Assembly: GCA_018825985.1 (NCBI GenBank) | Contig: JAHKAP010000018.1 | Location: forward strand, 4,134-68,133 | Direction: 5' to 3' | Source: Candidatus Omnitrophota bacterium | GTDB lineage: Bacteria; Omnitrophota; Gorgyraeia; Gygaellales; Profunditerraquicolaceae | Length of the DNA stretch: 64,000 bases | Part shown: piece by piece, positions 1-64,000 of the stretch | Position numbering within the stretch: the first letter of the stretch is position 1 | Layout: every line of letters begins with the position of its first letter | Notes under the pieces: model-generated | The model's database searches: none | What the model was told of the DNA's origin: nothing | The model's input: only the letters and a program-made list of their open reading frames with translations | Translations under genes and position numbers: made by a program

Positions 1-1242
1 CAGAAGCACTCCTGTTACTGTATTAAAATAAGGCTTCTCGAAGAACCAGGGGCTAGTCCCGGAACCAAGCTTTGCTTGTAAGGTAGACATATAGATAGCT
101 GCATAATGAATAAGAGCCCAAATAATGACCCAAGACTTAACCCAAAATAGATAGATAAAATACTCCTTTAAAATACTGAAAGTTCCGAATAAAAGGCATA
201 ACAACAAAGTAAACGGAAATAAACTATAGATAATCATTACCGCGTAACCCTGTAAGTACGGCAGAGCCTTAATCATAAACTCAGACAAAGTGGTTGAAAA
301 AAACTGCCCTACAAATGATGAAGCATAGGCCAGCCAACTGGCTGGCTGCCTCATTATCCAGCTTAAGCTGGCACTCTTAGATTCTATGCCGTAGCCGGTC
401 ATATTAGAGGCTATATTTGTAGCTGCCTTCTCAGTGTGTCCGGCAAGAAGCCTTATCTTTATTGCCTTGTAATCTATGAAGAGATCAGTAAAAGGGCCCT
501 TAGCGCCTAATTTGCCTATCTCTGTTTTGATATAATCGGTTAGCCTTAAATCCAGGGCTTCCCAACGCTTTCTTTGCTCCAAATCATAGTTCATTATTAC
601 CTCTTCATTTCCCGGCCACCATTTCTTGGTTATTTTTGTTTCTGTTTTGGTGTTATTCACCATTCTGCCTAAAGTCTGAGGGTATTCGTTTTTAAGGAAG
701 CTCTCGAGGTCCTTTCTTAAGGCGTTATCCTTCTTAATCCCTTCAGCGCTAAAATGCTGTAGATATAAAGAAACTTTATTTACGATAAAAGGGTTGTTAA
801 GATAATTAAAATCCTTCTGCTGAGTAACCTTGGTGATAGCGCTTATCGTGCCATAGACAATGGCATTGTAACCTTGACTGATTAAAACAAGCCCTAAAGA
901 GCCGGCCCGGGATTTACCGGTGTCAATAAAGACTTCTTTTAAGGCTTCCTGGGTTGAGTTGCCTTTCCAGCCGGCTGCTTCCATAGTAGAAGTAGCATCT
1001 TCAAGGCTAGCCATAGGCTTAATAAAGACAAATAAAAGAATACAAAACATCATTAAATAACTCCATAAAATTGAAAAATCTGTTTCTTTAACCGATCTCC
1101 ACAAAGTAGTCAACAACCCAATAAGAAAAACAGCCAAACCTATCTTTGTCTCAAAAAACAGAAAATCTATTATTGACTTGGCATTAACCAAGCCAATAAC
1201 CTCGAAAGCCGCTTCTGCGGGAGATATACCTGTGGGAATCAT
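1..1242 (-). CDS. Partial polytopic membrane protein (N-terminal 414 codons, continues past the window edge); tentatively TraG-N / mating-pair-stabilisation-like
   Basis: Absent from the supplied track, presumably because there is no stop in the window. My minus-strand translation from the ATG at 1242 (MIPTGISPAEAAFEVIGLVNAKSIIDFLFFETKIGLAVFLIGLL...) stays open to position 1. AGAGG lies 9 nt upstream. Several hydrophobic spans are present. The segment ALPYLQGYAVMIIYSLFPFTLLLCLLFGTFSILKEYFIYLFWVKSWVIIWALIHY resembles, from memory only, the conserved TM core of F-type TraG N-terminal domains. Confidence 0.55.
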   Translation of the reverse strand, partial: MIPTGISPAEAAFEVIGLVNAKSIIDFLFFETKIGLAVFLIGLLTTLWRSVKETDFSILWSYLMMFCILLFVFIKPMASLEDATSTMEAAGWKGNSTQEALKEVFIDTGKSRAGSLGLVLISQGYNAIVYGTISAITKVTQQKDFNYLNNPFIVNKVSLYLQHFSAEGIKKDNALRKDLESFLKNEYPQTLGRMVNNTKTETKITKKWWPGNEEVIMNYDLEQRKRWEALDLRLTDYIKTEIGKLGAKGPFTDLFIDYKAIKIRLLAGHTEKAATNIASNMTGYGIESKSASLSWIMRQPASWLAYASSFVGQFFSTTLSEFMIKALPYLQGYAVMIIYSLFPFTLLLCLLFGTFSILKEYFIYLFWVKSWVIIWALIHYAAIYMSTLQAKLGSGTSPWFFEKPYFNTVTGVLL

Positions 1243-1263
1243 TTTCTATAACCTCTTGTAAAT

Positions 1264-1293
1264 AAAAAAACCCCAAGCCAAATTGACTTGAGG
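1264..1293 (-). terminator. Intrinsic terminator-like hairpin plus U7 tract, about 20 nt upstream of the ATG at 1242
   Basis: Minus strand reads CCUCAAG-ucaauuugg-CUUGGGG followed by UUUUUUU. The one non-Watson-Crick pair is G.U on the minus strand but C.A on the plus strand, which favours the minus-strand RNA. Confidence 0.6.
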
Positions 1294-1403
1294 ATATAAC
1301 AATTCTCTATTTGCCTTTGCTAATACAAAAAGGCTATCGTGCTGAGATCCAAAACCTTTAACTAACTCTGCATATCCATAAAAAACCACTTTCACACCTC
1401 TCG

Positions 1404-1432
1404 AAAATAAAAAGATAGCTTTTTGAGCTATC
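1404..1432 (-). terminator. Intrinsic terminator-like hairpin (7-bp AT-rich stem) plus U tract
   Basis: Minus strand reads GAUAGCU-caaaa-AGCUAUC followed by UUUUUAUUUU. Confidence 0.45.
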
Positions 1433-1505
1433 CATCCTTTCCGAGAAGTGTAGTACTGCTTCCTTCGGCTTGCGTTATTCTAGTACTACGGGACGCCTCA
1501 TACTG

Positions 1506-1527
1506 AAAAAGCTCTTTGAGGAAGAGC
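1506..1527 (-). terminator. Intrinsic terminator-like hairpin (6-bp stem) plus U5
   Basis: Minus strand reads GCUCUU-ccuca-AAGAGC followed by UUUUU, about 130 nt downstream of the stop of the 1655..2080 gene. Confidence 0.4.
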
Positions 1528-1654
1528 AAGGTCATCCTGTAGGTCTGAACCCATTCGTCATCCAAATGTTTTAATATAAACGTTTTCTTTGCTCATTTTT
1601 ACCTATGATATTATATGCACTAGGGGTTTCGGCGTGGAAGATGTCTGCGCTTTG

Positions 1655-2080
1655 TTATTTGAAAATAATAATAATAACTCCTACTGTGATCAAACAAACG
1701 CCGATCCATTGATACATGCCTAAGCGTTCGCCCAAAAAAATAAGCGATAGAAGTATAGCAAACACCAGGCTTAATTTATCGATAGGGGCTACTAGCGAAG
1801 CCGGGCCGGCCTGCAGGGCCCGAAAATAACAAATCCAGGAAAGCCCGGTTGCAATGCCCGATAGAACAAGAAATATTAAACTGTGTTTATCGATCAAAAA
1901 CGGATTTTTCCACTCACGACGAAGACCTATCAATACACCTAAGAATATAATAATAACAACCGTCCTGATAAAGGTAGCCAAATTAGAAGGAATATTTCTA
2001 ACCCCGATCTTTGCTAATATCGCCGTGATCCCGGCAAAAAAAGCTGACCCAAAAGCGAATATCTTCCAGTCCAACATCAT
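1655..2080 (-). CDS. Small EamA/DMT-superfamily membrane transporter (single EamA domain)
   Basis: 141 aa, about 5 hydrophobic spans, EamA-like pattern (FFAGITAILAKIG..., GPASLVAPIDKLSLVFAILLS). Confidence 0.7.
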   Translation of the reverse strand: MMLDWKIFAFGSAFFAGITAILAKIGVRNIPSNLATFIRTVVIIIFLGVLIGLRREWKNPFLIDKHSLIFLVLSGIATGLSWICYFRALQAGPASLVAPIDKLSLVFAILLSLIFLGERLGMYQWIGVCLITVGVIIIIFK

Positions 2081-2619
2081 GAACTCCTTATGTTTTTGTT
2101 TTCGCTAAAAACGCACCCGCAATAATGCTGGCGGTAAAGATTATGCCCCTTGGCAAAATCCATGGTTCTTTTGAAACCATCATTTTTTTTAAAATCATAC
2201 GCCAAAAAGCTGCCGTGACCCAACGAATCACCAATCTCATTAATAACCTTAGTATTCTTATATGGACTAATAGATAAGGTTGTTGCGAAATAGCCGAATC
2301 CTTTATCCCTGGCTAAGCCCGCCGCCGCGCTCAAACGGATCTTAAAACATACTTCGCAGCGCCTGCCTCCTTCCGGTTCTTTTTCCAGGCCTTTAACTGA
2401 TAAGGCCCAGCCATCTTTATCATAATGGCCTTCGATCAATTCAAAGCCCATAGACTTAGCCGCACCCTTAGCTGCCTCAAGGCGCTTTTTGTATTCCTCC
2501 TCAGGATGAATATTAGGATTATAAAAAAACCCGGTAACCTCATAACCATCTTCCCTTAACCTCTGGATACTACCCGCGGCGCATACCGCGCAACAAATAT
2601 GTAAAAGCGCGTTTTTCAT
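2077..2619 (-). CDS. queH: Epoxyqueuosine reductase QueH (DUF208 family)
   Basis: LLHICCAVCA..., FFYNPNIHPEEEY, EPEGGRRCEVCFKIRL, TTLSISPYKN and YRQHYCGCVFS match the QueH signature Cys pattern. Confidence 0.85.
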   Translation of the reverse strand: MKNALLHICCAVCAAGSIQRLREDGYEVTGFFYNPNIHPEEEYKKRLEAAKGAAKSMGFELIEGHYDKDGWALSVKGLEKEPEGGRRCEVCFKIRLSAAAGLARDKGFGYFATTLSISPYKNTKVINEIGDSLGHGSFLAYDFKKNDGFKRTMDFAKGHNLYRQHYCGCVFSENKNIRSS

Positions 2620-3386
2620 ATCTTCAAAGTCATTCCGTCATAGGCGGCAACCACTTCTCTTTTTAATTCCCGGGATAACTCTTTAGCTATTAAGTCAGGC
2701 CTAGCCTTAAGCATTGACATGCCAAAATGAGTGAGGATAGTTTTTTTGGGTTTAATTTCTTTTATCAGTTTCTTGGCGTCTTCAACTGACAAATGGTCTA
2801 TTTCCGGACGAGGTTGAACAAAGACTATGCCAATGATCAAGGTATCCACTTTGTAAAAATCCTTTAATCCCTTAAAATAACGGGTATCTGTCAATATACC
2901 TACGCTTTTATTGTTCATCCGGAATTTTAAACCATAAGTCTCAACCCGGTGGTCATGCTTCATTGAAACCTGAAACTTAAATTCTCCTACACTATATCTC
3001 CGGCGAGCTTTCAATACCTCTATCTTTTCGGGAAATCCTCTTAAATATTTAAAAATAACCGAATCCCCCTTTAAAGCATCCTGTGGACAGAAAACCAGGC
3101 CTTTTTTCTTAAATCCTCCTTCGGTCATGGCCTCGATCATCACATTGATATCCCCGCAATGGTCTAAGTGGCGATGAGTAAGGATAACCGCGTCCAATTT
3201 AGAAGGGTTTAATTTCGGTTTACTTGTAGAACAACGCACAATGCTGCCTGGACCGGGATCGATCAAAACATTAGTACCATTATAGGAAACCCAAAAACCA
3301 CCGGAGGACCGCAATTGTTTTATCATCACAAAACGCGCTCCGGCAGTGCCTAAGAATTTTATAAAATCACCGCCTACCTCAGCCAT
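2616..3386 (-). CDS. MBL-fold metallo-hydrolase
   Basis: HRHLDHCGD (HxHxDH) motif and beta-lactamase-fold spacing; 4-nt overlap with queH. Confidence 0.8.
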   Translation of the reverse strand: MAEVGGDFIKFLGTAGARFVMIKQLRSSGGFWVSYNGTNVLIDPGPGSIVRCSTSKPKLNPSKLDAVILTHRHLDHCGDINVMIEAMTEGGFKKKGLVFCPQDALKGDSVIFKYLRGFPEKIEVLKARRRYSVGEFKFQVSMKHDHRVETYGLKFRMNNKSVGILTDTRYFKGLKDFYKVDTLIIGIVFVQPRPEIDHLSVEDAKKLIKEIKPKKTILTHFGMSMLKARPDLIAKELSRELKREVVAAYDGMTLKI

Positions 3387-3862
3387 AGTTTTTTTAGTTC
3401 CTCATCAATATCATGTACCTGAGTATAATTAAGATCTATTTTGATGTTTTCATTTTTATCTTTACCTCTACCTATGCCTTTACCTTCTGATTTCCTTAGA
3501 AACTCTTCCACCGATACAGGCTTAGCGCCTAAAGAACGGATAAAAAACTTTATCTCTCTATCATCCGAAACCACTAATGTATTTCTGGGGTTTAATTCTT
3601 TCTCTAACATCTTTTTTATCACATCATCGGCGTTCGTCTCCCGGGAAAATCTAATCTCAAAACCGCATATGTGTTCCCTTGAATAGCCGGCATCAGGAAA
3701 CCCGTCAAAAACAATAATAACCTTATTCTTAAGGCTGCCGCAGAGTCTATTATTTTTTATATATTCTACCAGCGAATATTTTGGGTCTCTTATTTTTTTG
3801 GAAGGATAAAAAGAAGCGTGGCGTATGACATTATACCCGTCTACGACGTATTGTAAGGACAT
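3374..3862 (-). CDS. NYN-domain RNase-like protein (YacP/Rae1-like)
   Basis: N-terminus QYVVDGYNVIRH and later LVVSDDREI are typical of the YacP-like NYN family. Confidence 0.7.
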   Translation of the reverse strand: MSLQYVVDGYNVIRHASFYPSKKIRDPKYSLVEYIKNNRLCGSLKNKVIIVFDGFPDAGYSREHICGFEIRFSRETNADDVIKKMLEKELNPRNTLVVSDDREIKFFIRSLGAKPVSVEEFLRKSEGKGIGRGKDKNENIKIDLNYTQVHDIDEELKKLWLR

Positions 3863-4787
3863 AGATAAGGCCCCCGATGCCGGCGAACACCACCATAAAT
3901 AAAGAATTTAATAAGGACATTGCAAAAGCGATGTCCTTAGATACTCCTACCTTAGCGAAAAAGAATACGATAGTCATCTCCCTTACGCCTAAACCTCCTA
4001 TAGAAATTGGTAAAAGCGTTATCGCTCCGATAACGGGCAGGAATATGAAAAAATAAAGGATATTAACGTTCAACCCTAAGGCCCGGGATATAACATAAAA
4101 GGTTAAAGGTGAAATAGCCTGGATAACAATAGAGATCAAAAGGTTATAAACAATCACCCTCTTATTCCCTTTGAAGTAATAAATCTCTTCATGCAGGTCC
4201 TTTAATGACTCCCTGATCCTGCCTGCCCTGGGAGAATCCAGCATTTTATTTACATTTGAAAATATAAAATTATTAAACAACACCAATAAAATTAACCCGA
4301 GTATCCCGGTGATCAAAGCTATGGCGCTTAAAACGCTTTTATCCCGGATAACGCCCCAGCCGCATAACAAAGCAATCAAAGTAATAACTACCAACCCAAT
4401 ATACCCGCTTAAGCGATCCAGGAAAACGCTGGCTACCACCTCTTTGGTTTTCTTGGTATGTACTGCCAGATCAACGCTGCGCACAAAATCGCCTCCGATG
4501 GTCGAAGGCAGAAATAAATTAAAGAATATCCCCCCGGTAAAAGGCACCAGAAGTTTCTTCCAGGGAAGATTTACTTCCAGAGTCTTGAGTATCATTTCCC
4601 AGCGGAAAAAACATAAAAAATAGTTTAAGAAAAATATCCCCGCGGCCAACAATAAAAGCGGAACGTCAGCTCTACTGACAATCTCCAACAGGCTCTTTTC
4701 ATCCACCTGACGGAATATAAAATACAAAAGCAGGATGCTTATCCCGACCCTGAATATAATGGTCAATATCTTCTTGATTATTTTCAT
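3831..4787 (-). CDS. Flippase-like / lysylphosphatidylglycerol-synthase TM-region family membrane protein (UPF0104)
   Basis: Polytopic. FNLFLPSTIGGDFVRSVDL is characteristic of the family. Start moved to the ATG at 4787 (MKIIKKILTIIF...), directly after the purC stop; the track's extension to 4826 overlaps purC. Confidence 0.7.
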   Translation of the reverse strand: MKIIKKILTIIFRVGISILLLYFIFRQVDEKSLLEIVSRADVPLLLLAAGIFFLNYFLCFFRWEMILKTLEVNLPWKKLLVPFTGGIFFNLFLPSTIGGDFVRSVDLAVHTKKTKEVVASVFLDRLSGYIGLVVITLIALLCGWGVIRDKSVLSAIALITGILGLILLVLFNNFIFSNVNKMLDSPRAGRIRESLKDLHEEIYYFKGNKRVIVYNLLISIVIQAISPLTFYVISRALGLNVNILYFFIFLPVIGAITLLPISIGGLGVREMTIVFFFAKVGVSKDIAFAMSLLNSLFMVVFAGIGGLIYVLTIRRRRV

Positions 4788-4788
4788 T

Positions 4789-5682
4789 CTATTTAAGTTC
4801 GCTTCCCAGAATTTTTTTGTAGCCATCCAGGTATTTCTGGCTGGTCTTCTTAATGATCTCTTCCGGCAGGCAGGGGGCAGGAGGAGTTTTATCCCAATTT
4901 AGGCTTTCAAGATAATCCCGGACAAATTGCTTGTCAAAACTAGGCTGCGGAACTCCCGGCCTGTATTCATCTTTCGGCCAGAACCGAGAAGAATCAGGAG
5001 TGAGCACTTCATCGATAATGATCATCTCGCCGTTGTATATACCGAACTCGAACTTGGTATCGGCGATGATTATACCTTTGGTTAAGGCGTAATCGTGGGC
5101 CTTTTTGTAAATCGCAATGCTGACCTTCTTTAATTTATCCGCTACATCCCGGCCAACCAGCCTCTTTACATATTCCTGGTCTACATTAACATCATGCCCT
5201 TTATCCTCTTTAGTAGAAGGAGTGAATATGACAATCGGTAATTTATCCGACTCTACAAGGCCCGCGGGTAATTGTATTCCGCAGATCGACTGCCTCTGTC
5301 TATATTCTTTCCATCCTGAACCGGAAAGATATCCCCTGACCACACATTCTACAGCTATCGGCTTGGTCTTTTTCACCAGCATAGATCGGCCGGCAAGCTC
5401 GGCTGAATATCTCTTAAGTTCCTGCGGATATTGATTAACATCTGCGGTTATAAAATGGTTCGGGATTATGCCTTTTAAAAAATCAAACCAAAAACAGGAT
5501 AGCCCGGTTAAAACATTTCCTTTATTGGGTATGCCGCATGGCAGGACCACATCAAAACAGGATATCCTATCCGTAGAAATGATCAGGAGTTCATCCCCCA
5601 GATCGTAGACATCCCTTACTTTACCCCGCTTAAAAAACTCTATATCCTTATAATCAGTAGCCAAAACTATATTTTCATCCAT
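4789..5682 (-). CDS. purC: Phosphoribosylaminoimidazole-succinocarboxamide synthase
   Basis: Long-form SAICAR synthetase: [27 protein letters not shown]. Confidence 0.9.
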
Positions 5683-5683
5683 T

Positions 5684-7483
5684 TTATTTTTCCTGTTTGT
5701 TTAAGCGGGATTTAAGATCTTCATACTCCTGCCATAATTCTATAGGAAGATCTTTCTTGAATTCCCGGAAAAACTTTTTTATTCCCTCTAATCCTCCAAT
5801 CCATGATTTTTTATCTATGGCAAATAATTTTTCTAAATTACCCCTGGGCAGGTCAAGACCGGTCATATCTATATCGTTAAAAGCCTTGGGGATATATCCT
5901 ATCGGGGTCTGGCGAGCATCTACTTTATCATTACAGCGGTCCAATATCCACTCTAAAACCCGCAGATTCTCCCGGTACCCGGGCCAGAGAAATTTATTAT
6001 TTTCATCCATTCTGAACCAGTTAACATGAAAGATCTTGGGCGGTTTATGCATCTTCTTTCCCATATTCAGCCAGTGACGGAAATACTCCGCCATATTGTA
6101 GCCGCAAAAAGGAAGCATAGCCATCGAGTCGCGCCTAACCTCTCCTTGTTTCCCAAATTGGGCGGCAGTCCGTTCAGAAGCCATAGTAGAGCCCACAAAT
6201 ACCCCATGCTGCCAATTAAAAGCTTCATAAACTAAAGGCGCCAAGTGCTGCCTGCGGCCGCCGAATACGATCGCCGAGATCTGAACGCCATGATGATGTT
6301 CGATCCTAAAAGAGGCTGAAGGGCACTGGCTAAAAGGCGTGGTAAATCTACTGTTAGGGTGAGCGGCTAAAACCGGTTTACCGTCCTTATCCTGCATACC
6401 GGGCCTCCAGGGATTACCTTGCCAATCAATTCCTGCCTGGGGCACATCTCCGTCAGCATCCTCCCACCAGACCGTTCCATCCGGCTTTAAAAGCACATTA
6501 GTATATATGGTATTCTTTTTGATCGTTTCAACCATATTGGGATTTGTCCGGGAATTAGTCCCTGGAGCAACTCCGAAAAATCCGGTTTCCGGGTTAATCG
6601 CCCAAAGCGCGCCGTCAGAATCTATGCGCATCCAGGAGATGTCATCGCCTACCGTCCAAATCCGGTAACCTTTTTTCTTAAGTCCTTCCGGAGGCAAAAG
6701 CATAGCTAAATTAGTTTTACCGCAGGCGCTAGGAAATGCCGCCCCGATATATTTAATATGGCCGTTCGGCTCTTCAATACCCATGATCAGCATATGTTCT
6801 GCAAACCACGCTTCCTTACGTCCGATATAGCTTGCTAATCGCAAGGCCATGCATTTCTTGCCTAAAAGCACATTGCCGCCATAGCCTGAACCTACGCTCC
6901 AGATAGTATTATCCTGAGGGAAATGCAGTATTAATCTTTTATTAATATCCAAATCCGCCAGGGAATGTAAACATTTGGTAAATTCCGGTTCCTTGTCTAA
7001 ATGCTCCAGGACACTCATGCCCACCCTGGTCATTATCATCATATTTAAAACCACATAGCGCGAATCAGTCAGCTCTACTCCGATTTTACTGAAAGGAGAA
7101 CCAACCGGGCCCATTGAAAAAGGAATGACATACATTATCCTTCCTCTCATCGACCCTTTGAAAATTGCCCTGGCTTTCTTATAGGCTGCGGTTGGTGACA
7201 TCCAGTTATTATTCGGTCCGGCAGCATGTTTTTTCTTCGTACAAATATAAGTAAGATGTTCGGTGCGGGCAACATCATTAGGATTAGTCCGATGCAGGAA
7301 ACATCCGGGCAGCTTATTCTGATTTAAAGGTATGAGTTCTCCAGAGGCAACAGCTTCTTTTTCCAACCTTTCCTTCTGCTCAAGCGTTCCGTCTATCCAG
7401 ACTATCTCATCCGGCTCGCACATCCGGCTGGCTTTAGCAACCCAATTCTTTAATTCTTTGTTGCGTGTAATAAATTTCGTCAT
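5684..7483 (-). CDS. pckG: Phosphoenolpyruvate carboxykinase (GTP)
   Basis: GTP-PEPCK motifs: [26 protein letters not shown]. Start set at [15 protein letters not shown] (ATG at 7483), immediately after the trxB stop; the track's N-terminal extension overlaps trxB. Confidence 0.9.
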
Positions 7484-7484
7484 A

Positions 7485-8399
7485 TTATTTCTTCTCCAAT
7501 AAATATTTTTGCGCGGCGTATGCCGCCTCCGCCCCTTCTGAGCAGGCATTAATAACCTGGTATAACTCTTTTTGGCGGCAGTCACCGCAGGCAAATACCC
7601 CTTCCAGGGAAGTCTTTAAATTTTCATCAGTGATTATAAAGCCTAACTGATTAAGGTTCAATTGATTTTTTAAAAATCCGGTACCCGGGGTTATCCCGGC
7701 AAATATGAATACCCCCTGGCAGGCGAGCTCGCTTTTTGTATTTTTAATAATATCCTTTATTTTAATCTTTTCAACTTTATTCTCTCCGGATATCTCTTCT
7801 ACAACAGTATCCATGATAAATTCTATCCCGTGGTTGTTCTTAGCCTTATCCTGAAGCACTCCGGCTGCCCGGAATTCTTTACGCCGGTGGATGATGGTGA
7901 CTTTTTTGGCGTACTTAGTTAAGAAAATGGCCTCTTCCAGGGCTTTATCCCCTCCGCCCACTACCACTATTTCTTTATTCTTGAATAATGGCCCGTCACA
8001 AGTGGCGCAATAAGAAACCCCCCTGCCGATCAGAACCTCTTCTCCTTTTACCCCCAACCTCTGCGGTAAAGCCCCACAGGCAATGATTATTGTTTTCACC
8101 GGATAAATATTGCTCTCAGTCCTGACTAAATAATTTCCGGATCCTTTTTCAATAGCGGAAACTTCTTCTGAAACAATATTGACCCCCAATAAATCCACCT
8201 GCTTCTTAAATCTTTCAATCAGCTCCTGGGTGGATATGCCTCCCGGGAAACCCGGAAAGTTTTCTATTCCCGAGGAAAGGACAATCTGTCCTCCGCAAGA
8301 CACTTTTTCCAGAATTAAAGTATTTAATTTGTACCGACCGCAGTATAATCCCGCGGTCAAGCCTGCGGGGCCAGCTCCGATTATGATCAGGTCATACAT
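7485..8399 (-). CDS. trxB: Thioredoxin-disulfide reductase
   Basis: DLIIIGAGPAGLTAG FAD motif, redox CATCDG, second VVVGGGDKALEEA motif. Confidence 0.9.
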   Translation of the reverse strand: MYDLIIIGAGPAGLTAGLYCGRYKLNTLILEKVSCGGQIVLSSGIENFPGFPGGISTQELIERFKKQVDLLGVNIVSEEVSAIEKGSGNYLVRTESNIYPVKTIIIACGALPQRLGVKGEEVLIGRGVSYCATCDGPLFKNKEIVVVGGGDKALEEAIFLTKYAKKVTIIHRRKEFRAAGVLQDKAKNNHGIEFIMDTVVEEISGENKVEKIKIKDIIKNTKSELACQGVFIFAGITPGTGFLKNQLNLNQLGFIITDENLKTSLEGVFACGDCRQKELYQVINACSEGAEAAYAAQKYLLEKK

Positions 8400-8406
8400 G
8401 ATTGCT

Positions 8407-8601
8407 TTATCTTTTACTATTAATAAAATTGTTTATTGAACGATCAAAGGTCTTCTCTATATCCGCGGGGAAAAAACAAGCAGGGATCTCTTCGTTCTCG
8501 CGGTGATAAGTGAGGCACTCGCAGCATAAACCCTTTCGTGAACAAGGATTATAAGTGCAATTACAATTTGCGAGGTTCTTTTTTTGGTTTTGACAGGCCA
8601 T
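8407..8601 (-). CDS. Small Cys-rich protein (recalled as the DUF6485-like family)
   Basis: 64 aa. The pattern [33 protein letters not shown] has 7 Cys in 40 aa. It sits between def and trxB. Confidence 0.6.
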
Positions 8602-9085
8602 TACTTCTACGCCTTGCCTTAATTTTTAATCTATCTAGAAAATTGGCGTAATCCACTATCAATTTTCCGTTAAGATGGTCTATCTCATGCTGAAGCGCGC
8701 AGGCTAATAGATCTTCGGCTTCAATATTAACCGGTTTTGCTTCCTGGTCCAGCGCCTGAACCGAAATTTTCTTTGCCCTTTTTATTTTAAGATAGGTCCT
8801 GGGCACGCTTAAACAGCCTTCTTCCCTGGTTTGGCTTCCTTGTTTTTTAATAATTTTAGGATTTATCAGTTTATAAAGCCCGGTTCCCACATCAACCACG
8901 ATCAGGCATTCATCTATCCCTACCTGGGGAGCGGCCAGACCAACACCTGACGAATCATACATCAGCTGGGCCATCTTGCTTAAAACCTCCTGATGCCTTT
9001 TGCCCGCCTTATCAATAAGTTTGGCTTTCCGGCGTAAAACCGGATCTCCAATAACCCTAATTTTTAATGGCTCGGTTGCGCCCAT
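8561..9085 (-). CDS. def: Peptide deformylase
   Basis: [17 protein letters not shown] and HEIDHLNG motifs. A basic C-terminal tail overlaps the next gene. Start uncertain (29-nt overlap with panD). Confidence 0.9.
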
Positions 9086-9410
9086 CTACTTTAACAATTT
9101 TTGGTTTGATTTTTTTTGCCTCGGCGTCTTCAATGCAGACATAAGAAACAACAATTACCAGGTCACCCGCGCAAGCGCCCCGGGCAGCCGGGCCATTCAA
9201 ACAAATAATCCCTGAACCAGGCTTGGCTTTAATAGCGTAAGTTTCCAAACGAAGTCCGTTATTTAAATTTAAAACCTCTACCTTTTCTCCGGGCAATATA
9301 TCCGCCTTTTCCATAAGCAAGGCGTCTATACTTATACTGCCTTCATAATAAAGGTTAGCCTCGGTAACTTTTACCCGGTGGATCTTGGATTTTAACATTA
9401 TCCTTAACAT
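9057..9410 (-). CDS. panD: Aspartate 1-decarboxylase
   Basis: MLKSKIHRVKVTEANLYYEGSISID includes the self-processing G-S site. Confidence 0.9.
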   Translation of the reverse strand: MLRIMLKSKIHRVKVTEANLYYEGSISIDALLMEKADILPGEKVEVLNLNNGLRLETYAIKAKPGSGIICLNGPAARGACAGDLVIVVSYVCIEDAEAKKIKPKIVKVDGRNRAIKN

Positions 9411-9425
9411 AATTTTTCCTTTTTT

Positions 9426-16896: not shown

Positions 16897-17731
16897 CCCT
16901 GATCCCTTCCTCTAAAGCCTGGCGCATTACTGTTAACGGGGCATTTTGGCCGGTCCAGATCTTAAACGCCGCAGCTCCCTGATATAAAAGCATGCCTAAT
17001 CCATTTGAACAAACCGCGCCCCTCTCCCGGGCAACCCACAACAACCTGGTTTCCTGGGGGCTATAGATCAGATCATAAACCAATAAATCTTTGTGGATAA
17101 GTTCCGGATTGACTAAAAGATGATCTTCTTTTTTCATCCCTACAGGAGTGCAATTCACTAATAAAGAACAGTCCTTAATATCCAATTCGTGCACTGATTC
17201 CACGGCTTTGAAATTAATTTTCTTAAAATATCCCAGGCGCTCAATCAAAGCCTGGACCCGGGACTGATCAATATCATAAATAGCGATCGAAGAAGGTTGG
17301 CTCTTACAGAGGTAGACCGCGATAGCCCGGGCAGCGCCTCCTGCGCCTAATATAGCTATGTTTTTACCGCTGGGAGAATATTTAAGATCCTGGGTCAAAT
17401 GTCTGTAAAATCCTTCCCCGTCGGTGTTAAAACCTTCCAACCCGTCGGAAAAAACCCTGATTGTGTTCACCACCCCGATCAGGCCAGCTTCAACCGAAAA
17501 ACTGGTCATAAAAGGCACAATTTTTTCTTTATAAGGATAGGTTACATTAAGTCCCTGAATATTGTTTTCTTTTAACGATTCCAAAAAACCTGCCAGATCA
17601 TCTTCTTTTAATTCAAAAAGTTTATACCCGGCATCTATATTAAGTGCCTTGAATGCAGCATTGTGCATCAACGGAGAAAGGCTATGTTTCACCGGATAGC
17701 CAACCAAACCATAAGTCTGAATAGAGGTCAT
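16877..17731 (-). CDS. aroE: Shikimate dehydrogenase
   Basis: GLVGYPVKHSLSPLMHNAAF, NVTYPYK, ILGAGGAARA. Confidence 0.9.
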   Translation of the reverse strand: MTSIQTYGLVGYPVKHSLSPLMHNAAFKALNIDAGYKLFELKEDDLAGFLESLKENNIQGLNVTYPYKEKIVPFMTSFSVEAGLIGVVNTIRVFSDGLEGFNTDGEGFYRHLTQDLKYSPSGKNIAILGAGGAARAIAVYLCKSQPSSIAIYDIDQSRVQALIERLGYFKKINFKAVESVHELDIKDCSLLVNCTPVGMKKEDHLLVNPELIHKDLLVYDLIYSPQETRLLWVARERGAVCSNGLGMLLYQGAAAFKIWTGQNAPLTVMRQALEEGIRDAAAGN

Positions 17732-19236
17732 TTGGAGTGTACTTTGTTCAACGCATCCAGATAGGCTTTGATCGCGGCCTCAACTATATCGGTACTTGTT
17801 CCGCGTCCGGACGCGACTTTATCTTTTATCTTGAGTTTAAGAATGACTTCGCCTAAGGCGTCCTTGCCGGAAGTAACCGCTCCTAAGCGAAAATCCTCCA
17901 GGCTCCCTTTAATATTCACAATTTTATCAATCGCTTTAAAGCTGGCGTCTACCGGCCCATCACCAAACGAAGAACCTTTTAAAATATTTCCCTTTTTCCT
18001 TAATTGCACCAAAGCCTCGGGTTTAATCTCAGTCCCTGAAGAAGCCCTAAAATTCACCAATTCCCAGACCGGAATCCTGGCTATTGTTATTTCATCTTCA
18101 ATGATAGTCCTCAGGTCATCGTCAAAAATATCTTTTTTCTTATCCGCCAAGTTCTTAAAATTCTCAAAAGCCTTATTTAACTGCTCTTCATTCAAATGAA
18201 AACCTATTTTTTTCAATCTTTCGCTGAAGGCATGCCTGCCGGAATGTTTTCCCAGAACCAAGCCTTCTACCTGAAATCCGACATCCTCACCGCGGATAAT
18301 CTCATAAGTAGAACGCTCCTTAAGCACCCCGTCCTGATGAATGCCTGATTCGTGCCTGAAGGCGTTTCCTCCTACTATAGCTTTATTAGGGGCGATGACA
18401 AACCCGGTTAGTTTACTGACCAGCCTAGATGTTTTATAAATATTTTTCTTTATAATACCAGTCTTTAAGCCGGCGTAAATATCTTTGCGGGTATCTATTG
18501 ACATAACTATTTCTTCCAGGGAGGCGTTACCTGCCCTTTCGCCGATACCATTAATAGTACATTCAACCTGCCGGGCTCCGTTTTTAACCGCGGCCAGGGA
18601 ATTAGCCACAGCCAGACCTAAATCATTATGGCAGTGGACTGAAATTACAGCCTTATGGATATTCACAACATTCTCTTTAATGCCTTTAATTATTCTGCCA
18701 AATTCCTCAGGCTCGCTATAACCAACAGTATCCGGTATGTTAACCGTGCCTGCTCCGGCATTAATCACAGCTTCTACCACTCTATGAAGAAATTCCTTTT
18801 CAGTCCGGGAAGCGTCCTCCGGAGAAAACTCAATATCCGGACAGAGTTTTTTAGCGTAAGTAACTGCTTCAACTGCCAGGCGCAGAATCTCGTCTTCGGC
18901 TTTTTTAAGCTTATATTTCATATGTATCTTTGAGGTCGCCAGAAATACGTGAATGCGTGGATTTTTAGCCGGTTTTAAAGCCTCATAAGCCGCATCAATA
19001 TCCTTTTTTATTGAACGGCTCAATCCGCAAATTACCGGTCCTTTGATATTGCGGGCAATATCTTTTACTGATTCAAAATCACCCTTAGAGGAAATAGGAA
19101 ATCCCGCCTCGATTACATCTACCCTCAGCTCAGCTAAAGAACGGGCAACCTCTATTTTTTCTTTCTGGTTTAAGCTGGCTCCGGGCGCCTGTTCCCCATC
19201 CCGCAAGGTCGTATCAAATATAATTATCTTATCCAT
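17728..19236 (-). CDS. leuA: 2-isopropylmalate synthase family (LeuA; a citramalate synthase cannot be excluded)
   Basis: [27 protein letters not shown] and a C-terminal LeuA dimerisation/regulatory region. Start set to the ATG at 19236 (MDKIIIFD) with GGA 8 nt upstream. Confidence 0.85.
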
Positions 19237-19254
19237 ATACACATCCTTATAAAA

Positions 19255-19340
19255 GTAGTTAGTAGATAGTAGGTAGTATGTAGGGTTCAGTAAATTCTGA
19301 TCTTTCCCCTAATACCTACCTACTACATGCTACCTACTAC
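19255..19340 (-). repeat. TAG/GTAG-rich intercistronic palindromic element, copy A (ilvC stop to leuA start)
   Basis: Left arm GTAGTTAGTAGATAGTAGGTAGTATGTAGGG and right arm CCCCTAATACCTACCTACTACATGCTACCTACTAC. The ilvC TAG stop (19337..19339) lies inside the arm. Confidence 0.7.
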
Positions 19341-20329
19341 TTTTTCATCCAGGGCATCATCTCACGAAGCTGTTTCCCCACCTTTTCGATCAGATGCTCA
19401 TCGCCTTCTTTTAACATCCGGTTAAAATTCGGCCTGCCGTCTTCATTCTCTTTGATCCACTCTTTGGCGAACTTCCCTTTTTGGATCTCTTTTAAAATCT
19501 TCTTCATCTCTTTCCTGGTCTTTTCGGTAATTATCCTCTTGCCCCGGCTTAAATCCCCGTAACAAGCAGTATTGGAAACTCCCCGGCGCATCCCGGATAT
19601 ACCCTTTTCCTGGATCAAATCGGTAATTAATTTTAACTCATGTAATACTTCAAAATAGGCTATCTCTGGTTGATAACCAGCCTCAACCAAAGTATCAAAA
19701 CCAGCCTTAATCAGCTCGGTCACTCCGCCGCAAAGCACAGCCTGTTCTCCGAAAAGATCAGTTTCGGTTTCTTCGGTAAAAGTAGTTTCAATTACTCCGG
19801 CCTTGGTTGCGCCTATAGCTTTGGCATAAGCCAAACCAATCTGACGGGCCACTCCAGTGGCATCCTGAAAAACCGCTAATAAACAAGGAACACCCTTGCC
19901 CTCCTCAAACATCCTGCGGACTAACGCTCCCGGTCCTTTGGGCGCGACCATAAACACATCCACATTCTTAGGCGGCTTTATTTGTTTAAAACGGATATTA
20001 AAACCATGGGAAAAACAAAGGGCCTTCCCCTTTTTTAGATTCGGCTTGATGCTTTCATTATAAACCTTGGACTGAACATGATCCTGGGTTAATATCTGTA
20101 TAATATCTCCGGCCTTAGCAGCTTCTAAAGCTGGGACAGGGGTAAACCCGTCTTTTTTAGCCTGCTCAAAATTAACAGTCCCCTCCATTTCAGAAACCAC
20201 TACATGGCATCCGGAATCACGCAAACACAATGCCTGGCCCCGGCCCTGAATACCATAACCAATAATAGCGATAGTCTTATCTTTCAACAAACTCAGATCC
20301 GCATCCTGCTCATAATAAATTTTAATCAT
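19337..20329 (-). CDS. ilvC: Ketol-acid reductoisomerase (class I)
   Basis: [19 protein letters not shown]; 330 aa with typical KARI conservation. Confidence 0.95.
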
Positions 20330-20418
20330 TTTTTCCCCCCTGAACTCCTACTGTTTTAATTCAGCGAAACCCCGCCTTTTTGGTAAAATATGGTTTTTAT
20401 CGCGCCAAAAGGGCTAGG

Positions 20419-20892
20419 CTAATAAGCCATAACTATCCTGCCGCCCCGGATCAGTTCTTTTATCCCAAACTTAGTGAGCGCCTCCAATAATTGTTTTATC
20501 TGAGCCTGCTCGCCTACTACTTCTATTACCGCGGTATCGGCCTTATGGTAAACGGTCTTGGCTAAATATTTATTTAAGATATTTTCTAATCTGGTTTTAT
20601 CTTTAGACGAATAATTAACCTTAACTAAAACCAGCTCCCTGTCCACATGTTCTTTTTTGGTAAAATCAGTTACGGTAATCACATCAATAAGCCGATTGAG
20701 CTGTTTTTTAATCTGCTCCAAAATATTTTCATCTTTAGCCTCGACAACTATGGTCATCGCTGAAATTTCCGGATCTAGAGTCTCATTAACCGCCAAGGAA
20801 GCGATATTATAACCCCGGGCGCTGAATAAACCGGATATCCTGGCTAAAACACCAAATTTGTTCTCTACTAATACTGAAATCGTATGTCTCAT
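20419..20892 (-). CDS. ilvN: Acetolactate synthase small (regulatory) subunit
   Basis: ACT-domain N-terminus HTISVLVENKFGVLARISGLFSARGYNI. Confidence 0.9.
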   Translation of the reverse strand: MRHTISVLVENKFGVLARISGLFSARGYNIASLAVNETLDPEISAMTIVVEAKDENILEQIKKQLNRLIDVITVTDFTKKEHVDRELVLVKVNYSSKDKTRLENILNKYLAKTVYHKADTAVIEVVGEQAQIKQLLEALTKFGIKELIRGGRIVMAY

Positions 20893-20898
20893 ATTCTC

Positions 20899-22323
20899 CT
20901 ATACTAAGTTTATAAATATCTCGGTAGTCTTTGGGTCATAACGGATACCGCTGTATTTTTTTAATTCCTCTTTTGCCTCGCTAAAACTTAAACCTTTACG
21001 GTAAGGCCTGTCGGTGGTCATGGCGTCAAAAGAATCCGCGATAGAAAGGATCCTGGCGCCCATAGGTATCTCATCCCCCTTTAAGCCATCCGGGTAACCT
21101 GTGCCGTCAAGCGACTCATGGTGGTACCTGATTATACTGCACAGCCTTGAAAGAGACCTTATCGGCTTAACGATACCTTCGCCGATCACCGGATGCCCGC
21201 GCATTACCCGGGCCTCATCCTCATTTAAAAAAGTTGGTTTTCTTAAAATATCGTCACTTATCCCGATTTTACCTACATCATGAAGAAGGGCTGCGTCTTT
21301 TAAGGATTTGATAAAATCCTGGTCCAGCCCCAATTCTTTAGCGATCTTAACCGAATAGTCAGCCACCCTGTCCGAATGGCCGCGGCTATATAGATCACGG
21401 GCCTCAACTGCCATAGCTAAAGCGGAGATTGTCTCCAGATATGTCTTTTCGGCATCGATATTTAACCTTTCATTTTCCACCGCTACAGCTGTCTGGGTAG
21501 CTAAATTAGAGATAATTATTAATTCATCTTCCTGAAAATTACCCGGGATTATCTTACCCGCTACCGCCAAGACCCCAACGATTTTATCTTTATACAACAT
21601 TGGCGCGCACAACAAAGGCGGAGCAAAAGGATCTTCACCCGAACGTTCACCCGTTTTATTGACATCGGGAACCAACAATGGTTTTTTATTTTTCGCTGCC
21701 CATCCCGGGCCTTCTTCGCCTATTTTTAATCTTAAAGAGCTAAAGACACTGCCTATCCCGGCCGAAGCTTTAATATATAACTCCTGTTTTGCATCATCAA
21801 CAAGCATTAATGCTCCGGTCTTAGCGTCCAAGGCATTTGTGGTTACCTCAATGATCAATTCTAAAAAAGTATCGATGTTTTTAGAATTGGATATCCCGGC
21901 GGCAAGCTTGGTCAAGACATCCTGTATTGTCCGCTTTGATGCCTCCAGACGCTTAATATTCTCCTCCAGATTCTTGGTAATTTCATTAAAGGTTTTGGCT
22001 AACTGAGTTATTTCGCTTTCATCATCTTTAACCTCACCCAAAACAGAAATACCCCCCCCTAATGAACCCCTAGTTTTTCTGGACAATTCCTGGATCTTTT
22101 TTATAGAACTGCGCATACTAAAAAAACCGATCATAGAACCGATCCCGATAAGAAATATGATCCTTATTAATACTCCATGACTGATATTAATTGTATCCGA
22201 GTTATTGGACCGGATCAGTAAAAAAGTAACTACTAAAAAAGGTAAAATCGACATTACAAAGAACAATACCGAGAACTTTCGGATTATAGAAGAATCTCTT
22301 ATTGAAGTTAGTTTAAGCGCCAT
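20899..22323 (-). CDS. Membrane-anchored GAF plus HD-GYP signalling protein (putative c-di-GMP phosphodiesterase)
   Basis: N-terminal TM spans, a HAMP-like linker and a GAF-like region, then HSDRVADY...LHDVGKIGI...HHESLDGTGYPDGL (HD-GYP). Confidence 0.85.
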   Translation of the reverse strand: MALKLTSIRDSSIIRKFSVLFFVMSILPFLVVTFLLIRSNNSDTINISHGVLIRIIFLIGIGSMIGFFSMRSSIKKIQELSRKTRGSLGGGISVLGEVKDDESEITQLAKTFNEITKNLEENIKRLEASKRTIQDVLTKLAAGISNSKNIDTFLELIIEVTTNALDAKTGALMLVDDAKQELYIKASAGIGSVFSSLRLKIGEEGPGWAAKNKKPLLVPDVNKTGERSGEDPFAPPLLCAPMLYKDKIVGVLAVAGKIIPGNFQEDELIIISNLATQTAVAVENERLNIDAEKTYLETISALAMAVEARDLYSRGHSDRVADYSVKIAKELGLDQDFIKSLKDAALLHDVGKIGISDDILRKPTFLNEDEARVMRGHPVIGEGIVKPIRSLSRLCSIIRYHHESLDGTGYPDGLKGDEIPMGARILSIADSFDAMTTDRPYRKGLSFSEAKEELKKYSGIRYDPKTTEIFINLV

Positions 22324-22339
22324 ATTATTTATTAGAAGA

Positions 22340-24007
22340 CTAGGCTAATCCTTCGATCATCCTATTAATAGCTTCGCCTGCCGGAACCATCGGCCATACA
22401 TTTTCTTCCGGATCTACCGCGATATCCACAAAAACAACATTATCCGTATCAAAAGCCTTTATAATAGCCGCGCGAACCTGCTCTTTTTTATTCACCCGAA
22501 TACCCACCGCTCCATAGCTTTCCGCAAGTTTTACAAAATCCGGGCTATAGATAGGAGTGTGGGAATAACGCTTTTTATAAAACAGCTCCTGCCACTGCCT
22601 GACCATCCCTAAATAACCGTTGTTTAGAATAAACACCTTAACGTTTATCTTATTGGCCACGCAAGTCGCCAATTCCTGGATATTCATCTGGATCGAGCCG
22701 TCGCCGGCAATATCAATAACTTTTTTTTCCGGGCAGCCTATCTTCGCTCCTATTGCCGCCGGAAAACCAAAACCCATTGTTCCTAATCCTCCGGATGAGA
22801 TAAATGTCCGCGGATATATATAGGTAAACCACTGAGCAGCCCACATCTGGTTCTGGCCGACTTCAGTAGTGACGATTACGTCCCCTTTAGTAACATCATA
22901 GATCTGCTCAATAACATATTGAGGCTTGATCTTGCCATCTCCAGACTTATATTTTAAAGGATGCTTTTTCTTCCAGGAATCAACGGTCTTTAACCACTCT
23001 GAGGTATCCGGAGATTTTTTAATCTCTTCAATCAATTGCCCTAAAATATTTTTAGCATCACCCACTATCGGAATATCCACTTTAATATTCTTACTAATCG
23101 ATGTAGGATCAATATCAATGTGGATGACTTTTGCCGTTGGAGCAAAAGAATCGATCCTTCCGGTTACCCGGTCATCAAAACGCGCGCCCACAGCGATGAT
23201 CAAATCGGATTCAGTAGTCGCGTGGTTAGCATAAGCAGTGCCATGCATGCCCAACATACCTAAACATAAAGGATGAGTTCCCGGAAAACAGCCTAAACCC
23301 ATCAAGGTCATGGTTACAGGAGCGTTTATCTTCTCAGCCAGGACCTTTAATTCCTGGGCAGCACCGGACGTGATTACTCCTCCGCCGGCGTAGATTATCG
23401 GCTTTTTAGATTGGGATATCAATCTGGCTGATTTTTTAATCTGTCCGGGATGCCCGAAAAGAGTAGGTTTATATCCCCGGATATCCACTACTTCCGGCCA
23501 GACAAATTCAATATTCTGCATCTGGACATCCGATGGGATATCAATTAAGACCGGACCCGGCCTTCCGGTTGAGGCGATAAAAAAAGCCTCCCGAATTATC
23601 CTGGCTAGGTCTTTAGTGTCTTTGACTAAATAATTATGCTTAGTTATCGGCCGAGTGATACCTGTAACATCGGCTTCCTGAAAAGCGTCATTACCGATCA
23701 AAAAAGTCTTTACCTGGCCGGTAATTGCCACCATTGGGATGGAATCCATATAGGCATCCGCGATCCCCGTAGTAAGATTGGTTGCCCCCGGGCCTGAAGT
23801 AGCCAGGCAGACCCCCACCTTACCGGTTGCCCGAGCATAACCTTCGGCAGCATGGGCAGCGCCTTGTTCATGCCTGGTTAGTATAAGCTTTAAAGTTGAA
23901 TCGTAGAGCTTATCAAAAATAGGCAGAACCTGCCCGCCAGGGTAACCAAAGATATACTCTACGCCTTCACGCTTCAAACATTCTAATAATATTTCCGCAC
24001 CAGTCAT
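22340..24007 (-). CDS. ilvB: Acetolactate synthase large subunit
   Basis: ThDP enzyme: [12 protein letters not shown] and [17 protein letters not shown]...[12 protein letters not shown]. Confidence 0.95.
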
Positions 24008-25660
24008 TTAACTAACCACCGCTCCTTTATCCGCTGAAGAGACCATTTTGGAATAACGGGCCAGATACCCGGTCCTGATCTTGGGAGGAACCGGAATCCA
24101 TTTCTTAAATCTTTTTTCTATTTCCTGTTTGCTTAATTTAACCTCTAATTTTCTATTCGGTATATCTATATTGATTATATCATTATCTTTTAAAATCGCA
24201 ATTACACCCTTGTTTGCCGCCTCAGGAGAAACATGCCCGATACAAGGGCCTTTAGTCCCTCCGGAAAATCTTCCGTCAGTGATCAAGGCCACGGAATCAG
24301 CCAGGCCCATACCTACGATCGCCGCGGTAGGAGCCAGCATCTCGCGCATACCCGGACCGCCTGCCGGGCCTTCATAACGGATAACGATCACTTCTGCGCC
24401 CTTAATCTTTCCCCCCAGGATCGCCTGCATCGCTTCTTCTTCCCGGTTGAAAACTTTTGCCCTTCCACTGAATTTCATCATCTTGGAGTTTACCGCTGAC
24501 TGTTTGACTACCGCCCCATTCGGCGCCAAGTTCCCGAATAAAACAGCGATACCACCCTGTTCATGATAAGCCTTATTTAACGGCCGGATCACTTCTTCAT
24601 CAAAAATCTCAGCCTCATCAGCGATCTCAAATATCTTTTTACCGCTTAAAGTCAGGGTATTATTCAATCTGGATTTTAAACGCTTCAGTACTGCCGGGAT
24701 ACCTCCGGCAAATTCCACATCTTCCATAAAATGCGGACCAGCCGGCTCCAGATTAGTGATATGCGCAGTCTTCTTGCTGATATCATCAAAAACCTTAAGC
24801 CCCAATTTGATCTTAGCTTCATTAGCGATAGCCATGAGATGTAAAACCGTATTGCTGGAACCACCCAGCGCCATATCCACAGTAATAGCATTTTCCAAGG
24901 ATTGCTTATTGATAATATCCAGCGGTTTAATATCTTTCCGGACTAATTCTACTATCCGCTCTCCGCTAGCCTGGGCGATCCTGCGTTTGTTGGCTGACAC
25001 AGCCAGAGCAGTTGCGCAACCCGGCAATGACATGCCTAAAGTTTCAGTAAGACAGGCCATGGTATTAGCGGTATAAAGGCCCTGGCATGAACCTGCGCCA
25101 GGACAGGCCTGCTGTTCAATACACTCTAATTCTCCGGCTGAGATCTCGCCTTTTTTTGCCCGGCCTAAAGCTTCATAAGTATCATGAACAAAAGCTAATT
25201 TTCTAGTCTTATACCTTCCGGAAAGCATCGGCCCGGCAGTAACTATAATTGCCGGTATATTCAATCTGGATACGCCCATAAGCATGCCCGGAGTAATTTT
25301 ATCACAGTTAGTCAAGCAGATAATCCCATCCAATTGATGGGCATTACAAACAGTCTCTATAGTATCGGCAACGATCTCCCTTGAGGCTAAAGGATAACAC
25401 ATCCCGAGATGACCCATAGCAATACCATCACAAATACCCGGGACCCCGAAGAAAAATGGCACACCTGCGGCATAACAGATACCCCGCTCAATATAACGCT
25501 CGAGATCCCGCATCCCGATATGCCCGGGGATCAGATCAGTAAAAGATGTAGCCACGCCTATAAAAGGTTTATCAAAATCCCTTTTAGATAATCCCGTAGC
25601 GTAAAGAAGCGCCCGGTGAGGAACCCTCTCCAAACCTTTCTTGATCTTGTCTGATCTCAT
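24008..25660 (-). CDS. ilvD: Dihydroxy-acid dehydratase
   Basis: [29 protein letters not shown]. Start set to the ATG at 25660 (MRSDKIKKG) with GGAGG 8 nt upstream. Confidence 0.95.
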
Positions 25661-25682
25661 AATAGAACCTCCAAGCAACTTT

Positions 25683-25796
25683 AGTATTTAGTAGATAGTA
25701 GTTAGGTTTTAGGGAAAACCTTCACCCTATATCCTACCTACTGTCTTTGAATTTGCTTTTCCCTACCTACTATATACTACCTACTACATACTGCTT
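25683..25796 (-). repeat. TAG/GTAG-rich intercistronic palindromic element, copy B (fba stop to ilvD RBS)
   Basis: AGTATTTAGTAGATAGTAGTTAGGT...CCCTACCTACTATATACTACCTACTACATACTGCTTTTA. Both ends are near-identical to copy C. Confidence 0.75.
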
Positions 25797-27119
25797 TTAA
25801 TCAGCGCCTTCTCCGTCATGCACCACTTCGCTGTCTTGGCGCTTACGAATAATAACCCTTTTTAAAATCACGTATTTATCTATTAATTCCTTATTATTTA
25901 AATTATTCAACTGTTTAAACAGGAAATCAAACTTAGCCTCAATCTCCGCGGCAATGGCATTGCGCGTTTCAACAGGTAAAGACATAATCTCTTTTTTAAA
26001 AGGCCCTAATGCTTTTTTGCGGGTCTTATAGAAAAACTGTTCTTCGGTTTCGCCGGCCTTTGCCTCAGATGCGGCATTGACTTTCAACCATTCATAAATC
26101 TTAAGCTTCAAAGCGGCTGGAAAATGCTTGCTCTCGTAAATCATATTCTGGAATTCTGTTGCCAGATGAACCTCGGCGGCATCGCATTCCGGGAATTTAT
26201 GAAAAGCCTCGGCCGGAAGGGTTGATGCCCCGTGCTGAACAGCCCCGGATAAACCAAATTCTTTTCTGGAGATATTGGAGAGATTCTTTAAGGTATCAAA
26301 GTCCAGCTTTACCTGGGCAATTGAACCGTCAGGCAAAACCACCCCGCCATGAGAAGTCCCGGTCTGAATGGAAATCTTGCTTATCCCGGTTAACCCTTTG
26401 CGTAACTTTTCTTTATATCCGTTCATAAACGCCCTTAGATCTTCCGGCGTGGAATTTTGATGGCCGACTTCCCCGATCTCCCCGCCTACTGAAACAGTAA
26501 TTCCTTTAGGCTCGATCCTGCGTATAAACTGTGTTAACCTGGCGCAAACCTCATAATTTAACTGCTGTTGTTTTTTAATATCAGTCTTAGAAAGGTCCAC
26601 AACTGTTGAAGAATCAATATCAATATTATAAAATCCCGCGGATATCGCATCGGTTATCAGGGCCTTTAGCCCTTCCATCTCTTTATCCGGGTCTTCCTTG
26701 AATTTTTTAGCGTTAACCTGAAAATGGTCGCCCTGGATAAAGACAGGTCCTCTAAACCCCTCCTTTACTGCCGCGGCAACGATAACCGCAGAATATTCAA
26801 CCGGAGGCTGGTTAGTATAGCCCATCTCTGACTTAGCGATCTCAAAAATCACCGCGCCGCTATTATTCTTTTTTGCCGTCCTAAATAATGCCTTGGCCAG
26901 GTCATAAGTCATACTTCTTAAATTTATGGCCGGCACGGTAAAACCGCTAAAATCCCCCTTGCCCATAGCTATGTAGAAATCATGAATGCTTGAAGGGTAA
27001 ACCCCATTCTTATAACCCAAATCCAAAATCTTCTTGGCAATCTTTTTCTTGAGAGCTGTCCCATCAGCCATAATTAATTCCATTACAATCTTATCCATGT
27101 CCATCGGCCTTCTTCCCAT
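25797..27119 (-). CDS. fba: Class II fructose/ketose-bisphosphate aldolase (long form)
   Basis: FTVPAINLRS, FIQGDHFQV, IQTGTSHGG, VQHGASTLP. Confidence 0.8.
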   Translation of the reverse strand: MGRRPMDMDKIVMELIMADGTALKKKIAKKILDLGYKNGVYPSSIHDFYIAMGKGDFSGFTVPAINLRSMTYDLAKALFRTAKKNNSGAVIFEIAKSEMGYTNQPPVEYSAVIVAAAVKEGFRGPVFIQGDHFQVNAKKFKEDPDKEMEGLKALITDAISAGFYNIDIDSSTVVDLSKTDIKKQQQLNYEVCARLTQFIRRIEPKGITVSVGGEIGEVGHQNSTPEDLRAFMNGYKEKLRKGLTGISKISIQTGTSHGGVVLPDGSIAQVKLDFDTLKNLSNISRKEFGLSGAVQHGASTLPAEAFHKFPECDAAEVHLATEFQNMIYESKHFPAALKLKIYEWLKVNAASEAKAGETEEQFFYKTRKKALGPFKKEIMSLPVETRNAIAAEIEAKFDFLFKQLNNLNNKELIDKYVILKRVIIRKRQDSEVVHDGEGAD

Positions 27120-27164
27120 TTTAAACCATTCCTTTCCTTAAAGATTATTAATAATATTCTTTAA

Positions 27165-28130
27165 CTAAGTAAGTATTTTGATCAACTGATAAAAATTATC
27201 TGTCTCAAATTTCTTTTTACTAACGGCAAATTCTAAATCCACTATATTAATATCATCGGAGATAATACCTACTGCTTTCCCCTTTTCTCCTTTTATCAAT
27301 AACTCCACCGCCTTAGCTCCTAAACGGCTGGCCAGGATCCTATCCCGGGCAGTCGGTGTTCCCCCGCGCTGGGTATGACCCAAGATTACCACCCTGGTCT
27401 CTAAAGAAGTGCGGTCAGTGATCTGTTTCGCGATATCCTCAGCCTTAGCCTTTCCTTCAGCCACAACTATGATCCAGCTTATTTTACCCTTTAAGTTTCC
27501 TTCGACAATATCATGGCACATTATATTAAAATCAAATTTTCTTTCCGGGATTAAACAATCTTCCGTGCCACCGCCTAAAGCTGCCTGCAGGGCAATGAAA
27601 CCGCTATCCCTGCCCATAACCTCAACTACAAAGATACGCTCCATTGAAGTAGCGGTATCCCTTATTTTATCTATCGCCTCTAACGCTGTGTTTACCGCGG
27701 TATCCGAACCGATAGTAGAATCTGTCCCGTTGACATCATTATCGATTGTTCCCGGTACGCCTATACAAGATATTCCCCATTTTTTACCCAGGGCAATTCC
27801 GCCCCGATATGTCCCGTCTCCTCCGATTAAAACCAAACCATCGATATTATTCTTTTTTATCACTTCAACTGCCCTAGCTTGGCCGTCTTCAGTAAGAAAT
27901 TCCGGACAGCGAGCGGTTTTTAAAATAGTCCCGCCCCGGCTGATGATGTTGGATACAAAACGATGGTCGAGTAATTGCAATTCCTCATTAATCAACCCGG
28001 AATACCCCTTGATTATACCCATCACTTCAATTTTATAGTGCAGGGCATAACGGACCACCGACCGGATCGCTGCGTTCATTGCCGGCGCATCGCCACCTGA
28101 AGTCAACACCCCTATTCTTTTAATCACCAT
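27165..28130 (-). CDS. pfkA: 6-phosphofructokinase
   Basis: TSGGDAPAMNAAIR, IGGDGTYRG, PGTIDNDV, VEVMGRDSG, LGHTQRGG. Confidence 0.9.
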   Translation of the reverse strand: MVIKRIGVLTSGGDAPAMNAAIRSVVRYALHYKIEVMGIIKGYSGLINEELQLLDHRFVSNIISRGGTILKTARCPEFLTEDGQARAVEVIKKNNIDGLVLIGGDGTYRGGIALGKKWGISCIGVPGTIDNDVNGTDSTIGSDTAVNTALEAIDKIRDTATSMERIFVVEVMGRDSGFIALQAALGGGTEDCLIPERKFDFNIMCHDIVEGNLKGKISWIIVVAEGKAKAEDIAKQITDRTSLETRVVILGHTQRGGTPTARDRILASRLGAKAVELLIKGEKGKAVGIISDDINIVDLEFAVSKKKFETDNFYQLIKILT

Positions 28131-28139
28131 GATAAGTTC

Positions 28140-28261
28140 AGTATTTAGTAGATAGTAGTTAGGTATTAGGGAAAATCTACGCCCTAAGCTCTACCTGCTA
28201 TATACTTGCTACTGCCTTTGTTTTTCCCTGTCTACTACATACTACCTACTATATACTGCTT
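28140..28261 (-). repeat. TAG/GTAG-rich intercistronic palindromic element, copy C (ahcY stop to pfkA start)
   Basis: It shares its first 25 nt (AGTATTTAGTAGATAGTAGTTAGGT) and its last ~20 nt (ACTACCTACTAYATACTGCTTTTA) with copy B. Confidence 0.75.
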
Positions 28262-29518
28262 TTACGTTCCAATTTCCCAACTTGATAAATACTTCTTCTG
28301 CTGCGCAGTTAGAATATCTATCTTTATGCCCATAGATTTAAGCTTAAGATAAGCGATATTATTATCTATATCCTCGGGAACAGTATAGACATCTTTATTA
28401 AGCTTGCGAAAGCTATTCTTTATATACTCCGCGCTTAAAGCTTGATTAGCAAAAGACATATCCATAACCTGAGCCGGATGTCCCTCTGCGGCAGCAAGGT
28501 TAATCAACCGGCCTTCTCCCAATAAATAAACCCTGCGTCCATTCCTAAGCTTATACTCAACCACAAAATCGCGGATAGTTTTCTTAGACCGGGCAAGTTT
28601 TTCCAAAGACGGAATCTCTATCTCTACGTTAAAATGTCCGGAATTACAGACTATTGCCCCGTCCTTCATTATTATAAAATGTTCCTCACGGATCACATTA
28701 ATATCCCCGGTAACCGTTACAAATATATCTCCGATCCTGGCGGCGTCTTTTATAGGCATTACCTGAAATCCATCCATAACCGCTTCCAGGGCTTTTAAAG
28801 GAGAAATTTCGATTACATATACATTAGCTCCCATTCCCTTGGCTCTCATGGCCACTCCCCTGCCGCACCATCCATAACCGCAGACCACAAAATTTGAGCC
28901 GGCCACCAATTTATTGGTTGCCCGGATTATTCCGTCAATAGTAGATTGGCCCGTGCCATAACGATTATCAAAAAGATGCTTGGTCAAAGCGTCATTTACG
29001 GCGATTATCGGATAACGCAATTTACCCTCTTTAGCCAGGGCCTTTAACCGGATCACTCCGGTAGTGGTCTCTTCGGTTCCGCCGATAATATTGCTATGCA
29101 TTGATACCGGACGCTGATGGATAGTGCTGACTAAATCAGCTCCGTCATCCATTGTAATATCAGGTCTTAGTGCCAAAACTTCTTGCATATGCTTGTAATA
29201 AGTTTTTGTATCTTCACCCTTAACAGCGAATACCGGAATCTTCAAATTCTTAACTAAAGAAGCAGCCACATCATCCTGGGTAGATAAAGGATTGGAAGCG
29301 CAAACCACAACTTCAGCCCCGCCAGCCTTTAATACTTCCGCTAGAACCCCGGTTTCGGTAGTAACATGCAAACAGCAGGATATCTTTACTCCTTTTAAAG
29401 GTTTTCCTTTATGAAAACGCTCAAGCAAAAGCCTTAAAACCGGCATGTTATTTCTGGCCCACTCGATCCGGAGCGCGCCCTTTTTAGCTAATTTTATATC
29501 CTTGATATCATGTCGCAT
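28262..29518 (-). CDS. ahcY: Adenosylhomocysteinase
   Basis: 418 aa: [32 protein letters not shown]. Confidence 0.95.
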
Positions 29519-29534
29519 CCCATCTCCTATTTTT

Positions 29535-29596
29535 ATTAGGGACAGCGACTATTTTTTTAGAAAGTTGCTTTGGAAAAAATAGTCGCTGTCCCTAAT
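29535..29596. repeat. 23-bp perfect inverted repeat (GGGACAGCGACTATTTTT type) between metK and ahcY
   Basis: ATTAGGGACAGCGACTATTTTTT, a 16-nt loop, then AAAAAATAGTCGCTGTCCCTAAT. The left arm recurs at 38992..39011. Confidence 0.85.
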
Positions 29597-29605
29597 ATTC
29601 CAATA

Positions 29606-30769
29606 TTATAACTTAGCTGCTTGTTTCTTCAACACCTCAACTTTATCAGTTACTTCCCAGCTGAATCCAGGTTCAGTCCTTCCAAAATGCCCGTATGCAG
29701 CAGTCTGTTTGAATATCGGCCGCCTTAGGGACAAAGTCTTAATTATCCCTGCCGGATTTAGCTGAAAATTCTGTCTTATAAGTTTGATAAAATCGGCTTC
29801 GGAAAGCTCTGATGTGCCGTAAGTATCAACCATTACCGATAACGGTTCGGCGTAACCTATAACATAAGCCAACTGAACCAAGCATCTTTCAGCCAATCCT
29901 GCAGCTACGATATTCTTGGCGATATAGCGGGCCATATAAGCCGCTGAACGGTCAACCTTAGTCGGATCTTTACCTGAAAATGCTCCGCCGCCATGAGGAA
30001 CTGTTCCGCCGTAAGTATCCACCATAATCTTTCTTCCGGTCATGCCTGTATCTGACTGCGGCCCGCCGACAACAAACTTTCCGGTCTGGTTGACAAAATA
30101 ACGAGTATTTTTATCTACCCAATGCTTTAATACCGGTTTAGCTACCACATCAATTATTTCCTCCCTGGCCTTCTGGGTAATATTATGCCCGGTTTTATCC
30201 AGGATCTCTTCAGTATGCTGACTGGCTAAAACCACTGAATCCACCCGCACCGGTTTATTCTTATAATACTCGACTGTAACCTGGGATTTACCATCCGGCC
30301 CAAGGTATTTTAAAATTGCCTTTTTACGTACTTCACTAAGCCTCTTTGACAATGCTTGAGATAAAGTTATCGCCAGGGGCATTAATTCCGGAGTCTCTTT
30401 ACAGGCAAACCCGAACATTAATCCCTGGTCTCCGGCGCCGCCCGCGTCAACTCCCTGGGCAATATCCGGGGACTGAGTATGGATAGCGTTAAGAATAGCG
30501 CAGGTATGAAAATCAAATCCGTACTTGGGATGGGTATAACCGATCTCCTCAATGATCTTACGGGCTGTTTTATGCACATCTACAAAACAATTGGTGGTAA
30601 TCTCGCCGCCCACAATCAATAGCCCCATGGTAACATATGTCTCACAGGCAACTCTTCCGGTGGGATCCTGTCTTAATATCTCGTCTAAAATACCGTCAGA
30701 AACCTGATCGCATAATTTATCCGGGTGCCCCTCTGTTACCGATTCAGAAGTGAATAACGTCTTCTCCAT
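29606..30769 (-). CDS. metK: S-adenosylmethionine synthase
   Basis: [37 protein letters not shown]. Confidence 0.95.
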
Positions 30770-30775
30770 TTTTTG

Positions 30776-31519
30776 CTATTCTCCTTTCATTATCTCTTTT
30801 AACATATCGTAGGTCTCTATCCTGCCGATATCCACCCAAAGATTTCTAAAGATAAAACCATAAACTTTATCTTTTTTAGTTAGCCAGTCTATATATACCC
30901 CGATGTTATCAAAGCAAACCTTAGAATCATCGATGCATCTCTTGATCAATCCTACTTTATCGCGGGGAAAATAATAAATACAGGTAGCTACCAAACTAGA
31001 CTTAGGCCGGGCAGGCTTTTCTTTAAATTCTGTTATCCGGCCCTGCTTGTCCAGGCTTACCACCCCGTAATTTCTTGCCTCAGACCTATTCTTAATATCA
31101 ACTACCCCTATGCTTACTGCCGGGGATTTCTTGGCGGCAAAATCGACAAATCTGTTCAGCGATTCACGGAAAAAATTATCACCGCCCAAAATAATATAAT
31201 CATCATCAAAGCCTTCTTGCTTAAAAACCAGGTACATATCCTTAACTGCGCCCAGTTTTTCTTCCGGCGAGCGGCTGTAGTCATTTATGATTTTGATCCT
31301 ATCTTTTATATCTAAACCATCCCTCCACTTCTGGAAATGCTTAAAAAAACGGTCATTGGTAACTATAATAACCTCAGAAAGCCCCTTTAACTTCTTTAAT
31401 TTATCTACCAAATACTCAATGATCGGTTTCTGGTTTATCTCCAGAAGAGGTTTAGGATAATTCTTTATATAAGGATAAAGCCTGGTCCCATATCCCGCAG
31501 CTAAGATTAAAGCTTTCAT
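30776..31519 (-). CDS. Sugar-phosphate nucleotidyltransferase family protein
   Basis: MKALILAAGYGTRLYP...KPLL N-terminal NTP-transferase signature. Substrate unknown. Confidence 0.7.
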   Translation of the reverse strand: MKALILAAGYGTRLYPYIKNYPKPLLEINQKPIIEYLVDKLKKLKGLSEVIIVTNDRFFKHFQKWRDGLDIKDRIKIINDYSRSPEEKLGAVKDMYLVFKQEGFDDDYIILGGDNFFRESLNRFVDFAAKKSPAVSIGVVDIKNRSEARNYGVVSLDKQGRITEFKEKPARPKSSLVATCIYYFPRDKVGLIKRCIDDSKVCFDNIGVYIDWLTKKDKVYGFIFRNLWVDIGRIETYDMLKEIMKGE

Positions 31520-31536
31520 ATTTTTCTCGGTTTAGG

Positions 31537-33267
31537 CTACCTTTTAAGGGCCTTTAGTTTGGCCTGCATAAATAATTCTACTTCCTTGGGAGTCGGCAGG
31601 CTTAATGCTTCTTTAGCTATCTCTTTAGCTTCTTTCGCGGTTATGGAGCGGACCAGGTATTTTATAGATGGTACTGCCAAAGAAGGCATGCTAAATTCAT
31701 CCAGCCCCATCCCCAATAATATCCAGACAAATATTTCGTCCGAGGCCATTTCGCCGCACATCCCGACCTTTATATTATTGGCGTGAGCTGAATCAATAAC
31801 GTTCTTGATCATTCTCAATACCGCCGGGTGGGCCGGCTCATAAAGATAGGCTACTTTTTCATTGGTCCGGTCAACTGCCAGGGCATACTGGATAAGGTCA
31901 TTTGTCCCAATACTGAAAAAATCCGCTTCTTTAGCCAATAAATCGGCTATCAGCGCTGCCGACGGCACCTCGATCATCACCCCTACCTCGATATCATCGT
32001 CAAAAGGAACTCTTTTTTCTTTTAACTCTTTCTTGCATTGTTCTAAAATAACATTGGCCTGCTTAAGCTCCTCTATACCTGATATCATCGGATACATCAT
32101 CTTCAATTTTCCGTAAACCGAGGCTCTGAGGATCGCCCTTAATTGCAGTTTGAATAAATCCGGACGGGCCAGGCAGAACCTGATAGCCCGCCATCCCATA
32201 AAAGGCTGCATCTCCTTCGGAATATCGAATTGAGACAAAAACTTATCTCCGCCGATATCTATAGTGCGGATGATCACCGGATACGGCTTCATCTCTTCAG
32301 CCACATATTTATAAGCCTGAAAATGCTCTTCTTCAGTAGGCAGGTCCTTACGGTTCATATAGAAGAACTCGGTGCGGTATAAGCCTATGCCCTGAGCCCC
32401 GTGGAGTTTAACCGAAGGCACCTCATCAGGAAATTCGATATTAGCGATTATCTCCACCGACTCCCCATCCTGAGTAACCGCAGGCAGGTCCTTATCTACC
32501 AGAAGCTTATCGGACAAACCCTTAAGTATTTCCTCTTCTTTCTGGTAATTTAAGAGCGTGTCTTCATCGGGATTTACAATTATCATCCCCATACTACCGT
32601 CAACGATTAATATGTCGTTCATCTTTATGCTGGCAGTGGCGTTTTGAACACCGACTACCGCAGGAATCTCCAAAGACTTGGCCATGATCGCCGTATGCGA
32701 GGTCTTGCCGCCGATATCGGTAACAAATGCGCATACATTCTGCTTATACATACTGGCGGTATCCGAGGGCGAGATATCATGAGCTACTATAACAACCTTT
32801 TCTTTTATGTCTCCCAGGCTCTTATGCTCTTTGCCCAAAAGGTTACGCAAAATCCTCCTACCCACATCATTAATATCGCTCATCCGCTCTTTAAGGTATT
32901 CGTCTTCAATTTTAGAAAAGACATCGATGTATTTTTTTAAAACCTCGGAAAAGATATAGGCAACGCTTAAATGCTCCTTTTTAAGCCTAGAGATGACCTC
33001 TTCAATCAGCATCCGGTCCTCCAGGACCAGCAAGTGAGCGTCAAATATCTGGGCCTCATCCTGGCCCATATCGGTCGAGATCCTCTTCTGCAATTCAATG
33101 ATCTCCTTACGGGTCTGGATCAAGGCCTCTTCAAATAACTGTATCTGCAAGGGTATTTCTTCCTGGGTTATCGACTGGATAGGAACAATGTATTCTTCCC
33201 TGCCTATCCTATATGCCGGGCCTATCTTTATTCCAGGAGCCGCGGCTATGCCTTTTAAAGTCAACAT
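31537..33267 (-). CDS. ptsI: Phosphoenolpyruvate-protein phosphotransferase (PTS enzyme I)
   Basis: GGKTSHTAIMAKSLEIPAVVG (active His), GLYRTEFF, FSIGTNDLIQY. Confidence 0.95.
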   Translation of the reverse strand: MLTLKGIAAAPGIKIGPAYRIGREEYIVPIQSITQEEIPLQIQLFEEALIQTRKEIIELQKRISTDMGQDEAQIFDAHLLVLEDRMLIEEVISRLKKEHLSVAYIFSEVLKKYIDVFSKIEDEYLKERMSDINDVGRRILRNLLGKEHKSLGDIKEKVVIVAHDISPSDTASMYKQNVCAFVTDIGGKTSHTAIMAKSLEIPAVVGVQNATASIKMNDILIVDGSMGMIIVNPDEDTLLNYQKEEEILKGLSDKLLVDKDLPAVTQDGESVEIIANIEFPDEVPSVKLHGAQGIGLYRTEFFYMNRKDLPTEEEHFQAYKYVAEEMKPYPVIIRTIDIGGDKFLSQFDIPKEMQPFMGWRAIRFCLARPDLFKLQLRAILRASVYGKLKMMYPMISGIEELKQANVILEQCKKELKEKRVPFDDDIEVGVMIEVPSAALIADLLAKEADFFSIGTNDLIQYALAVDRTNEKVAYLYEPAHPAVLRMIKNVIDSAHANNIKVGMCGEMASDEIFVWILLGMGLDEFSMPSLAVPSIKYLVRSITAKEAKEIAKEALSLPTPKEVELFMQAKLKALKR

Positions 33268-33269
33268 TT

Positions 33270-33533
33270 TTATTCCTCTTGAGTAATAATCTTTTCTAAT
33301 TCGGCTATGGCCTGTTGGGCATCGCTGCCATCCGCCTGAATCACTATTACGCTGCCCTTTTCTGCCCCCAACATCAAAATACCCATAATAGATTTCCCGT
33401 CAACCTCTTCTTTATCCCGGCTGACAATCACCCGCGAATCAAATTTGTTCGCTACCTGGACAAATAAAGCCGCCGGCCGGGCATGTAATCCCTGCTTATT
33501 TTTAACCGTCATTTTCTTTTTTACTAAAGGCAT
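33270..33533 (-). CDS. ptsH: Phosphocarrier protein HPr
   Basis: GLHARPA (His15) and GKSIMGIL (Ser46) contexts. Confidence 0.9.
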   Translation of the reverse strand: MPLVKKKMTVKNKQGLHARPAALFVQVANKFDSRVIVSRDKEEVDGKSIMGILMLGAEKGSVIVIQADGSDAQQAIAELEKIITQEE

Positions 33534-33538
33534 GCTAT

Positions 33539-34804
33539 CTATACCTCTTCGATAAGACTGAATATTACTTTGGCTAATTTTAACGGGTCATGCCTGATAA
33601 CGTCATCAGCGACCACTATATCATCCTCAATCACCCGGTAACCCATACCCTCGACATTTTTTCTATCGTCAACAACCGGATGGGCATTCTCCATCTGGTA
33701 GCGCTTAAGGCTGTTAGAGGTGATCCTCCCGGTATTAACTATGCAATAATCTAAAATCCTTTGGTGGCTGTGATCAACCAACTTTTTAATATGATTGGAT
33801 AAACTGTAGCCGTCGGTCTCGCCCGGCTGAGTCATCACATTACAGATATATACTTTAACCGCCCTAGAGACTGAAATTGCCGCGGTGATCTCTTGTATCA
33901 AAAGATTCGGGATTATACTGGTATAAAGCGAACCCGGACCCAATATAATTATCTCGGCTTCATTTATCGCCTTGACCGCTTCCGGCGTTGCCTCCGGTTC
34001 AGCCGGCTTCAAAAAAACCCTATCGATAGCCTTATTAGCTAATGGGATCTTATCTTCTCCCTCGATAACCGAACCGTCTTTATAAAAGGCGCCCAAGGTA
34101 ACGTTATTTAAGGTCGAAGGTATAACCTGACCCCTTAATGCCAGGACCTTACTGGTTTCTTTAATCGCCTTCTCAAAATCACCGGTGAGCTGGGTCATTA
34201 CCGTAATAAACAAATTGCCAAAGCTATGACCGGCTAATTCCGAACCCGCTTCAAAACGGAATTGGAATAATTCCCGCATCAATGTAGAAGCGTCAGCCAA
34301 GGCCACCAGGCAGTTCCTGATATCTCCCGGAGGCAGCATATCAAACTGCTGTCTTAACCTTCCCGACGAACCGCCGGCGTCAGCTACCGTAACTATGGCA
34401 GTTATGTTCGAAGTAAATTCCTTTAAACCAGTCAGGAGAACGGATAAACCGGTTCCTCCTCCGATAACCACCACTTTAGGGCCGCGGCCCAATTGCTGCC
34501 TGCGGTATAGTATATCAGCCAGGTCATCCCCCTTAGAAGATGAAGTCACCGCCGAAATAAAAAAACGGATTATCCGGATTACGCCTAAAACTAAAATCGT
34601 AACGCTTGAAAAAAGAACTATTATATCCAGTATCTTGACTACCCAATATTCTTCAGTCCGCAGATAGCTGGAGCTGATCACCAAAAGAATTATGCTAAAA
34701 AAACTTAAGCCTACCCAGCGTTTTATGCCTATACCAGGCGAGAGCCAAATAAAAACATTCTTGAATCTGTATTTAATTCTTGCTATTAGATTAGTTTTTT
34801 TCAT
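33539..34804 (-). CDS. YvcK/CofD-like (gluconeogenesis factor family) protein with an N-terminal two-TM extension
   Basis: VVVIGGGTGLSVLLTGLK core, preceded by about 100 aa with two hydrophobic spans. Confidence 0.8.
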   Translation of the reverse strand: MKKTNLIARIKYRFKNVFIWLSPGIGIKRWVGLSFFSIILLVISSSYLRTEEYWVVKILDIIVLFSSVTILVLGVIRIIRFFISAVTSSSKGDDLADILYRRQQLGRGPKVVVIGGGTGLSVLLTGLKEFTSNITAIVTVADAGGSSGRLRQQFDMLPPGDIRNCLVALADASTLMRELFQFRFEAGSELAGHSFGNLFITVMTQLTGDFEKAIKETSKVLALRGQVIPSTLNNVTLGAFYKDGSVIEGEDKIPLANKAIDRVFLKPAEPEATPEAVKAINEAEIIILGPGSLYTSIIPNLLIQEITAAISVSRAVKVYICNVMTQPGETDGYSLSNHIKKLVDHSHQRILDYCIVNTGRITSNSLKRYQMENAHPVVDDRKNVEGMGYRVIEDDIVVADDVIRHDPLKLAKVIFSLIEEV

Positions 34805-35258
34805 CTTCCTGGCCGATTATTTTTATCACTTCTGCCGGATCATTGCATGCGCGCAAACCATCACGGAAATATTTATCCTTTAACAACCGGGAGATGCGAG
34901 CCAGGGCCTTGAGATGGGGACCAGCTGAATCTTGAGGCGCGACTAACATGAAAAAAATATATACTTTTTCGCCGTCCAGAGAATCAAAATCAACGCCTTT
35001 TTTGGAAAGCCCAAATGCCAAAACCAGATTAGTGACGCAGTCTGACTTGGCGTGCGGTATGGCGATACCCTGGCCAATGGCGGTAGAACCCAGAGATTCC
35101 CTTTCCATCAAAGCATCAATCAGCTTATTCCGGCTGTTTTTCTCAATATCACCCGAGCTAACCAGCACATCAACCATTTCTTTGATAACATCCTCTTTCT
35201 TGGCTGATTTTACATCAGTAGTAATAGCCTTCTTAGACAAAAAATCCATTATCTTCAT
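34791..35258 (-). CDS. ptsN: PTS IIA-Ntr-type regulatory protein
   Basis: GSTAIGQGIAIPHAK active-site His context; 155 aa. Confidence 0.85.
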   Translation of the reverse strand: MKIMDFLSKKAITTDVKSAKKEDVIKEMVDVLVSSGDIEKNSRNKLIDALMERESLGSTAIGQGIAIPHAKSDCVTNLVLAFGLSKKGVDFDSLDGEKVYIFFMLVAPQDSAGPHLKALARISRLLKDKYFRDGLRACNDPAEVIKIIGQEDEKN

Positions 35259-35309
35259 ATTCTTCGCTCCTTTTGATTTTTCCTAAACTTGATTGTTTCA
35301 AAAAATTAA

Positions 35310-35382
<73 letters not shown>

Positions 35383-35414
35383 GTCGCTCGCTATATGTTT
35401 TTTCCATATAATAG

Positions 35415-35496
35415 TGCGGACGAAGGGATTTGAACCCCCAAGGGTTGCCCCAATAGCTCCTAAGGCTATCGCGTATGCCAATTCCGCCACGTCCGC
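35415..35496 (-). tRNA. tRNA-Leu (UAG), long variable arm
   Basis: Minus strand reads GCGGACG...ATAGC-CTTAGGA-GCTAT, a variable arm, GGGGTTCAAATCCCT, then CGTCCGC. Confidence 0.9.
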
Positions 35497-35554
35497 AGAG
35501 CTTTTTCCCTTTTACCGCTTCGCTCTTGACTATTAACTTTTGATTCTGAATTTA

Positions 35555-35627
35555 TGAGCCTCCCGCGGATCGAACGCGGCACAGCCACATTAAAAGTGTG
35601 GTGCTCTACCAGATGAGCTAGAGGCCC
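35555..35627 (-). tRNA. tRNA-Lys (UUU)
   Basis: Minus strand reads GGGCCTC-TA-GCTCATCTGGTAGAGC-A-CCACA-CTTTTAA-TGTGG..CCGCGTTCGATCCGCGG-GAGGCTC. Confidence 0.9.
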
Positions 35628-35636
35628 GAATCTATT

Positions 35637-36197
35637 TTAAAATTCTGTTACTTCTTTATCTTTTGTTTTATGCATTTCGTCAACTTTAACCATATATTTA
35701 TCGACTAATTTCTGAAGTTCATCTAAGCCTTTAAATTTATCGTCTTCACTGACAATCTTGTCCTTTTCAAGTTTTTCTAAATGTTCCTTAGAATCTCTGC
35801 GGATAGTCCGAAGCGATACCCTGGCCTCTTCGGATATTTTATTTACCACTTTAGTAAGCTCCTGGCGCCTCTCTTTGGAGAGCGGAGGAACCGATAACCT
35901 GATTACTTTACCGTCATTATTAGGGGTAATCCCCAAATTTGACTTTTGTATCGCCTTTTCAATTTCAACGATCGCGGAAATATCCCAGGGCTGAATAGTT
36001 ATTAAATGAGAATCGGGTACGCTAATTGATGCCAAAGTTTTAAGTAAAGTAGGCGTGCCGTAATAATCAACATGCAGCCCTTCAACTAAGCCTGGATGGG
36101 CCCGGCCGGTCCGTATCTCGGAGAATTCCCGGCCCAAAAACTCGATGACCTTCTTCATCTTCTCATCAGTGCTATGCAGAATCTCTTTAACGCTCAT
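35637..36197 (-). CDS. frr: Ribosome recycling factor
   Basis: 186 aa, typical RRF sequence (IRTGRAHPGLVEGLHVDYYG). Confidence 0.95.
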   Translation of the reverse strand: MSVKEILHSTDEKMKKVIEFLGREFSEIRTGRAHPGLVEGLHVDYYGTPTLLKTLASISVPDSHLITIQPWDISAIVEIEKAIQKSNLGITPNNDGKVIRLSVPPLSKERRQELTKVVNKISEEARVSLRTIRRDSKEHLEKLEKDKIVSEDDKFKGLDELQKLVDKYMVKVDEMHKTKDKEVTEF

Positions 36198-36250
36198 CGC
36201 AATCTCCCTCCCTTAAAACTCAATCCACGATCCATGATCAACTATCCGTT

Positions 36251-36982
36251 TTAATTAATAACGGTCCCGATCTTCTCGCCTAGCACGATCCGTTTAATAT
36301 TGCCATCTTTATTAAGATTAAATACCACTATGGGCAATTTATTATCCATGCAAAGGCTGACTGCCGTAGCATCCATGACTTTGAGCCTTTTTTTCAAAAC
36401 ATCTATATATTTTAATCTGCCAAATTTACTGGCGTTTTTTACCTTAAATGGATCCGCTGAATAAACTCCATCCACCTTAGTCGCCTTCAGAATACAATCA
36501 GCGCTTATCTCCATAGCCCTTAACGCGGCCGCTGTATCTGTGGTGAAATAAGGATTGCCGGTGCCAGCCACAAAAATAACTACTCTTCCTTTTTCTAAAT
36601 GCCGAATTGCCTTTCTGCGTATATAAGGTTCGGCAATCCTCTGCATCTCGATAGCGGTCATTACCCTGGTCGGCATGCCATTTTTCTCCAGGACATCCTG
36701 AAGCGCCAGGCCATTTATAACAGTAGCCAACATACCCATATAATCAGCAACACTTCTGTCCATATTTAAACCTAAAGAAGCGGTATTCTCCTGGCCTCTA
36801 AAAATATTCCCGGCCCCTAAAACCAGGGCTACGTCAGTACCCAGATTTCTTATTTCTTTGATCTGGCGGGAGATAGAAACCAGTACAGAATGATCAATGC
36901 CATGGGATTTCTTCCCCTGTAGGGCTTCGCCGCTTAGTTTTAGAAGTATTCTTTTATAGACGGGATAAGAAGACATGCTCAC
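36251..36982 (-). CDS. pyrH: UMP kinase
   Basis: [21 protein letters not shown]. The start may instead be the ATG at 36976 (the track start is a GTG). Confidence 0.95.
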
Positions 36983-37509
36983 TACTCGCCGATCTTATAA
37001 CGCACAAACCTGTTAATCACGATCTTTTCGTTAAACTTAGCCACTAGGCTTCCCAAATAATCATTAATGGTAAGGCTCGCGTCCTTAATAAAAGCCTGTT
37101 CCATTAAACAGTGCTCTTTTATAAAAAGCTCCTTGTTTTTTTCTTTTTCCAAAACTTCTGCCGGGACATCAACTTTGCTTATATACTTAGGGTTTAAGGC
37201 CGCTATCTGCATTGCGCAATCCTTGGTAAACTGACAAAAATCGTTGTTTCGAGCCACAAAATCAGTTTCGCATTTAACTTCCAGCAATACCCCGATCTTA
37301 TTACCGTTATGCAAATAAGCCTCGATCCGGCCCTCTTTGGTAACCCGCCCCTGTTTTTTGGATACAGCCTCCAGGCCGCGTTTACGCAAAAGATCCATTG
37401 ATTTGTTTATATCCCCAGCAGTCTCCTGGAGCACCTGGCGGCAGTCAGCTACGCTGGCAGAACTTAAATTTCTCAATTCCTTGATTAATTCCAAAGATAC
37501 AGTCTTCAT
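36982..37509 (-). CDS. tsf: Elongation factor Ts (short form)
   Basis: [39 protein letters not shown], i.e. a UBA-like N-terminus. Confidence 0.85.
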
Positions 37510-37540
37510 TTTTCTTAATTACTCCTTCTTAATATTATTT

Positions 37541-38413
37541 TTATTCTTTTTTGCGTCCGGGGATAGGAGTGCGGCTCTTTTTTTCCGGTTTAGAGCTGTC
37601 TTCTACCGGCGCTTCCTCTTCAACCATCTCCTCGATTTCTTTGATCTTTACTTCTTCCTCAGGAAGCACCGCTATGGGCTCTTCAGAGCCTTCTTTCAAA
37701 GCTACTCCATCCTGAGACAGATAGGACAAAAACCTTTTTCTCCCGTCAATTACGCTATCGGCTATGATACTAGCTACCAGGGATATGGATTTGATGGCAT
37801 CGTCATTTCCCGGGATAGGGTATTCAATCAAGTCCGGATCTGAATTTGTATCAATAAACCCAATAACCGGGATATTCAACCTTTTGGCCTCTTTTACCGC
37901 GGTTTCTTCTTTCTTGGTATCTACGATAAAAATAGCCTTGGGCATGCGCTCCATCTGGGCTATACCGGAGAAGTTTTTCTTTAATTTAGCCAATTCCTTT
38001 TCCAATAAGGAGACTTCTTTTTTGGTTAATTTAGTAAAGGTTCCGTCTTCTTTCATTTTTTCGATGTCTTTTAACCGATTTATGCTCTTCTTAACAGTAG
38101 CAAAATTTGTTAAAAGCCCCCCTGGCCAGCGCTCAGTCACATAATACATGCCGCAACGGATTGTCTCTTGTAATATCGCCTCCTGGGCTTGTTTCTTAGT
38201 CCCCACCAAAAGGATTACTTCTCCTTTAGAAGTGATATCCAGGATAAAATCCCTGGCTTTATTAATGCACTCTTCGGTCTTAAGCAGATCAATAATATAA
38301 ATACCGCTCCTGGAGCCGAAAATATACTTCTTCATCTTTGGGTTCCAGCGCGATGTCTTGTGACCGAAATGAACCCCTGCTTCCAATAGTCGTTTAATTA
38401 GTTCTGAAGGCAA
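37541..38413 (-). CDS. rpsB: 30S ribosomal protein S2 (with an acidic/basic C-terminal extension)
   Basis: LLEAGVHFGHKTSRWNPKM. TTG start with GGGGGAG 7 nt upstream. Confidence 0.95.
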   Translation of the reverse strand: MPSELIKRLLEAGVHFGHKTSRWNPKMKKYIFGSRSGIYIIDLLKTEECINKARDFILDITSKGEVILLVGTKKQAQEAILQETIRCGMYYVTERWPGGLLTNFATVKKSINRLKDIEKMKEDGTFTKLTKKEVSLLEKELAKLKKNFSGIAQMERMPKAIFIVDTKKEETAVKEAKRLNIPVIGFIDTNSDPDLIEYPIPGNDDAIKSISLVASIIADSVIDGRKRFLSYLSQDGVALKEGSEEPIAVLPEEEVKIKEIEEMVEEEAPVEDSSKPEKKSRTPIPGRKKE

Positions 38414-38502
38414 ATTGAACTCCCCCTTTCAATGAATTGGCTAGATACTGGTTTCAAAAAGTACCTAATAACGGTTTAAATTACTTAACTAATAGACCTT
38501 TG

Positions 38503-38530
38503 AGTATAGCATATTTTCTGCCCCTTGCAA
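38503..38530 (-). promoter_or_regulatory. Candidate sigma70-type promoter for rpsB-tsf-pyrH-frr
   Basis: Minus strand reads TTGCAA-16 nt-TATACT, about 85 nt upstream of the rpsB start. Confidence 0.5.
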
Positions 38531-38571
38531 CTATTTTTTCAATTAAAATTGCTTAAAAAAATAACTTTAAC

Positions 38572-38648
38572 ACGGATTTGCGCTGATTTATTAACGGATT
38601 CCCACGGATTATCCGGCATATCCGTTATTTATATCCGTGCATATCCGC
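38572..38648. repeat. Cluster of seven WATCCG / CGGATW motifs (3 in one orientation, 4 in the other) between the divergent rpsB and rpmB promoters
   Basis: ACGGAT at 38572, 38594 and 38604; ATCCG at 38611, 38620, 38633 and 38643. The central pair forms CGGAT-T-ATCCG. Confidence 0.8.
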
Positions 38649-38687
38649 GCCAAATTGTACTTTTTAAGTATTCTCCAATTAAAAAAC

Positions 38688-38715
38688 TTGACAATACTTC
38701 GATTTAAAGTATACT
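38688..38715 (+). promoter_or_regulatory. Candidate sigma70-type promoter for rpmB
   Basis: TTGACA (38688..38693), a 16-nt spacer, then TATACT (38710..38715). GAGGTGG SD lies before the ATG at 38759. Confidence 0.55.
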
Positions 38716-38758
38716 TAACTATACTTTAATCCTAAAAAATCCCAAAAAGAGGTGGAAT

Positions 38759-38986
38759 ATGCTCAAAATTTGTATTATTTGCAAAAAAGGCGAAATGTCC
38801 GGTAAAAGCGTGGTGCGAAAAGGCCTTTTAAAGAAAAAAGGCGGCACAGGCTCTAAAATCGTCCGGGCTACTAAACGTAAATTCCTTCCTAATCTGCAGA
38901 AAATGCGAATCCTGATTAACGGGCATCCGCAAAGAGCTTATATCTGCACAAAATGCCTAAAAAAAGGCAATATCGTAAAAGCCTGA
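38759..38986 (+). CDS. rpmB: 50S ribosomal protein L28 (Zn-ribbon form)
   Basis: RKFLPNLQKMRI is the L28 signature; CxxC...CxxC pairs. It is the only plus-strand gene in the window. Confidence 0.85.
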   Translation: MLKICIICKKGEMSGKSVVRKGLLKKKGGTGSKIVRATKRKFLPNLQKMRILINGHPQRAYICTKCLKKGNIVKA

Positions 38987-38991
38987 TTAAA

Positions 38992-39011
38992 TAGGGACAG
39001 CGACTATTTTT
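38992..39011. repeat. Solo half-copy of the GGGACAGCGACTATTTTT repeat arm
   Basis: TAGGGACAGCGACTATTTTT is identical to 29537..29556. No full partner arm is nearby. Confidence 0.8.
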
Positions 39012-39019
39012 ACAAACTG

Positions 39020-39080
39020 AAATGGGGTCAGAATTATTTTTCTTTGTCTGCGCTCGAAAAAAATAATTCTGACCCCATTT
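39020..39080. terminator. Bidirectional terminator-like 22-bp hairpin between convergent rpmB and recJ
   Basis: AAATGGGGTCAGAATTATTTTT, a 17-nt loop, then AAAAATAATTCTGACCCCATTT. The arm sequence is related to the GGGACAG... repeat. Confidence 0.65.
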
Positions 39081-39102
39081 CCTTGATCAGAACCGTCCCC
39101 TT

Positions 39103-40794
39103 TTATTTAAAGAATATGTCTTTTACTTCCAGAATAAGCGAGCTTTCGCCCTGCCAATCATCCATTCTCGGTAAATAAACTATATCAAAACAACCGGCTT
39201 GAGCCAAACTGCTTTTAATACCAGCCATACCAAATCCTATAGCTTCATAGGTATATTTACCATCAGTAACCCAGAATTTAAGGGTATCCCGGCTTAAAAC
39301 CCTGAATTCCCCTTTAAGCTTTAGGTCGCGGGTATAGAATAAGGGTTCGGGATTGCCTGACCCAAAAGGCTCTAACCTGGCCAGCTCTTCGACAAACCGC
39401 TCGTTTATATCGGATAGACCCAATTCCATATCTATATCTATGGTGGGGATCAAATGCTCCAGAGTTAATTTCTCTTTAACCAGATGATTAATCCGTTTTT
39501 TAAAATTCTCGATATTGCCCTTAGGAATAACCAGGCCGGTGGCATGCTGGTGCCCGCCAAAACTATCCAAAAGGTCTTTGCATTCTAAAAGAGCCTGAAA
39601 AAGATGAAAATTCTTTACTGACCTGCCTGAACCTCGACAAAGTTCATCAGTAAGGGAAATCAAAATAGTCGGCCGATAAAATTTCTCTGAAAGTTTCGCT
39701 GCTACTATACCTAAGACCCCGGTATGCCAACCTTCCTTAGCCACAACCACTACTTTATGCTCTTTAAAATTGACTTCCTGATTAATCAAATCCTGCGCTT
39801 CTTCCAATATCACGCTCTCTATTTTCTGGCGCTGGCGGTTACATATTTCTATCGCCTTAGCCAGACTTTTAGCATCTTCTTCATTTTCGCTCATTAATAA
39901 ATTTAAAGCCAACTCCGCGGTATCTACCCGGCCACTGGCATTAATCCTAGGGCCCAGAATAAAACTTACATATTCAGCAGTGATCTTCTTGCCCTTGATC
40001 CTGCTGGATTCCATTAAAGCCTTTAATCCCGGCCTGCGGGTATTAAAGATCATCTCTAATCCTTTTTTGGCAATTATACGGTTCTCACCTATCAAAGGAA
40101 CAGAATCAGCGATCGTGCCCAAAGCAACCAAGTCCAGCTCCTCAATCAGCATCTGCCCGGTTAGAGCCTGGCAGAGTTTATAGGCTACGCCGACTCCAGC
40201 CAGATCCCGATACTTATACCCCGAACCTCTGACTTTTGGATTAATGATCGCCGATGCCGCAGGCAGGTCATCCTTACGCAGAGGTTCATGATGGTCGGTT
40301 ATGATCACTTCCAACCCTAAACGCTTTAATTCTTTGATCTCTTCATAACTGGATGTCCCGCTGTCCGCAGTTATTAAAAGGCCGGCTTTTTCCTTCCGGG
40401 CCAGATCCAAAACTTTCTTATTCAAACCATACCCCTCTTTAACCCGATGAGGTATATAATGGAATATCTTAAGCCCCAGCTTAGAAAGGGTATTCTTGAG
40501 CAATACCAGGGCAGTGATCCCATCAGCATCATAATCGCTGAAAATAATAACTTTTTCTTTTTCTCTGGCCGCCTTTTTAATCAGGCTGACTGCCTTAGGC
40601 ATATCAGCGAATGAGAGCGGGTCCAACAAGTCATCTATTCGGGAATTCAGGAAAGAATCAGCGTCTTTGACATTATCGATCCCCCGATTAATCAAAACCT
40701 GGGCTATTATAGGAGAAATTTTAAGTTCCTGGCTTAAGGAAGATTGCAAGCGGGGGTTAATAGAGAGTATATTTAATATTTTACGGATTGGCAT
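39103..40794 (-). CDS. recJ: Single-stranded-DNA-specific exonuclease RecJ
   Basis: DHH family: IFSDYDADGIT, ITADSG, VIITDHHEP, GGHQHATG. Confidence 0.9.
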   Translation of the reverse strand: MPIRKILNILSINPRLQSSLSQELKISPIIAQVLINRGIDNVKDADSFLNSRIDDLLDPLSFADMPKAVSLIKKAAREKEKVIIFSDYDADGITALVLLKNTLSKLGLKIFHYIPHRVKEGYGLNKKVLDLARKEKAGLLITADSGTSSYEEIKELKRLGLEVIITDHHEPLRKDDLPAASAIINPKVRGSGYKYRDLAGVGVAYKLCQALTGQMLIEELDLVALGTIADSVPLIGENRIIAKKGLEMIFNTRRPGLKALMESSRIKGKKITAEYVSFILGPRINASGRVDTAELALNLLMSENEEDAKSLAKAIEICNRQRQKIESVILEEAQDLINQEVNFKEHKVVVVAKEGWHTGVLGIVAAKLSEKFYRPTILISLTDELCRGSGRSVKNFHLFQALLECKDLLDSFGGHQHATGLVIPKGNIENFKKRINHLVKEKLTLEHLIPTIDIDMELGLSDINERFVEELARLEPFGSGNPEPLFYTRDLKLKGEFRVLSRDTLKFWVTDGKYTYEAIGFGMAGIKSSLAQAGCFDIVYLPRMDDWQGESSLILEVKDIFFK

Positions 40795-40795
40795 T

Positions 40796-42436
40796 TTACA
40801 TCTTATCCGGTTTGCTTATGCCCATTAGATCCAACCCCAGAGAAAGGACGGTCCTCGCCCCATAAATAAGGGCCAGCCTGGATTGGCTTAATTTTTCCTC
40901 AACTCCCAACACCCGGTGCAGATCATAAAAACGATGGAATGCCTCGGCTAGCTCCTGCAGGTATACCGTCAGCATATAAGGATCATAAGTTTTATAACAT
41001 ACATTTAATATATAGAAAAAATACCAAAGTTTGCGGATAAGTTCAAGCTCTTCTTTTTCTTTTAACAAACTAAGGTCTATCTCCTGTTTATTAATATCAA
41101 ACGCGCTATTTTTTAAAATACTGGATATCCTGGCATAAGCATACTGCACATAAAAAACCGGGTTTTCCGAGGTCTGCTTTTTTGCCACCCCTAAATCAAA
41201 ATCCAGATGGCTTGAAGTCCGGCGCATCAGAAAGAAAAATCTTCCGGCATCCCGGCCCACTTCTTCCAAGACCTCTCTTAAAGTTATATACTGTCCCTTG
41301 CGGGTAGACATCTGCAAAGGCTTTGAGTCCCGGAAGATTGTCGCCAACTGGACGATAATTATTGAGATGGTTTCCGGATCGTGGCCAAAAGCCCTTACCG
41401 AAGCCTTGAGCCGGTTAATATACCCGTGATGATCAGGCCCCCAGAGATTTATCAGGTGCTTGAATTTACGGTCATATTTGTCCTGGTGATAAGCGATATC
41501 CGGAGCAAGGTAAGTATATGACCCATCGCTTTTTATAACCACCCTGTCCTTATCGTCCCCAAACTCGGTTGACTTAAACCACCAGGCGCCGTCCTGAACA
41601 TACACGTATTTCTTTTTTTTCAACTCTTCCAAAGCCAATTCTATTTTTCCGCTTTTTCCCAGTTCCTTCTGGCTGTACCAACAGTCAAATTTTACACCGA
41701 AATCATCCAATTCTTTTCTGATTATATCCAGGATATAATCGGCGGAAAATTCGGAATAATCATTGAGCTTCAAGCCCTGTTCAATGATTATTTTAGCGAT
41801 ATCATATATATAATCCCCCTGATAATGATCCTCGGGAAAATCTATTTTCTCTCCGCTAAGTTCCTTAAGCCTCAACCCCACGCTGCGGCCCAGGATATTT
41901 ATCTGGTTACCTTCGTCATTAAGGTAAAATTCCCGCTGGACCTTAAACCCTAAAAATTCCAGGCAATTAGCCAAGCTGTCTCCCACGGCTGCCTGACGGG
42001 CATGAGCGACTGACAATGGTCCGGTAGGATTGGCGCTGACAAATTCAATAATAATCTTTTCATTTTTGCCAAGGTCTTTACGAAAAAAATCAATCCCTTC
42101 CGTAATTATTCCTTTTAACTGTCCGTGAAAATAAGAATCTTTCAGGTAAAAATTGATAAATCCCGCGCCTTCAACCCGGATATCCTTTAAACTTGCTTCA
42201 AGGAGATTGTTAATAAGGTTTTTTTTCAGGGATTCAACTACGCTGCCGGCTATTTCTAATGGAGGTTTTTTTAAAAGGCTGCCTAGTTTTAAGGCAAGGT
42301 TATGGGAGAGGTCGCCGAAACCCGTTGAAATGGAGAATCCGTAAGACAGGTCGTCTTTAAAATTATCATCTAGCTTAAGTTCCTTTAAGGAATTTTGAAT
42401 AAGGGATATTAATAAACCTTGCAGATCTTCTTTCAT
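40796..42436 (-). CDS. argS: Arginine--tRNA ligase
   Basis: EFVSANPTGPLSVAHARQ (HIGH-like) and a C-terminal DALR anticodon-binding region. Confidence 0.9.
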   Translation of the reverse strand: MKEDLQGLLISLIQNSLKELKLDDNFKDDLSYGFSISTGFGDLSHNLALKLGSLLKKPPLEIAGSVVESLKKNLINNLLEASLKDIRVEGAGFINFYLKDSYFHGQLKGIITEGIDFFRKDLGKNEKIIIEFVSANPTGPLSVAHARQAAVGDSLANCLEFLGFKVQREFYLNDEGNQINILGRSVGLRLKELSGEKIDFPEDHYQGDYIYDIAKIIIEQGLKLNDYSEFSADYILDIIRKELDDFGVKFDCWYSQKELGKSGKIELALEELKKKKYVYVQDGAWWFKSTEFGDDKDRVVIKSDGSYTYLAPDIAYHQDKYDRKFKHLINLWGPDHHGYINRLKASVRAFGHDPETISIIIVQLATIFRDSKPLQMSTRKGQYITLREVLEEVGRDAGRFFFLMRRTSSHLDFDLGVAKKQTSENPVFYVQYAYARISSILKNSAFDINKQEIDLSLLKEKEELELIRKLWYFFYILNVCYKTYDPYMLTVYLQELAEAFHRFYDLHRVLGVEEKLSQSRLALIYGARTVLSLGLDLMGISKPDKM

Positions 42437-42438
42437 TG

Positions 42439-42804
42439 TTAAGCCGCATTTTTTTCTTTAGGTAAACTCATTTTCTTAGCGTCAGACCAGAGGCGCTCTA
42501 AACAATAAAACTCCCTCATCGGTTTATAGAATATATGGGTTATCACGCTGGCAAAATCCAGGGCTACCCATCCGGATTGATCCGCGGCAGATACCCTTGA
42601 GAGAGATTTAATTTTATCTTTCGCCAGGTCTTCCTGTATGGACTCGGCTAAGGCATTCGCTTGTTTTAAAGAATTGACGCTCAAGATAACAAAATAATCG
42701 CAAAAACCACAAACCTTACGCAGGTCCAGGCCAGTTATGTCTTCGGCTTTCTTATTTACAGCGACAGTTACAATACGCAGGGCTAATTTCTTAGAGTCGA
42801 TTAT
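42439..42804 (-). CDS. rsfS: Ribosomal silencing factor RsfS, apparently with a non-canonical (AUA/AUC) start
   Basis: The track ORF starts at an internal TTG (42684). The in-frame upstream sequence IIDSKKLALRIVTVAVNKKAEDITGLDLRKVCGFCDYFVILS carries the conserved RsfS N-terminal half. There is no ATG/GTG/TTG between the TAA at 42811..42813 and 42684. AGGAGA lies 9 nt before the ATA at 42804. Confidence 0.65.
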   Translation of the reverse strand: MIDSKKLALRIVTVAVNKKAEDITGLDLRKVCGFCDYFVILSVNSLKQANALAESIQEDLAKDKIKSLSRVSAADQSGWVALDFASVITHIFYKPMREFYCLERLWSDAKKMSLPKEKNAA

Positions 42805-42897
42805 GGCTTTTTATCTCCTAAACCCGGGCGGGTATAGATAATTAAACTTATCATATACCCACCCTTAGTTAGACTAATTTAAAGATTATTTCAGGGG

Positions 42898-43044
42898 CTA
42901 CTTGCCTAAGATCTTATACATCCCGGTCCCGCAATCAGGGCATTTTCCCTTCATCGCCTTGCGGCCATTCTTCATGGTTACCTGCTGGCCATCCTTAATC
43001 TCTTTTTTACCCTTACATTTTACACAATATCCTTGTTCTGCCAT
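42898..43044 (-). CDS. Small zinc-ribbon protein (recalled as DUF5679-like), 48 aa
   Basis: Not in the track (<60 aa). MAEQGYCVKCKGKKEIKDGQQVTMKNGRKAMKGKCPDCGTGMYKILGK; GAGGAGGAG SD lies 5 nt upstream. Confidence 0.7.
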   Translation of the reverse strand: MAEQGYCVKCKGKKEIKDGQQVTMKNGRKAMKGKCPDCGTGMYKILGK

Positions 43045-43166
43045 GCTTCTCCTCCTCGTATAATGTTCACCAAGAATAGTGAACTTTTGTTTTCAACTTC
43101 TTTGCCTGAAAAACCCGAATTACAAATTATACTATACAACAATTAAATAAAAATTCAATATGAATT

Positions 43167-44180
43167 TTATCTCTCGCGAGAACGTTTCTCTTCAATCTCC
43201 CCGACTATCTCTTCCATTAGGTCTTCCAGGGTAACCAGTCCAAGGGCCTTTTTATGCTCATTAATCACAATGGCGACCTGGGTCTTATCAGCCTGAAATA
43301 TCTTAAGCAGCTCATGAATACCCATAGTGTGCTGGACATAATGGACTTTGCGCAAAACATCCTGCAGCACAAAAAGGCCCTTATCTCTTAATATATAAAG
43401 CAGGTCCCGGGAATAAATTATGCCGACTATATTATCCTTTGATCTGGAGTAAACCGGAAGCTTGGCATACCCTTCCTCAACAGATGTATTTAATATATCG
43501 TCTAAACTCGAGTCAAGGCTTACCGCGACCATCTTATCCTTAGGTATCATTACGCTGCTGACCTCGGTCTCCTGAAATTCAATTACTTTGTGGAGCATCT
43601 TTTTCTCTGTGTCAGTCAAGACCCCATCTTCCTGACCCATCTCGATCATAAAACGAAGTTCCTCCTGAGTTACTAAAGGCGACCTCCTGGCCTGTTTAAC
43701 CCTTAGGATCTTTAAAAGCAAGCTGCTGGCAAAAATAAATACCCGGACTAAAGGGTTTAATATCTTTATCAACAATTCCATCCAGGGAGCGATATACGCC
43801 GCTACCCTCTCAGTATGCTTAGTAGCTATAATCTTGGGGGTTATTTCACAGAAAACAACTACAAAAGAAGCTGAAGATAAAGTGGCGATAATCACGCCCC
43901 ACTGATAGCCGAATGCCTGAACGCAGATCACCGTGATAATTGAAGACATTGCGATATTCACAAAATTATTTCCGATTAAAAGTGCGGCCAGGAACTTATC
44001 CAATTTAGCGATCAACCTCTGGATACTTGACGCGCGCTTTACGCCTTTAGCCAGCATATGACGCAGGCGCATCCTGCTGATCCCGATGATCGAAGTCTCG
44101 GATAAAGAGAAAAAAACAGACAAACCTACCAAAACTATAAATAATATAAACATTAAGATAATATTAACCAATGGCTCCAT
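43167..44180 (-). CDS. CNNM/DUF21 plus CBS-pair membrane protein (hemolysin-family / Mg/Co efflux-like), lacking the CorC C-terminal domain
   Basis: N-terminal DUF21 TM region, then two CBS-like repeats (VSSVMIPKDKMVAV..., GLVTLEDLMEEIVGEI). Confidence 0.75.
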   Translation of the reverse strand: MEPLVNIILMFILFIVLVGLSVFFSLSETSIIGISRMRLRHMLAKGVKRASSIQRLIAKLDKFLAALLIGNNFVNIAMSSIITVICVQAFGYQWGVIIATLSSASFVVVFCEITPKIIATKHTERVAAYIAPWMELLIKILNPLVRVFIFASSLLLKILRVKQARRSPLVTQEELRFMIEMGQEDGVLTDTEKKMLHKVIEFQETEVSSVMIPKDKMVAVSLDSSLDDILNTSVEEGYAKLPVYSRSKDNIVGIIYSRDLLYILRDKGLFVLQDVLRKVHYVQHTMGIHELLKIFQADKTQVAIVINEHKKALGLVTLEDLMEEIVGEIEEKRSRER

Positions 44181-44181
44181 T

Positions 44182-45453
44182 TTATTTTAAAGTAAGTTCC
44201 TGCCTGATCTGTTCTTCCTGAGTTTTAAGCGGTCCGATCATCGCCAGATTAAGTTTATTCTCCTGGAATATCAGCTGGGCGGCTTCCCGGATATCTTCTT
44301 TCTTTAGTTTATCGATCTCTTTGATCACCTGTTCCAAAGTGTAAGTCTTGTCCAGGGTCAGGGTCGATTCGCCTATCCAGAGCATTTGATCCATAGTATC
44401 TTCCATGGCCAGCTCCAATTGCCCGAGATAAAATTCCTTAGCCCGTTTTAATTCATCGTTTAAAACCAGGACATTTTTAATCTTTCCTAATTCTTCCAGG
44501 ATCACCCGGACCGCCTCAATTACTTTACGGTTATCAATACCGGCATGGACCAGGAAAGCGCCGGTATCTTGGAAACGTTTAACCGCTGTGCCGATTTCAT
44601 AAGCCAGGCCTTTATTTTCCCTTAATTCGTTAAACAACCGGCTGGACATATTAGCGCCCAATATTACATGTAATATCGCTTGAGCGTATTTTAAAGGGTC
44701 TTCTCTTTTAAAACTATGGAACCCTATCACTATATGGGTCTGCTCCGTATCTTTAGGCAAAAGTTTTAGCTGAGGCCTGGCCTGGCCACCCTCTCTTACT
44801 TTTATAAACTCGTTTGCAAAGCTTTTCTTGCAACCTAAAAATGCCCTTCCTATGTCTTTAATAAATTTATCATTATCCATCGATCCGGCGGCAGAAACCA
44901 CAATATTTACCGGGGTATAGTGTTTATTCTTATAGGAATCAAGGTCTGCCTTATTGATTGCACACACTGATTCTGCGCTGCCGATAACGCTTGCGCCCAG
45001 CATCTGGTTTGGCCAGAGTAATTCATCCAATAAATCATATACATAGCTCTGGGGCATGTCTTTATACATTTTTATTTCTTCGAGAATTACTGTCCTTTCT
45101 TTATCAATATCCTCTTGGGATAATTTAGGATTAATAACCATGTCCGATAGCACGCTTAAACCCAGGTTCAGGTAGCGGCAGGGCAATTTAACCAGATAGC
45201 AGGTCGCCTCCTCAGAAGTAAAGCCATTCAAAGTCCCCCCCACCCCTTCGATCGATTCTTTGATCCTGCGGCAGGAGTATTTCCTGCTCCCCTTGAACAA
45301 TAGATGCTCCAGATAATGGCTTATACCTTTATTCTGATAGGTCTCATACCTGCCGCCGATCTTTATCCAAACGCCTAAAGCAACCGACTGCATCTTAGGC
45401 ATCGGGCTGGTAATTATCCTCAGTCCATTTTTTAATATAGTTTTCTTATACAT
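44182..45453 (-). CDS. M16-family zinc peptidase (pitrilysin-like)
   Basis: Inverted zinc motif HYLEHLLF; 423 aa. Confidence 0.85.
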   Translation of the reverse strand: MYKKTILKNGLRIITSPMPKMQSVALGVWIKIGGRYETYQNKGISHYLEHLLFKGSRKYSCRRIKESIEGVGGTLNGFTSEEATCYLVKLPCRYLNLGLSVLSDMVINPKLSQEDIDKERTVILEEIKMYKDMPQSYVYDLLDELLWPNQMLGASVIGSAESVCAINKADLDSYKNKHYTPVNIVVSAAGSMDNDKFIKDIGRAFLGCKKSFANEFIKVREGGQARPQLKLLPKDTEQTHIVIGFHSFKREDPLKYAQAILHVILGANMSSRLFNELRENKGLAYEIGTAVKRFQDTGAFLVHAGIDNRKVIEAVRVILEELGKIKNVLVLNDELKRAKEFYLGQLELAMEDTMDQMLWIGESTLTLDKTYTLEQVIKEIDKLKKEDIREAAQLIFQENKLNLAMIGPLKTQEEQIRQELTLK

Positions 45454-46239
45454 TTATCCTTTTAGGGTTTTAACGAAATCGGTTACTCTCTTGATTAAAT
45501 CCGGGCGTTTGATATTCTCCTTGATCTTACGGACGATCGCGCTGCCGACAATCACCCCGTCAGCCGTTTTATTTATCTGCCTTATCTGCCGGGGCGTTGA
45601 AACTCCGAACCCCAGGCAAACTGGTTTATCCGTATATCTCTTGATCAATTTGACCTGCCGGATAAAATCTTTAGGCAGTTCTTTGCGGGAACCGGTGACT
45701 CCGGTCAATGAAACATAATAAATAAAACCATTGGCATTTTTTGCCACGTATTTTATCCTCTCCGGCGAACTGGTAGGCGCCAGAAAAAATATAATATCCA
45801 AACCGGACTTTCCGGCAACGCTCTTAAGTTTATTTCCTTCATCAGCCGGAAGATCAGGGATGATCACCCCGTCCACGCCGGAACAAAAAGCTTTTTTTAC
45901 AAATCTTTCCTCTCCAAAACAAAAAATAGGGTTGTAATAAGACATCAGGCAGATCGGGGTATCGGTATTTTTCCGCGCTAATTTAACTAGATTAAATATT
46001 TTATCCAGGTTAATGTCTTTTCTTAAAGCATGCTGCGAAGACTCCTGGATGATCGCCCCGTCAGCCAGGGGATCGGAAAAAGGAACACCCAATTCAATTA
46101 TGTCTACGCCCGCTTTAGAAAATTCCCGGATTAGCCCGGCGGTAGTAAACAGGTCAGGATATCCGGCAGTAATAAAAGCGATGAATGCCTTTTTATTCTG
46201 CTTTTTTAACTCCTTGAATTTTTTTTCAATCCGGTTCAT
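45454..46239 (-). CDS. trpA: Tryptophan synthase alpha chain
   Basis: [33 protein letters not shown]. Confidence 0.9.
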
Positions 46240-47408
46240 AGTTTTAACGCTTCCGTAACGATCCCCATATCTTTATCTCCCCTTCCGGAGAGGCAGGCTA
46301 TTACAATGTTATTTTTTTTAAGCTTCATTTTCTTAAGATAATAAATTGCGTGGGCCGATTCTAAAGCCGGAATGATCCCTTCGGATATGGATAACATTTT
46401 GAAACCTTCCAGCGCCTCCCGATCCTTTACAGCTACATAGGTCGCCCGTTTTATATCTTTATAATAAGCGTGCTCCGGCCCGACTCCTGGATAATCTAGC
46501 CCCGCAGCAATTGAATGCGTAGGGCTTATTTGGCCGTAGACATCTTCCAAGAGGTTCGATTTAGAACCATGAAGTACTCCGGTCTTCCCGCTGACTAAGG
46601 TTGCCGCGTGCTTACCGGTATTTATTCCCCGGCCTGCTGCCTCTACTCCTAAGAATCTGACTTTTTTATCACTGAAAAATGGGTAAAATAACCCCATTGC
46701 GTTGCTTCCGCCGCCAACACAAGCCAATAAATAACCGGGGAGTCTTTTTTCTTTATTTAATATCTGCCTTCTAGCCTCCCGGCCGATAATAGACTGAAAA
46801 TCCCTGACCAGCATCGGATATGGGTGCGGCCCGGCAACAGTCCCGATGACATAATGGGTGAGGCGCACATTAGTAACCCAGTCCCTTAAGGCTTCGGTCA
46901 TGGCGTCTTTTAATGTCTTAGTGCCGCTTTTCACCGGTATTACCCTGGCCCCTAAAAGCCGCATCCGGTAAACATTCAAACTCTGCCGGATAATATCTTC
47001 CTCGCCCATATAGATATCACATTTTAAACCGAATAACGCCGCTACCGTAGCAGTAGCTACTCCATGTTGGCCTGCGCCGGTCTCCGCTATAACTCTATTT
47101 TTTTTCATCCTGACTGCCAGGAGTATCTGGCCTAAAGTATTATTGATTTTATGTGCGCCGGTATGCAGCAGATCTTCTCTTTTTAAATATATCTTAAACC
47201 CTAAGTCCCGGCTCAGATTAGCGGCAAAATATAACGGCGTGGGCCTTCCGGCATATTCCTTTAGATAATAATCCAGCTCTTTGCGAAAAGCCAAATCATT
47301 TCTTGCTTTCTTATATTCCCTCTCTAATTCATCGAGAGCATATATAAGGGTCTCAGGAACGAACCTCCCTCCAAAATCACCAAAATATCCTTTTTTGTTC
47401 GGCACCAT
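46236..47408 (-). CDS. trpB: Tryptophan synthase beta chain
   Basis: [30 protein letters not shown]. Start set to the ATG at 47408; the track's GTG at 47423 lies inside a hairpin-repeat arm. Confidence 0.9.
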
Positions 47409-47416
47409 ATTTATCA

Positions 47417-47500
47417 GGGACACCCCGCCAGCTAAAGCTGAGGGTGTCCCCCTTCCATCATCTTAGGGGACACCCTGCCGATTAGTCAGCGGGGTGTCCC
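47417..47500 (-). repeat. Two tandem GGGACACCC hairpin repeats between trpF and trpB
   Basis: GGGACACCC...GGGTGTCCC at 47417..47450 has a loop containing CAGCTAAAGCTG, nearly identical to 10762..10795. GGGGACACCC...GGGGTGTCCC lies at 47466..47500. Neither is followed by a U tract. Confidence 0.8.
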
Positions 47501-47508
47501 TATGGTTT

Positions 47509-48123
47509 TTATTTTTTGACGGCTTTAATGAATTTTCTGACTTTACTCTGATCCTTTTTTCCCGGCAGCTTCTCTACGCCGCTGGAAACATCAACCCAGT
47601 GAGGACGAAAAGTTTTAATCGCCTGACAGACGTTTTTCTCAGTCAGGCCCCCGGATAAAAAGATCGGCCGGGTAATACACTCCGGATGCTGCACGAATTT
47701 CCAGTTAAAAACTTTACCGCTTCCGCCGAAACCGGACTTGGTATAAGTATCAAATAAATAAGCAAAAGCATTGTATTTTAATATCTCTTCCGGGCCGATA
47801 ACCCCCTTTACCCTAAAAGCTTTAATTACCCGTTTATCTTTAAACTTGGCGCAAAATTCCGGCGTTTCATCTCCGTGGAATTGGAGGAGATTTAATTTAC
47901 ATATTTTGGCGGTCTTTCTGATAAATGATTCAGTAGAATTAACAAAAACCCCGATCTTAATGATCTTCTCGGGTAATTGCCTGATTATACTACTCGCCTT
48001 AAGCGGACTGATGTACCGCGGGCTTTTTTTATAAAACATAAACCCCAAGGCATCGCAGCCTGCGTTTACTGCGGTCAAAGCATCTTCCAAATTAGTTATC
48101 CCGCAAATCTTTACTTTAACCAT
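47509..48123 (-). CDS. trpF: Phosphoribosylanthranilate isomerase
   Basis: MVKVKICGIT start (ATG at 48123, GGAGG upstream). The track's N-terminal extension overlaps trpC. Confidence 0.9.
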   Translation of the reverse strand: MVKVKICGITNLEDALTAVNAGCDALGFMFYKKSPRYISPLKASSIIRQLPEKIIKIGVFVNSTESFIRKTAKICKLNLLQFHGDETPEFCAKFKDKRVIKAFRVKGVIGPEEILKYNAFAYLFDTYTKSGFGGSGKVFNWKFVQHPECITRPIFLSGGLTEKNVCQAIKTFRPHWVDVSSGVEKLPGKKDQSKVRKFIKAVKK

Positions 48124-48148
48124 CCCCGCCTCCAGACTCCAAGCTAAT

Positions 48149-48937
48149 TCACCATCCCATAAGGTCCTTAATCTTCTCCGACCTATCATCAGCCCTTAAT
48201 ATAGATTCACCGATTAAAACCGCTTTTACTCCCAGAATCTTCAGGAATAAAATATCCTGGGAATTTTTCAGGCCGCTTTCTACTACCACTACCTTATCTT
48301 TGGGAACTAAAGTAATTAGCCTCTCGGTAATCTTAGGATCAACCTCCAAAGTATGTAAATCACGGTTATTTATGCCTATTAGAGGAACCTTTAGGTCCAG
48401 GACTTTTTTTAATTCTTTTTCCGTGTGCGCCTCAACCAAACAATCCATTCCTAAACTATCAGCGATCTTCATAAATTCTGATATTTTATCCTTGGAAAGC
48501 AGGTCCGCAATCAAGAGTATAGCGTCGGCCCCAAAAAACCTGGATTCATAAACCTGATAGGCTTCAATGATAAAATCTTTTCTTAACACCGGCAGATCAA
48601 CCGCGCTTTTAACCTCGTTTATAAAATTCAGGTTGCCGGCAAAAAAATCTTCTTCAGTTAGAACCGATATGCCTTGAGCCCCTGCCTCCTTATAAACCCT
48701 GGCGATATCAGCCGGGATAAACTCCTGGCAGATGAGCCCCTGAGAAGGCGATTGTTTCTTTATCTCGGCAATTAAAGAAATAGCTTTAGGCTTATTGATG
48801 GCCGCAATAAACTCCCTGGCCGCAGGCAGCCCCTGAACTTTATTTTTTAGTTCTTCTTCGGGAAGAGCCTGTTTAGCTAAAACGAGCCTCTCTTTTTTCT
48901 TAGCAACAATGTCCTTTAAACAATCTGTTTTTTTCAT
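48149..48937 (-). CDS. trpC: Indole-3-glycerol-phosphate synthase
   Basis: IAEIKKQSPSQG, LRKDFI, IGINNRDL. Confidence 0.9.
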   Translation of the reverse strand: MKKTDCLKDIVAKKKERLVLAKQALPEEELKNKVQGLPAAREFIAAINKPKAISLIAEIKKQSPSQGLICQEFIPADIARVYKEAGAQGISVLTEEDFFAGNLNFINEVKSAVDLPVLRKDFIIEAYQVYESRFFGADAILLIADLLSKDKISEFMKIADSLGMDCLVEAHTEKELKKVLDLKVPLIGINNRDLHTLEVDPKITERLITLVPKDKVVVVESGLKNSQDILFLKILGVKAVLIGESILRADDRSEKIKDLMGW

Positions 48938-48940
48938 TTC

Positions 48941-49504
48941 TTACGCCCTTAAAAAGTTAGCCAAAATATCTTTTCCATCCCTGGTCATAATTGACTCCGG
49001 ATGAAATTGCAATCCCCATAACGGATATTTCTTATGTTTTAAACCCATGACCTCTTTGTCTTTGGTCCAAGCAGTTATCTCTAAGGCCGCCGGAAAACTT
49101 ATGCGTTCTATTATTAAAGAATGGTAACGGGTAGCTTCAAAAGGATTAGGTATACCTTTAAAGATGCCTTTCTTTTTATGATATATCAAAGAAGTCTTCC
49201 CGTGCATGATCTTATCCGCTACTTTAATCTTTCCGCCGCAAACATAACCTATTGCTTGATGCCCCAGGCACACCCCCAGGATCGGGATCTTAGGGCTAAA
49301 TTCCCGGATGACCTCGCAGGAGATCCCGGCATCTTCAGGTCTTCCCGGGCCCGGAGAAATCACGATTCTTTGAGGACTAAGCCTTTCAATCTCACCCAAA
49401 CTTATCTTATCATTCCGAAAAACCCGAACCTTAGCCCCCAATTCCTCCAGGTATTGAACCAGGTTGTAGGTAAAAGAATCGTAATTATCAATCATCAATA
49501 TCAT
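48941..49504 (-). CDS. trpG: Anthranilate/aminodeoxychorismate synthase glutamine amidotransferase component
   Basis: [28 protein letters not shown]. Confidence 0.9.
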
Positions 49505-49505
49505 T

Positions 49506-50768
49506 TTATTCTTTTTCTCTCCAGATCCTTGCTCCTGCGCCCCTTAATTTATCCTCCAGGTTTTCATATCCGCGCTCCAAATGATAGATTCTAGATATCG
49601 AAGTAATCCCTTTAGCGGCTAAACCAGCCAGGACCAAACAGGCTGAAGCCCTCAGATCCGAGGCCATAACCTGAGCTCCGGATAAACCTTTTACACCTTC
49701 AACAATAGCATGCGGCCCTTCTCTTTGAATAAGCGCGCCCATACGGTTAAGTTCTGCGACATGCATAAACCTATCCGGATATATCTTTTCAGTGATTACA
49801 CTTATACCGGAAGTTATAGTCATCAAGCTCATAACCTGGGCCTGCATATCCGTGGGGAATCCCGGATACGGAAGCGTGGTAACATTGATCGGTTTTAGTT
49901 TATTTCTCAATCTCACCCTGATTGAATCGCTGGATTTAATTATCGAAGCGCCGGATTCTTCCAGTTTATCAATAACCGCGCCCAGATGAGGATAAAGGGC
50001 GTTTTTTATGTTCAAATCTCCTTTAGTGATCAAAGCGGCAGCCATAAGAGTGCCGGCTTCGATCCGGTCCGGGATTATCTTATGTTCACAGCCATGAAGT
50101 TTTTTCACCCCTTCAATTTCAATTATCGGAGTGCCATGCCCTTTGATCTTGGCCCCCATTTTAATCAAGAATTCAGCCAGGTCTGCTATTTCAGGCTCAC
50201 AAGCAGCTGATTCAATAACGGTTTTTCCTTTAGCAAACACAGCTGCCATCATCACATTATCCGTAGCTAATACCGAAGAGCCGTAAACCCCGCCCAGATA
50301 CATATACGATCCCTTAAGCCGGGAGGCTTTAGCCACTACATAACCGGATTCGATATCGATATGAGCCCCTAAAGCCCGAAGCCCTTTAAGATGTAAATCT
50401 ACCGGCCTCACCCCAATGATACAACCTCCGGGCAAAGAAACCCTGGCTTTTTTAAACCTGCCTAAAAGCGGGCCCAGGACGCAAAAAGATGCCCGCATGG
50501 TCGAGACCAATTTATAATCAGCGGTCAGGACCGGATCTCCTGCCTGGGTAACCTTAACAACTCCCTTAACATAATCGGCCATTTTACCTAAAGAACGCAA
50601 GATCTTCAACATTGTGATCACATCGCGTAAATTAGGCACGCCCCTTATAACACAAGGCTCATCAGTCATCAGAGTCGCCGCCAAAATAGGAAGCACTGAG
50701 TTCTTTGAGCCCGAAACCAGGACTTCACCTTTAAGCCTTACTCCACCTTCAATAACTAATCTATCCAT
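49506..50768 (-). CDS. murA: UDP-N-acetylglucosamine 1-carboxyvinyltransferase
   Basis: [30 protein letters not shown] (active Cys). Confidence 0.95.
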
Positions 50769-50785
50769 CTTAAAAAAACTCCTGT

Positions 50786-52057
50786 TTATTTTTTTAAAAA
50801 CACTGACTGTTTTATTTTATCATAAATACTATCCACAACAAAACTATTACCTTGAGCAGTATAGTGTCCGTCTAAAGGATAAAAAAATCCTTCATTTGCG
50901 GTTGTCAACATTAAAGGAAGAATATCCAGGCATTCTATGCTATTTTCTTTAGCCCACGATATAATAGCATCCTGGATCTTTCTATCTACCGGTTTATCAC
51001 CATTAAAAACAAAACCGATTTTTTTAAGCACCTCAAGATACCGGGTATTAACCTGGATCCGGTCGGGGTTTATAAGAAGCAGGAAAGGGACATCTTTATA
51101 CAGATGCTTTATCAACAATATATGCTCCCTGAAAGCACCATCATTATAGAAACACTTCACGATTTGATCATAATACAGTTGATTATCACCGAAATTGGCT
51201 CTTTTAAATGTAAAAGGGCTAATTTTATTATCAAAAAGAAGTTTTGCGTAGGACTTATCGATTCCGGAATCAGACATGACTATGCCCACCTTTGTATCCA
51301 ATGACCGGAAAAAATCTTTGATTGTCTTCGCCAATAGAGAATTTCCCTGCAGGCGATACAAAAATCCTTCCAAGCGATTTAATATCTCCGGGGAAGACCT
51401 GCTTCCCGGCTCACGGGTACGCTCGATATCGTTATCCACTACTATAGAAACTATTATCAGGTCCGGCTGGTAATTGCGAAACTCCTGAGCTACCAAAAAA
51501 TAGCCCGAGGGCCCGCTACCGCTTATTCCAAGATTATAAACCTCCCAATTTAAGCCATCCTGGCCGAATTTTTTCTCCAACATCCTGTCTAAGGTATCTT
51601 CTGCGGAAACTACACCCTCAACAAAAGAATCGCCGATCAAAAAAACCCTATAAACTCCTTTAGGCTTAATCTTAGTGAACTCTTCATCCCGGAAACCCAA
51701 AGAATTCTTGGTGGAAGTAAACTTAAACTCATGCCCTACGACGTAACTTGGTTTTGTCCTGGATAAAATATTCCTGACACGTAAAATAGCTTCGGCCGCG
51801 GATATAGATAAAATAACAGCAGCCAATAATAATAAATAATTCCTGTAATTAGCTTTAAAATACCTTACTATCTCCCGGTAATTCTTTACCAAAGATAAAA
51901 TAACATAAAACATTAAGCCATAATACAAAAATAGCAAAAAAACGTAATAAGCGAAATAAGAAAGATGGCTATAAATTGCGACCTTATCAATAACAAATTT
52001 AAAAATAAATGCCGGATTTAATAAGATTAAAAAAATGATAAAAAAAAGTGTCTTCAA
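50786..52057 (-). CDS. Membrane-anchored SGNH/GDSL-family hydrolase
   Basis: N-terminal TM spans. Block I is FLIGDSFVEG, block II GISGSGP and block V LDGHYTAQGN. Confidence 0.7.
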   Translation of the reverse strand: MKTLFFIIFLILLNPAFIFKFVIDKVAIYSHLSYFAYYVFLLFLYYGLMFYVILSLVKNYREIVRYFKANYRNYLLLLAAVILSISAAEAILRVRNILSRTKPSYVVGHEFKFTSTKNSLGFRDEEFTKIKPKGVYRVFLIGDSFVEGVVSAEDTLDRMLEKKFGQDGLNWEVYNLGISGSGPSGYFLVAQEFRNYQPDLIIVSIVVDNDIERTREPGSRSSPEILNRLEGFLYRLQGNSLLAKTIKDFFRSLDTKVGIVMSDSGIDKSYAKLLFDNKISPFTFKRANFGDNQLYYDQIVKCFYNDGAFREHILLIKHLYKDVPFLLLINPDRIQVNTRYLEVLKKIGFVFNGDKPVDRKIQDAIISWAKENSIECLDILPLMLTTANEGFFYPLDGHYTAQGNSFVVDSIYDKIKQSVFLKK

Positions 52058-52073
52058 TACTTTTCCTGGTATA

Positions 52074-52889
52074 TTAAACTAACTGAGCGATAATCACCCT
52101 ATCTATGTTGCTATAATCTTTATAAGTTTTAATCACATTAAAGATCCCGGATTCGCGGAAAATATTTTCTATTTTATCTTTCTGGCCGAAACCCATCTCC
52201 ATCGCCAATAATCCCCCGGGTTTTAAGAACTCCGGGGCCTGCGCTATTATACTGCGGTAATAATCCAGGCCGTCTACTCCTGCCTCGAGCGCGATCCTCG
52301 GCTGACATTTAACCTCCGGCTGTAAATTATCGATCTCCCCCGCAGCTATATAAGGAGGGTTGGTTATGATTAAATCAAAAGTATTGGATTCCGCTCGCGC
52401 GGCGCGCGTTTCCAGGCGCAAAGCATCAAAAAGATCGCTGCGCATGAATTCTATTCTATCATCAACTTTATTTAATACCGCATTACCTCGCGCTACTTCC
52501 AACGCCTTGAGAGAAATATCCGATGCGGTTATTCTAATCTTAGGTAAAAAATTAGCTAAAGATACGGCGATGCATCCCGACCCAGTGCCCAAGTCTAGGA
52601 TACGTTTGTCTTTGTGTCCTGGTGTCCTGGTAACCATTTCCAACACAGTCTCAACCAGGATCTCGGTTTCCGGCCTGGGTATTAAAACATTTTTATCAAC
52701 CTTAAACTCAAGCCCTAAGAATTCGGTTTTGCCTAATATATATTCTAATGGCTCTCCGCTGATCCTTCTCTTCAAGGCTCTAGCGACAAAAAAACCGGCA
52801 TCCCTGCCGATAACGACATCTTTATTAAAATACAGGGATAGCCTTTCGCAATTTAAGATTTCACTGAACAATGTTTCGGTCTCGGTCAT
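52074..52889 (-). CDS. prmC: Release-factor glutamine methyltransferase
   Basis: LDLGTGSGCIA and ITNPPYI motifs. Confidence 0.9.
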   Translation of the reverse strand: MTETETLFSEILNCERLSLYFNKDVVIGRDAGFFVARALKRRISGEPLEYILGKTEFLGLEFKVDKNVLIPRPETEILVETVLEMVTRTPGHKDKRILDLGTGSGCIAVSLANFLPKIRITASDISLKALEVARGNAVLNKVDDRIEFMRSDLFDALRLETRAARAESNTFDLIITNPPYIAAGEIDNLQPEVKCQPRIALEAGVDGLDYYRSIIAQAPEFLKPGGLLAMEMGFGQKDKIENIFRESGIFNVIKTYKDYSNIDRVIIAQLV

Positions 52890-52894
52890 TTCTC

Positions 52895-53956
52895 TTAAAC
52901 CTGACTTGTCTTTTCTTCAGCTGCCTTTAAAAGGGCTTCAAAAAATTCTTCCAGATCACCTTCTAATATCGCTTCCAACTGGTAAGAAGTTAAATTAACC
53001 CTATGATCAGTTACCCGCCTATCGGGATAATTATAAGTCCGGATCTTCTCGCTCCTGTCGCCTGTTCCGATCTGGGATTTACGGGCCTCGGACATTTTCT
53101 TTACCTCTTCTTGTTGTTTCATATCCAATAGCTTGGCGCTTAATATCCTCATCGCTTTGTTTTTATTTTTAAGTTGAGATCGCTCATCCTGGCAGGCAAC
53201 TACGGTATTTGTGGGCAAATGAGTGATCCTGACTGCAGAATCGCTTTTTTGCATATGCTGCCCGCCTGGGCCGGAGGAACGATAAGTATCGATCCTTAGG
53301 TCGTTCGGATTAATAACCAATTCTACTTCTTTAGGCTCAGATAAGACTACCACGGTAGCTGTTGAAGTATGAATTCTCCCCTGGGCCTCGGTATTAGGAA
53401 CTCTTTGCACCCGGTGCACTCCGCTTTCAAATTTTAAGCGGCGGAAGGCATCCCTGCCTTTAACGCTGAAGACTACTTCTTTAAAACCACCCAATTCAGT
53501 GGGGTGCCCTGACATCGACTCAACTGTCCAACCCTTGATCCCGGCGTATTTGGTATACATCCGGTAAAGATCAGCCGCAAATAAAGCAGCTTCTAAACCT
53601 CCGGTGCCCTGGCGGATCTCAACGATAACATCCCTTCCGGAATCTTTATCCTCTGTCTTTAAAACTTCTTTGATCTTATCTTCCAGGACCTGTTTATTGC
53701 TTTTTAAATCCGCCAGTTCTTTTTTAGCCAAATCCACAAATTCGTTATCGTGCTTTTCCTTCAGCATACCTTCTAAGTCAACTGTATCCCGGATCAACTT
53801 TTTATAATCCCTATACAGATAGACCGGCTCTTTAAGATCCGACAACTCTTTCGCCAACTTATTCAACTGCTCGCTATCCGCAAGCACTTCCGATGTTGCC
53901 AAAAGACGCTCGACCTCCTGATAACGGGCCTCTATTTTTTCAAGCTTATCTATCAT
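52895..53956 (-). CDS. prfA: Peptide chain release factor 1
   Basis: SGPGGQHMQ (GGQ) and [17 protein letters not shown] (PxT-type tripeptide context). Confidence 0.95.
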
Positions 53957-53976
53957 AGCTTATTCCTGCGCTGATA

Positions 53977-54183
53977 TTAAGCCGATTTCTTCCCATATTT
54001 CTTCATAAACTTATCCACCCTTCCGGCAGAATCTACGAATTTCTGTTTACCGGTAAAAAACGGATGGCATTTTGAACAAATCTCAACCCTGATATTCTGG
54101 CGGGTTGAGCGGGTATGGATCGTCTCTCCGCAGGCGCAGACTATAGTGCTGTCTTTATAGTTAGGATGAATTTTGTCTTTCAT
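53977..54183 (-). CDS. rpmE: 50S ribosomal protein L31 (Zn-binding type)
   Basis: MKDKIHPNY...CACGE...[10 protein letters not shown]. Confidence 0.95.
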
Positions 54184-54253
54184 TTTTTCTCCTTTTTTTG
54201 TCTTAGTTTCCAGTTTTACTCTTTTCTATTTGATCTTCAATCTTTTATCTGTA

Positions 54254-55510
54254 CTATTGGTTCATGCTGTTTAAAAACTCTTCATTGGTTTTAGTTTTGG
54301 ACAGCTTCTCGATCAAAAGCTCCATCGCTTCTACGTTATTTAACTCATTAAGGACTTTTCTTAATATCCAAACCCTTTGCAGCTCGTCCGGCTTTAAAAG
54401 CAGCTCTTCATGACGGGTATTGGAACGCTTGATCTCGATAGCCGGGTAGATCCTGCGCTGGAAGAGATTGCGGTCAAGCTGAAGTTCCATATTGCCGGTA
54501 CCTTTAAACTCTTCGAAGATGACTTCATCCATCCTGCTTCCGGTATCAACCAGAGCGGTAGCGATTATAGTCAAGCTTCCACCTTCTTCTATGGCCCTGG
54601 CCGCGCCAAAAAACCTCTTCGGCTTCTGAAGGGCGTTAGAATCAATACCGCCGGATAAAACTTTGCCGCTGTGGGGCATTACCGAGTTATAAGCCCTGGC
54701 TAAACGGGTGATACTGTCTAAAAGCACTACCACGTCTTTTTTATGCTCTACCAACCTTTTGGCTTTCTCCATTACTATCTCAGCGACTTGAATATGTCTT
54801 TCCGGAGGTTCGTCAAAAGTAGAAGACACCACCTCTCCTTTAACGTGACGCTGCATATCCGTGACTTCTTCCGGGCGCTCATCGATCAAAAGTACTATCA
54901 GGATAACCTCCGGACTGTTAGTCATTATCGCGTTAGCGATCTTCTGCAATAACACGGTTTTGCCGCTGTACGGCTGGGCCACTATCAAACCGCGCTGGCC
55001 TCTGCCTAAAGGAGTCAATAAACTCATGATCCTCATTGAAACCTCCTCCGGTTTGGTCTCCATGATAAAACGGTCATGAGGATAAATCGGAGTCAAGTTG
55101 TCAAAATTAACTTTTTCCTTGGAATCTTCGGGATTTTCAAAATTAACCGCCTGGACTTTTAAAAGGGCAAAATACTTCTCTCCTTCTTTAGGCGGCCGGA
55201 TCTCTCCGCTTACCGTATCGCCGGTGCGCAGGTCAAACTTGCGTATCTGTGACGGAGAGACATAAATATCATCCGGACAGGGAAGATAATTATAATTAGA
55301 AGACCTTAAAAACCCGAATCCCTCGGGGAGTATCTCCAGCACCCCTTCCCCGAACATCAATCCTTCTTTCTCAGCCTGAGCCTGGAGTATCTTAAATATC
55401 AGGTCCTGCTTTTTAAGCCCGCTGAATCCGTTGACATTCAGGTCCTTGGACAATTTATTCAGCTCGGTTATTTTCATGTCCTTTAATTTACTTATATCTA
55501 ACTTCTCCAC
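54254..55510 (-). CDS. rho: Transcription termination factor Rho
   Basis: Rho N-terminal and CSD-like RNA-binding regions (GFGFLR), then the ATPase core ([28 protein letters not shown]). Confidence 0.95.
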
Positions 55511-56106
55511 AACAACCTCCTTATTTGCCCTACTTGTTTTCTGGTTTGGGAAATACTTCCATTATTATCTATTACAAAGTCCGCTAAACGGATCTTATCC
55601 TTAAGAGGCATCTGAGCTCTAATCCTCCTTAAGGCTTGCTTGCCGCTTAAATGTGCTTTAGAGGCTATCCTCTTTAATTGCTCGCCTCTGTTTATCTTTA
55701 CTACGATCATTTTATCTACAAAGCCATTCAACCCTGATTCGATCAATAGCGGGGCATCAAGAATTAAAATCCCGGACCTGGATGAGCTTATTTTATTTTT
55801 TATGATCCGGATTATTTCCGGATGCATGATCCGGTTGAGTTTTGTAAGCTTCTCCTCGTCTTTAAAGACCAGGCTGGACAATTTGGAGCGGCTGATTGAG
55901 CCCTCCGGCATTAATATCTCCCGGCCAAACTCCCTGATAATCTTTTGATAAACGCCGGTCCCAGGCCTTAAAAGCCCATGGCCGATCAGGTCCGCGTCGA
56001 CCACTTCCGCGCCGCGAGCCTTGAACATCTTAGCCACCGTGCTCTTACCGCTGCCAAAACTTCCGGTAATCCCTAATACAATTTTTCTATTTGGCTTTTT
56101 TACCAT
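55498..56106 (-). CDS. coaE: Dephospho-CoA kinase
   Basis: [14 protein letters not shown]-loop. Start taken as the ATG at 56106 (the track start at 56115 is a TTG). Confidence 0.85.
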
Positions 56107-57475
56107 ACAACTCAATATACTTCTTTGCCGATTCTGCCCAGGAGAAATCGCACTTCATCGCCTTAAACCTAAGGTCAGGCCATTTTTTACCGTCTTTATA
56201 AACCTCAATGGACTTTTTGATCGTCTTTAATAGTTCCGCCGGGTCATACTTATCAAAAATGAACCCATTGTCCTTATTCACCGTATCAGCCAGGCCGCCG
56301 GTCTTAAATACCAGGGGAATCGTCCCGTATTTCAAACTGATCAGCTGGCCTAATCCGCAAGGTTCATATTTGGAAGGCATAAGGAATATATCCGTTCCGG
56401 CGTATATCTTATGGGCCAGGCAATCGTCAAATTTTAGGTTCAGTGAGATTACCTTGGGATATTTCTTAACCATACCCTCCAGCAGCTGGTGGTATTTTAA
56501 ATCTCCGGTGCCTAAAATCACCAGCTGGGCTTTTAATTTACAGATCTTATCGATATCGGCGGCTAAAAGGTCAAAACCCTTTTGCTCAGCCAGCCTGGAT
56601 ACGATCCCAAAAAGCGGAATATCTTTTTCCAGGGGCAGTTTACAAGCTTTCTGTAAATCTTCTTTGCATTTGCCTTTATCTGATACAGTCTTTAATGAAT
56701 AATTCTTGGCGATGAACTTATCGGTTGCCGGGTCCCAGACCGAATAATCCAAACCGTTTAATATCCCGGATACGCTCTCCCTGCGTTTAAGCAAAATGCT
56801 CTCCAGGCCAAAACCAAATTCTTTGGTCTGGATCTCCTTGCTGTAAGTAGCGCTTACCGTAGTGATCAAATCGGAAAAAACCAAGCCGCCTTTTAAAATA
56901 TTTATCTTATCGTAGAATTCCAGGGTATCCATAGTGAATAAACTCCAATCCAGCCCCAGTTTGGGAAATTCCTGCCTGGAGAATAAACCCTGGTAACCTA
57001 TATTATGGATAGTAAACATAGTCCGGATATTTTTATAAAATTGGTCCTGGCTATAAGTAGTCTTAAGATATACCGGGATCAATCCGGATTGCCAATCATG
57101 GCAATGAATCATGTCCGGTTTGAAATTTATCTCTTTTAATAAATTTAAGGCTTCTTTGCAATAATAGGAAAACCTCTCCAGATTATCCGGGTGGTCGCCG
57201 TTTTTATCGCCGTAAAGCCCGTCGCGGTTAAAATATTTATCGTTTTCAATAAAATACACTTTTACGTTCTTTCCGATTATCGAATAAGATATTTTATCAT
57301 TAAGCCGGATGGATTTGATATTCTTCACATTCTGGACCGCCTTATAACCGGGCATGACCACGATTACTTCCTGTCCCTGATTTTCTAATGCTATCGGTAA
57401 TGCCCCGGCTACATCGGCCAAGCCCCCGGTTTTAGCGAATGGAACTACTTCTGAAGCGCAAAAAACTATTTTCAT
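56087..57475 (-). CDS. glgA: Glycogen/starch synthase (ADP-glucose type)
   Basis: MKIVFCASEVVPFAKTGGLADV. Start at the ATG at 57475 with AAGGAGG upstream. Confidence 0.9.
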   Translation of the reverse strand: MKIVFCASEVVPFAKTGGLADVAGALPIALENQGQEVIVVMPGYKAVQNVKNIKSIRLNDKISYSIIGKNVKVYFIENDKYFNRDGLYGDKNGDHPDNLERFSYYCKEALNLLKEINFKPDMIHCHDWQSGLIPVYLKTTYSQDQFYKNIRTMFTIHNIGYQGLFSRQEFPKLGLDWSLFTMDTLEFYDKINILKGGLVFSDLITTVSATYSKEIQTKEFGFGLESILLKRRESVSGILNGLDYSVWDPATDKFIAKNYSLKTVSDKGKCKEDLQKACKLPLEKDIPLFGIVSRLAEQKGFDLLAADIDKICKLKAQLVILGTGDLKYHQLLEGMVKKYPKVISLNLKFDDCLAHKIYAGTDIFLMPSKYEPCGLGQLISLKYGTIPLVFKTGGLADTVNKDNGFIFDKYDPAELLKTIKKSIEVYKDGKKWPDLRFKAMKCDFSWAESAKKYIELYGKKAK

Positions 57476-57499
57476 CCTATGCCTCCTTGAGCACAATTT

Positions 57500-57577
57500 T
57501 GCGCCGTAAGGCGCATCTAACGAAATCCCGCCCTTTTAGATATTTACCCATAATAAATCACCCTAAAAGAGCGGGAT
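57500..57577 (-). other. Two stable hairpins between the polA stop and the glgA RBS (no U tract)
   Basis: A 15-position stem pairs 57525..57539 with 57563..57577; its single non-WC pair is G.U on the minus strand and C.A on the plus strand. A second hairpin, UGCGCC-uuac-GGCGCA, lies at 57500..57515. Confidence 0.5.
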
Positions 57578-57579
57578 AA

Positions 57580-60126
57580 CTAATTACTATACTCTTCCAT
57601 CTTTCCCCAATCCCTGCCGATCTTTATATCCACTTTAATGGGGACGCTTAAATTAAAAACATTCTCCATGATATCCCGGGAAAGATCTGCTAATTCCCTG
57701 GTCTCTGCCAAAGGAACGTCAAAAAGCAATTCATCATGGATCTGAAGGATCATTCTGGATTTAAAACCTTTATCTTTTATTTGCTGATACAGCTTAACCA
57801 TGGCTGATTTAATTAAATCGCTGGCTGAGCCTTGAATAGGCGTGTTCACTGACTGCCTCTGGGCCAGCTGACGGATAGCCTGATTCTTATTGTTTATCTC
57901 CGGCAGATACCTACGCCTGCCTAATATCGTAGTTACAAACCCGGTTTTCTCTACCAGCTTTATCTGATCCTGAATATATTCCGCGACTTTAGGATATCTA
58001 GAAAAATAGGAGTCGATAAACTGCTGGGCCTCGGCAGGAGATATCCCGATGTCCCGGCTTAACCCATAAGCGCTTAACCCGTAAATGATCCCAAAATTAA
58101 TCCTTTTGGCTACTTCGCGCATTTCATCCAAAACATCTTTTTCCTCGACATTATAAATCAAAGAAGCGGTGATCCTGTGGATATCCTTGCCCTGCTTAAA
58201 AGCATTGATCAATATCTCATCACCCGACATATGAGCCATAATTCTCAACTCTATCTGGGAGTAATCACAGGATAAAAGCCGGCTCCCTTGAGAAAAAGCA
58301 ACTATCGCCTCCCGGATACTCCGGCCCAAATCGGTCCTGATCGGTATATTCTGCAAATTAGGATTGCTGGAACTTAAACGTCCGGTCTCGGTTCCGGTTT
58401 GATTAAAAGAAGTGTGCACCTTGCGGGTATTTTTGTCGGCCAATTCCGGGAGCGCGTCAATATAAGTATTTTTTAATTTCATTAACTGCCGGTATTCTAA
58501 AAGTATGGCCGGCAGCCTGTGTTTAGAAGCTAATTTATTCAACACCTCTTCGTCAGTAGAGGGCCCGGTCTTGGTCTTTTTTACTACCGGTAGTTTCAAC
58601 TTTTCGAAAAGTATCTGCCTAAGTTGTTTCGGCGAATTAATATTGAATTGGACTTGGCTGATTTCATAGATATCTTCGATCAGCTTAATCAGCCGTTTCT
58701 CTAATTCCGAAGATAATTTTTTTAATTTTGCCAGGTCCAGTTTTATTCCACTCAACTCCATGCAGGCCAAAACATCCGCCAGCGGCATTTCAATATCCTG
58801 AAATAACCCCAGGAGGTTTTTCTCTTTAAGTTCTTTTTCCAGTTTCGGCTTTATCTCTTTTATCAGTCCTATCGATCTTGAAGCATCGGCATCACCAATC
58901 TTTAATGGTTTTTCCAGATAATCCCAACCCAAATCGCTTAAGTTGTATCCCTGACGGGAAGGATTCAATAAATAAGCGGCAATCATAGTATCAAAAAACA
59001 ACCCGCTTAATTCTACGCCCTGTCCGGCAAGATACACCTTAGCCTTTTTAAGATCATGGGAAATCTTTTTTATCTTGGGATCGTTCAGAATCGACCTTAA
59101 AGTTTTGTCCTTAAGGCCAAACCGGATGACCAAATCATCAAGAAGAAGATAAACCCCATCCCCGCCATCGCAGGATAAAATAACTTCTTTTAAAGCCTTA
59201 AGCAACAGGCCATGTTCATCCGGATTATATTCAATAGCCTCAGATGCCTCGGGCAACTCTTCATTTTGAGCCGGAAGATTCTTTAAAAAAACCTTGAATT
59301 CCAGACGCTTGTATATTTTAAATAGCTCCTCATGGTCAGGGTCTTTGGATTTTAGTTCTTCCAAATCAAAATCTATTTTAACTTCTCTATCCAAAACCAC
59401 CAGTTCCCGGTTAAGCTTAACCTTCCCGATATTGTCGATGATAGCAGCCCTTAATTTCGGTTGCCTGATCTTATCCGGATGAGCCAACAGTTTATCCAAA
59501 GACCCGAATTCCCCAATTAGCTCTATCGCGGTCTTCTCGCCTATGCCCGGCACTCCCGGAATATTATCCGCGCTATCTCCCATCAGGCTGATAATATCGG
59601 TTATCCGCTCAGGGGCCACCTTAAAACGCTCCAAAACATGCTTCTCATCCAGGATCACCCCTTCGTCTTTATAAGGATTAAACACCTTTATCTTTTCACC
59701 CACCAACTGCAACATATCTTTATCCGAACTAACCACCACGACATTTAAACCTTTTTTAACGGCTTTGACAGCCAGGGTCGCGATTATATCGTCAGCCTCA
59801 AAGCCTTCTTTTTCAAATATTATTATTCCCATGGCCCGGATTATCTCTTTAATCAACGGGATCTGGCTGGATAGCCCATCCGGCATAGCCGGACGCTGGA
59901 CCTTATATTCAGCGAATTTCTTCTGCCGGAAAGTCTCCCTGGATACATCAAAACAGGCTGCTATATACTCCGGATTTTTATCTTTTAATATCTTGTTAAG
60001 CATATTTACAAATCCGAATACGGCGTTGGTCGGCTGGCCGAAAGAAGTGGTCAACCCCGAAACCGCGTAATATGCCCGGTAACAAAAAGCCATCGCGTCT
60101 ATAAGGAATAACTTAGGATTAGCCAT
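57580..60126 (-). CDS. polA: DNA polymerase I
   Basis: 5'-nuclease N-terminus; polymerase motifs DYSQIELR, AKRINFGIIYG and LQIHDELLF. Confidence 0.95.
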   Translation of the reverse strand: MANPKLFLIDAMAFCYRAYYAVSGLTTSFGQPTNAVFGFVNMLNKILKDKNPEYIAACFDVSRETFRQKKFAEYKVQRPAMPDGLSSQIPLIKEIIRAMGIIIFEKEGFEADDIIATLAVKAVKKGLNVVVVSSDKDMLQLVGEKIKVFNPYKDEGVILDEKHVLERFKVAPERITDIISLMGDSADNIPGVPGIGEKTAIELIGEFGSLDKLLAHPDKIRQPKLRAAIIDNIGKVKLNRELVVLDREVKIDFDLEELKSKDPDHEELFKIYKRLEFKVFLKNLPAQNEELPEASEAIEYNPDEHGLLLKALKEVILSCDGGDGVYLLLDDLVIRFGLKDKTLRSILNDPKIKKISHDLKKAKVYLAGQGVELSGLFFDTMIAAYLLNPSRQGYNLSDLGWDYLEKPLKIGDADASRSIGLIKEIKPKLEKELKEKNLLGLFQDIEMPLADVLACMELSGIKLDLAKLKKLSSELEKRLIKLIEDIYEISQVQFNINSPKQLRQILFEKLKLPVVKKTKTGPSTDEEVLNKLASKHRLPAILLEYRQLMKLKNTYIDALPELADKNTRKVHTSFNQTGTETGRLSSSNPNLQNIPIRTDLGRSIREAIVAFSQGSRLLSCDYSQIELRIMAHMSGDEILINAFKQGKDIHRITASLIYNVEEKDVLDEMREVAKRINFGIIYGLSAYGLSRDIGISPAEAQQFIDSYFSRYPKVAEYIQDQIKLVEKTGFVTTILGRRRYLPEINNKNQAIRQLAQRQSVNTPIQGSASDLIKSAMVKLYQQIKDKGFKSRMILQIHDELLFDVPLAETRELADLSRDIMENVFNLSVPIKVDIKIGRDWGKMEEYSN

Positions 60127-60165
60127 CAGGGAACTAAAAATTATAGATAGGAATTTTTTAACTAA

Positions 60166-61050
60166 TTATCTTTTTTGAGGTGATGTGGCAAGCGCTTTTA
60201 TCTTGTTAAACTCTTCCTGCGCCACTTGAGGATTATCATACTGGTAATATGTGACCCCCTTCTTAAAGTGCTCTTCCATCTCCTTTATCTTGAGGTTCTT
60301 TTCCTTCTCCGCTATTTTCTTAATGATTGACCTTCTAAGCTCAATAACCTCGGCTGAATTACTGATCTCCTGAGCCTTATTTACTTCCTCCAGCGCTTTA
60401 TTATAATCTCCCGACCTATATAAATTGTTCGCCGATTTTAAAAACTTTTGGTAATCAAGCTTTTCTTCTTCTTTCTTGATCTTTAAATACGCGGCTGCAT
60501 CTTTATTTAGCCTCAAAGTTTCTTCATCAATATACGCTTGTTTAATGGCCGGAGCGACCAGCATCAGGTCAAAAAATCTGGATTTTGCCTTGTTAGTCCA
60601 GGGATCGGATTCCAAACCTAACTCCCATCTCTTTTTCCAGTAAAAGCCCGCCCGGGGAAGATCGCGCTTTTCTTCGTAAATAAGAGCCAGGTTAGAATAA
60701 GGACTTAAGTATTTGGGGTCGAGTTTAAGGGCCATTAAATAAAACTGTTCTGCCCGGTCTATGAACCCTTCTGCCTCAGACATAACCCCCAAATCATTAT
60801 AAACAGCGGCATACCCAGGGTCCAGTTCAACTGCTTTTTGATAAAACATATTTGCCCCGCTATAATCGTCTCTCTTCTGGAGCTCCATGCCCTGCTGGCG
60901 GTAAATCCGGGATTGTTCTTTAAGCCGGTCCCTTATTCCTGATTCCTCAGCAAATAAATACGCCGGCACCAAAAAAAGCAAGGATAGTATTATGGATAAT
61001 TTTCTCAAGGTATTTACTCTTGAATTAAAGGCAGGTGTCTTTATTATCAT
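60166..61050 (-). CDS. Secreted/periplasmic TPR-repeat protein
   Basis: N-terminal hydrophobic signal-like segment, then repeated TPR-like A..Y..Al.ldP units. Confidence 0.6.
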   Translation of the reverse strand: MIIKTPAFNSRVNTLRKLSIILSLLFLVPAYLFAEESGIRDRLKEQSRIYRQQGMELQKRDDYSGANMFYQKAVELDPGYAAVYNDLGVMSEAEGFIDRAEQFYLMALKLDPKYLSPYSNLALIYEEKRDLPRAGFYWKKRWELGLESDPWTNKAKSRFFDLMLVAPAIKQAYIDEETLRLNKDAAAYLKIKKEEEKLDYQKFLKSANNLYRSGDYNKALEEVNKAQEISNSAEVIELRRSIIKKIAEKEKNLKIKEMEEHFKKGVTYYQYDNPQVAQEEFNKIKALATSPQKR

Positions 61051-61084
61051 ATAATATAAATTAGGCTAAAAGTCAAGTGAAATA

Positions 61085-61966
61085 TTAGACCTTTAGCACC
61101 CCCGAAAGGTGCTCGCTTAGCCTTATACTTTCAGTTATGACTTCATCCCAGTCTTTGTCTTTAACGGTTTCTGATTTACGTCCGGCCACGCTTCCGCAGG
61201 CATAGATGCCCTGACAATTAGTCTCCCCAAAGCCATCTACCGCTATAAACCCCTGGAATAATTCAACATTAGTCCCTTTTAAAAAATCAATAGAGCCTTC
61301 TTTTTTATCCATAAACACTACCGAGTGACAGGCTATAATCTTTCCCTCTTTGAATTTAACTGCCTGGACAACGGACTCCCCGATTATCTCTACTATCTCA
61401 CTATTGATAACTTTAATTCCGGCTGGCAAATTAAAACCGCTCATGTCCTGCGCCGATATTAGTTTGACTTCTTTATTTTTTGAAGCAATGATCCCGGCGA
61501 TATTGACAGCAAGATCACCGGTTCCGGCAATGCAGACCGTATCACTGATGAAATAATTCATAAATTCCCTAAAATCTGCAAGGGAATACAGATTAAATAC
61601 TCCTGTTTTTTTCACTCCTGTTATTTCAGGCAGGATGTGCCTCCTGCCTGAGCAGACAACCAGAAAATCGTAATTTATGACATCTTTGGTTTTTAGCTGG
61701 AGGCTTTTTTTATGGATGTTCAAAGAGGCTACTCTCTTATTTTTGATAAAATCAATGTTTTCCTTAGTATAAGAATCCTCCTTGAACTTGAGCAGTTCCT
61801 CTTCTTTAATCCTACCGGCTAATAGCTCCAGAAGCAACCTGCGGTCATAAAAAGGTGAATCTTCCTCGCTGATCAGGGTTATTGAGCAATCTTTATTATT
61901 TTCCCTTAAATTAAGGGCCAGGGTATGTCCGGATGCCGAGGCCCCGATTATGGCTATTTTTATCAT
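61085..61966 (-). CDS. FAD/NAD(P)-dependent pyridine-nucleotide-disulfide-oxidoreductase-fold protein (function unknown)
   Basis: IAIIGASASGHTLA dinucleotide motif, a second degenerate CIAGTGDLAVNIAG motif, and a C-terminal GIYACGSVAG. Confidence 0.65.
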   Translation of the reverse strand: MIKIAIIGASASGHTLALNLRENNKDCSITLISEEDSPFYDRRLLLELLAGRIKEEELLKFKEDSYTKENIDFIKNKRVASLNIHKKSLQLKTKDVINYDFLVVCSGRRHILPEITGVKKTGVFNLYSLADFREFMNYFISDTVCIAGTGDLAVNIAGIIASKNKEVKLISAQDMSGFNLPAGIKVINSEIVEIIGESVVQAVKFKEGKIIACHSVVFMDKKEGSIDFLKGTNVELFQGFIAVDGFGETNCQGIYACGSVAGRKSETVKDKDWDEVITESIRLSEHLSGVLKV

Positions 61967-61969
61967 TAT

Positions 61970-62839
61970 TTATAATTTTGCTTTATCCAAAAGCTGGGGT
62001 AGGAATTTATTCCAGCCGATAGGCATAATATGAACACCCTGGCACAATGGTTTTAATTCCTCTATAAGCCGGGAGGCTATTTCGATTGATTTGGCCTGCC
62101 TGTCTAAGGCATCTTCCATTTCCTTGATCAAGGCATCCGGCACGCTTACTCCGGAAACATTTTTATTCATGTATCTGGCCATATCCGCTGATTTCAATAA
62201 AACTATCCCCGCCAGAATCGGAACTTTAAGATGTTTGATTTTAGAAAGGAATTCTTTAAAGATTTTTACATCATACACAGCCTGGGTCTGAAAGAACTGC
62301 GCTCCAGCAGTGATCTTTTTCTCCATTTTAATAATCTGCGGTTCAATAGGTTCGGCCCCGGGATTAACCGCCGCGCCAACGCAGAATTTAGGCGCAACTC
62401 CTTCGAGCTTTGAACCATTCATATCAAAACCCTGTTGAAGCTTCTGGATAACTTGCATTAACTGAACTGAATCCAGGTCAAATACCGGCTTGGCTTCAGG
62501 GTGGTCCCCGGATAAAGGATGATCGCCGGTCAAAACCAGGATATTCTCAATACCTAAAAGCCCTGCGGATAAAATATCCGATTGGAGCGCCAGGCGGTTA
62601 CGGTCCCGACAGGTAACCTGGAATACCGGTTCAAAACCTTTCTGCTTTAATACGCCGGAAACAACCAGGGAACCCAGGCGCATCACTGAACTCTGCAGAT
62701 CAGTCACATTGATCGCGTCTACCCGGTTACGGATCAATTCAGCCTCATCTAATATGCGCTTTATATCAATACCCTTAGGAGGGCCGATTTCGGCGGTAAC
62801 CAAAAATTTAGAGCAATTTAGTTTCTCTTTAAAATTCAT
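61970..62839 (-). CDS. metF: Methylenetetrahydrofolate reductase (small, MetF-only type)
   Basis: FLVTAEIGPPKG, NVTD, QVTCRDRNRLALQSD, LVLTGD. Confidence 0.85.
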   Translation of the reverse strand: MNFKEKLNCSKFLVTAEIGPPKGIDIKRILDEAELIRNRVDAINVTDLQSSVMRLGSLVVSGVLKQKGFEPVFQVTCRDRNRLALQSDILSAGLLGIENILVLTGDHPLSGDHPEAKPVFDLDSVQLMQVIQKLQQGFDMNGSKLEGVAPKFCVGAAVNPGAEPIEPQIIKMEKKITAGAQFFQTQAVYDVKIFKEFLSKIKHLKVPILAGIVLLKSADMARYMNKNVSGVSVPDALIKEMEDALDRQAKSIEIASRLIEELKPLCQGVHIMPIGWNKFLPQLLDKAKL

Positions 62840-62856
62840 ACCCCTCCTCTTGCCAT

Positions 62857-63693
62857 CTATAGATTCGCTCCTTCTACCAGATTACGCATAAGCATAATCA
62901 CAGTCAAAGGCCCTACCCCTCCGGGGACCGGGGTGATCCAGGACGCCCTTTTGGATGCTCCTTCAAAATCAACATCTCCTACGATTTTATCCCCGACCTT
63001 ATTAATGCCTACATCAATAACTACCGCCCCTTCTTTTATCCATTCGCCCTTAACCAGGCCAGCCTTGCCTACAGCCATGATCAAAACATCGGCTCTTTTA
63101 ATATGCTCTTCTAATTTCCCGGCCTTAAAAGTCCCAATATGGCAGACTGTTACCGTCGCCAACTTCTCCAACAACAATAAACTTAAAGGCTTGCCTACAA
63201 TCTCGCTATGCCCGACTATAACTACTTCTTTGCCGGACAGGTTTAATCCTATCGAACTCAATAATTCCATTACTGCCGCGGCAGTGCAAGGTAAAATCTT
63301 AGCCTTGCCAAATATAAGCTTGCCTAAATTCAAAGGATGCATTCCTTCCACATCTTTTCCCGGGGTAATAAACTGGCTGATTTTCTTATAATCTATATGT
63401 AAAGGCAGGGGCAGTTGAATGATTATCCCATTTACCGAATTGTCCTGGTTTAATTCCTGGATAAAAGACACTAATCCTTCCCCGTTGGTAACTTTATCCA
63501 GCTGGTGCAGTTGATATTCTATACCCAGCAGATCAGCGGCCCTCTTCTGGGACTTGACATAAACTTCGCAGGCCGGATTTACTCCCACCTGAATAGAAAC
63601 TAATTTAAGTTTTTTCCCTGCGGAATTGATCTTATCCCTTAGAATGCTTTTTATCTGCTCAACCAGAATTTTACCTTCTAATAATTTTGCCAC
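62857..63693 (-). CDS. folD: Bifunctional methylene-THF dehydrogenase / methenyl-THF cyclohydrolase
   Basis: QVGVNPACEVYVKSK-like context, GIIIQLPLP, VVIVGHSEIVGKP, TPVPGGVGPLT. Confidence 0.95.
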   Translation of the reverse strand: MAKLLEGKILVEQIKSILRDKINSAGKKLKLVSIQVGVNPACEVYVKSQKRAADLLGIEYQLHQLDKVTNGEGLVSFIQELNQDNSVNGIIIQLPLPLHIDYKKISQFITPGKDVEGMHPLNLGKLIFGKAKILPCTAAAVMELLSSIGLNLSGKEVVIVGHSEIVGKPLSLLLLEKLATVTVCHIGTFKAGKLEEHIKRADVLIMAVGKAGLVKGEWIKEGAVVIDVGINKVGDKIVGDVDFEGASKRASWITPVPGGVGPLTVIMLMRNLVEGANL

Positions 63694-64000
63694 CCTCAGC
63701 CTCCAGGTCTTGACGGATCTTTCTTAACAATCTAATTTTTCCGGACAGATCTTTTCTTATGCCTTTAACCTTCCGAGCATCCTTGATATTTTTCAAGTTA
63801 ATCTCAACGTTATAATAAGCGCTGGTAAAACCCGCTTCCAGGAGTATGCCCGCCATCACCAGATCGCTGGCTAAGGCCGGGTTAATCTTCAAGGTTAAGC
63901 CCGGGAGTAATCGCATGCCTTTTAATGAAAACTCACAGGCCTTAAGCGGGACTTTTAATGATTTGTCCTTGTCTTTATTCAGGTATGCGCTGACATCCGC
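63671..64000 (-). CDS. Cyclodeaminase/cyclohydrolase-family protein (FchA/FTCD-C-like), C-terminal part; extends beyond the window
   Basis: The frame stays open upstream of the track's Met to position 64000 (ADVSAYLNKDKDKSLKVPLKACEFSLKGMRLLPGL...). The helical pattern ...AYYNVEINL... is typical of the family, and the gene is adjacent to folD. Confidence 0.6.
   Translation of the reverse strand, partial: ADVSAYLNKDKDKSLKVPLKACEFSLKGMRLLPGLTLKINPALASDLVMAGILLEAGFTSAYYNVEINLKNIKDARKVKGIRKDLSGKIRLLRKIRQDLEAEGGKIIRR

Follow-up and report, generated by a model that had tools for sequence, protein, structure and literature searches.

Intervening sequences (IVSs) carrying an open reading frame (ORF) of the S23p/PF05635 family lie within the 23S rRNA genes of Coxiella burnetii and Leptospira, where they are regarded as selfish (PMC4990558). 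The Coxiella IVS holds its S23p ORF in the loop, is closed by a 28-bp terminal stem within which RNase III cuts, and bears tandem heptamers that are variable in number (PMC4990558). The repeated heptamer is GACAGAT. REPs consist of a single unpaired GTAG beside a palindrome of 20-40 nt with a stem of 5-13 bp (PMC3733652; PMC3116915). Additionally, intergenic direct repeats of the heptamer TAACTGA have been described in Beggiatoaceae, Cyanobacteria and Bacteroidetes, the genome described having 169 direct sets and a single indirect repeat (PMC4679880). A slippage origin has been suggested for heptanucleotide LSSRs (Mrazek 2007, as cited in PMC4679880).

Here we analyse a window of 64 kb (the whole stretch of DNA under study) in which the minus strand carries all genes of the region concerned. 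An nhmmer profile recovered three loci only from the 64 kb, copies A, B and C, each in gene orientation. The word GTAGTAGGTAG, with at most one mismatch, has eight matches in the window where 0.49 would be expected, and 8/8 fall within A, B or C. These two results agree with the initial annotation, which had placed related elements in the ilvC-leuA, fba-ilvD and ahcY-pfkA gaps (Table 1). The common ends that it had described for B and C were also recovered: the two copies share an identical 3' run of 25 nt, have TAAAAGCAGTAT in common at the 5' end and are 86% identical overall (104/121 aligned positions). Each arm of A, B and C comprises 3-4 degenerate heptamers in tandem, TAGTAGG/TAGTATG in the 5' arm and the complements in the 3' arm, and the autocorrelation of the window arms is highest at lag 7 (0.52-0.59). 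On these comparisons, the 64 kb window contains three paralogues, A, B and C, of one non-coding palindromic element.

Table 1. Positions of the three elements and their arms in the window
Feature	Position	Strand	Location	Predicted hairpin	Basis
Copy A	19243..19345	(-)	ilvC->leuA gap	19344..19251	Fold and nhmmer, E = 7e-23
Copy A, 5' TAG arm (heptamers TAGTAGG/TAGCATG)	19309..19339	(-)			Array detection
Copy A, 3' CTA arm (includes CCTACATACTACCTACTA)	19256..19283	(-)			Array detection; 18-mer also in L287
Copy B	25679..25800	(-)	fba->ilvD gap	25792..25683	Fold and nhmmer, E = 3e-36
Copy B, 5' TAG arm	25763..25786	(-)			Array detection
Copy B, internal third TAG-type segment (CAGTAGGTAGGATATAGG)	25725..25742	(-)			Sequence
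Copy B, 3' CTA arm	25682..25712	(-)			Array detection
Copy C	28131..28266	(-)	ahcY->pfkA gap	28258..28139 (main hairpin)	Fold and nhmmer, E = 1e-35
Copy C, 5' TAG arm	28232..28251	(-)			Array detection
Copy C, internal TAG-type segment	28177..28200	(-)			Array detection
Copy C, 3' CTA arm	28146..28169	(-)			Array detection

The elements are closely fitted to the ends of the upstream genes. The stop codon of ilvC (19337-19339) is itself the first TAG of copy A, and AAGCAGTAT directly follows the TAA stops of both fba (25797-25799) and ahcY (28262-28264). These stops are native, since their positions are conserved in four related genomes; the elements do, as annotated, begin at or over the upstream stop, and TAG was indeed found in all three frames of each 5' arm. 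Downstream, 8-22 nt separate the main hairpins from the called start codons. The ilvD start (first base 25660) lies 22 nt past the copy B hairpin with GGAGG between, and the pfkA ATG (first base 28130) lies 8 nt past the main hairpin of copy C. The spacing of 10-25 nt given at the outset is close to this. In the minimum-energy fold of copy C, four extra outer pairs reach 1 nt before the pfkA start.

Predicted RNA folds of A, B and C have energies of -39.0, -34.7 and -38.4 kcal/mol (z = -5.7, -4.0 and -3.8 against dinucleotide shuffles), in keeping with the earlier suggestion that a CTAC-rich part pairs with the first part of each element. The stems comprise 34-44 predicted pairs (34 in copy A), are AU/GU-rich and enclose loops of 20-60 nt. 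A third arm permitting more than one fold had also been proposed for B and C, and both possess an internal TAG segment; that of copy B is unpaired in the minimum-energy fold and could take the place of the 5' arm in pairing with the CTA arm. Intrinsic terminators similarly have a hairpin that directly follows the stop codon, and the layout of copy A includes an A-run, stem and U-run. However, the stems of A, B and C are far longer and AU/GU-rich, their loops are large, and they lie inside an apparently co-transcribed gene string. A UUUU run occurs only in A, B and C being without a U tract, and a simple terminator scan gave no match at A, B or C; the elements thus lack the short GC-rich stem, 3-8 nt loop and U tract of an intrinsic terminator. 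Rfam gave no gathering-level match at A, B or C, the sole match at E <= 1 being a plant miRNA hairpin (E = 0.76).

The elements might alternatively be selected intercistronic RNA structures, serving as 3' stabiliser, insulator or coupler, or partial terminator, with any link to a PF05635 gene incidental. Such a role would fit the finding that 30/39 gaps of 55-220 nt in the Omnitrophota clade fold with z < -2.5, that the same gaps hold some hairpin in every species of the clade, and that the 3' arms leave the ribosome-binding region free; the run-stem-run layout of copy A points the same way. We nevertheless regard it as rather unlikely. Beyond the empty terminator scan and the lack of an Rfam family, the sense strand has no excess stability: it gave the better fold in 13 cases, as opposed to 25 for the antisense strand (p = 0.12), so that nothing here points to selection on mRNA structure. 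Furthermore, a TAG hairpin lies within a 16S gene and another in a tRNA-23S spacer, settings in which translation is irrelevant.

A broader distribution emerged when the exact arm words were searched in two sequence collections, each of which returned more than 120 stretches, spanning at least 12 phyla. Among the matches listed, 118/125 TAG/CTA arrays (~94%) were intergenic, 32/37 hairpins started between -17 and +14 nt from the upstream stop, and the TAG arm preceded the CTA arm on both strands in 76 cases versus 3 for loops below 250 nt, and in 15 versus 1 for loops of 250-600 nt. The bias toward stop codons, which the initial annotation had put forward as a check, thus extends over many phyla. 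Cognate arms are more complementary than non-cognate arms (18.8 vs 14.7, z = 8.4); pairing is specific, and low-complexity drift does not account for it. Single CTA-sense arrays lie immediately ahead of start codons, and the commonest heptamer found is CTAACTA (permuted TAACTAC). We assign A, B and C to this widespread class of hairpins with heptamer arms.

Longer members of this class carry a small gene of one particular family between the arms. PF05635/TIGR02436, the '23S rRNA intervening-sequence protein' (IVP), is a small four-helix bundle, distantly Avd-like. Eight of ten small ORFs with a TAG arm on one side and a CTA arm on the other matched PF05635 (E ~1e-38), and also TIGR02436, and the fetched loci held 18 PF05635 ORFs in this position. 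In an independent sample of 27 IVP genes chosen by protein only, inverted flanking heptamer arms (z > 4) were found in 20, with the G-rich arm first in 18 versus 2. The arms of IVP cassettes show a periodicity peak at lag 7 (0.67 vs ~0.25) and are ~4-5 units long regardless of unit sequence; the heptamer differs at almost every locus, including heptamers that lack GTAG in the same design, and the protein is kept at ~35-45% identity. The cassettes sit flush between a stop and the next start in operons, or within rRNA genes, and most of those examined lie outside rRNA, in operon gaps. One locus, L287, reads stop, GTAGGTAGTATGTAGTAGGTAGG, ATG-IVP-TAA, CCTACATACTACCTACTACATACTA, ATG; it uses the heptamers of the window, and its 3' arm contains the 18-mer of copy A.

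The intact TAG-armed cassettes for which the taxon was checked come from Patescibacteria. Degenerate forms also occur, with IVP pseudogenes and internal deletions within TAG arms (L134, L175) and, on an Omnitrophota contig (L154), a 156-nt TAG hairpin retaining only 22 IVP codons (22.8 bits). An hmmsearch gave no PF05635 ORF in the window, and the other fetched Omnitrophota loci, ~135 kb in all, contained no intact PF05635 gene. With loops of this size and no such ORF, A, B and C could belong to the IVS class only as gene-less derivatives. We infer the homology of the window copies to IVP cassettes from their common design, the similarity of the arms being low-complexity. The initial annotation recognised no described REP/BIME/MITE class; relatives do exist, as both design and heptamer words are common to PF05635 cassettes, and there is overlap with the intergenic heptamer repeats of PMC4679880.

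Set beside the 23S IVS, A, B and C match its long inverted-repeat stem (~28 bp) and its tandem-heptamer arms, and TAG-armed hairpins of the window type likewise occur at the 16S and tRNA-23S spacer locations noted above. They differ in having no ORF in the loop, in lying between protein genes, in mRNA, rather than within rRNA, and in using TAG-based heptamers that supply stop codons. Cleavage by RNase III is known for Coxiella and is a putative step for A, B and C.

Could the elements instead be of REP/REPIN type, that is, head-to-head GTAG-tagged palindromes mobilised by a RAYT (Y1) transposase? REPs and REPINs, like A, B and C, are short intergenic palindromes in dispersed copies, B and C being dispersed paralogues, and form species-specific families. 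GTAG REPs are found 3' of ORFs, both where neighbouring genes are co-directional and where they converge (PMC3733652), and the arms of A, B and C are rich in GTAG, with an outward polarity resembling that of the predominant head-to-head ('HH') dimers. Such an origin appears improbable, because the GTAGs of A, B and C recur every 7 nt, are base-paired and form the stem, whereas the REP tag is single and unpaired beside a short stem that is not built of GTAG-bearing heptamers. The same cassette design with GTAG-free heptamers speaks against it as well. Moreover, the partner gene of REPs is the RAYT transposase and that of the TAG-arm class encodes a four-helix-bundle protein: RAYT/Y1 was absent from the 20 array-flanked ORFs scanned with Pfam, and the array-flanked ORFs, among which no transposase was found, are ordinary genes or PF05635. 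The only 'full-length' partner found for TAG hairpins encodes PF05635, which to our knowledge is not a known transposase.

Of the features of MITEs, inverted ends are present, and the sequences on either side of A, B and C show no direct duplication. The Correia/NEMIS elements of Neisseria, at 100-150 nt, also have inverted ends, lie between genes and occur in operon mRNAs, where their stems are RNase III targets. They differ in their unique 26-bp inverted-repeat ends and in duplicating a TA target, and we know of neither heptamer periodicity nor stop-codon anchoring in these elements.

The TAACTGA repeats and related LSSRs share with A, B and C a 7-nt unit with stops in three frames. They are almost wholly intergenic, abut or overlap ORF ends and starts, and are patchy over several phyla, as is the TAG class, whose commonest unit in the present set is two positions off TAACTGA. 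They differ in forming direct arrays where the window elements form inverted pairs of fixed polarity, and PMC4679880 made no link to PF05635. The arms of A, B and C fit the definition of a heptamer simple repeat; their inverted pairing and the paralogy of B and C go beyond it.

Comparison of sister species revealed how little of this sequence persists. Even where IlvC is 96% identical between species, the corresponding gaps contain unrelated sequences, and the hairpins that recur there throughout the clade are unrelated in sequence; turnover must hence be fast. The particular element is, as far as these genomes indicate, dispensable at the ilvC, fba and ahcY sites. Of the roles initially considered, a conserved, site-specific regulator or sRNA binding site loses ground, as sister species have not kept the elements in these gaps. 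Between orthologous elements, the differences in both arms amount to whole heptamers (L139/L239, L242/L287), and TAG-only arrays without a partner arm occur at orthologous sites (L213 vs L237).

It is tempting to ask whether there is an element at all, or only neutral filler produced by heptamer slippage at the stop codon together with template switching (quasi-palindrome correction). The whole-heptamer differences, the partnerless arrays, the speed of turnover and the absence of a strand-specific RNA signature would all be in keeping with this, as would the report that, among the long simple repeats of prokaryotes, those with a unit of seven nucleotides are the most frequent (Mrazek 2007, as cited in PMC4679880). 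We consider it unlikely. The identity of B and C extends over 121 nt, non-repetitive loop included, at unrelated loci, so that copying between sites is needed; the 76 versus 3 polarity and flush stop-codon placement require selection or a mechanism; and slippage leaves the repeated presence of one gene family in the loop unexplained.

Another proposal would treat the arrays as candidate sites for a repeat-reading protein (pentameric PF05635, S1, CsrA or cold-shock) that controls translation of the flanking genes. A near-constant arm length whatever the unit sequence might suggest as much, and the structurally solved PF05635 family member (2GSC) was crystallised with five chains. A translational role and candidate binders have been proposed for TAACTGA repeats upstream of starts (PMC4679880), a position also taken by the single CTA-sense arrays. 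However, the contrast between a conserved protein and a heptamer that changes with almost every locus, and a window without a PF05635 gene, make this very unlikely.

Taken together, our findings lead us to favour, tentatively, the reading that A, B and C are gene-less, IVS-like miniatures of PF05635 cassettes, co-transcribed and probably cut by RNase III. As such, they would be included in the transcript of the metK...leuA gene string, and the RNA of each element would form an imperfect stem of ~25-30 bp. By analogy with the Coxiella 23S IVS, RNase III may cleave this stem, a processing step that is plausible for A, B and C. Whole heptamers would be gained and lost as the arms evolve, the two arms staying complementary. 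With TAG in three frames of the leading arm, whichever strand is read, an element could adjoin the end of an ORF in either orientation without extending the protein. Cleavage would then separate the upstream and downstream cistrons, leaving half-stems at the new ends.

Three paralogous hairpins, anchored at stop codons and built with heptamer arms, occupy the gaps from ilvC to leuA (copy A), fba to ilvD (copy B) and ahcY to pfkA (copy C). Between 15 and 33 kb of the window every gene lies on the minus strand, in the order metK, ahcY, pfkA, class-II aldolase, ilvD, ilvB, a GAF-HD gene, ilvN, ilvC, leuA, aroE and prepilin peptidase; the GAF-HD (HD-GYP-like) gene is missing from that operon in four related Omnitrophota (L247-L250). 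The sequence GTAGTAGGTAG, with at most one mismatch, occurs eight times in the window against 0.49 expected, always within A, B or C, and a profile built from the three copies found no further locus in the 64-kb window. An alignment of B with C over 121 positions shows 86% identity, non-repetitive loop sequence included; the two are therefore paralogous copies rather than independent simple repeats. The first TAG of copy A doubles as the ilvC stop codon, while in B and C the shared AAGCAGTAT begins directly after the TAA stops of fba and ahcY; since the stops of the upstream genes occupy the same positions in the four related genomes, they are native. All three hairpins are long and imperfect (-39.0, -34.7 and -38.4 kcal/mol; z = -5.7, -4.0 and -3.8), and their arms are degenerate tandem 7-mers (TAGTAGG, TAGTATG, TAGCATG and complements; best autocorrelation lag 7). 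Three paralogous copies, stable folds and native stops thus bear out the family of stop-anchored intercistronic palindromes proposed in the initial annotation, which also correctly described TAG in all three frames, a property of every 5' arm. Rfam, at the gathering threshold and at E ≤ 1, holds no family for A, B or C, a terminator and promoter scan found nothing at them, and a literature search with words of element sequence returned primers only. The B/C subtype, sought in all fetched loci by its AAGCAGTAT 5' end and TTTTCCCTAA core, had no other copy outside its own species.

Locations of the elements and neighbouring features in the window and in loci fetched from sequence collections
Feature	Location	Strand	Description
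Copy A	window 19243-19345	-	mRNA strand: AAAAAG-TAG-TAGGTAGCATGTAGTAGGTAGG...CCCTACATACTACCTACTATCTACTAACTACTTTT
Copy B	window 25679-25800	-	mRNA strand: TAA-AAGCAGTATGTAGTAGGTAGTATATAGTAGGTAGGGAAAAG...TTTTCCCTAAAACCTAACTACTATCTACTAAATACT
Copy C	window 28131-28266	-	as copy B, apart from a few changes
GAF-HD gene	window 20899-22323	-	between ilvB and ilvN
Palindrome of the metK to ahcY gap	window 29519-29605		TAGGGACAGCGACTATTTTTT...AAAAAATAGTCGCTGTCCCTA
Half copy of the metK to ahcY palindrome	inside window 38414-39102		
Partnerless direct array	window 36198-36250		GATAGTT, GATCATG, GATCGTG, GATTGAG
ORF downstream of the partnerless array	window 35637-36197		
Stop-rich heptamers, then palindrome and T run	window 10676-10815		TAATAGA, TAATAGG, ATAATAGG; then GGGACACCCT...AGGGTGTCCC
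Second occurrence of that palindrome	window 47424-47508		GGGACACCCT...AGGGTGTCCC
Two PF05635 cassettes	L190:319-672 and L190:1990-2355		arm units of TAG type and CCGTAAA/ACGGTTT type
FmdE-domain ORF between arms	L014:2205-2685		Omnitrophota
FmdE-domain ORF between arms	L231:9247-9712		
16S rRNA gene holding a hairpin	L216:696-2215		
tRNA preceding a hairpin array	L155:1234-1306		

An exact 23-mer of the 3' arm matched at least 120 stretches among one-genome-per-species contigs, spanning Bacteroidota, Ignavibacteriota, Omnitrophota, Patescibacteria, Cyanobacteria, Verrucomicrobiota, Elusimicrobiota, Chloroflexota, Planctomycetota, Nitrospirota, Proteobacteria and one archaeon. The majority of the matches listed are pure (CTAACTA/CTATCTA)n arrays, and we therefore rejected homology of the cross-phylum matches with A, B and C in favor of a shared building block. 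A 20-mer of the 5' arm matched at least 120 metagenome stretches, many of them with the layout seen in the window, namely a stop codon, TAGTAGGTAGTATGTAGTAGGTAGGG, a short loop, CCCTA.AACCTACATACTAACTACT, 5-25 nt and ATG (as in L139, L224, L228, L239, L213 and L164).

By crude ORF calls, the arrays are intergenic in 118 of 125 cases. Where neighboring arrays lie less than 250 nt apart, the TAG arm (the 5' TAG-heptamer array) precedes the CTA arm (its 3' complement) 76 times and follows it three times in a non-redundant count, a polarity that is valid on both strands because the structure is palindromic. For 32 of 37 hairpins the start falls between -17 and +14 nt from the stop codon of the upstream gene, which in 10 of these 32 is itself the first TAG, and the next start codon often lies 4-26 nt beyond the end of the CTA arm. 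Cognate arms match better than the arms of other elements (18.8 versus 14.7, z = 8.4, with 0 of 2000 permutations reaching the observed value), so that pairing is specifically kept; this comparison was used rather than alignment covariation because variable arm copy number makes alignments arbitrary. A lack of positional bias or of conserved pairing had been named at the outset as grounds for abandoning the family, and both properties are present.

Several further arrays were encountered. Orthologous elements differ by whole heptamers with both arms in step (L139 versus L239, L242 versus L287), and at one site a full hairpin in one species (L213) corresponds in its relative (L237) to the TAG arm alone, followed by a ribosome-binding site and ATG. 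A Tannerella sp. MAG (JAISEZ01; e.g. L010, L026, L099, L101 and L123) carries a multicopy non-coding element of ~150 nt with TAG-heptamer inverted ends. Many matches and many of the Tannerella copies are located at the ends of contigs, a sign that heptamer arms break assemblies. Within the window, a partnerless array of a heptamer flavor other than TAG fills the gap upstream of an ORF, and stop-rich heptamers directly 3' of the stop of a 1661-aa ORF are followed by a terminator-like palindrome with a T run, the palindrome being present again elsewhere in the window.

The outward GTAG polarity resembles that of REP/REPIN elements, which are mobilized by RAYT (PMC3733652). The GTAG tag in A, B and C is, however, neither single nor unpaired, and no RAYT, other Y1 enzyme or transposase of any other kind was found among the 20 array-flanked ORFs examined with Pfam; we regard this origin as very unlikely. 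Some loops contain a different gene. Hairpins of a second size, whose loops span 250-600 nt, show a TAG-first polarity of 15 to 1; in 11 of these 15 the loop consists of a PF05635 gene or pseudogene, PF05635 being the '23S rRNA intervening-sequence protein' (IVP). TIGR02436 ('four helix bundle protein') is a further match of the loop protein, which is weakly Avd-like and has a solved relative, 2GSC. The TAG arm ends at most ~20 nt from the IVP ATG, and the CTA arm starts at most ~20 nt from the IVP stop.

Sampling designed to avoid ascertainment bias, with loci fetched by PF05635 protein only, gave 27 non-redundant genes, 20 of which are surrounded by inverted flanking arms at z > 4, the G-rich arm lying 5' by 18 to 2. 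The arms of IVP cassettes are ~30 nt long, or about 4-5 units, and show a lag-7 periodicity of 0.67 versus ~0.25, lag 7 being the best in 16 of 19; the heptamer itself varies by locus (GGAGAGT, CCAGTTG, GGTAAGA, TAGGGTG, AGAAGGC, TCGGCGT, CGTTACA, TAGTCTG, CAACGTT). The architecture and the heptamer words of A, B and C recur around PF05635 genes elsewhere. Two cassettes fetched by protein identity lie in operon gaps: that of L287 (Patescibacteria), which reads TGA, GTAGGTAGTATGTAGTAGGTAGGCAAAAACT-ATG...TAA-AACTTTTGCCTACATACTACCTACTACATACTATAGCCT and then the ATG of bacA, is built from the heptamers of the window and has the 18-mer CCTACATACTACCTACTA in common with copy A, and that of L288 (Bipolaricaulota) adjoins a pyruvate:ferredoxin oxidoreductase subunit gene. 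On a plasmid of Picosynechococcus sp. PCC 7003 (L292) the IVP gene separates cmr2 from cmr3, its arms being of GGAGATA type and its gaps 35-36 nt long, and on pANA02 of Anabaena sp. 90 (L293) it separates cas6 from cas4, here with arms of GGTGACA type. PF05635 cassettes thus split CRISPR-Cas operons in two hosts, both cultured.

A TAG-type element can abut ORF ends in either orientation because its leading arm has TAG in three frames. Stop-codon supply was nevertheless rejected as a general cause of polarity, since stop-free heptamers (GGAGAGT, AGAAGGC and others) are likewise G-rich-first. A single contig, L190, carries two PF05635 cassettes with different arm units. In two loci an FmdE-domain ORF of 141-143 aa lies between TAG and CTA arms; either the loop can accommodate genes other than PF05635, or a gene is bracketed by chance between single arrays, one on each side.

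Frameshifted or internally deleted PF05635 genes occupy TAG-armed loops at L134, which has two, and at L175. At L154, where a 156-nt TAG hairpin sits flush between a stop codon and AAGGAG-ATG, only KVKIEDFRDLIVWQKSHQLALEI is kept, corresponding to the IVP N-terminus (22.8 bits with a profile made in this analysis), and the flanking proteins cluster at ≥90% with Candidatus Omnitrophota proteins. These loci trace the decay of a full cassette into an empty hairpin, with the gene-remnant hairpin of L154 falling in the phylum of the window. Gene-less TAG/CTA hairpins like those of the window also occur inserted within a 16S rRNA gene (L216) and, as an array, between a tRNA and the 23S start (L155); hence the hairpins are not tied to translation. 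In Coxiella burnetii, the 23S intervening sequence (IVS) has an S23p ORF in its loop, a 28-bp terminal stem and two to four tandem GACAGAT heptamers, their number varying by strain, and RNase III cleaves it within the stem, as assays in vitro and RACE mapping showed (PMC4990558). This S23p ORF belongs to the PF05635 family, as do the loop genes of heptamer-armed cassettes. The Coxiella paper alone links IVS and heptamer repeats in the literature we searched, which mostly excluded subscription journals, where a fuller account may exist.

Hairpins are ubiquitous in the gaps of this Omnitrophota clade (z < -2.5 for 30 of the 39 gaps that measure 55-220 nt), as would be expected of selected intercistronic RNA structures. 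Against such selection, terminator features are lacking and so is a strand signature: the 38 hairpins between co-directional genes show no sense-strand fold advantage (sense better in 13, antisense in 25, p = 0.12). We accordingly dropped G·U pairs as a mark of the transcribed strand and regard selection as RNA structures as improbable. Copies A, B and C are missing from the same three gaps in the four related Omnitrophota, where IlvC is 87-96% identical and gene order is the same, and other hairpins stand in their place. These comprise ATGGTCT/ATAGTCN heptamer hairpins at three sites in L249, others with the heptamers TAGGGTT, GGTGCAG or TATCAGG, and unrelated palindromes. It follows that some hairpin is the rule and that hairpin identity turns over faster than species diverge. 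The interpretation in the initial annotation is supported in part. Growth of heptamers in place, by slippage and palindrome correction, would account for whole-heptamer variation and for this turnover; it leaves the paralogy of B and C, the polarity and the gene association unaccounted for, and we consider it unlikely, if somewhat less so than RNA selection. The metK to ahcY gap holds a near-perfect palindrome (-36 kcal/mol, z = -9.5) of a repeat family distinct from A, B and C, and gaps in the sister genomes L247-L250 are filled by the related palindromes GGGACGGTTCT and GGGGTCAGA.

As palindromic repeats made of heptamer simple repeats, copies A, B and C resemble both IVS and REP elements. 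On the reading we favor, they would be gene-less derivatives of PF05635 cassettes, probably co-transcribed with the flanking genes, and by analogy with the Coxiella IVS their stems would be cut by RNase III. That heptamer arrays serve as protein-binding sites is speculative and highly improbable. A joint reading, to which we assign a low probability, is that heptamer hairpins and the PF05635/TIGR02436 protein constitute one widespread, undescribed genetic system (Patescibacteria, Cyanobacteria, Bacteroidota, Omnitrophota, Bipolaricaulota and others). The cassette would insert precisely between a stop codon and the start codon that follows it, or into helices of rRNA, and its pentameric protein would read the cassette's own arms, 4-5 heptamer units in length. 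Hairpins that lack the gene, A, B and C among them, would then serve as trans targets of this protein, or as processing sites re-cutting operon mRNAs, and G-rich-first polarity would stem from the way in which insertion or recognition works.

These elements are of more interest than an ordinary repeat family on account of their wider regularities and their link to the PF05635 gene. Any mechanism must account for 7-base units (about 4-5 per arm), for a G-rich arm that comes first on both strands and for flush placement at stop codons. Heptamer arms can mislead gene callers at ORF ends, and the clean cassettes in the cultured Picosynechococcus PCC 7003 and Anabaena sp. 90 are usable for experiments. 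The favored reading, of gene-less cassette derivatives, unites the orphan 'four helix bundle / S23' gene family with heptamer simple repeats and with intergenic repeats rich in stop codons, three things so far reported separately. If it is true, much unexplained intergenic hairpin filler in uncultured phyla would gain a testable mechanism, in which RNase III cuts operon mRNAs at IVS-like stems.

Follow-up and report, generated by a model that had tools for sequence, protein, structure and literature searches.

Organisation of the ilv locus

The window, by which we mean the whole 64-kb stretch of Omnitrophota DNA that was analysed, contains on its (-) strand a string of branched-chain amino acid (BCAA) biosynthesis genes in the order ilvD-ilvB-X-ilvN-ilvC-leuA, X being the name that we give here to an ORF of 474 aa. 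The features of the string are the following.

24008..25678, (-) strand: ilvD, dihydroxy-acid dehydratase; the listed ORF starts with TTG, MAG annotations give 550 aa, and the curated cut-off is passed
22340..24007, (-) strand: ilvB, acetolactate synthase large subunit, 555 aa (TIGR00118 scores 883 bits, cut-off 538)
20899..22323, (-) strand: X, 474-aa ORF from ATG to TAG with two TM helices, a HAMP-like segment, GAF and HD-GYP; predicted c-di-GMP phosphodiesterase
20896..20900, (-) strand: AGGAG Shine-Dalgarno sequence of ilvN, read from the sequence; it shares nucleotides with the stop codon of X (TAG, 20899-20901) and precedes the ilvN ATG at 20892
20419..20892, (-) strand: ilvN/ilvH, acetolactate synthase small (regulatory) subunit, 157 aa (both TIGR00119 and NF008864 pass their cut-offs; Pfam ACT and ALS_ss_C)
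19337..20329, (-) strand: ilvC, ketol-acid reductoisomerase (curated cut-off passed)
17728..19242, (-) strand: leuA, 2-isopropylmalate synthase (curated cut-off passed)

X is separated from ilvB by 16 nt and from ilvN by 6 nt, so that the ORF, its architecture and its placement between the two subunit genes are exactly as described in the original prediction. Co-expression of X with the ilv genes, also proposed there, is likely because the junctions are tight and on the same strand. Among orthologous loci, spacings of -4, +1 or +6 nt between X and ilvN are frequent; X usually lacks a Shine-Dalgarno sequence of its own, as do ilvN and leuA, and ilvC differs in this respect.

Over the 64-kb window, Rfam models matched three tRNAs only and no element inside the ilv string, where no terminator-like site scored above chance; promoter-like and terminator-like sites were at or below chance, and a riboswitch, T-box or leader element governing the string was therefore rejected. 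The base composition of X is that of its neighbours and its orthologues are deeply diverged yet syntenic, which led us to reject a recent horizontal insertion. The same X protein was recovered in the same gene order on 10 contigs, which belong to three NCBI MAGs and to several Logan SRA assemblies made independently, and the arrangement is therefore not an assembly artefact, which the original prediction had named as one way in which it could fail: it is real, and it is conserved in the 36 orthologues considered below.

Domain architecture of X

Using Pfam, a GAF domain (E=3e-12) and an HD_5/HD-GYP domain (E=1e-36) were identified in X, and these were combined with hydropathy, NCBIfam matches and an AF2 model to give the following layout.

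22213..22275, (-) strand: TM helix 1, approximately residues 17-37 (Kyte-Doolittle peak; helix 13-41 in the AF2 model)
22114..22179, (-) strand: TM helix 2, approximately residues 49-70 (hydropathy and AF2 model)
21883..22113, (-) strand: HAMP-like segment and long signalling helix, residues 71-147 (NCBIfam WalK match; modelled helices with low pLDDT)
21475..21882, (-) strand: GAF domain, residues 148-283 (Pfam GAF_2 and GAF; pLDDT 75-93)
20929..21420, (-) strand: HD-GYP domain, residues 302-465 (Pfam HD_5)

The loop that joins the two TM helices has only about 10 residues, and X therefore has no extracytoplasmic sensor domain. The label "HAMP-like" is based on an NCBIfam match in which residues 54-147 align with the TM2-HAMP region of WalK (E=1e-6), and homologues of X give weak matches to Pfam HAMP. 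In the AF2 model, a helix spanning residues 265-309 links GAF to HD-GYP.

The best PDB match of X, which is also the top Foldseek match, is PmGH, an active c-di-GMP phosphodiesterase of Persephonella marina (4MCW, E=2.7e-45, residues 136-472), with 337 alignable residues and with GAF, long helix and HD-GYP in the same order. X differs from PmGH by the two TM helices and about 75 HAMP-like or helical residues that precede the GAF domain, and by the location of its gene inside an ilv operon. X is thus a member of the known PmGH-type family, and what is new is its genomic context.

Catalytic site and predicted substrate

Alignment of X to PmGH and V-cGAP3 identified the seven shared metal ligands as H316, H348, D349, H377, H401, H402 and D430, which match the ligands common to all active HD-GYP proteins (H189, H221, D222, H250, H276, H277 and D305 in PmGH; PMC4159591). 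The HHExxDGxGYP motif reads HHESLDGTGYP in X (residues 401-411, with GYP as G409-Y410-P411) and R439-P-Y-R442 aligns with R314-P-Y-K317 of PmGH, so that the metal ligands, the GYP and an Rxx(K/R) motif are found in both proteins. Across 59 homologues the key HD-GYP residues are invariant, except H316 and Y410, which are conserved in at least 90%, and R442, which is the majority residue. Degeneracy of these residues, envisaged beforehand as a weak point of the prediction, was examined by this alignment, and they are intact.

The eighth ligand of PmGH, E185, binds the third metal, and this position separates a trinuclear E/D-T-G subfamily from a binuclear Y/F subfamily (PMC4159591). In X the position is occupied by Tyr312 (D310-L-Y312-S-R-G-H316), a Tyr conserved in at least 90% of the 59 homologues, and X therefore belongs to the binuclear Y/F subfamily, in contrast to the trinuclear PmGH. 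The signature of the trinuclear subfamily, an acidic residue at the E185 position followed by T-G, which goes with degradation of c-di-GMP through to GMP, is absent from X; Y/F enzymes do not hydrolyse pGpG efficiently. [quoted passage not shown] As the motif of X is the canonical RxxR, the cGAMP-specific signature was rejected, and the substrate motifs favour c-di-GMP over cGAMP as the probable substrate. [quoted passage not shown]

Two binuclear-type HD-GYP proteins of known structure, PA4781 (4R8Z) and V-cGAP3 (5Z7C), were aligned to X at E=7.5e-22 and 8e-41 respectively. Their sensor modules differ from that of X (REC and tandem HD-GYP), and the substrate of V-cGAP3 is 3'3'-cGAMP. V-cGAP3 is the second-best PDB match of X, and it likewise has Tyr at the E185 position together with an RPYR motif, which could suggest that X degrades another nucleotide, such as 3'3'-cGAMP or pGpG, and not c-di-GMP. 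Set against this are the RxxR of X, where the reported cGAMP signature is Rxx(Q/N), and the observation that V-cGAPs themselves carry no specificity-determining variations (10.1101/600031); we regard such a substrate as very improbable. Turning back to c-di-GMP as the predicted substrate, no GGDEF, EAL or PilZ gene was found within the 64-kb window; a GGDEF cyclase gene is present in a related Omnitrophota locus, and the phylum therefore has the means of making this messenger.

GAF domain and candidate ligands

The GAF domain had been suggested to sense a metabolite of the BCAA pathway, a suggestion for which no support was found. Its closest solved relatives are the GAFs of Lcd1 (cAMP), CyaB2, PtsP, DosS and PmGH. 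A profile search of the PDB matched the cyclic-nucleotide GAFs of Lcd1 (1.9e-15), CyaB2 (3.1e-12) and PDE10A (7e-8), and the Foldseek matches of X include 5W10 and 1YKD, so that X resembles cyclic-nucleotide-binding GAFs in both sequence and fold. CodY is the only known BCAA-binding GAF, and no CodY chain matched the GAF domain of X in a single-sequence PDB search (E<=1), in the profile search (E<=10) or among the 50 Foldseek matches listed; a CodY-like GAF was thus rejected for lack of detectable similarity. The NKFDE motif of cNMP-binding GAFs survives in X in a degenerate form only (G256-K257...F263-x-x-D266-E267). The P-Y-H-P-P segment of DosS, the His of which is the proximal haem-binding residue, reads P-F-A-P-P in X, and with Ala234 at the His position a haem-sensing GAF of the DosS/DosT type was also rejected.

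These matches bring in the possibility that cAMP or another cyclic nucleotide is the ligand of the GAF domain, or that the domain serves dimerisation only, in which case X would integrate a general second-messenger signal and not a BCAA metabolite. The cAMP-binding GAFs are the top profile matches, CodY is missing at E<=10, and there is a precedent in Tlr0485 of Thermosynechococcus, a one-component GAF-HD-GYP phosphodiesterase activated by cAMP. Judged by architecture (the sequences were not aligned), X resembles Tlr0485 as a ligand-gated GAF-HD-GYP protein with a GAF nearest to cAMP-binding ones, and differs from it in being anchored in the membrane. [quoted passage not shown]

Other observations point away from a general signal. 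The NifA GAF also matches that of X, as does that of PtsP, and the PtsP and NifA GAFs sense glutamine and 2-oxoglutarate. Among 14 positions specific to the ilv-type subfamily, six lie in the GAF domain (160, 202, 206, 210, 244 and 282), and the pocket of ilv-type X may for this reason have a specificity of its own; as GAF makes up 30% of the protein, the enrichment is not convincing. On balance we consider a cyclic-nucleotide or purely structural role of the GAF domain unlikely, at a probability of somewhat under one third.

Conservation of X next to ilvN

From metagenome contigs, searched among other ways with an N-terminal-only alignment of X, we collected 36 distinct orthologues (at most 95% identical to each other) from Omnitrophota, with approximately 56-65% identity over the full length. 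An alignment of the full-length protein, run against genome contigs, picked up generic HD-GYP core motifs and gave, among the matches listed, only non-orthologous HD-GYPs with at most 52% local identity. All 36 orthologues lie next to ilvN inside an ilv operon, as expected if the insertion is conserved in relatives. The description of X as interrupting the ilvB-ilvN pair holds for 15 of the 36 orthologues (ilvB-X-ilvN-ilvC), the type seen in the window; it does not hold for the commoner order, ilvB-ilvN-X-ilvC (21 of 36), and the constant element is adjacency to ilvN. In a neighbour-joining tree of X, the sequences of the ilvB-X-ilvN type form one clade except that of the window, which takes a basal position. 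Resolution is poor in the Ilv protein trees, which carry no support values.

Compared with the canonical ilvBN(H)-ilvC operon, the enzymes, their order and their strand are the same, and the difference is the signalling gene, placed here between ilvB and ilvN and in 21 other lineages between ilvN and ilvC. Operons without X also exist: five of the six contigs looked up for ilvN relatives read FBA-ilvD-ilvB-ilvN-ilvC-leuA, and in these X-less relatives (L172, L173 and L175-L177) ilvB and ilvN overlap by -1 or -4 nt. The canonical junction of these X-less operons is also kept in the ilvB-ilvN-X type. Comparison of IlvN columns between operons with and without X found none that separates the two groups, and thus no X-specific substitution.

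This distribution could also be explained by neutral synteny, a general Omnitrophota c-di-GMP phosphodiesterase having landed in a packed co-directional array and been inherited there with no function in BCAA synthesis. All Pfam-annotated genes of the 64-kb window share one strand, with glycolysis, ilv/leu, aro, trp, translation and pilD genes intermingled; as related operons moreover lack X, co-location is here weaker evidence of shared function than in a typical bacterium. Distant members of the X family (42-50% identity) occur in other housekeeping strings (nadA-nifS-nifU-X'-ychF, beside purB-purL, and beside purU/panB), and the ilvC-leuA junction of relatives has received other unrelated inserts (a 610-aa unknown, DUF3352 and DUF2007). 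The absence of an X-specific signature in IlvN is of the same tendency. By contrast, adjacency to ilvN in 36 of 36 cases persists through approximately 35-45% sequence divergence and a swap of gene order, and the X/ilvN junctions often overlap, which argues against mere inheritance of position. We give neutral synteny a minority share of the probability, a little below one in three. Were it correct, the locus would counsel caution on inferring function from gene order in tightly packed single-strand genomes.

A possible link between c-di-GMP and BCAA biosynthesis

The reading that we prefer, with a confidence slightly better than even, is that X is an inner-membrane c-di-GMP phosphodiesterase that has become a fixed cistron of the ilv operon and is co-expressed with AHAS. 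X would be an inner-membrane-anchored, dimeric, one-component signalling enzyme, in which two TM helices with a near-absent external loop would be followed by the HAMP-like segment and signalling helix, the cytoplasmic GAF domain, the long helix and HD-GYP. It would have been fixed as an internal ilv cistron in one Omnitrophota clade, always adjoining ilvN, and would form one transcript with the ilv genes, its translation being coupled to theirs, so that the amount of phosphodiesterase would follow the expression of BCAA biosynthesis genes and its activity would be gated by the GAF ligand, perhaps together with a membrane cue. The constant adjacency to ilvN hints at a possible link between c-di-GMP and amino acid synthesis; that X is coupled functionally or physiologically to BCAA synthesis is something that we only infer.

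That X adjoins ilvN whichever the gene order, and that stop and start codons often overlap there, is also compatible with a local form of signalling: IlvN would act as a receptor of c-di-GMP, X would be the phosphodiesterase dedicated to this neighbour, and c-di-GMP would tune the activity or the feedback inhibition of AHAS. An ORFeome DRaCALA screen yielded three putative c-di-GMP binders, E. coli IlvH among them (PMC4624772), and in Pseudomonas fluorescens c-di-GMP is raised by three independent missense mutations of IlvH (PMC9600634). These reports resemble our case in that they tie the AHAS regulatory subunit to c-di-GMP, and differ from it in being experimental hints from Proteobacteria, with no phosphodiesterase in the operon, whereas the link here is genomic alone. 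However, no follow-up of the IlvH binding was found in the literature searched, no residue distinguishes IlvN with X from IlvN without it, and X is membrane-anchored when AHAS is soluble, and we hold local signalling to be improbable. A similarly small chance is given to the proposal that IlvN/IlvH is an effector of c-di-GMP (or pGpG) with membrane-tethered X as its co-translated phosphodiesterase, the messenger directly setting BCAA flux; if true, it would explain both the orphan DRaCALA match of E. coli IlvH and the c-di-GMP-raising IlvH mutations of P. fluorescens.

An earlier case in which branched-chain amino acids act on c-di-GMP levels is SpdE of Aeromonas veronii, a dCache diguanylate cyclase inhibited by Pro, Val and Ile. 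Unlike X, SpdE senses external amino acids through a periplasmic dCache domain, has GGDEF as its output and does not belong to a biosynthetic operon.

c-di-GMP is usually seen as the switch between motile and sessile lifestyles. To our knowledge, few direct connections between it and central amino acid biosynthesis have been described, those for AHAS consisting of an unexplained binding match and a few evolved mutants, and Omnitrophota are, as far as we know, uncultivated ultra-small bacteria in which signalling is essentially unstudied. The persistence of X beside ilvN across dozens of diverged lineages and through an order swap provides independent comparative-genomic evidence in the same direction as the IlvH hints, and X together with IlvN, the latter taken from X-bearing as well as X-less operons, offers concrete protein pairs that can be expressed and tested. 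The same comparison documents a phylum-wide family of TM/HAMP-like/GAF/HD-GYP proteins in Omnitrophota.

Conservation of an HD-GYP gene beside ilvN

The original prediction placed a gene (here X) between ilvB and ilvN, which encode the large and the small, regulatory subunit of acetolactate synthase (AHAS), and the ORF was recovered exactly as described, its start codon being fixed by an in-frame stop immediately upstream.

Features of X and its operon in the window
20899-22323, minus strand: X, ORF from ATG to TAG, 474 aa
X residues 148-283: GAF domain (Pfam)
X residues 302-465: HD_5 (HD-GYP) domain (Pfam, E=1.2e-36)
Flanking X, minus strand: ilvD, ilvB, ilvN (ACT and ALS_ss_C), ilvC and leuA, each above curated cut-offs
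Upstream of this ilv string, minus strand: FBA, PFK, AdoHcyase and MetK
Downstream of it, minus strand: aroE and a prepilin peptidase gene

The insertion is real and is neither a misassembly nor unique to one assembly: the identical protein in identical gene order was found on 10 contigs, drawn from three MAGs at NCBI and from several independent assemblies of SRA data, each of them Candidatus Omnitrophota, and orthologues 61-63% identical in Ca. Gygaella obscura and on a 646-kb contig lie inside the ilv operon, between ilvN and ilvC. Scanning metagenomes with an alignment of the N-terminal part (TM, HAMP-like and GAF), with tblastn annotation of the loci, gave 39 further ilv-embedded X loci, and dereplication at 95% identity left 36 distinct X lineages.

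Arrangements of X in the ilv operon
A: ilvB-ilvN-X-ilvC, 21 distinct lineages
B (the form in the window): ilvB-X-ilvN-ilvC, 15 distinct lineages

X directly adjoins ilvN in 36/36 lineages, and its place in the ilv operon is conserved within one Omnitrophota clade, as part of the shared wider string PFK-FBA-ilvD-ilvB...ilvC-leuA-aroE-pilD. The predicted arrangement stands, and its interpretation is supported in part; the interruption of ilvB and ilvN is only one of two forms, and the less common one. In a neighbour-joining tree of X, all B-type sequences except that of the window, which branches at the base, form one clade; trees of the Ilv proteins were poorly resolved. We found no published description of an HD-GYP gene in such an ilv operon, and the arrangement is apparently undescribed. 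In two type A loci, L123 (922-2333) and L128 (2802-4213), the match to X is split in two or has its N-terminal part out of place, which suggests frameshifts, whether from pseudogenes or assembly errors.

X and ilvN are usually spaced by -4, +1 or +6 nt, whichever the arrangement, and the canonical ilvB/ilvN overlap (-1 nt) is retained in type A. A recognisable Shine-Dalgarno sequence is usually absent before X, as before ilvN and leuA, while a strong one nearly always precedes ilvC; the tight junctions and the usual lack of its own Shine-Dalgarno sequence are as expected of a coupled internal cistron. In the window 16 nt separate ilvB from X and 6 nt separate X from ilvN, and the AGGAG Shine-Dalgarno sequence of ilvN overlaps the TAG stop of X. 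The ilvD ORF as mechanically listed has a TTG start and 556 aa; MAG annotations give 550 aa from an internal ATG, probably the true start (start region, 25661-25678).

Catalytic residues and substrate

The best solved relative of X, also the top Foldseek match, is PmGH (residues 136-472 aligned, E=2.7e-45), an active c-di-GMP phosphodiesterase with the same order of GAF and HD-GYP domains, followed by c-di-GMP-bound DvhD, PA4781 and V-cGAP3. Residues H316, H348-D349, H377, H401-H402 and D430 align with seven of the eight PmGH metal ligands; in 59 homologues these and the sequence HHESLDGTGYP are either invariant or conserved to 90% or more, so the HD-GYP site is not degenerate. At the position of the eighth PmGH ligand, E185, X has Tyr312 (in D-L-Y-S-R-G-H). 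Tyr or Phe at this position defines a second evolutionary HD-GYP group, expected to lack the tri-iron centre (Bellini et al., PMC4159591), and an acidic residue there has been tied to onward hydrolysis of pGpG to GMP (Galperin and Chou); from this substitution X is predicted to be a binuclear enzyme with pGpG as its main product. The substrate-contact motif, R439-P-Y-R442, has the canonical form Rxx(K/R), as opposed to Rxx(Q/N), the variant linked to specificity for cGAMP. X is a member of the PmGH-type GAF-HD-GYP family with an added membrane anchor, in a new genomic context.

Membrane part and GAF domain

Hydropathy indicates two N-terminal hydrophobic segments (centres at residues 21-31 and 53-62). 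The AlphaFold2 model (mean pLDDT 77.9, GAF and HD-GYP mostly >85) places helices at 13-41 and 49-90 with about 7 residues between them, and X therefore has no extracytoplasmic sensor domain. The label HAMP-like rests on residues 54-147, which match the TM2-HAMP portion of WalK (NCBIfam, E=1e-6), and on weak Pfam HAMP matches in homologues.

Sequence and profile searches matched the GAF domain to those of Lcd1 (cAMP-bound, 1.9e-15), CyaB2, PtsP, DosS/DosT, PDE10A and PmGH, with weak NCBIfam matches to PtsP and NifA. The suggestion that it senses a pathway metabolite found no support here, the nearest GAFs being those of Lcd1, CyaB2 and PtsP, and CodY, the known branched-chain amino acid (BCAA)-binding GAF protein, going undetected with the X GAF profile even at E<=10. 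Six GAF positions (160, 202, 206, 210, 244 and 282) are conserved only in the ilv subfamily, an enrichment in the GAF domain that is not significant. DosS-like haem sensing was rejected, as Ala234 occupies the position of the haem-ligating His of DosS. By analogy with Tlr0485 the ligand may be cAMP; the GAFs of PtsP and NifA are a precedent for a 2-oxo acid or amino acid, which is likewise possible, or the domain may bind no ligand.

Operons without X and family members elsewhere

Contigs were looked up for six ilvN proteins among those most similar to that of the window: X is missing from five (L172, L173, L175-L177), whose string is otherwise the same and whose ilvB and ilvN overlap, and one (L174) is of type B. 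The ilvC-leuA junction is a second insertion hot spot of this operon in related Omnitrophota, with variable extra genes: a 610-aa protein without Pfam match, a 197-aa unknown, DUF3352 proteins of 623-659 aa and a 73-aa DUF2007 protein.

Genes at the ilvC-leuA junction
L007, 7476-9308
L011, 7565-8158
L174, 5605-7476
L176, 5493-7472
L173, 5465-5686

Sister-subfamily members (X'), 42-46% identical and of the same architecture, occupy a conserved string nadA-nifS-nifU-X'-ychF (L130-L135, e.g. L132 4215-9532), and members 49-52% identical to X or X' lie beside purB-purL, beside purU/DUF2339/panB or amid unannotated genes. Location in the ilv operon is thus a feature of a single subfamily and not of the architecture at large. 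The family is large (638 proteins at E<=1e-60 in a search with X'); among the 120 matches listed, almost all have about 475-500 residues and the same domains, and all those with a source name are labelled Omnitrophota. A few close homologues of X and IlvN (P0088, P0096, P0201) are labelled Margulisiibacteriota or Planctomycetes yet are 50-78% identical to Omnitrophota proteins, probably through binning or labelling errors. Defence-like genes occur just upstream of distant members: an AIPR and RES-domain pair in L009 (2318-4480) and, at a contig edge, a reverse-transcriptase-TIR fusion (L179 1-183).

Proposed role and genomic setting

The sequence features of X, its conservation and its tight junctions are observed; its activity, co-transcription and physiological meaning are inferred. 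In the best-supported reading X would act as a phosphodiesterase on c-di-GMP and be produced along with the subunits of AHAS. Its abundance would follow ilv operon expression, and the GAF domain and membrane module would gate its activity. No GGDEF gene is visible in the 64-kb window; one lies about 4 kb downstream in L130 (12397-13419), a locus with the X' string, so Omnitrophota are equipped to synthesise c-di-GMP. [quoted passage not shown] Residues specific to X-bearing operons are absent from IlvN, for which reason we consider such a module improbable.

All Pfam-assigned ORFs of the window (1-64000) lie on the minus strand in one co-directional array that mixes glycolysis, ilv/leu, aro, trp (45454-50768), translation factors, PTS-Ntr EI/EIIA, polA and rho, with no signalling gene other than X. 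Such a mixed housekeeping array weakens adjacency as a guide to the function of X: its position is real and conserved, and the putative link to BCAA synthesis is drawn from gene order, a weak guide in these genomes. The same array contains a 1661-aa ORF (10816-15801, minus strand), annotated in the MAGs with 1617 aa. Its only Pfam matches are widely spaced pieces of cofactor-independent phosphoglycerate mutase (Metalloenzyme 931-1055, iPGM_N 1303-1423), with some 900 N-terminal residues unannotated; it is far longer than the usual iPGM of about 510-545 aa, as in L130-L135, and could represent a giant fusion or an extended protein.
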